This document shows positions 1 to 6,319 of a stretch of 6,319 nt of DNA, piece after piece. The translations under genes and the position numbers were made by a program. Each line of letters starts with the position of its first letter. The stretch's first letter is position 1. The notes under the pieces were generated by a model that was given only the letters and a program-made list of their open reading frames with translations, was not told where the DNA came from and did not search any database. Where the stretch lies: positions 1-6,319 of IMG/VR virus record IMGVR_UViG_3300045988_067702; one strand, written 5' to 3'. This stretch comes from a virus.

Positions 1-55
1 ACCATCTAAATCTGTTTCGACAAGATCTGATGGTGATGCTTGGCATATTAATGGA
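1..55. repeat. Terminal redundancy, copy 1, identical to 6265..6319. It marks a circular genome of 6264 nt unit length.
   Basis: Read directly: accatctaaatctgtttcgacaagatctgatggtgatgcttggcatattaatgga occurs at both window ends. The capsid reading frame is continuous across the join (5369, 6266 and 2 are in the same phase). Confidence 0.95.
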
Positions 56-991
56 TCAGCTTCTTTTGATTCTGGTCTTCCAGTTGTTTCTCGTAAGGGT
101 TCTTCTTCTACCATTGGTAGTCTTGGTTGGTCTAACGGTGCTACTGGTGGTCAACTTGTCCATTCTCACGTTATTAACCAAGATTCTCTTTCTATGTCAA
201 TCTTATCTCTTCGTCAGGCTTACGCTGCCCAGAAATATAAGGAGATTCAGTTGGCAAATGATGTTGATTTTGCGTCTCAGATTGAGGCTCATTTTGGTGT
301 TAAGCCTAAACACGCTGATGATACATCCTATTTTATTGGTGGTTCTTCTTCTATGATTGATATTAACCCTATTGTTAACCAGAACCTTTCTGGTGACGGT
401 CAAGCTGATTTTAAAGCTTCTCCTATTGGTAACGGTTCGTCTAAGATTAAGTTTACTGCTGATACTTACGGTGTTGTTATGGGTATTTATCGTTGTACAC
501 CTATATTGGATTACGCTCACATCGGTATTGACCGTACTCTTTGCAAGACTGATGCTTCCGATTTCGTCATCCCAGAAATGGATAGTATCGGTATGCAACA
601 GAATTATCTTTTTGAAGTTCAAGCACCTTCTTTTGATCGTGTAAAGGTTGGCTTCGTTAATGACGAAAATTTTGTTAAGTCATACGGTTATGCTCCTCGA
701 TATTCTGAGTACAAGACTAATTACGATAAATATAACGGTGATTTTTGCTTTACTCTGGATTCTTGGGTAACTGGTCTTCCTGCTGATATGATCGATGAGA
801 TTTGTCGTCGCAATCTATCTTCTATGCAGATAGCTCCAGAACTCTTTAACTGCCGACCATCTTTATGTAATAGTATCTTTGTCAATCAGAATAACTATCT
901 TGTTTCTGATGATAAACTTTACATTGGAATGGTTAATATGGCTTATGTTACTCGTAACCTTAGTCGTTACGGTCTTCCTTATTCTAATTAG
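1..991 (+). CDS. VP1: Major capsid protein, C-terminal part (continuation of 5369..6264). Position 1 is the third base of a split codon, the in-window frame starts at 2, and the stop TAG is at 989..991.
   Basis: The frame containing track ORF 194..991 is open back to position 2 (PSKSVSTRSDGDAWHINGSASFDSGLPVVSRKG...SMSILSLRQAYAAQKYKEIQ...). It is in phase with 5369 through the 55-nt overlap. The LRxAxAxQKxxEI-like segment and the C-terminal ...RYGLPYSN are typical of microvirus capsid proteins as I recall them. Confidence 0.9.
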   Translation, partial: PSKSVSTRSDGDAWHINGSASFDSGLPVVSRKGSSSTIGSLGWSNGATGGQLVHSHVINQDSLSMSILSLRQAYAAQKYKEIQLANDVDFASQIEAHFGVKPKHADDTSYFIGGSSSMIDINPIVNQNLSGDGQADFKASPIGNGSSKIKFTADTYGVVMGIYRCTPILDYAHIGIDRTLCKTDASDFVIPEMDSIGMQQNYLFEVQAPSFDRVKVGFVNDENFVKSYGYAPRYSEYKTNYDKYNGDFCFTLDSWVTGLPADMIDEICRRNLSSMQIAPELFNCRPSLCNSIFVNQNNYLVSDDKLYIGMVNMAYVTRNLSRYGLPYSN

Positions 992-1006
992 TTAAATTTG
1001 TTTATT

Positions 1007-1459
1007 ATGAGTATTAGAAATTATAAAACAAAGTGTTATGTGCCTCCCGTTGGCGAGGATTTGCAGCATGATTTTTTTGATGATGGTGTTTCTATCCATT
1101 CTGATGTTACGTTGTTAAATAGATTGTCCGATATGCGACTTTCTCAGTCTCTTATGGATGGTATTTTGTCACGATTTACTCAGATTAAGGATGATATGCC
1201 AAATGAGATTAGGGATAAGTTTTCCGCTCTTGATGATTTTGATAAAATGGAATTTACTGATTCTCGTTATTTGCAGTCTCTTTCTGATAAGAAATCTGCT
1301 TTGTCTTCATTTATTGATGATTTTGATAAGAAGGTTTTAGAAATGAAGGATTCTGAGGAAAAGTCGAAGCTTGCTTCTGCTCGTAAGAATTTGGATAATT
1401 ATATTTTGTCTATGTTCTCTGGTGAGTCTTCTTCTGATGATGAGTCTTCCTCTGATTAA
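1007..1459 (+). CDS. 150-aa acidic hypothetical protein, possibly an internal scaffolding (VP3-like) protein.
   Basis: Track ORF 998..1459 starts at TTG. The in-frame ATG at 1007 in an ATTATG context is the more likely start. Codon usage matches the other genes. It lies between the capsid and pilot genes, is Asp/Glu/Ser-rich with the tail SGESSSDDESSSD, and ends in a double stop TAATAA. I recognise no family motif, so the function is a guess from size, charge and position. Confidence 0.7.
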   Translation: MSIRNYKTKCYVPPVGEDLQHDFFDDGVSIHSDVTLLNRLSDMRLSQSLMDGILSRFTQIKDDMPNEIRDKFSALDDFDKMEFTDSRYLQSLSDKKSALSSFIDDFDKKVLEMKDSEEKSKLASARKNLDNYILSMFSGESSSDDESSSD

Positions 1460-1467
1460 TAATTTAT

Positions 1468-1492
1468 GCCCCCTTTTTAGGGGGCTTTGTTT
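1468..1492 (+). terminator. Intrinsic-terminator-like hairpin between the 150-aa gene and VP2.
   Basis: gccccc(1468..1473)-ttttta-gggggc(1480..1485) forms a perfect 6-bp GC stem followed by tttgttt (1486..1492), starting 9 nt after the stop codon. Confidence 0.5.
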
Positions 1493-1510
1493 AATTTAAA
1501 TTTGTCGTAT

Positions 1511-2530
1511 ATGTCTGCTACTATTGGTGCTGCCGCTATCACTGCTGGTGCTGGTCTTTTAGGTTCTTTGTTTGGTTCTAAAAAGCAGGATAAAAATGCC
1601 CAAGCGCAACGTGATTGGCAGGAGAAAATGTATCTTATGGATAGAGAATATAATACTGCTGCAAATCAGCGTAAGCGTTTTGAAGAAGCAGGTCTCAATC
1701 CTAATTTGATGATGAATGGTTCTGCTGGTTCTGTTTCTGGTTCTATTCCATCCACATCTATGTCCAATTCTGGTGAAACTTTGTCACAAGGTATTAGTTC
1801 TGCAGGTTCATCTGCTGCCCAGATGATTGCTCAGCAGATGGATATTAATGCTCAAAAGAATGTTCGTGATGCCGAGACTCGTAAAGCTGATGAAGAAGCT
1901 GACTATACTGGTCAGATGACAGAAGCGCAACGTATGCAAAATATGTATCTTTTACAGACTTTGCAGGCTAAGACAAAAAATCTTCAGCTTAGGAATGTTT
2001 ATCAAGAGCTCGAAAATAAATACGCACAAGATTCTTTGGATGCTCGTGTAGATTTGGTTAATGCTCAAAACCAATCTCTTGCTAATCGTGCTTATCTCGA
2101 TGCAATGAATGCTGCCCTTGCTGATACTCAGAACCGTATTTCTAAGGTTAATTTGTCTTGGCTTCCTGCTGAAAAACAAGCAGGTTTAGCAAATGTTATT
2201 GCTCAGTCCGCTTTATTTGCTGCTCAACGTGGAATGGCTGCTGCAGCTGCTCGTATGTACGTTTCGTCTGCTGCTCTTAATTATGCTAATGAGTCTGGTA
2301 TTAAGATAGATAATGATTTCAGAAAAGCTACTCAGCAATTATCTATTGATGCAACAAATGATTCTAGTCGCTGGACTCAGCAGAAGTATGAAGATACTCA
2401 AAGTCCTGCTAATAAGCTTTGGCGTTGGCTTGGTATTGATGGTTCTTGGTTACCTGCTGCTGGTGCTTATGCTTTTGGTAAATCTACCAAAGTTATGCAT
2501 GCTCCTAAAAAAGTTAAAGGTTTCCATTAG
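1511..2530 (+). CDS. VP2: DNA pilot / minor capsid protein (Microviridae VP2 / H-like), 339 aa.
   Basis: Track ORF 1487..2530 starts at TTG. The in-frame ATG at 1511 is the likely start. The N-terminus is a Gly/Ala-rich hydrophobic helix (MSATIGAAAITAGAGLLGSLFG). It is followed by QRDWQEKMYLMDREYNTAANQRKRFEEAGLNPNLMM, which matches the conserved pilot-protein block (...NTAxQRxxxxxAGLNPxL...) as I remember it, then by long Ala/Gln-rich helical segments. Confidence 0.85.
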   Translation: MSATIGAAAITAGAGLLGSLFGSKKQDKNAQAQRDWQEKMYLMDREYNTAANQRKRFEEAGLNPNLMMNGSAGSVSGSIPSTSMSNSGETLSQGISSAGSSAAQMIAQQMDINAQKNVRDAETRKADEEADYTGQMTEAQRMQNMYLLQTLQAKTKNLQLRNVYQELENKYAQDSLDARVDLVNAQNQSLANRAYLDAMNAALADTQNRISKVNLSWLPAEKQAGLANVIAQSALFAAQRGMAAAAARMYVSSAALNYANESGIKIDNDFRKATQQLSIDATNDSSRWTQQKYEDTQSPANKLWRWLGIDGSWLPAAGAYAFGKSTKVMHAPKKVKGFH

Positions 2531-2680
2531 TAAAATGACTTTATAATCCATTTTTGGTATGTCATTTACTATTATATATTTATGCGTGTGTATTTTTTAT
2601 ATATATTTATATATAGATTTACGCACGTATTTTTTTATCTTATTTCATTCTGCTTCTGTTTTCCCGATTCTAGCATACAC

Positions 2681-2710
2681 TCATTAGTTATTATTAGTTA
2701 TCATTAGTTA
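2681..2710. repeat. Three tandem 10-bp repeats (iteron-like): tcattagtta / ttattagtta / tcattagtta.
   Basis: Read directly. The period is exactly 10 nt. A fourth 9/10 copy, tcattagcta, lies at 2948..2957 on the far side of the hairpin island. Confidence 0.85.
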
Positions 2711-2712
2711 TT

Positions 2713-2720
2713 TACTTTTG
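2713..2720 (+). promoter_or_regulatory. Exact match to the Bacteroides-type -7 promoter element TAnnTTTG (tacttttg), just upstream of the hairpin island.
   Basis: The motif match was read directly. No TTTG (-33 element) sits at the expected spacing upstream, and such 8-mers occur by chance in T-rich DNA. Confidence 0.2.
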
Positions 2721-2725
2721 TGCTT

Positions 2726-2935
2726 CGGTCGTGAACGGTTCGAAGAACCCGACCGCTTATCATCTCAAAGTCTCCCGTAAGGCTGTGATACCATGAAAAA
2801 CACTAGCCTTTCGGTTCCTTTGGGCAATGCCAAAGGAACTGGGGTTTGGGGCAACGCCCCATAAGACAGGAAACGTAGTTTCCGCTCCTTCCGCTTCCGG
2901 ATGACCGGAAGTGGGGTTATAGGGGCAACGCCCCT
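2726..2935 (+). other. GC-rich array of seven consecutive stem-loops. It could be a structured ssDNA element such as a complementary-strand origin, or a structured ncRNA. Function is unknown.
   Basis: The seven hairpins are: H1 2726..2755 (cggtcg/cgaccg enclosing ggttc-GAA-gaacc); H2 2779..2810 (aaggct+gtg / cac+agcctt); H3 2814..2839 (10-bp stem gttcctttgg/ccaaaggaac); H4 2848..2860 (ggggc-AAC-gcccc); H5 2869..2883 (ggaaac-GTA-gtttcc); H6 2891..2914 (ccgcttccgg-ATGA-ccggaagtgg, one G.T); H7 2921..2935 (aggggc-AAC-gcccct). My hand count gives 118/220 G+C for 2721..2940. The track shows no ORF of 60 aa or more on either strand. Confidence 0.8.
2758..2772. repeat. 15-bp direct repeat tatcatctcaaagtc, left copy (its partner is at 2956..2970).
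   Basis: Exact 15/15 identity read directly. Together with the 10-mer tcattagYta it forms a 23-nt unit. That unit is intact at 2948..2970 and split on the left side by 2711..2757. Confidence 0.9.
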
Positions 2936-2955
2936 AATCGCCTGCTATCATTAGC

Positions 2956-2970
2956 TATCATCTCAAAGTC
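2956..2970. repeat. 15-bp direct repeat tatcatctcaaagtc, right copy.
   Basis: Exact identity with 2758..2772. The two copies bracket hairpins H2 to H7. Confidence 0.9.
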
Positions 2971-2972
2971 CT

Positions 2973-2988
2973 TATCTTATATAAGATA
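2973..2988. repeat. Perfect 16-bp palindrome tatcttatataagata.
   Basis: It equals its own reverse complement, checked by hand. It starts 3 nt after the right 15-bp repeat. Confidence 0.85.
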
Positions 2989-2994
2989 TTACGA

Positions 2995-3019
2995 AATCGG
3001 TGTTTACTTTCCACCGATT
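2995..3019 (+). other. Stem-loop with an 8-bp stem (aatcggtg / caccgatt) and a 9-nt loop.
   Basis: Read directly: 2995..3002 pairs with 3012..3019. Confidence 0.6.
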
Positions 3020-3162
3020 CAGTCTCTTCTAGTTTATCTACTGTTAAAGTGACACCGACTTAATAAGGTTCGCTTGCTAGGTACGTTCTACTGTATTCGT
3101 ATCAGTTTCTTTATGTCGGTGATAATTTATGCACTTTAATCGTTTCCTATTCATAGATAGCA

Positions 3163-3174
3163 TTTCACGTGAAA
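3163..3174. repeat. Perfect 12-bp palindrome tttcacgtgaaa (CACGTG core).
   Basis: It equals its own reverse complement, checked by hand. Confidence 0.8.
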
Positions 3175-3197
3175 CATTGTAAAAGTAAACTAATATT

Positions 3198-3225
3198 TGT
3201 TAATATAACGTCCCTTATGTTATAA
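3198..3225 (+). other. dif-like 28-mer tgttaatataa-cgtccc-ttatgttataa, a candidate Xer recombination / attP site.
   Basis: Compared by eye with E. coli dif GGTGCGCATAA-TGTATA-TTATGTTAAAT. The right arm matches 9/11, including TTATGTTA. The left arm matches 6/11, including the terminal ATAA. The ATAA-N6-TTAT geometry is kept. The AT-rich context makes a chance match plausible. Confidence 0.25.
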
Positions 3226-3307
3226 CGTATCTATTTTTTTTGTAATATTGCACTCGAAATCAGTTGCTTTATGTTTCTGGTATCTTTAATGTTTAATTTA
3301 AATTGTT

Positions 3308-3559
3308 ATGATTATGGAAAAGGTTATTTCTGATTCTGAGCGGTCTCAATTCTTTAATAATGAATTGCGTGACTATTTTAAGGTTATTGTAACCTCTAAT
3401 GTCTTGGGTGATGTTTATACTACTCATTATGCTGTCCGTACTGATGAAGTTTCTTCTTTTATGGATTCAGTGTATGATACTTATGGTAATGATGCGGTTA
3501 TTCAGTTTAATGGTATCTTTCAGCAGAAAGATACTCGCTTCTGGTTCACTATGGTTTAA
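3308..3559 (+). CDS. Hypothetical protein, 83 aa (81 aa if it starts at ATG 3314).
   Basis: It is the first ORF after the noncoding region. Its NNT-biased codon usage matches the structural genes. The second ATG at 3314 sits in the recurrent tgATTATG context. I recognise no motif. Confidence 0.6.
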   Translation: MIMEKVISDSERSQFFNNELRDYFKVIVTSNVLGDVYTTHYAVRTDEVSSFMDSVYDTYGNDAVIQFNGIFQQKDTRFWFTMV

Positions 3560-3577
3560 TTATTAAGTGTTTAAGAT

Positions 3578-3661
3578 ATGAATTTTACTAATTTTTTATC
3601 AGATACGATTCCACGGTGCTTTTTCAGCCATGTTGTTTTGTTTTATTTTAATAATTTGTAA
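3578..3661 (+). CDS. Possible 27-aa hydrophobic micro-ORF (MNFTNFLSDTIPRCFFSHVVLFYFNNL).
   Basis: It is below the track length threshold and was found by hand. It exactly fills the gap between the 83-aa ORF and the lipoprotein gene. Its TAA (3659..3661) is 2 nt before the next ATG, in the same taATTATG junction seen at other gene starts. Confidence 0.25.
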   Translation: MNFTNFLSDTIPRCFFSHVVLFYFNNL

Positions 3662-3663
3662 TT

Positions 3664-3864
3664 ATGAAAAAAGAAGTTATCAAGATTATTATTAAGGTGC
3701 TTATTTATGCTCTTAGTTTGATTGGCATTTATTTTGGTGTTTCAGCTATGACTAGTTGCACTGTTCAGCGTCAGTTTGACTCTTTTGGTAAAGGTACGAT
3801 TATCGTATCCGATACTACATATATTTCTCATTCTGGTTCTTGGTTTTTTAAACATGTTCGGTGA
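3664..3864 (+). CDS. Small predicted lipoprotein, 66-aa precursor with a mature part of about 35 aa.
   Basis: MKKEVIKIIIKVLIYALSLIGIYFGVSAMTSC has a Lys-rich n-region, an uncharged h-region and a lipobox-like A-M-T-S-C with Cys32. This fits the PROSITE-style lipoprotein rule as I recall it. Its TGA stop (3862..3864) is 2 nt before the Rep ATG, which suggests translational coupling. Confidence 0.65.
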   Translation: MKKEVIKIIIKVLIYALSLIGIYFGVSAMTSCTVQRQFDSFGKGTIIVSDTTYISHSGSWFFKHVR

Positions 3865-3866
3865 TT

Positions 3867-5357
3867 ATGAATAACGTGACTCCTTGGGTTTCTTGTTTTA
3901 AGCCCGTAAGTATTAGAGATTGTTTTGGTCGTGTTCAGATGGTTGGCTGCGGTTCTTGTCCTGCTTGTCAGGAACTTAAACGTAATAGCTTGAGTAACCG
4001 TCTTGCTCTTGAGGAGCAAAGGTCAGAGTTTTGTTCTTTCGTTACTTTGACTTATGACGAAACTCATTTGCCTATTGTGGATGTTTCTCGTTTATTTTCT
4101 GCTTCTGATGGTGAGGTTGTTAATTTGCAGCAGAATCATGATTTTAACGAAGATTTTTCTACACCTACTGTCGTTAATACTGAAGAGTTACGTAATAGTG
4201 TGATTTTATACAATAAACATCGTTCTTTTTATAAAGCTAATTTTTCGGTTAATAGAAATGTTACTTATGAAAATAATCAAGTTGCGGTGCTTGTAAATAG
4301 GCATTTGCAGTTATTTATTAAAAGATTTAGAAAATATGTCTCAAAAAATTACAATGAAAAGATACGTTACTACGCTATCGGCGAGTATGGTACGCAGTCG
4401 TTGCGTCCGCATTGGCATATCTTATTTTTCTACTCATCGTCTCAGCTTGCCCGAGATTTTGAAAATGTCCTGCAGTTTGGTACAGAGTCCCGACCTATTC
4501 AAACCCCTGTTTTTTTACGTTCGCTCTGGAAGTTCGGTCACATTGATTCTAAACAGACCGACGGAAAAGCCTATTTTTACGTTTCGTCGTATGTTAATAA
4601 GCCTGCTGATTTTCCCTATGTGCTTGAACTCCTTGCTCCTCCACGTTCGTTTCACTCCAATTATCTTGGAGAGGTTTCTTCGAAAGAAGACATTAAAAAA
4701 TCTTTTCAAGAAAGAAACTTTGAACATATCGGACAAGTTAATGTTATCTCTTGGTCTGGTGAGCAGTATACTTACTCCGTTAGGAGGTCGCTTGTCGGTC
4801 GATTGCTACCACGATATAGCTTCTCAGCTTGCGAGGATGACAGAATTATATTTCGAAAACTTACGCTCTTTGCCGACAATTTCGTTAAATCCAGATATGA
4901 GCAATTAGGTTCTGTTCTTAATTTAGCTACTCATATTTTTAATGCTTGGTATTTTAATAAAGATAATGAATATGCTTCACTTGCTTCCTTATGCGCTCCT
5001 CAGTGTCTGGCTTGTTTGCATTCGGATTTAAATATATTATCTCCGTTATGTTCTGTTTTGTACGCTTCTAAACGTTTTGTTTCCGCTGCCGATTCTTTAG
5101 GTTTCGGTTTGCGTGATTATTTTGATATTTACAAGTCTTATTATCGATGGCTTGATTACTCTCGCTTAGTTGATAATTTATCATTGTGTGAATTGGATTC
5201 GCATTTTGCTTCTGCATATTACGATTCTATTATTGACTTTGATACTTTTTCTGCTACATCTATAGATTTTATGAATTGGTCTAAATCTGTTAAAAATCAG
5301 TTCTGTTCACGGATTAAGCATAGACAGATTGCAGACCGTTATAAGTTTAATATTTAA
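3867..5357 (+). CDS. VP4: Rolling-circle replication initiator, HUH endonuclease superfamily (Microviridae VP4 / phiX174 gene A-like), 496 aa.
   Basis: Motif I is FVTLTY (4038..4055). Motif II (HUH) is RPHWHILFF, with H-W-H at 4410..4418. Motif III is the double-Tyr YVSSYVNK (4578..4601), compared with phiX174 A protein YVAKYVNK. There is an N-terminal Cys cluster C-x8-C-x2-C-x2-C (3921..3968). The track starts the ORF at GTG 3861, but ATG 3867 in the tgATTATG context is preferred. Confidence 0.9.
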   Translation: MNNVTPWVSCFKPVSIRDCFGRVQMVGCGSCPACQELKRNSLSNRLALEEQRSEFCSFVTLTYDETHLPIVDVSRLFSASDGEVVNLQQNHDFNEDFSTPTVVNTEELRNSVILYNKHRSFYKANFSVNRNVTYENNQVAVLVNRHLQLFIKRFRKYVSKNYNEKIRYYAIGEYGTQSLRPHWHILFFYSSSQLARDFENVLQFGTESRPIQTPVFLRSLWKFGHIDSKQTDGKAYFYVSSYVNKPADFPYVLELLAPPRSFHSNYLGEVSSKEDIKKSFQERNFEHIGQVNVISWSGEQYTYSVRRSLVGRLLPRYSFSACEDDRIIFRKLTLFADNFVKSRYEQLGSVLNLATHIFNAWYFNKDNEYASLASLCAPQCLACLHSDLNILSPLCSVLYASKRFVSAADSLGFGLRDYFDIYKSYYRWLDYSRLVDNLSLCELDSHFASAYYDSIIDFDTFSATSIDFMNWSKSVKNQFCSRIKHRQIADRYKFNI

Positions 5358-5368
5358 TTATTTTTTTT

Positions 5369-6319
5369 ATGGCAAATCGTTCCGATATTATGGGTTTGCA
5401 TGGTTTGAAAAACAAGCCGTCTCGAAACTCTTTTGACGTTTCAGCCCGCAATTTGTTCACCGCCAAAATCGGTGAACTTCTTCCTTGCGCCGTTTACGAA
5501 ATGAACCCAGGTGATTCAATTCGTATTGATGCAAGTTATTTTACTAGAACTGCACCTTTGCAGACTGCTGCTTTTACTCGCCTTCGTGAGAATGTTCAGT
5601 TCTTTTTTGTTCCTTATTCTCAACTTTGGAAGTATTTCAATACTCAGGTTTTGAATATGACTACTTCGGCCTCTGGGCAAGATGCTTCACGCATTGCTAC
5701 CTCTCCTTTTGCTAACGAAAAGGTTACAACAGGTATGCCTTATGTTGCTTATTCTGCCTTGCACAAATATTTGTACAAGATGGGTCAAGCTGCTAAGTCT
5801 AAATTTACTAAAGGTGATTTTTCTGACAAATTTAAAAATTCTGTTTTTGATAATAACGGTGAATATCGTTGGTCTGCATCCTCTAAGCTTCTTCAGCTTC
5901 TCGGTTACGGTCGTTTTGATTATCAAAATATGTCTTTTGAAGATTTTGCAGATAGTTCTGTGATAGGTATGACTCATCTTCCTAATGTGTCTGTCTTCCG
6001 TCTTCTTGCTTACCATAAGATTTGTAATGACCATTATCAGTTCCGTCAGTGGCAGGGATATGATGCATCTTTATGTAATGTCGATTATGTTACTCCATCT
6101 GGTTCTATGGATTTGTCTACTCAGCTTGAGCAGGTTAACTTCGATTCTGGTAAGAATGCCGACCGTTTGAATTTCTTGGATTTACGCTTCAGCAATCTTC
6201 CTTTGGATTATTTGAATGGTGTTTTGCCTTCTGCTCAATTTGGTTCTGAGTCTGTTGTATCTTTACCATCTAAATCTGTTTCGACAAGATCTGATGGTGA
6301 TGCTTGGCATATTAATGGA
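5369..6319 (+). CDS. VP1: Major capsid protein (Microviridae VP1 / F family), N-terminal part. It continues across the circular junction into 1..991. The full gene is join(5369..6264,1..991), 628 aa.
   Basis: ATG at 5369 is the first start after an in-frame TAA at 5348..5350, 11 nt after the Rep stop. My hand translation found no stop to the window end: MANRSDIMGLHGLKNKPSRNSFDVSARNLFTAKIGELLPCAVYEMNPGDSIRIDASYFTRTAPLQTAAFTRLRENVQFFFVPYSQLW... This block resembles the conserved N-terminal jelly-roll strands of microvirus capsid proteins. The gene is not in the ORF track because it has no stop inside the window. Confidence 0.9.
   Translation, partial: MANRSDIMGLHGLKNKPSRNSFDVSARNLFTAKIGELLPCAVYEMNPGDSIRIDASYFTRTAPLQTAAFTRLRENVQFFFVPYSQLWKYFNTQVLNMTTSASGQDASRIATSPFANEKVTTGMPYVAYSALHKYLYKMGQAAKSKFTKGDFSDKFKNSVFDNNGEYRWSASSKLLQLLGYGRFDYQNMSFEDFADSSVIGMTHLPNVSVFRLLAYHKICNDHYQFRQWQGYDASLCNVDYVTPSGSMDLSTQLEQVNFDSGKNADRLNFLDLRFSNLPLDYLNGVLPSAQFGSESVVSLPSKSVSTRSDGDAWHING
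6265..6319. repeat. Terminal redundancy, copy 2, identical to 1..55 (circular assembly overlap).
   Basis: Exact 55/55 identity with the window start, read by eye. Confidence 0.95.

Follow-up and report, generated by a model that had tools for sequence, protein, structure and literature searches.

What is a GC-rich island flanked by direct repeats doing in the genome of a small phage, and did it arrive there by insertion? This question is raised by a viral sequence of 6,319 nucleotides, hereafter called the window, which corresponds to a complete circular microvirus genome (6264 nt followed by a 55-nt assembly overlap). The long open reading frames, including the capsid, pilot-protein and Rep genes, are all carried by the + strand, and in Microviridae the packaged strand is the coding strand. 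The pilot-protein gene ends at position 2530 and is followed by a gap without long ORF (2531-3307), which hosts the island and its flanking signals. No tRNA or tmRNA gene was detected in the window by ARAGORN, and in the public records that we examined the corresponding region is either unannotated or bears doubtful ORF calls.

The direct repeat and the insertion hypothesis

The original prediction described a 23-nt unit, contiguous on the right side of the island and split by a 47-nt insert on the left side. A position search confirmed the contiguous copy, TCATTAGCTATCATCTCAAAGTC, at 2948-2970, the sequence TCATTAGTTA at 2701-2710, and the 47 nt between 2711 and 2757, which contain the hairpin H1 and the motif TACTTTTG (2713-2720) and have TA on either side. 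The GC content of 2773-2947 is 54.3%, compared to 36.7% genome-wide. The remainder of the left copy, TATCATCTCAAAGTC, is also present, with its start at 2758 rather than at 2759. This 15-nt sequence is repeated exactly on the + strand, at 2758-2772 and 2956-2970, and its complement is found nowhere in the window. An exact repeat of 15 nt was reached by 5 of 1000 dinucleotide shuffles of the region 2500-3350 and by 18 of 300 shuffles of the whole window; the repeat is beyond chance. However, considering the left half as a unique half-site of a split 23-mer is an over-reading: 2701-2710 is the third of three tandem 10-nt units (TCATTAGTTAT, TATTAGTTAT and CATTAGTTAT; 2681..2712, + strand), and TCATTAGTTATT occurs additionally at 2681-2692. 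The 10-nt unit recurs 3' of hairpin H7 in the window and in two relatives (L027 and L013), and the CATTAGTTATCATTA motif of the 10-nt array is found in Dulem virus 232 too, which has no island. As the 10-nt unit and the 15-mer both hold TATCAT, the right-hand arrangement reads as a single 23-mer. Because the left half is a unit of the tandem array, the solid observation is a 15-nt direct repeat that, with dispersed 10-nt units, flanks the island.

The two copies of the 15-mer differ in their distribution among relatives. The left copy (2758..2772) is the single-stranded linker between H1 and the mini-hairpin M, and a linker of the form gcttatYAnctcaaagtc follows H1 in L010, L040, L029, L030 and L027, which all lack the right copy. 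The right copy (2956..2970) is restricted to the lineage of the window (L162, L036, L174, L175 and, with one mismatch, L232), being absent from L027 and from every other clade compared. The right copy is most likely a lineage-specific duplication of the linker, adjoining a copy of the 10-nt unit, which arose by recombination or slippage. The proposal of a recombination-generated duplication gives the likeliest origin of the right copy. The surrounding intergenic region is rich in repeats and often rearranged.

We then asked whether the island is a recently inserted mobile or satellite-like element, or captured host DNA, delimited by att-like cores or by a target-site duplication, H1 being a secondary insertion, flanked by TA, in the left core. 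In line with this hypothesis, the GC-rich core lies between true direct repeats of 15 nt, in a second lineage (L009, L025, L013) it lies between different ones of 22-36 nt, some distant relatives lack the core, and the similarity pattern of the core disagrees with that of the proteins. However, we detected no empty site: every one of six close relatives (L162/L172, L036, L174, L175, L232) has both copies and a homologous island, which is the situation in which the original prediction held that insertion should be abandoned, and scans of viral and metagenome collections with the contiguous 23-mer retrieved island-bearing genomes only. The next closest relative, L027, has the island without the right copy. 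The boundaries of the repeats do not match the limits of homology and differ between the two lineages (-35 versus about -103 relative to the conserved A-box described below), and in the majority of carriers the core is not flanked by repeats. Distant carriers devoid of the right copy share the conserved region that contains H1 and the left copy; the left copy, as a conserved linker inside the element, is hence not a junction. H1 itself is not an insert but a conserved component, the stems of which change in compensating pairs.

The attachment site of the phage lies elsewhere. In the provirus L091, a core, ACCATAATACCGGTTA, is duplicated at both prophage ends, at the position homologous to 3199-3225 of the window, where the dif-like candidate site GTTAATATAA-CGTCCC-TTATGTTATAA is found (3199..3225, + strand). 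Microvirus proviruses of Bacteroidetes are known to use dif-like att sites (PMC3091885). The prophage ends of L091 indicate that the attachment site is this dif-like sequence and not the 15/23-mer, which lies ~230 nt upstream and is unrelated in sequence. The dif-like attP sites of temperate Bacteroidetes microviruses (BMV proviruses; Krupovic and Forterre 2011) belong to the same phage group and occupy the same intergenic region; they yield true attL/attR direct repeats bracketing the whole prophage, whereas the 15/23-mer brackets the island. Finally, all copies of the element that our searches recovered lie in microvirus genomes or proviruses. Nearly all of the at least 120 matches listed by a scan of genome collections with a 16-mer were chance matches, the L091 provirus being the only real one; a gapped pattern scan for more divergent members gave chance matches only, and the sole homologue retrieved by a plasmid search is a microvirus deposited as a Pseudomonas aeruginosa plasmid. 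Taken together, these results largely refute the mobile-insertion model, which we now regard as very improbable. The notion of a mobile island is retained at the scale of the family, at which the island behaves as an exchangeable module (patchy distribution, discordance between DNA and protein similarity, variable module order), but not as a recent insertion.

A conserved array of hairpins on the packaged strand

Comparison with relatives demonstrated that the GC island is the 5' core of a conserved hairpin array and not a foreign insertion. H1 (2726-2755), the GC island (about 2775-2942) and a 3' module (2995-3056) constitute a series of independent, very stable hairpins on the packaged (+) strand, on which all the features below are located. 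Upstream, 3' of the pilot-protein gene, lies a hairpin, TGCGTGTGT...ACGCACGTA, followed by a T-run (2583..2636), which was read from the sequence as a probable terminator. An equivalent hairpin and T-run are found at the same place in relatives, and end 3 nt before H1 in L029, L030, L010 and L040. Downstream, comparison with relatives identified a conserved palindromic box, CATTTCACGTGAAACATTG (3161..3179), and 5' of the early genes and Rep stands a Bacteroidota-type -7 promoter element, TAATATTG (consensus TAnnTTTG), followed by a conserved GCACTCGAAATCAG (3243..3263). The -7 element is kept as TAtaTTTGcactcgaaatcag in L009, L091 and others, and this segment probably acts as a promoter.

Folding showed that H1 (2726..2755) comprises an outer stem (CGGTCG/CGACCG), a bulge (TGAAC), an inner stem (GGTTC/GAACC) and a GAA triloop. 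Compensating changes give GGCTC-GTA-GAGCC in L162, AGTTC-GAA-GAACT in L174, GGCTC-GAA-GAGCC in L175 and CGGCAG..GGCAC-GAA-GTGCC..CTGCCG in L027. Beyond the linker, the alignment revealed the mini-hairpin M, CCGTAAGG (2775..2782), of the (G/C)CGNNAG(C/G) type and with a stem of only 2 bp. M reads CCG-NN-AGG or GCG-NN-AGC in 38 of 39 genomes and GCGAAGC in the remaining one, but never the mixed form; its outer pair is C-G in 21 rows and G-C in 13. Its loop fits GNRA in 5 of 38 cases and has a pyrimidine at position 3 in 32 of 38. M is followed by the A-box, ATACCATGAAAAACACTAGCC (2788..2808), a nearly invariant unpaired sequence as judged from the alignment columns, the 16-mer ATGAAAAACACTAGCC of which is found exactly in 35 IMG/VR contigs. 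A short reading frame that would begin at the A-box ATG (MKNTSL...) was considered and rejected: the spacing between the A-box and GGGCAATGCC in the loop of H3 is 11, 13 or 15 nt, and as it shifts by 2 nt with the length of the stem, the frame is not kept and the A-box is non-coding. Also rejected was the pairing P2 (AAGGCT/AGCCTT), which would close the A-box into a loop: the window could form it but the GCG..GCC class could not, and it is M that covaries instead.

Downstream of the A-box, inverted-repeat searches and folding delineated further hairpins: H3 (GTTCCTTTGG, loop GCAATG, CCAAAGGAAC; 2814..2839), H4 (TGGGGC-AAC-GCCCCA; 2847..2861), H5 (GGAAAC-GTA-GTTTCC; 2869..2883), H6 (CTTCCGG-ATGA-CCGGAAG; 2894..2911) and a conserved segment composed of GGTTA, H7 (TAGGGGC-AAC-GCCCCTA) and ATCGCC (2915..2942). 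H4 is found in the lineage of the window and in L027, other small hairpins being present instead in other clades. H5 has a GNA triloop closed by a C-G pair, and this loop varies at its middle base only: GTA in the window, L162, L036 and L174, GCA in L027 and L175, and GAA in L232. Homologues of H6 in other clades bear compensating changes (GTTCCGC...GCGGAAC or CTTCCGT...ACGGAAG). The eight versions of H7 that were scored have 7- or 10-bp stems, all Watson-Crick, with conserved TAGGG/CCCTA feet, and longer versions exist in further genomes. The tail that follows H7, TGCTATCATTAGC (2943..2955), is one copy of the 10-nt unit, the last 8 nt being the 5' part of the 23-mer; cgccAGTTATCRTTAGTT is found at the post-H7 position in nearly all relatives. 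H8 is a perfect palindrome, TATCTTATATAAGATA (2973..2988), partly kept in close relatives. The 3' module consists of H9 (AATCGGTG, TTTACTTTC, CACCGATT; 2995..3019), homologues of which, with 7-bp stems and pyrimidine-rich loops, are found in L001, L002, L009, L010, L029 and L004, and of a pyrimidine-rich tract, CTCTTCTAGTT, ending with a TGACAC motif (3020..3056). In relatives this end has the form cYcttgtYc...a(a/c)tgacac, and Dulem virus 232, devoid of the 5' core, has it too. Two additional candidate elements were discarded: a CRESS-like nonanucleotide, AGATATTAC (2984-2992), is not conserved even in L232, which has ATTTC, and a G-quadruplex built from four GGGG tracts is contradicted by a large clade having GG or GGG only.

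The pairing within the array is maintained by selection. In the alignment of M and H3, 97.7% of the cells are paired, compared to 81.8% in shuffles, and 81 cells show a double change, compared to 27 in shuffles, a value that none of 500 shuffles reached; when the 3' partners were moved by 1-3 columns, 41-67% of the cells were paired. In the 23 distinct versions of H3, pairs 1-9 are Watson-Crick in 206 of 207 cases, with no G-T pair; both sides have changed in 6 of 10 pairs, and a one-sided change was found in none. Compensating pair changes or length variation were also observed for H1, H6 and H7. The array is strand-asymmetric as well. GNA triloops and mini-hairpins of the M type predominate among its loops. 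When distinct triloop hairpins were counted (52, with stems of 4 bp or more), 23 had a GNA loop (13 of them closed by C-G) and 4 the complementary TNC; in an overall count on the + strand, GNA and GNNA loops amount to 136 and the complements TNC and TNNC to 20. Most tetraloops are GNYA, and some loops (GTAA, GCAA and GAAA) also fit the RNA motif GNRA. Internal mismatches are G-T in 7 of 43 cases, about the chance level. With RNA parameters the fold of the + strand is the more stable of the two in 27 of 38 genomes, and the fold z-score of the window is -6.2; with DNA parameters it is -9.2 for the + strand and -6.8 for the - strand. The loop classes, the absence of one-sided changes in H3 and the level of G-T suggest that the pairing and loop features are DNA-like rather than RNA-like.

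The array is present in about 40 microvirus contigs, the Rep and capsid proteins of which are 23-37% and 27-67% identical, respectively, to those of the window, whereas the A-box and H3 show 74-89% DNA identity. This conservation of the DNA across divergent Rep and capsid proteins suits recognition by a host factor. The array keeps a constant position, between the terminator-like hairpin that follows the pilot-protein gene and the early/Rep promoter. Its modules are independent of one another: L004 and L005 have no H3, and in L005 the modules stand in the reverse order. The 5' core is absent in the relatives Dulem virus 232 and Bacteroides phage phiHBP1, which manage without it, and is therefore not universally required. 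The patchy distribution and the discordance between its similarity pattern and that of the proteins indicate that the array has been exchanged in a cassette-like manner among divergent microviruses.

Candidate functions of the array

From its conservation, covariation, strand asymmetry, loop types and position, as observed above, we infer that the array functions in priming. Judging from the sequence comparisons, it may be a cis-acting single-stranded DNA replication signal on the viral strand, most likely the complementary-strand (minus-strand) origin, an assignment to which we give about even chances. In the proposed mechanism, host SSB would coat the viral strand after injection and after every rolling-circle round, whereas the mini-hairpins ((G/C)CGNNAG(C/G), C-GNA-G) and the longer GC stems would remain folded and frame the unpaired conserved tracts, namely the linker, the A-box and the post-H7 tail. 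Host primase or RNA polymerase would recognise this landmark and synthesise a primer, allowing conversion of the single-stranded DNA to the double-stranded replicative form; this priming step would need no Rep. The DNA mini-hairpin motif GCGNNAGC/GCGNAGC, reviewed in PMC13037366, matches M, and mini-hairpins are found at single-stranded DNA priming sites such as those of G4 (GCGAAAGC) and of St-1 and alpha3 (GCGTTAGC), as well as in RSF1010 ssiA (CCGAAGG) and in the phage N4 promoters (GCGGAGC) (PMC13037366). In L027 and L040, M has exactly the sequence GCGTTAGC. The lagging-strand origin of rolling-circle replicons depends on host enzymes alone (PMC5714925). A blastn search against phages and plasmids retrieved microvirus relatives only and no similarity to a characterised origin. 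Several observations argue against a complementary-strand origin. The array, about 400 nt here and more than 600 nt in some relatives, exceeds the known G4- or phiX174-type signals; the nearly invariant A-box, set amid repeats that are specific to each lineage, is also reminiscent of a Rep nick site and its iterons, and the nonanucleotides of CRESS viruses are likewise conserved across very divergent Reps; and read-through transcripts of the late operon would carry the array sequence, some loops of which fit RNA GNRA.

These last observations lead to two other readings. The array might be a large structured non-coding RNA or UTR, made by late read-through or from an unrecognised promoter and acting, for instance, to control lysogeny or immunity, to manipulate the host or to stabilise mRNA. 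It lies on the sense strand, with strong covariation and with conserved unpaired sequences and loops, and its RNA fold z-score and the greater stability of the + strand are as expected for an RNA. Some G..A tetraloops fit GNRA, and TATAGG/CCTAAT near H7 loosely recalls a tetraloop receptor, although the match to the 11-nt receptor is not exact and amounts to no more than a resemblance. These microviruses are temperate, and no repressor was found among the ORFs scanned against Pfam. However, Rfam gave no match for window positions 2640-3300 (E up to 10) or for the homologous regions of eight relatives (E up to 1), and neither Rfam nor literature searches provided a description of the hairpin array. 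No conserved promoter was found, and in four genomes H1 starts 3 nt after the terminator-like hairpin and T-run; the TAnnTTTG motif at 2713 was rejected as a promoter for such an RNA, being lost in L036 and L175 and not enriched in the window (7 found versus 8.5 expected). Triloops of the GNA class and GNYA loops closed by a 2-bp stem characterise DNA mini-hairpins and make poor RNA motifs, G-U pairs are not enriched, and H3 shows no G-U intermediates despite repeated switches from U-A to C-G. We saw no conserved long-range helices, nor is there in the window a complement of the 15-mer, and the loss and reordering of modules between genomes do not fit one global RNA fold. An RNA function is thus unlikely; that the 400-600-nt array represents a new class of phage non-coding RNA of temperate gut microviruses, acting in immunity, lysogeny or host manipulation and exchanged horizontally at ~25% protein identity, is a distinctly doubtful proposition.

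Alternatively, the array might be the viral-strand (+) origin or another protein site, at which Rep would nick the A-box or the post-H7 tail, the repeats would be iterons and the hairpins would expose the site. The A-box is indeed an invariant unpaired box between hairpins on the strand that Rep nicks, and the repeats flanking the core differ by lineage (10-nt units here, 22-nt units in L009 and L025). One 7-mer, AACACTA, is common to the A-box and the right half of the conserved 30-nt phiX174 origin, which we take to be CAACTTGATATTAATAACACTATAGACCAC; the estimated probability of this match by chance is roughly 2-3%. However, a search allowing as many as 3 mismatches found no match to the first 18 nt of the phiX174 origin, no conserved hairpin loop encloses the A-box, P2 cannot form in the GCG..GCC class, and flanking repeats are found in two lineages only. 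Moreover, with nick sites in direct repeat the intervening segment should be lost during rolling-circle replication, relatives with a comparably related Rep lack the 5' core, and seven to twelve hairpins are far beyond what a nick site needs. We therefore judge a (+) origin to be quite unlikely.

Comparison with known origins and significance

The complementary-strand origin remains our preferred reading, and the closest parallels to the array are the primase-dependent origins of G4, St-1, phiK and alpha3 (G4-type ssi), which are likewise non-coding and located between structural genes on the viral strand of a microvirus. The G4-type ssi consist of clustered stable hairpins that presumably remain unbound by SSB and carry the motif GCGNNAGC; M covaries as (G/C)CGNNAG(C/G). 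However, the sequence likeness appears limited to this 8-nt motif, and the hosts of the array are Bacteroidota and not Enterobacteria. While the G4 origin has a few hairpins, the array is much larger, with 7-12 of them over 400-600 nt, and differs further in having an unpaired box of 21 nt that hardly varies and a 3' module that can be separated from the rest.

The single-strand origins of rolling-circle plasmids and ICEs (ssoA, ssoU, the ICEBs1 sso) and RSF1010 ssiA are also strand-specific, structured, non-coding cassettes read by host enzymes only. The sso cassettes are exchanged among replicons with unrelated Rep proteins, and the patchy, cassette-like distribution of the array resembles that of the plasmid sso types, and the difference between phiX174 and G4. 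The CCGAAGG mini-hairpin of ssiA is the motif of GCCGAAGGC in L001 and L002. In contrast to the array, the sso and ssiA systems belong to Firmicutes and Proteobacteria, and no plasmid homologue of the array was found save the microvirus deposited as a plasmid. The filamentous phages f1, M13 and fd have a single long intergenic region with viral-strand hairpins, in which the terminator, the (-) origin and the (+) origin lie side by side. They belong to another virus family, with another type of Rep and no sequence similarity to the array; their (-) origin mimics a sigma-70 promoter, and no comparable mimic is evident in the array. A packaging hairpin of the filamentous-phage kind is not expected in microviruses.

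To our knowledge, the enterobacterial microviruses (phiX174 and the G4-type phages) are the only ones whose complementary-strand origins have been characterised, and our search of the literature on gut microviruses of Bacteroidota found nothing comparable. The array is a concrete candidate that can be tested: its hairpins and its nearly invariant unpaired box of 21 nt are delimited, and L004 and L005 offer natural minimal versions. It opens the way to testing which host enzyme primes the genomes of gut microviruses, whether DNA mini-hairpins are a general mark of single-stranded DNA priming outside Proteobacteria, and whether non-coding replication modules move between microviruses with about 25% protein identity. 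If it is a true origin, the array could be useful for annotation and, we suggest, for the construction of Bacteroides microvirus vectors.

The direct repeat, the insertion model and the attachment site

The window holds an entire microvirus genome: its ends overlap by 55 nt from assembly (1-55 identical to 6265-6319), leaving a circle of 6264 nt. Long ORFs are found on the + strand only and encode, among others, a fragment of the capsid F protein (194-991), a homologue of the pilot protein (1487-2530) and a 498-aa Rep (3861-5357). The repeat and the island, a GC-rich hairpin cluster, lie in the sole long non-coding gap (2531-3307), which is 35% GC overall with a 54% GC stretch at 2773-2947. 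Downstream, a 66-aa ORF at 3664-3864 (MKKEVIKIIIKVLIYALSLIGIYFGVSAMTSC...) resembles a lipoprotein signal peptide with a lipobox cysteine and may encode a lysis or membrane protein; it is 44-57% identical in most divergent clades, some with Rep only ~25% identical, and went undetected in several other clades.

The original prediction read the island as an insertion bracketed by att-like 23-nt cores, a target-site duplication or a recombination-generated duplication, the left copy being split by a 47-nt insert with hairpin H1. The contiguous 23-mer at 2948-2970 and the 47 nt containing H1 between the two left pieces are indeed present. TCATTAGTTA also occurs at 2701-2710 but is not a unique half-site: it is one of three tandem 10-nt units (2681-2712), and TCATTAGTTATT is found also at 2681-2692. 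The exact repeat is the 15-mer TATCATCTCAAAGTC (2758-2772 and 2956-2970), a length reached in only 5 of 1000 dinucleotide shuffles of 2500-3350; since the 10-nt unit and the 15-mer have TATCAT in common, the right-hand arrangement reads as one 23-mer. The right copy is limited to the window's lineage and is best seen as a local duplication.

An insertion was expected to leave relatives with a single uninterrupted 23-mer, and the presence of the island and both repeat copies in all of them had been named as the outcome that would refute it. The refuting outcome is the one obtained. No empty site was found: the close relatives and the 23-mer matches all carry the island. Six close relatives possess the island and both repeat copies: L162/L172, L036 and L174 (pilot protein 89-94%, Rep 89-93% identity), L175 (Rep 92%) and L232 (96.7% DNA identity to 2722-2960). 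A scan of viral and metagenome collections for the 23-mer, with Y allowed at position 8, gave matches in four contigs, and in each of them the island directly adjoins the 23-mer on the left. In L027 (Rep 85%), the island is present and the right copy absent; an upstream tandem duplication of H1 and the linker is found instead. The accession of L232 is NZ_CP050055.1 (6313 bp). Its title is "Pseudomonas aeruginosa strain LIUYANG-A plasmid unnamed2", yet it is a microvirus genome in which a major capsid protein is annotated, and is probably a contaminant or mislabelled record. In L164 (82% pilot-protein identity), the contig end (4160-4238) reads AGCATACACTCATTAGTT followed by a different sequence, ttcatcgatagctatatccacagcttcctttatacc; it may represent a variant lacking both H1 and the left 15-mer, the contig stopping just before the expected start of the A-box, the conserved unpaired sequence described below.

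An attachment site was identified elsewhere. In L091, a phage that carries the element is integrated as a provirus, and ACCATAATACCGGTTA is duplicated at both ends (240-262 and 6810-6832), between a conserved CATTTCACGTGAAAC box and the early promoter, in agreement with the dif-like att sites known for Bacteroidetes microvirus proviruses (PMC3091885). At the homologous position, the window has a dif-like candidate attP, GTTAATATAA-CGTCCC-TTATGTTATAA (3199-3225), unrelated to the 15/23-mer. The L091 contig is labelled Lachnospiraceae, but this bin label is doubtful given the Bacteroidota-type TAtaTTTG promoter element of the neighbouring host gene. L041 terminates in that host flank too, and so appears to be a provirus as well. 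Two further elements of the gap are conserved: (i) a palindromic box, CATTTCACGTGAAACATTG (3161-3179), kept in nearly all relatives ~70-90 nt upstream of the early promoter, which could be an operator or a Rep-binding site, and (ii) a Bacteroidota-type -7 element, TAATATTG (TAtaTTTG in relatives), followed by conserved GCACTCGAAATCAG (3243-3263), which is likely the early/Rep promoter and supports a Bacteroidota host.

A modular hairpin array under selection

A blastn search with the gap matched six pig-gut microviruses among GenBank phages; four of these have annotation nearby, which places the match either downstream of pilot/VP2 or upstream of Rep. An exact copy of the 16-mer ATGAAAAACACTAGCC (2793-2808) is present in 35 microvirus-sized IMG/VR contigs. 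Alignment of its carriers revealed a modular array: H1, variable in form; a linker corresponding to the left repeat copy; the mini-hairpin M (2775-2782); the unpaired, nearly invariant A-box, ATACC(T)ATGAAAAACACTAGCC (2788-2808); H3, with an invariant GCAATG loop; one to three small variable hairpins, represented in the window by H4 and H5; H6; GGTTA, H7 and ATCGCC; and a tail, AGTTATCRTTAGTT, that is conserved. Most genomes then have a 3' module (2995-3056 in the window), in which a hairpin whose loop is rich in pyrimidines precedes a cYcttgtYc tract and TGACAC. As aligned carriers show both H1 and the left repeat copy in the array, these are integral parts of the element, and H1 is not an insert splitting the left copy.

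In some clades the 5' core and the 3' module are separated by inserted hairpins of roughly 30-40 bp. In a large clade (L008, L012, L015 and similar loci), two long near-perfect hairpins of about this size, judged by eye, lie ~20-330 nt after H7, for example gagcgcaacataatagacg...cgtttattatgttgtgcgc with a conserved apical aaaattctgcgtaggcaaatttt, a motif also present in L029, L030 and L039. Part of this module lies directly upstream of the A-box in L019 (~3100-3200).

Covariation was assessed on the M and H3 pairs of 36 aligned genomes. Paired cells amounted to 97.7%, versus 81.8% in shuffles, and double-change cells to 81 versus 27, a number reached in none of 500 shuffles; sliding the 3' partners by 1-3 columns reduced pairing to 41-67%. 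Of the 207 cases given by pairs 1-9 in 23 distinct versions of H3, 206 are Watson-Crick, and the outer pairs are of three or four different Watson-Crick types. For M, 38 of 39 genomes have either CCG-NN-AGG or GCG-NN-AGC, and the mixed form was never found. H1 shows three compensating variants among near-identical genomes, and eight scored versions of H7 have all-Watson-Crick stems of 7 or 10 bp, longer versions existing besides. These data demonstrate that the structure of the array is under selection. Protein coding from the A-box ATG was excluded, as the spacing up to the H3 loop varies between 11, 13 and 15 nt.

Spread among divergent microviruses

Carriers share only 23-37% (Rep) and 27-67% (capsid fragment) identity with the window, whereas the A-box and H3 of divergent carriers are 74-89% identical to it at the DNA level. 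The H1-linker-M segment of the window is closest to those of L010, L040, L029 and L030 (70-76%), whose capsids are only ~29% identical, and less similar (mostly 55-69%) to that of the clade with 58-67% capsid identity. Dulem virus 232 (L236; Rep 31%) lacks the 5' core and keeps the 3' module and the CATTAGTTATCATTA motif. Its 3' module (2205-2290) consists of a CCCGAAGGG mini-hairpin, a hairpin and ctcttgtcc...atgaca; one CATTAGTTATCATTA motif (2485-2500) adjoins a dif-like site within an annotated "hypothetical protein" ORF, which may be spurious. No region of this kind was found in Bacteroides phage phiHBP1.

The core is flanked by direct repeats in two lineages only, and these repeats differ in sequence and in boundaries. 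Taken together, these findings make the core a non-coding module that is old and exchangeable, situated in a region prone to recombination, and not a recent insertion in the window genome. In the second lineage (L009, L025, L013), direct repeats of 22-36 nt lie on both sides of H1-H7, with units like CTCAAGCATACACTAATAGGAC, and may be iteron-like sites or recombination scars; part of these units, AGCATACACTCAT, also occurs in the window, upstream of the 10-nt units. What the original prediction specifically claimed is mostly wrong, and its mobile-insertion model is highly improbable.

Probable folded DNA and a proposed replication function

A number of observations indicate that DNA of the viral strand is what folds. 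Of 52 distinct hairpins that have a triloop and a stem of 4 bp or more, 23 have GNA loops (GAA 11, GTA 8, GCA 4), usually with a C-G closing pair, versus 4 of the complementary TNC class, and in close relatives the H5 loop is GTA, GCA or GAA, the middle base alone varying. According to a recent review, DNA mini-hairpins of the GCGNNAGC and GCGNAGC types are extraordinarily stable and are present at the primase start sites of G4 (GCGAAAGC) and of St-1 and alpha3 (GCGTTAGC), in RSF1010 ssiA (CCGAAGG) and in the phage N4 single-strand promoters (GCGGAGC) (PMC13037366). All four, or direct variants, are found in the element: GCGTTAGC is the M of L027 and L040, the M of L041 is GCGAAGC, GCCGAAGGC is found in L001 and L002, and GCGGAGC in the large clade. 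Of the two strands, the + strand gives the better fold, compared with the - strand.

We consider a structured ncRNA unlikely. The M loops (G-N-N-A on a 2-bp stem) are not RNA GNRA loops, as position 3 is a pyrimidine in 32 of 38; in H3, T-A has repeatedly switched to C-G, yet G-T intermediates are absent, and G-T accounts for 7 of 43 internal mismatches, about the share expected by chance. Modules can be dropped (H3 is absent from L004 and L005) or reordered (in L005, 480-700, the 3' module precedes the 5' core), which fits independent hairpins better than a single RNA fold. Rfam returned no family match to the element in the window or in eight relatives, no conserved promoter was found upstream of H1 among the compared genomes, and in four genomes H1 starts 3 nt after a terminator-like hairpin and T-run. 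We regard a Rep (+) origin or another protein-binding DNA site as rather improbable.

The function class favoured here, a complementary-strand origin or ssDNA replication signal, is already known; Rfam and the literature searched gave no description of this sequence family, its architecture, host group or spread across deeply divergent gut microviruses. The original prediction has nevertheless led to a real and, it appears, undescribed element. We propose, with about even confidence, that the array is a viral-strand ssDNA replication signal, most likely a complementary-strand origin, the priming step being inferred. Stable hairpins would resist SSB on the viral strand, and the conserved single-stranded tracts between them would be presented to host primase or RNA polymerase. 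For the complementary-strand step, rolling-circle replicons rely on host enzymes only (PMC5714925). This would account both for the constancy of the sequence in the face of Rep divergence and for the exchangeability of the module, which resembles that of plasmid sso cassettes. The minus-strand origins of phiX174 and G4 present the same contrast.

Follow-up and report, generated by a model that had tools for sequence, protein, structure and literature searches.

The VP2-Rep interval and its hairpin array

The window analysed here, a stretch of 6,319 nucleotides (IMG/VR record IMGVR_UViG_3300045988_067702), is a 6.3-kb microvirus genome with a noncoding region between VP2 and Rep, where a search of both strands found no open reading frame of at least 40 aa overlapping 2708-3292. 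This region harbours seven local hairpins (2716-2945) on which DNA and RNA folding agree, bearing out the H1-H7 array proposed in a preliminary description of the sequence. The c-GNA-g triloops lie where that description had placed them, at 2740-2746 (TCGAAGA) and 2873-2879 (ACGTAGT), H4 and H7 carry AAC loops and H6 contains a G.T pair; the hairpins are GC-rich in a genome that is AT-rich around them. The size of about 210 nt originally given is too small; structured modules continue 3' of the array. The element and its neighbours comprise:

2582..2636, + strand: terminator-like hairpin with a T-run on its 3' side, whose stem has 11 bp when folded as RNA and 9-11 bp as DNA; lies past the VP2 stop, at the 5' edge of the structured region
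2681..2712, + strand: iteron-like 10-nt direct repeats of the TCATTAGTTA type in three copies (repeat families D1 and D7), 5' of the array
2726..2755, + strand: H1, with a 6-bp outer stem, a 5-nt asymmetric bulge (TGAAC), a 5-bp inner stem and a c-GAA-g triloop
2756..2772, + strand: conserved unpaired spacer CTTATCATCTCAAAGTC (direct repeat D5), kept in H1-bearing relatives
2775..2782, + strand: mini-hairpin CCGTAAGG of the d(GCGNNAGC) type, with 2 bp, a sheared G.A pair and a 2-nt loop
2783..2808, + strand: conserved unpaired stretch CTGTGATACCATGAAAAACACTAGCC, the most conserved sequence in the element
2779..2810, + strand: H2 of the preliminary description (AAGGCT/AGCCTT, 13-nt loop), formable in this genome and overlapping the mini-hairpin and the unpaired stretch
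2813..2840, + strand: H3, with a 10-11-bp stem and the invariant loop GCAATG
2841..2867, + strand: X1 module GGGGTTTGGGGCAACGCCCCATAAGAC, a paralogue of X2 that includes H4 (2847-2861)
2869..2883, + strand: H5, GGAAAC-GTA-GTTTCC, a c-GNA-g triloop hairpin
2891..2914, + strand: H6, with a 10-bp stem in the window's fold, one G.T pair and the loop ATGA
2913..2942, + strand: X2 module GGGGTTATAGGGGCAACGCCCCTAATCGCC, including H7 (2920-2936)
2945..2971, + strand: iteron-like repeats 3' of the array and a second spacer copy (repeat families D1 and D5)
2995..3134, + strand: additional conserved modules with structure, beyond the 3' side of the array, with homologous modules seen in relatives
2995-3019, + strand: hairpin in the 3' modules
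within 2995..3134, + strand: motif ..CTTCTAG..AAAGTGACACC
3050-3063 with 3111-3124, + strand: long-range stem
3163-3174, unstranded: palindromic box TTTCACGTGAAA, a neighbour outside the array, present in 49 of 58 genomes
3198-3225, unstranded: dif-like attP TGTTAATATAA-CGTCCC-TTATGTTATAA, a neighbour outside the array, about 260 nt downstream

The second copy of the spacer lies at 2956-2970, and most relatives have iteron-like repeats similar to those at 2681-2712 after the array. H1-H7 all lack a T-run behind them on the + strand and do not qualify as intrinsic terminators.

When the whole genome was scanned in 230-nt windows using DNA parameters, the array came out as the extreme window, 2726-2936 being the most structured part of the genome (DNA z = -6.3, with a genome median of -1.3); the top five windows all start within 2416-2876, which covers the 3' part of VP2 and the noncoding interval before Rep. 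Against dinucleotide shuffles, the array has a z score of -6.26 as DNA, -4.23 as + strand RNA and -4.44 as - strand RNA. None of 200 shuffles folded as well, and the excess over shuffled controls by which the preliminary description had proposed to judge the array is therefore found.

Conservation and covariation

The array recurs in more than 120 distinct microvirus sequences, always in the VP2-Rep interval and always on the gene strand, and its structure is real and under selection. In the A2 alignment, 46 pairs in 8 helices are 98.9% paired and 16 of them show compensatory double changes, a level reached by 0 of 500 shuffles; compensatory changes back six of the seven hairpins. At the level of individual hairpins in A2, all 10 pairs of H1 are 100% paired, with compensatory changes at 7; H4 is 95% paired, with two compensatory pairs; H5 is 100% paired, with a GC to AU compensation; the 8 scored pairs of H6 are 100% paired, two with compensatory changes; and H7/X2 is 100% paired. 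H3, scored over 38 sequences, has 11 pairs that are 98% paired, with compensatory changes at 7. The covariation in relatives proposed as a further check is thus present, both in A2 and, for H3 and the mini-hairpin, over the 38 sequences. Among relatives, the H7 stem is longer in some, with covarying sequence (e.g. GGGGGCAC..GTGCCCCC and GGGGACGG..CCGTCCCC), the hairpin at the H6 position has quite different sequences in others, and in the 3' modules (2995-3134) CCGAC/GTCGG becomes CCATTC/GAATGG in L021.

H2 did not hold up as a stem, being 67% paired over 38 relatives with zero compensatory change. The outer pair of the mini-hairpin that it overlaps is 100% paired over 38 sequences (C:G in 22, G:C in 14, G:U in 1). 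Across 121 distinct elements, the form (C/G)CG-NN-AG(G/C) occurs in 109, closed by C..G in 78 and by G..C in 31 and never mismatched, and its two loop bases vary freely.

Adjoining the mini-hairpin, 19 consecutive columns are invariant over the 38 sequences (ATGAAAAACACTAGCCT at 2793-2809, then 2811), together with AC at 2790-2791; this run extends 1-3 nt beyond 2783-2808 and overlaps a 16-mer search pattern, and because the set consists of related sequences, some of them collected by exact pattern matching, apparent invariance is inflated in the pattern columns but not in the stems. Nearly every microvirus contig collected through a different motif also keeps the unpaired motif intact, and 2783-2808 is a candidate recognition or primer-template site.

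Around these conserved parts, modules are gained, lost, duplicated and reordered from genome to genome; in L125, for example, X1 and X2 are near-duplicates. A G-quadruplex was also considered and rejected: the four G4 tracts (GGGGTTTGGGG, GGGGTTATAGGGG) are not conserved, and L042-type arrays have CAGGTTATAGGGC and no X1.

Loop signature and the question of DNA or RNA

Hairpins of the c-GN(N)A-g type number 121 on the + strand and 7 on the - strand (9.5 +/- 3.1 in shuffles), making C:G-closed GNA/GNNA loops 17 times commoner on the + strand. The 121 loops fall into 73 GNA, 42 GNYA and 6 GNRA. The variable bases change freely around a constant G, A and closing pair; the H1 loop is GAA, GTA or GCA among relatives (GAC in one duplicated copy of L021), and that of H5 is GTA or GCA. 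Stems of 3 bp covary around GNA and GGYA loops (CGC/GCG, CAC/GTG, GCC/GGC; CTC/GAG, GTC/GAC). GNA-loop d(GCGNAGC) heptamers have a Tm of 70-76 C, compared with 39 C for r(GCGAAAGC), and because the RNA version melts far lower, covarying stems of 2-3 bp fit DNA mini-hairpins and hardly RNA (PMC13037366). A DNA fragment with tandem mini-hairpins is bound poorly by SSB, and mini-hairpin motifs occur in the complementary-strand origins of G4, St-1 and alpha3 and in RSF1010 ssiA, where the mini-hairpin is CCGAAGG (PMC13037366). The earlier argument that the loops favour a function in the packaged + ssDNA over one in RNA is strengthened by the 17-fold strand bias, the free loop bases and the covarying short stems. 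As the + ssDNA and a sense transcript are identical in sequence, covariation and strand asymmetry cannot separate DNA from RNA; it is loop chemistry and the predicted terminator that speak for DNA, and these weaken the RNA alternative.

That alternative holds the array to be a structured RNA, expressed either as a 3' UTR by read-through from VP2 or as a small RNA of its own, which would stabilise mRNA 3' ends, serve as a terminator region or work in trans as an ncRNA. It can draw on the significant + RNA fold (z of -4.2), and an ncRNA gene could take either orientation, as the array does in the 10-kb phage contigs described below. X2 (UAUAGG..CCUAAU) also loosely resembles the 11-nt tetraloop receptor. 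RNAalifold finds the same helices and, in addition, a possible long-range helix between TAGCCTT (2804-2810) and GGGGTTA (2913-2919), which needs G.U pairs and in which both substitutions in L062 keep pairing; this helix was rejected, as it shows no compensatory change, both of its sides are near-invariant, and the divergent L004, L011 and L015 do not compensate. Against an RNA, GNRA accounts for just 6 of the 121 capped loops, which are mostly GNA or GNYA, the covarying stems of 2-3 bp would be unstable (PMC13037366), and the gain, loss, duplication and reordering of modules is a misfit with one fixed RNA fold. The Rfam scan suggested for the array found no known-family match in the region at E up to 1, with no match at the gathering threshold in four relatives and nothing relevant in 10 loci, and ARAGORN found no tRNA or tmRNA. 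The transcription context also speaks against an RNA: 29 of 43 relatives have a terminator-like hairpin with a T-rich tail immediately 5' of the array, and no conserved promoter was found between the two. A Bacteroidota-type -7 box before H1 (TACTTTTG, 2712-2719), considered as the promoter of a separate ncRNA, was treated as chance because it is lost in L031, L021, L026 and L027, though L062 keeps TACTTTTG; the Rep of L031 is 94% and that of L021 86% identical to the window's. Taken together, we consider a structured RNA unlikely.

Exchange between genomes and a second phage family

The core of the element is 71-88% identical to that of the window in genomes where VP1 and Rep are only 24-64% identical, and core identity and VP1/Rep identity do not track each other. 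In L113 and L130, H4-H7 are 94-96% identical, with VP1 at 28.6% in both, Rep at 25% in L113 and no Rep match in L130. The same block is carried by contigs of about 10 kb from Obscuriviridae-like phages, presumably with ssDNA genomes, which encode an Obscuriviridae-like replication initiator, SSB, peptidase M15 and an integrase, and no microvirus genes. Here the block is accompanied by canonical GCGAAGC mini-hairpins on one strand only; the array strand is antisense to every gene, which counts against the reading of a packaged-strand signal. On these comparisons, the array is a conserved, modular and swappable block that is exchanged horizontally.

Matches to the 16-mer and to the B+H3 pattern were confined to contigs of microvirus size, prophages and the 10-kb phage contigs; among 185,579 genomes there was a single match. 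A PLSDB search returned only NZ_CP050055.1, a mis-filed record that is itself a microvirus genome, and no similarity to plasmid sso elements. Some related microviruses lack the array, among them MT836516, the cultured Bacteroides phage phiHBP1, and L059 and L060, the closest relatives in GenBank. Two further sets of candidate carriers were set aside. The X2 motif GGGTTATAGGGG..CCCCTAAT occurs in large dsDNA phage contigs (L010, L022, L024, L032 and others), in which the B+H3 covariance model found no match; only the short hairpin is shared with these contigs, and we estimate that about 4 chance matches to this motif are expected. As for Rep-less, array-bearing 'mini-genomes' (L005, L056 and similar), the contigs checked, of 3.7-5.2 kb, are without terminal repeats and look like fragments.

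A candidate complementary-strand origin

The best explanation of the array is a cis-acting folded ssDNA of the packaged (+) strand, in which hairpins, many of them GNA/GNNA-capped, surround one unpaired stretch. We propose, with moderate confidence, that it is a folded-ssDNA replication signal and most likely a G4- or sso-like complementary-strand origin. After injection, host SSB would coat the genome with the exception of the hairpins, and this SSB-free scaffold, together with the exposed 2783-2808 between the mini-hairpin and H3, would be recognised by a host priming enzyme, which may be a DnaG-type primase or RNA polymerase. An RNA primer made at the array would then start complementary-strand synthesis and convert the ssDNA to the replicative form. 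Such a block would address host machinery rather than phage proteins and would therefore be an interchangeable cassette; phages that lack the array must prime differently.

The primase-dependent origins of G4, St-1, phiK and alpha3 (Microviridae, Bullavirinae) likewise consist of an intergenic hairpin cluster in packaged microvirus ssDNA, with GCGNNAGC-type mini-hairpins and a conserved unpaired stretch next to a hairpin (PMC13037366), and the GCGTTAGC of the St-1/alpha3 origins (PMC13037366) is an 8-mer that also occurs in L021 and L034. Of the features of the G4 type, the array possesses the stable intergenic hairpin cluster on the packaged strand and the GCGNNAGC or GCGNAGC mini-hairpin, a motif defined in PMC13037366, and lacks a conserved 5'-CTG-3' primase start 3' of hairpin I, as the window's CTG (2783-2785) is not conserved. 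The only invariant start candidate is CTA within CACTAGCC, and the trinucleotide preference of Bacteroidota primase may differ from CTG. G4-type origins have 3 hairpins and lie between F and G, whereas the array has 7 to more than 12 and lies between VP2 and Rep; its host, unlike those of G4-type phages, is presumably a member of the Bacteroidota. There is no sequence homology past the 8-mer: no alignable similarity to the G4, St-1 or alpha3 origins was found, and blastn against 50,697 phage records returned gut microviruses only.

The plasmid elements ssoA, ssoU, ssoT and ssoW and RSF1010 ssiA/ssiB are non-coding, structured and orientation-specific sequences of 150-300 nt at which host enzymes prime the lagging strand, and sso elements are cassettes common to otherwise unrelated replicons. 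The array is similarly a non-coding, highly structured cassette common to otherwise unrelated replicons, with a constant strand relative to the microvirus genes and a 121:7 loop asymmetry; it differs in being carried by phages rather than plasmids and in lacking sequence similarity to sso/ssi. TAGCCT of the array agrees at 5 of 6 positions with CS-6 of ssoA (TAGCGT), which may be chance. In the Ff phages (M13/f1/fd), the minus origin consists of adjacent hairpins that share one intergenic region with other cis signals and mimic sigma-70 -35 and -10 boxes, and host polymerase makes the primer. The array differs from it in loops and architecture and, unlike Ff, no box of the Bacteroidota type (TTTG / TAnnTTTG) was found in the array stems. 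In reekeekee- and roodoodoo-microviruses, hairpins that lie immediately upstream of Rep or in the Cap-Rep interval and show compensatory substitutions and a conserved loop have been proposed as complementary-strand origins, as yet unproven (PMC9865509). These are one or two simple, clade-specific hairpins of 13-64 nt (PMC9865509), whereas the array is multi-module with a mini-hairpin signature, is exchanged among distant genomes and occurs in a second phage family.

Alternative roles of the array

The strand-specific evidence for DNA-type hairpins would serve equally for other roles of folded ssDNA, such as organising or condensing the encapsidated genome, signalling the end or the packaging of the displaced strand, diverting host nucleases or ssDNA-sensing defences as a decoy, or assisting Xer recombination at the dif-like site as an accessory structure. 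The array is indeed accessory, present in part of the clade only; it adjoins the dif-like attP, the prophage junction maps to the equivalent dif-like site, and in prophages the array sits at the attR end. Against these roles, the one dif-bearing gokushovirus tested integrated only when its own dif-motif was intact and the host supplied XerC (complementation of xerD did not succeed), and integration is drawn as occurring after dsDNA formation (PMC7062461). L004 has a partial array with no TTTCACGTGAAA box and, in the stretch read, no dif-like site. More generally, such roles have no known precedent in Microviridae, and conservation of the unpaired sequence speaks for specific recognition and not for a bulk structural role, so that we regard them as quite unlikely.

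It is improbable, in our estimation, that the array is instead the plus-strand (double-strand) origin, with an HUH Rep nicking the unpaired stretch and binding at the 10-nt iterons, an arrangement known from CRESS-DNA viruses and rolling-circle plasmids. The invariant 19-nt run is unpaired and flanked by hairpins, iteron-like repeats lie on both sides, the element is upstream of rep, and the genome offers no phiX-type origin elsewhere (0 matches to the phiX174-type core ACTTGATATTAATAAC with up to 3 mismatches in the whole genome). Yet the same sequence accompanies Reps that are just 24-35% identical to one another, a phage whose initiator belongs to another family carries the array too, it is missing from relatives whose Rep is homologous, and the iterons are common to genomes with unrelated Reps (Rep identity 26% in L009). 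A nick site would also leave the hyper-stable mini-hairpin array unexplained, and the conserved TTTCACGTGAAA box, nearer rep, is a rival candidate.

Least probable is a selfish, non-autonomous mobile element without phage function, REP/BIME-like or IS200/IS605 PATE-like and inserting into ssDNA: the array shares with REP/BIME the clustered, intergenic, GC-rich imperfect palindromes in an AT-rich genome, the B-to-X2 block is flanked by 15-nt direct repeats in the window and near-identical copies occur in very different genomes and a second phage family, but the flanking repeat is not general, position and orientation are constant, there is no RAYT gene, internal conservation and covariation indicate selection for function, and the restriction to phage contigs and prophages described above, rather than dispersal in host chromosomes, led us to rule out the REP/PATE type.

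Implications for gut ssDNA phages

No description of the array was found in literature on Bacteroidetes microvirus prophages, gokushovirus resurrection and phiHBP1, in virus structured-RNA catalogues or in a 2026 intergenic-feature preprint. Textbook knowledge of how complementary-strand synthesis starts is all drawn from E. coli and its phages phiX174, G4 and Ff, and we know of no account for non-enterobacterial microviruses, including the abundant gut Bacteroidota-associated lineages. A broader reading of the complementary-strand origin, which is possible if doubtful, is that the array represents a free-standing folded-DNA module, a plug-in origin composed of mini-hairpins of the d(GCGNAGC) type, that would move horizontally between unrelated families of gut Bacteroidota ssDNA phages (microviruses and Obscuriviridae-like phages) and capture a host factor purely as DNA structure; such a module could also be a decoy against ssDNA-sensing defence or a semi-selfish passenger.

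The array provides a concrete, sequence-defined candidate for the complementary-strand start in gut microviruses, of which the H3 loop, the invariant unpaired bases within 2783-2808 and the base pairs that close the mini-hairpins can be tested. The comparative data further suggest that the d(GCGNAGC) and d(GCGNNAGC) mini-hairpin rule is under natural selection. The element may find use in the design of synthetic or resurrected gut microviruses and in annotating large 'empty' intergenic regions, and it is a non-coding module swapped among very distant ssDNA phages, much as sso cassettes are among plasmids.

Structure and conservation of the hairpin array

The window is a complete-looking microvirus genome of 6319 nt with all ORFs on the + strand, in which about 780 nt separate the VP2 stop from the next ORF. 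An ORF search of the window found none of at least 40 aa in 2708-3292, and G+C climbs from about 25-35% to 50% over the array.

Genes of the window and hairpins of the array
194-991, +: major capsid protein (VP1), C-terminal part (Pfam Phage_F); the N-terminal portion extends past the edge of the window
998-1459, +: scaffold-like protein (ORF)
1487-2530, +: pilot-like VP2 (ORF)
2726-2755, +: H1
2779-2810, +: H2
2813-2840, +: H3
2847-2861, +: H4
2869-2883, +: H5
2891-2914, +: H6
2920-2936, +: H7
3308-3559 and 3664-3864, +: two small proteins (ORFs)
3861-5357, +: Rep (Pfam REP_ORF2-G2P)

Folding of 2716-2945 yields these seven local hairpins identically under DNA and RNA parameters, which confirms the seven back-to-back hairpins reported in the preliminary description; the loops it singled out are likewise present in place. 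Compared with dinucleotide shuffles, the segment shows the suspected excess of folding energy (z = -6.3 for DNA, -4.2 for RNA), as does the entire intergenic region (z = -8.7 and -6.4, respectively). In a genome-wide scan with DNA parameters no window is more extreme than the array (z -6.3 vs a median of -1.3), and the starts of the five best windows all fall at 2416-2876, within the end of VP2 and the noncoding sequence after it; two further 230-nt windows, at about 5406-5635 (z -3.1) and 6211-121, wrapping (z -3.5), are moderately structured.

Covariation in relatives, a check set by the earlier reading, was found: in ten arrays organised like that of the window, pairing is 98.9% over 46 pairs in 8 helices and 16 of the 46 are changed on both sides, which 0/500 shuffles equal, while register-shifted controls reach a pairing of just 35-55%. 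Covariation is clearest in H1, where 7/10 pairs are compensated and which in four relatives (L034, L038, L125 and L130) keeps its shape with a different sequence; in H3, pairing is 98% over 38 sequences and 7 pairs are compensated. H2 did not hold up as a conserved stem (67% paired, 0 compensation in relatives), and an 8-nt mini-hairpin at 2775-2782 is conserved in its place. The outer pair of this mini-hairpin is C..G in 22, G..C in 14 and G.U in 1 of 38 aligned sequences, and C..G in 78 and G..C in 31 of 121 distinct elements, with never a mismatch, and both loop bases are free to vary. The H3 loop GCAATG (38 sequences) and a 19-nt run in the unpaired stretch 3' of the mini-hairpin are invariant, partly by construction since the pattern scans demanded parts of both; in a set gathered on a different motif, ATGAAAAACAC is intact in all but two of the microvirus contigs that include this position. 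A 15-nt direct repeat, TATCATCTCAAAGTC, at 2758-2772 and 2956-2970 flanks the segment that begins with the mini-hairpin and ends with X2 (the module containing H7) in the window's clade, and the H1-plus-spacer unit is tandemly duplicated in the relative L021; both may be recombination footprints.

Distribution and exchange of the element

Among GenBank phages, blastn found just short pieces of the array, in unannotated DNA of five pig-faeces microviruses. Exact-pattern scans of IMG/VR, 185,579 species genomes and metagenomes yielded IMG/VR contigs, one MAG contig (from the species genomes) and 89 metagenome loci, giving 121 distinct element sequences when all sources are pooled. In every microvirus contig the element lies on the gene strand, 3' of VP2 or of accessory minus-strand ORFs and always 5' of the small ORFs and Rep; the 16-mer ATGAAAAACACTAGCC is confined in the viral collection to contigs of 4-16 kb. 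A covariance model of the core (mini-hairpin, unpaired stretch and H3) had no match in large dsDNA phage contigs, nor in phiHBP1, a cultured Bacteroides fragilis microvirus, or the two GenBank genomes closest by VP1 (about 50% identity), so that the element, with its 121 distinct sequences, is widespread yet not universal.

Two further records deserve mention. NZ_CP050055.1 (L152), the RefSeq 'Pseudomonas aeruginosa strain LIUYANG-A plasmid unnamed2' of 6313 bp, is actually a microvirus genome, with proteins 90-94% and an array 95% identical to those of the window, and is probably a contaminant or mis-assigned replicon. Jumbo-phage contigs L010, L024 (295 kb), L022 (284 kb) and L032 (198 kb) carry repeated GGGGTTATAGGGGT..ACCCCTAATCGCGCTTTTGCGCGAAAAA, in copies about 3.5 kb apart within longer repeated units; only an X2-like hairpin is common to them and the microvirus element, and the repeats have no Rfam match.

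The element core is 71-88% identical to that of the window where VP1 and Rep are just 24-64% identical, with no correspondence between the level of core identity and that of protein identity. Recent exchange of H4-H7 is indicated by two contigs, L113 and L130, in which these 103 nt are 94-96% identical to the window despite a VP1 identity of 28.6% and, in L113, a Rep identity of 25%; L130 has no Rep match to the window.

A second kind of carrier is represented by three human-gut metagenome contigs of about 10 kb (L066, L086 and L089), which possess an H1-like hairpin, the mini-hairpin, the conserved stretch, H3 and X1 (the module containing H4), and score 74-81 bits with the core model. No microvirus genes were found in them, and their likeness to microviruses comprises about 100 nt of array and nothing more. 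Their 496-aa initiator matches the PHROG 'replication initiation protein' and shares 24% identity with its counterpart in the Cellulophaga phages phi12:2 and phi18:4, which are Obscuriviridae, phi18:4 being an ssDNA phage (PMC11946311). They also encode an SSB, a peptidase M15, a tyrosine integrase and an Ig-domain structural protein with a DUF6266-like N-terminus, and are uncharacterised small phages with an Obscuriviridae-like initiator. The contig termini lie within a larger, hairpin-rich noncoding region of about 1 kb or more, which contains similar iterons together with canonical GCGAAGC and GCGTAGC mini-hairpins; these mini-hairpins number 7, 5 and 2 on one strand vs 0, 1 and 0 on the other, and counts in the coding parts are symmetric between strands. 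The genes of these contigs are encoded on the strand opposite to the array, and a relative, MT836516.1, is without the array.

DNA or RNA

Because the + ssDNA and a sense transcript share one sequence, covariation is uninformative as to whether the array acts as DNA or as a structured RNA, an alternative that we consider unlikely on other grounds. Capped hairpins (C:G closing pair, 3-4-nt G...A loop, stem of at least 3 bp) in 43 elements number 121 on the + strand, 7 on the - strand and 9.5 +/- 3.1 in shuffles, and the + strand loops comprise 73 GNA, 42 GNYA and only 6 of the RNA-typical GNRA class. Stems of 3 bp covary around GNA loops (CGC/GCG, CAC/GTG, GCC/GGC) and GGYA loops (CTC/GAG, GTC/GAC, GCC/GGC). 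This is the published mini-hairpin rule for d(GCGNAGC) and d(GCGNNAGC); GNA-loop heptamers tolerate any N with a Tm of 70-76 C, the Tm of r(GCGAAAGC) is 39 C, and a tandem mini-hairpin fragment is poorly bound by SSB (PMC13037366). A terminator-like hairpin with a T-rich tail lies directly 5' of the first array hairpin in 29/43 loci (2582-2636 in the window), no conserved promoter was found between it and the array, and the conserved -7 box of Bacteroidota type (TAnnTTTG) is located several hundred nt downstream, ahead of the small ORFs. From one genome to the next, modules are missing, doubled, exchanged or moved, a pattern easier to reconcile with independent DNA hairpins set in a row than with a single RNA fold. 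An Rfam scan of the window and relatives gave no family match. Loop chemistry, transcription context and architecture thus favour DNA over RNA, in line with the original proposal that the loops point to function in + ssDNA.

Neighbouring elements and integration

Elements around the array and minus-strand ORFs of relatives
2681-2712 and 2945-2960: iteron-like direct repeats of 10-11 nt, TTATCATTAG, (C)GCCNGTTATC and CTGGTATCAT, on both sides of the array
2995-3134: second structured domain, 3' of the array; hairpin 2995-3019, stem 3050-3063 with 3111-3124
3163-3174, extending to about 3195: palindromic box CATTTCACGTGAAACATTGTAAAAGTAA, about 25-45 nt upstream of the dif-like site
3198-3225: dif-like attP, TGTTAATATAA CGTCCC TTATGTTATAA
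L002 about 2560-3130, L003 about 3050-3300, L004 about 80-340, L059 about 4020-4290, -: small ORFs

About 12 metagenome matches lie in contigs of 17-128 kb, most resembling integrated prophages with the order attL, small ORFs, Rep, VP1, VP3, VP2, array, attR. Within the corresponding dif-like site the junction sits at the edge of the spacer, directly after ..CATAATACCGGTTA (L114 compared with L050; L129, L137), and one host site is occupied by two different phages; both observations agree with the Xer/dif integration proposed for Bacteroidetes microviruses (PMC3091885). In the IMG/VR 'viral genome' contigs L030 (7.2 kb), L040 (7.8 kb), L037 and L044 the sequence runs beyond the dif-like site into sequence common to the flanks of prophages L129 and L137; these contigs are prophage fragments and not circular genomes.

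The palindromic box, present in 49/58 array-bearing genomes, might act as plus-strand origin, as operator or as an accessory site for Xer. The second structured domain has a conserved motif, ..CTTGTYC/CTTCTAG..AAAGTGACAC, and a stem (3050-3063/3111-3124) for which L021 shows compensatory change; the domain of other genomes reaches >300 nt, with hairpins of 30-40 bp. The VP2-Rep intergenic region, a hot spot for accessory cargo, contains in some relatives small ORFs on the minus strand, estimated by eye at roughly 80-100 aa and flanked by hairpin terminators and by a promoter box, TACCTTTG, also on the minus strand.

Possible function of the array

After structured RNA, the next candidates are other roles at the ssDNA level (packaging, a defence decoy or a Xer accessory), unlikely even when taken jointly. 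A Rep nick site with iterons ranks behind these as improbable; the iteron-like repeats recur in L009, L021, L026-L034 and L066, being common to genomes with unrelated Rep and to Obscuriviridae-like contigs. A selfish hairpin element is very unlikely.

The array has its closest analogues in the primase-dependent origins of G4, St-1 and alpha3, with the same class of mini-hairpin, and in the sso cassettes of rolling-circle plasmids; the St-1/alpha3-type mini-hairpin GCGTTAGC is identical in L021 and L034. Since the array has no sequence homology to the G4 family and no conserved CTG, membership proper is not claimed. Hairpins near Rep are a kind already known, as conserved covarying hairpins upstream of Rep in other microvirus clades have been tentatively tied to complementary-strand synthesis (PMC9865509). 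We found neither the multi-module cassette nor its mini-hairpin signature described in the literature, nor any report of the cassette being swapped among remotely related microviruses and another family of phages.

The best fit is a signal carried on the single strand and addressed to the host, given strand-specific DNA-type hairpins outside transcription units, conservation far beyond that of the proteins with no particular Rep addressed, and occurrence in two kinds of (presumed) ssDNA phage. The single obligatory host-directed function on the single strand is complementary-strand initiation. We therefore put at about even the chances that the array is a complementary-strand initiation signal, whose hairpins would keep SSB off the folded strand and whose priming would occur within or beside the conserved unpaired stretch.
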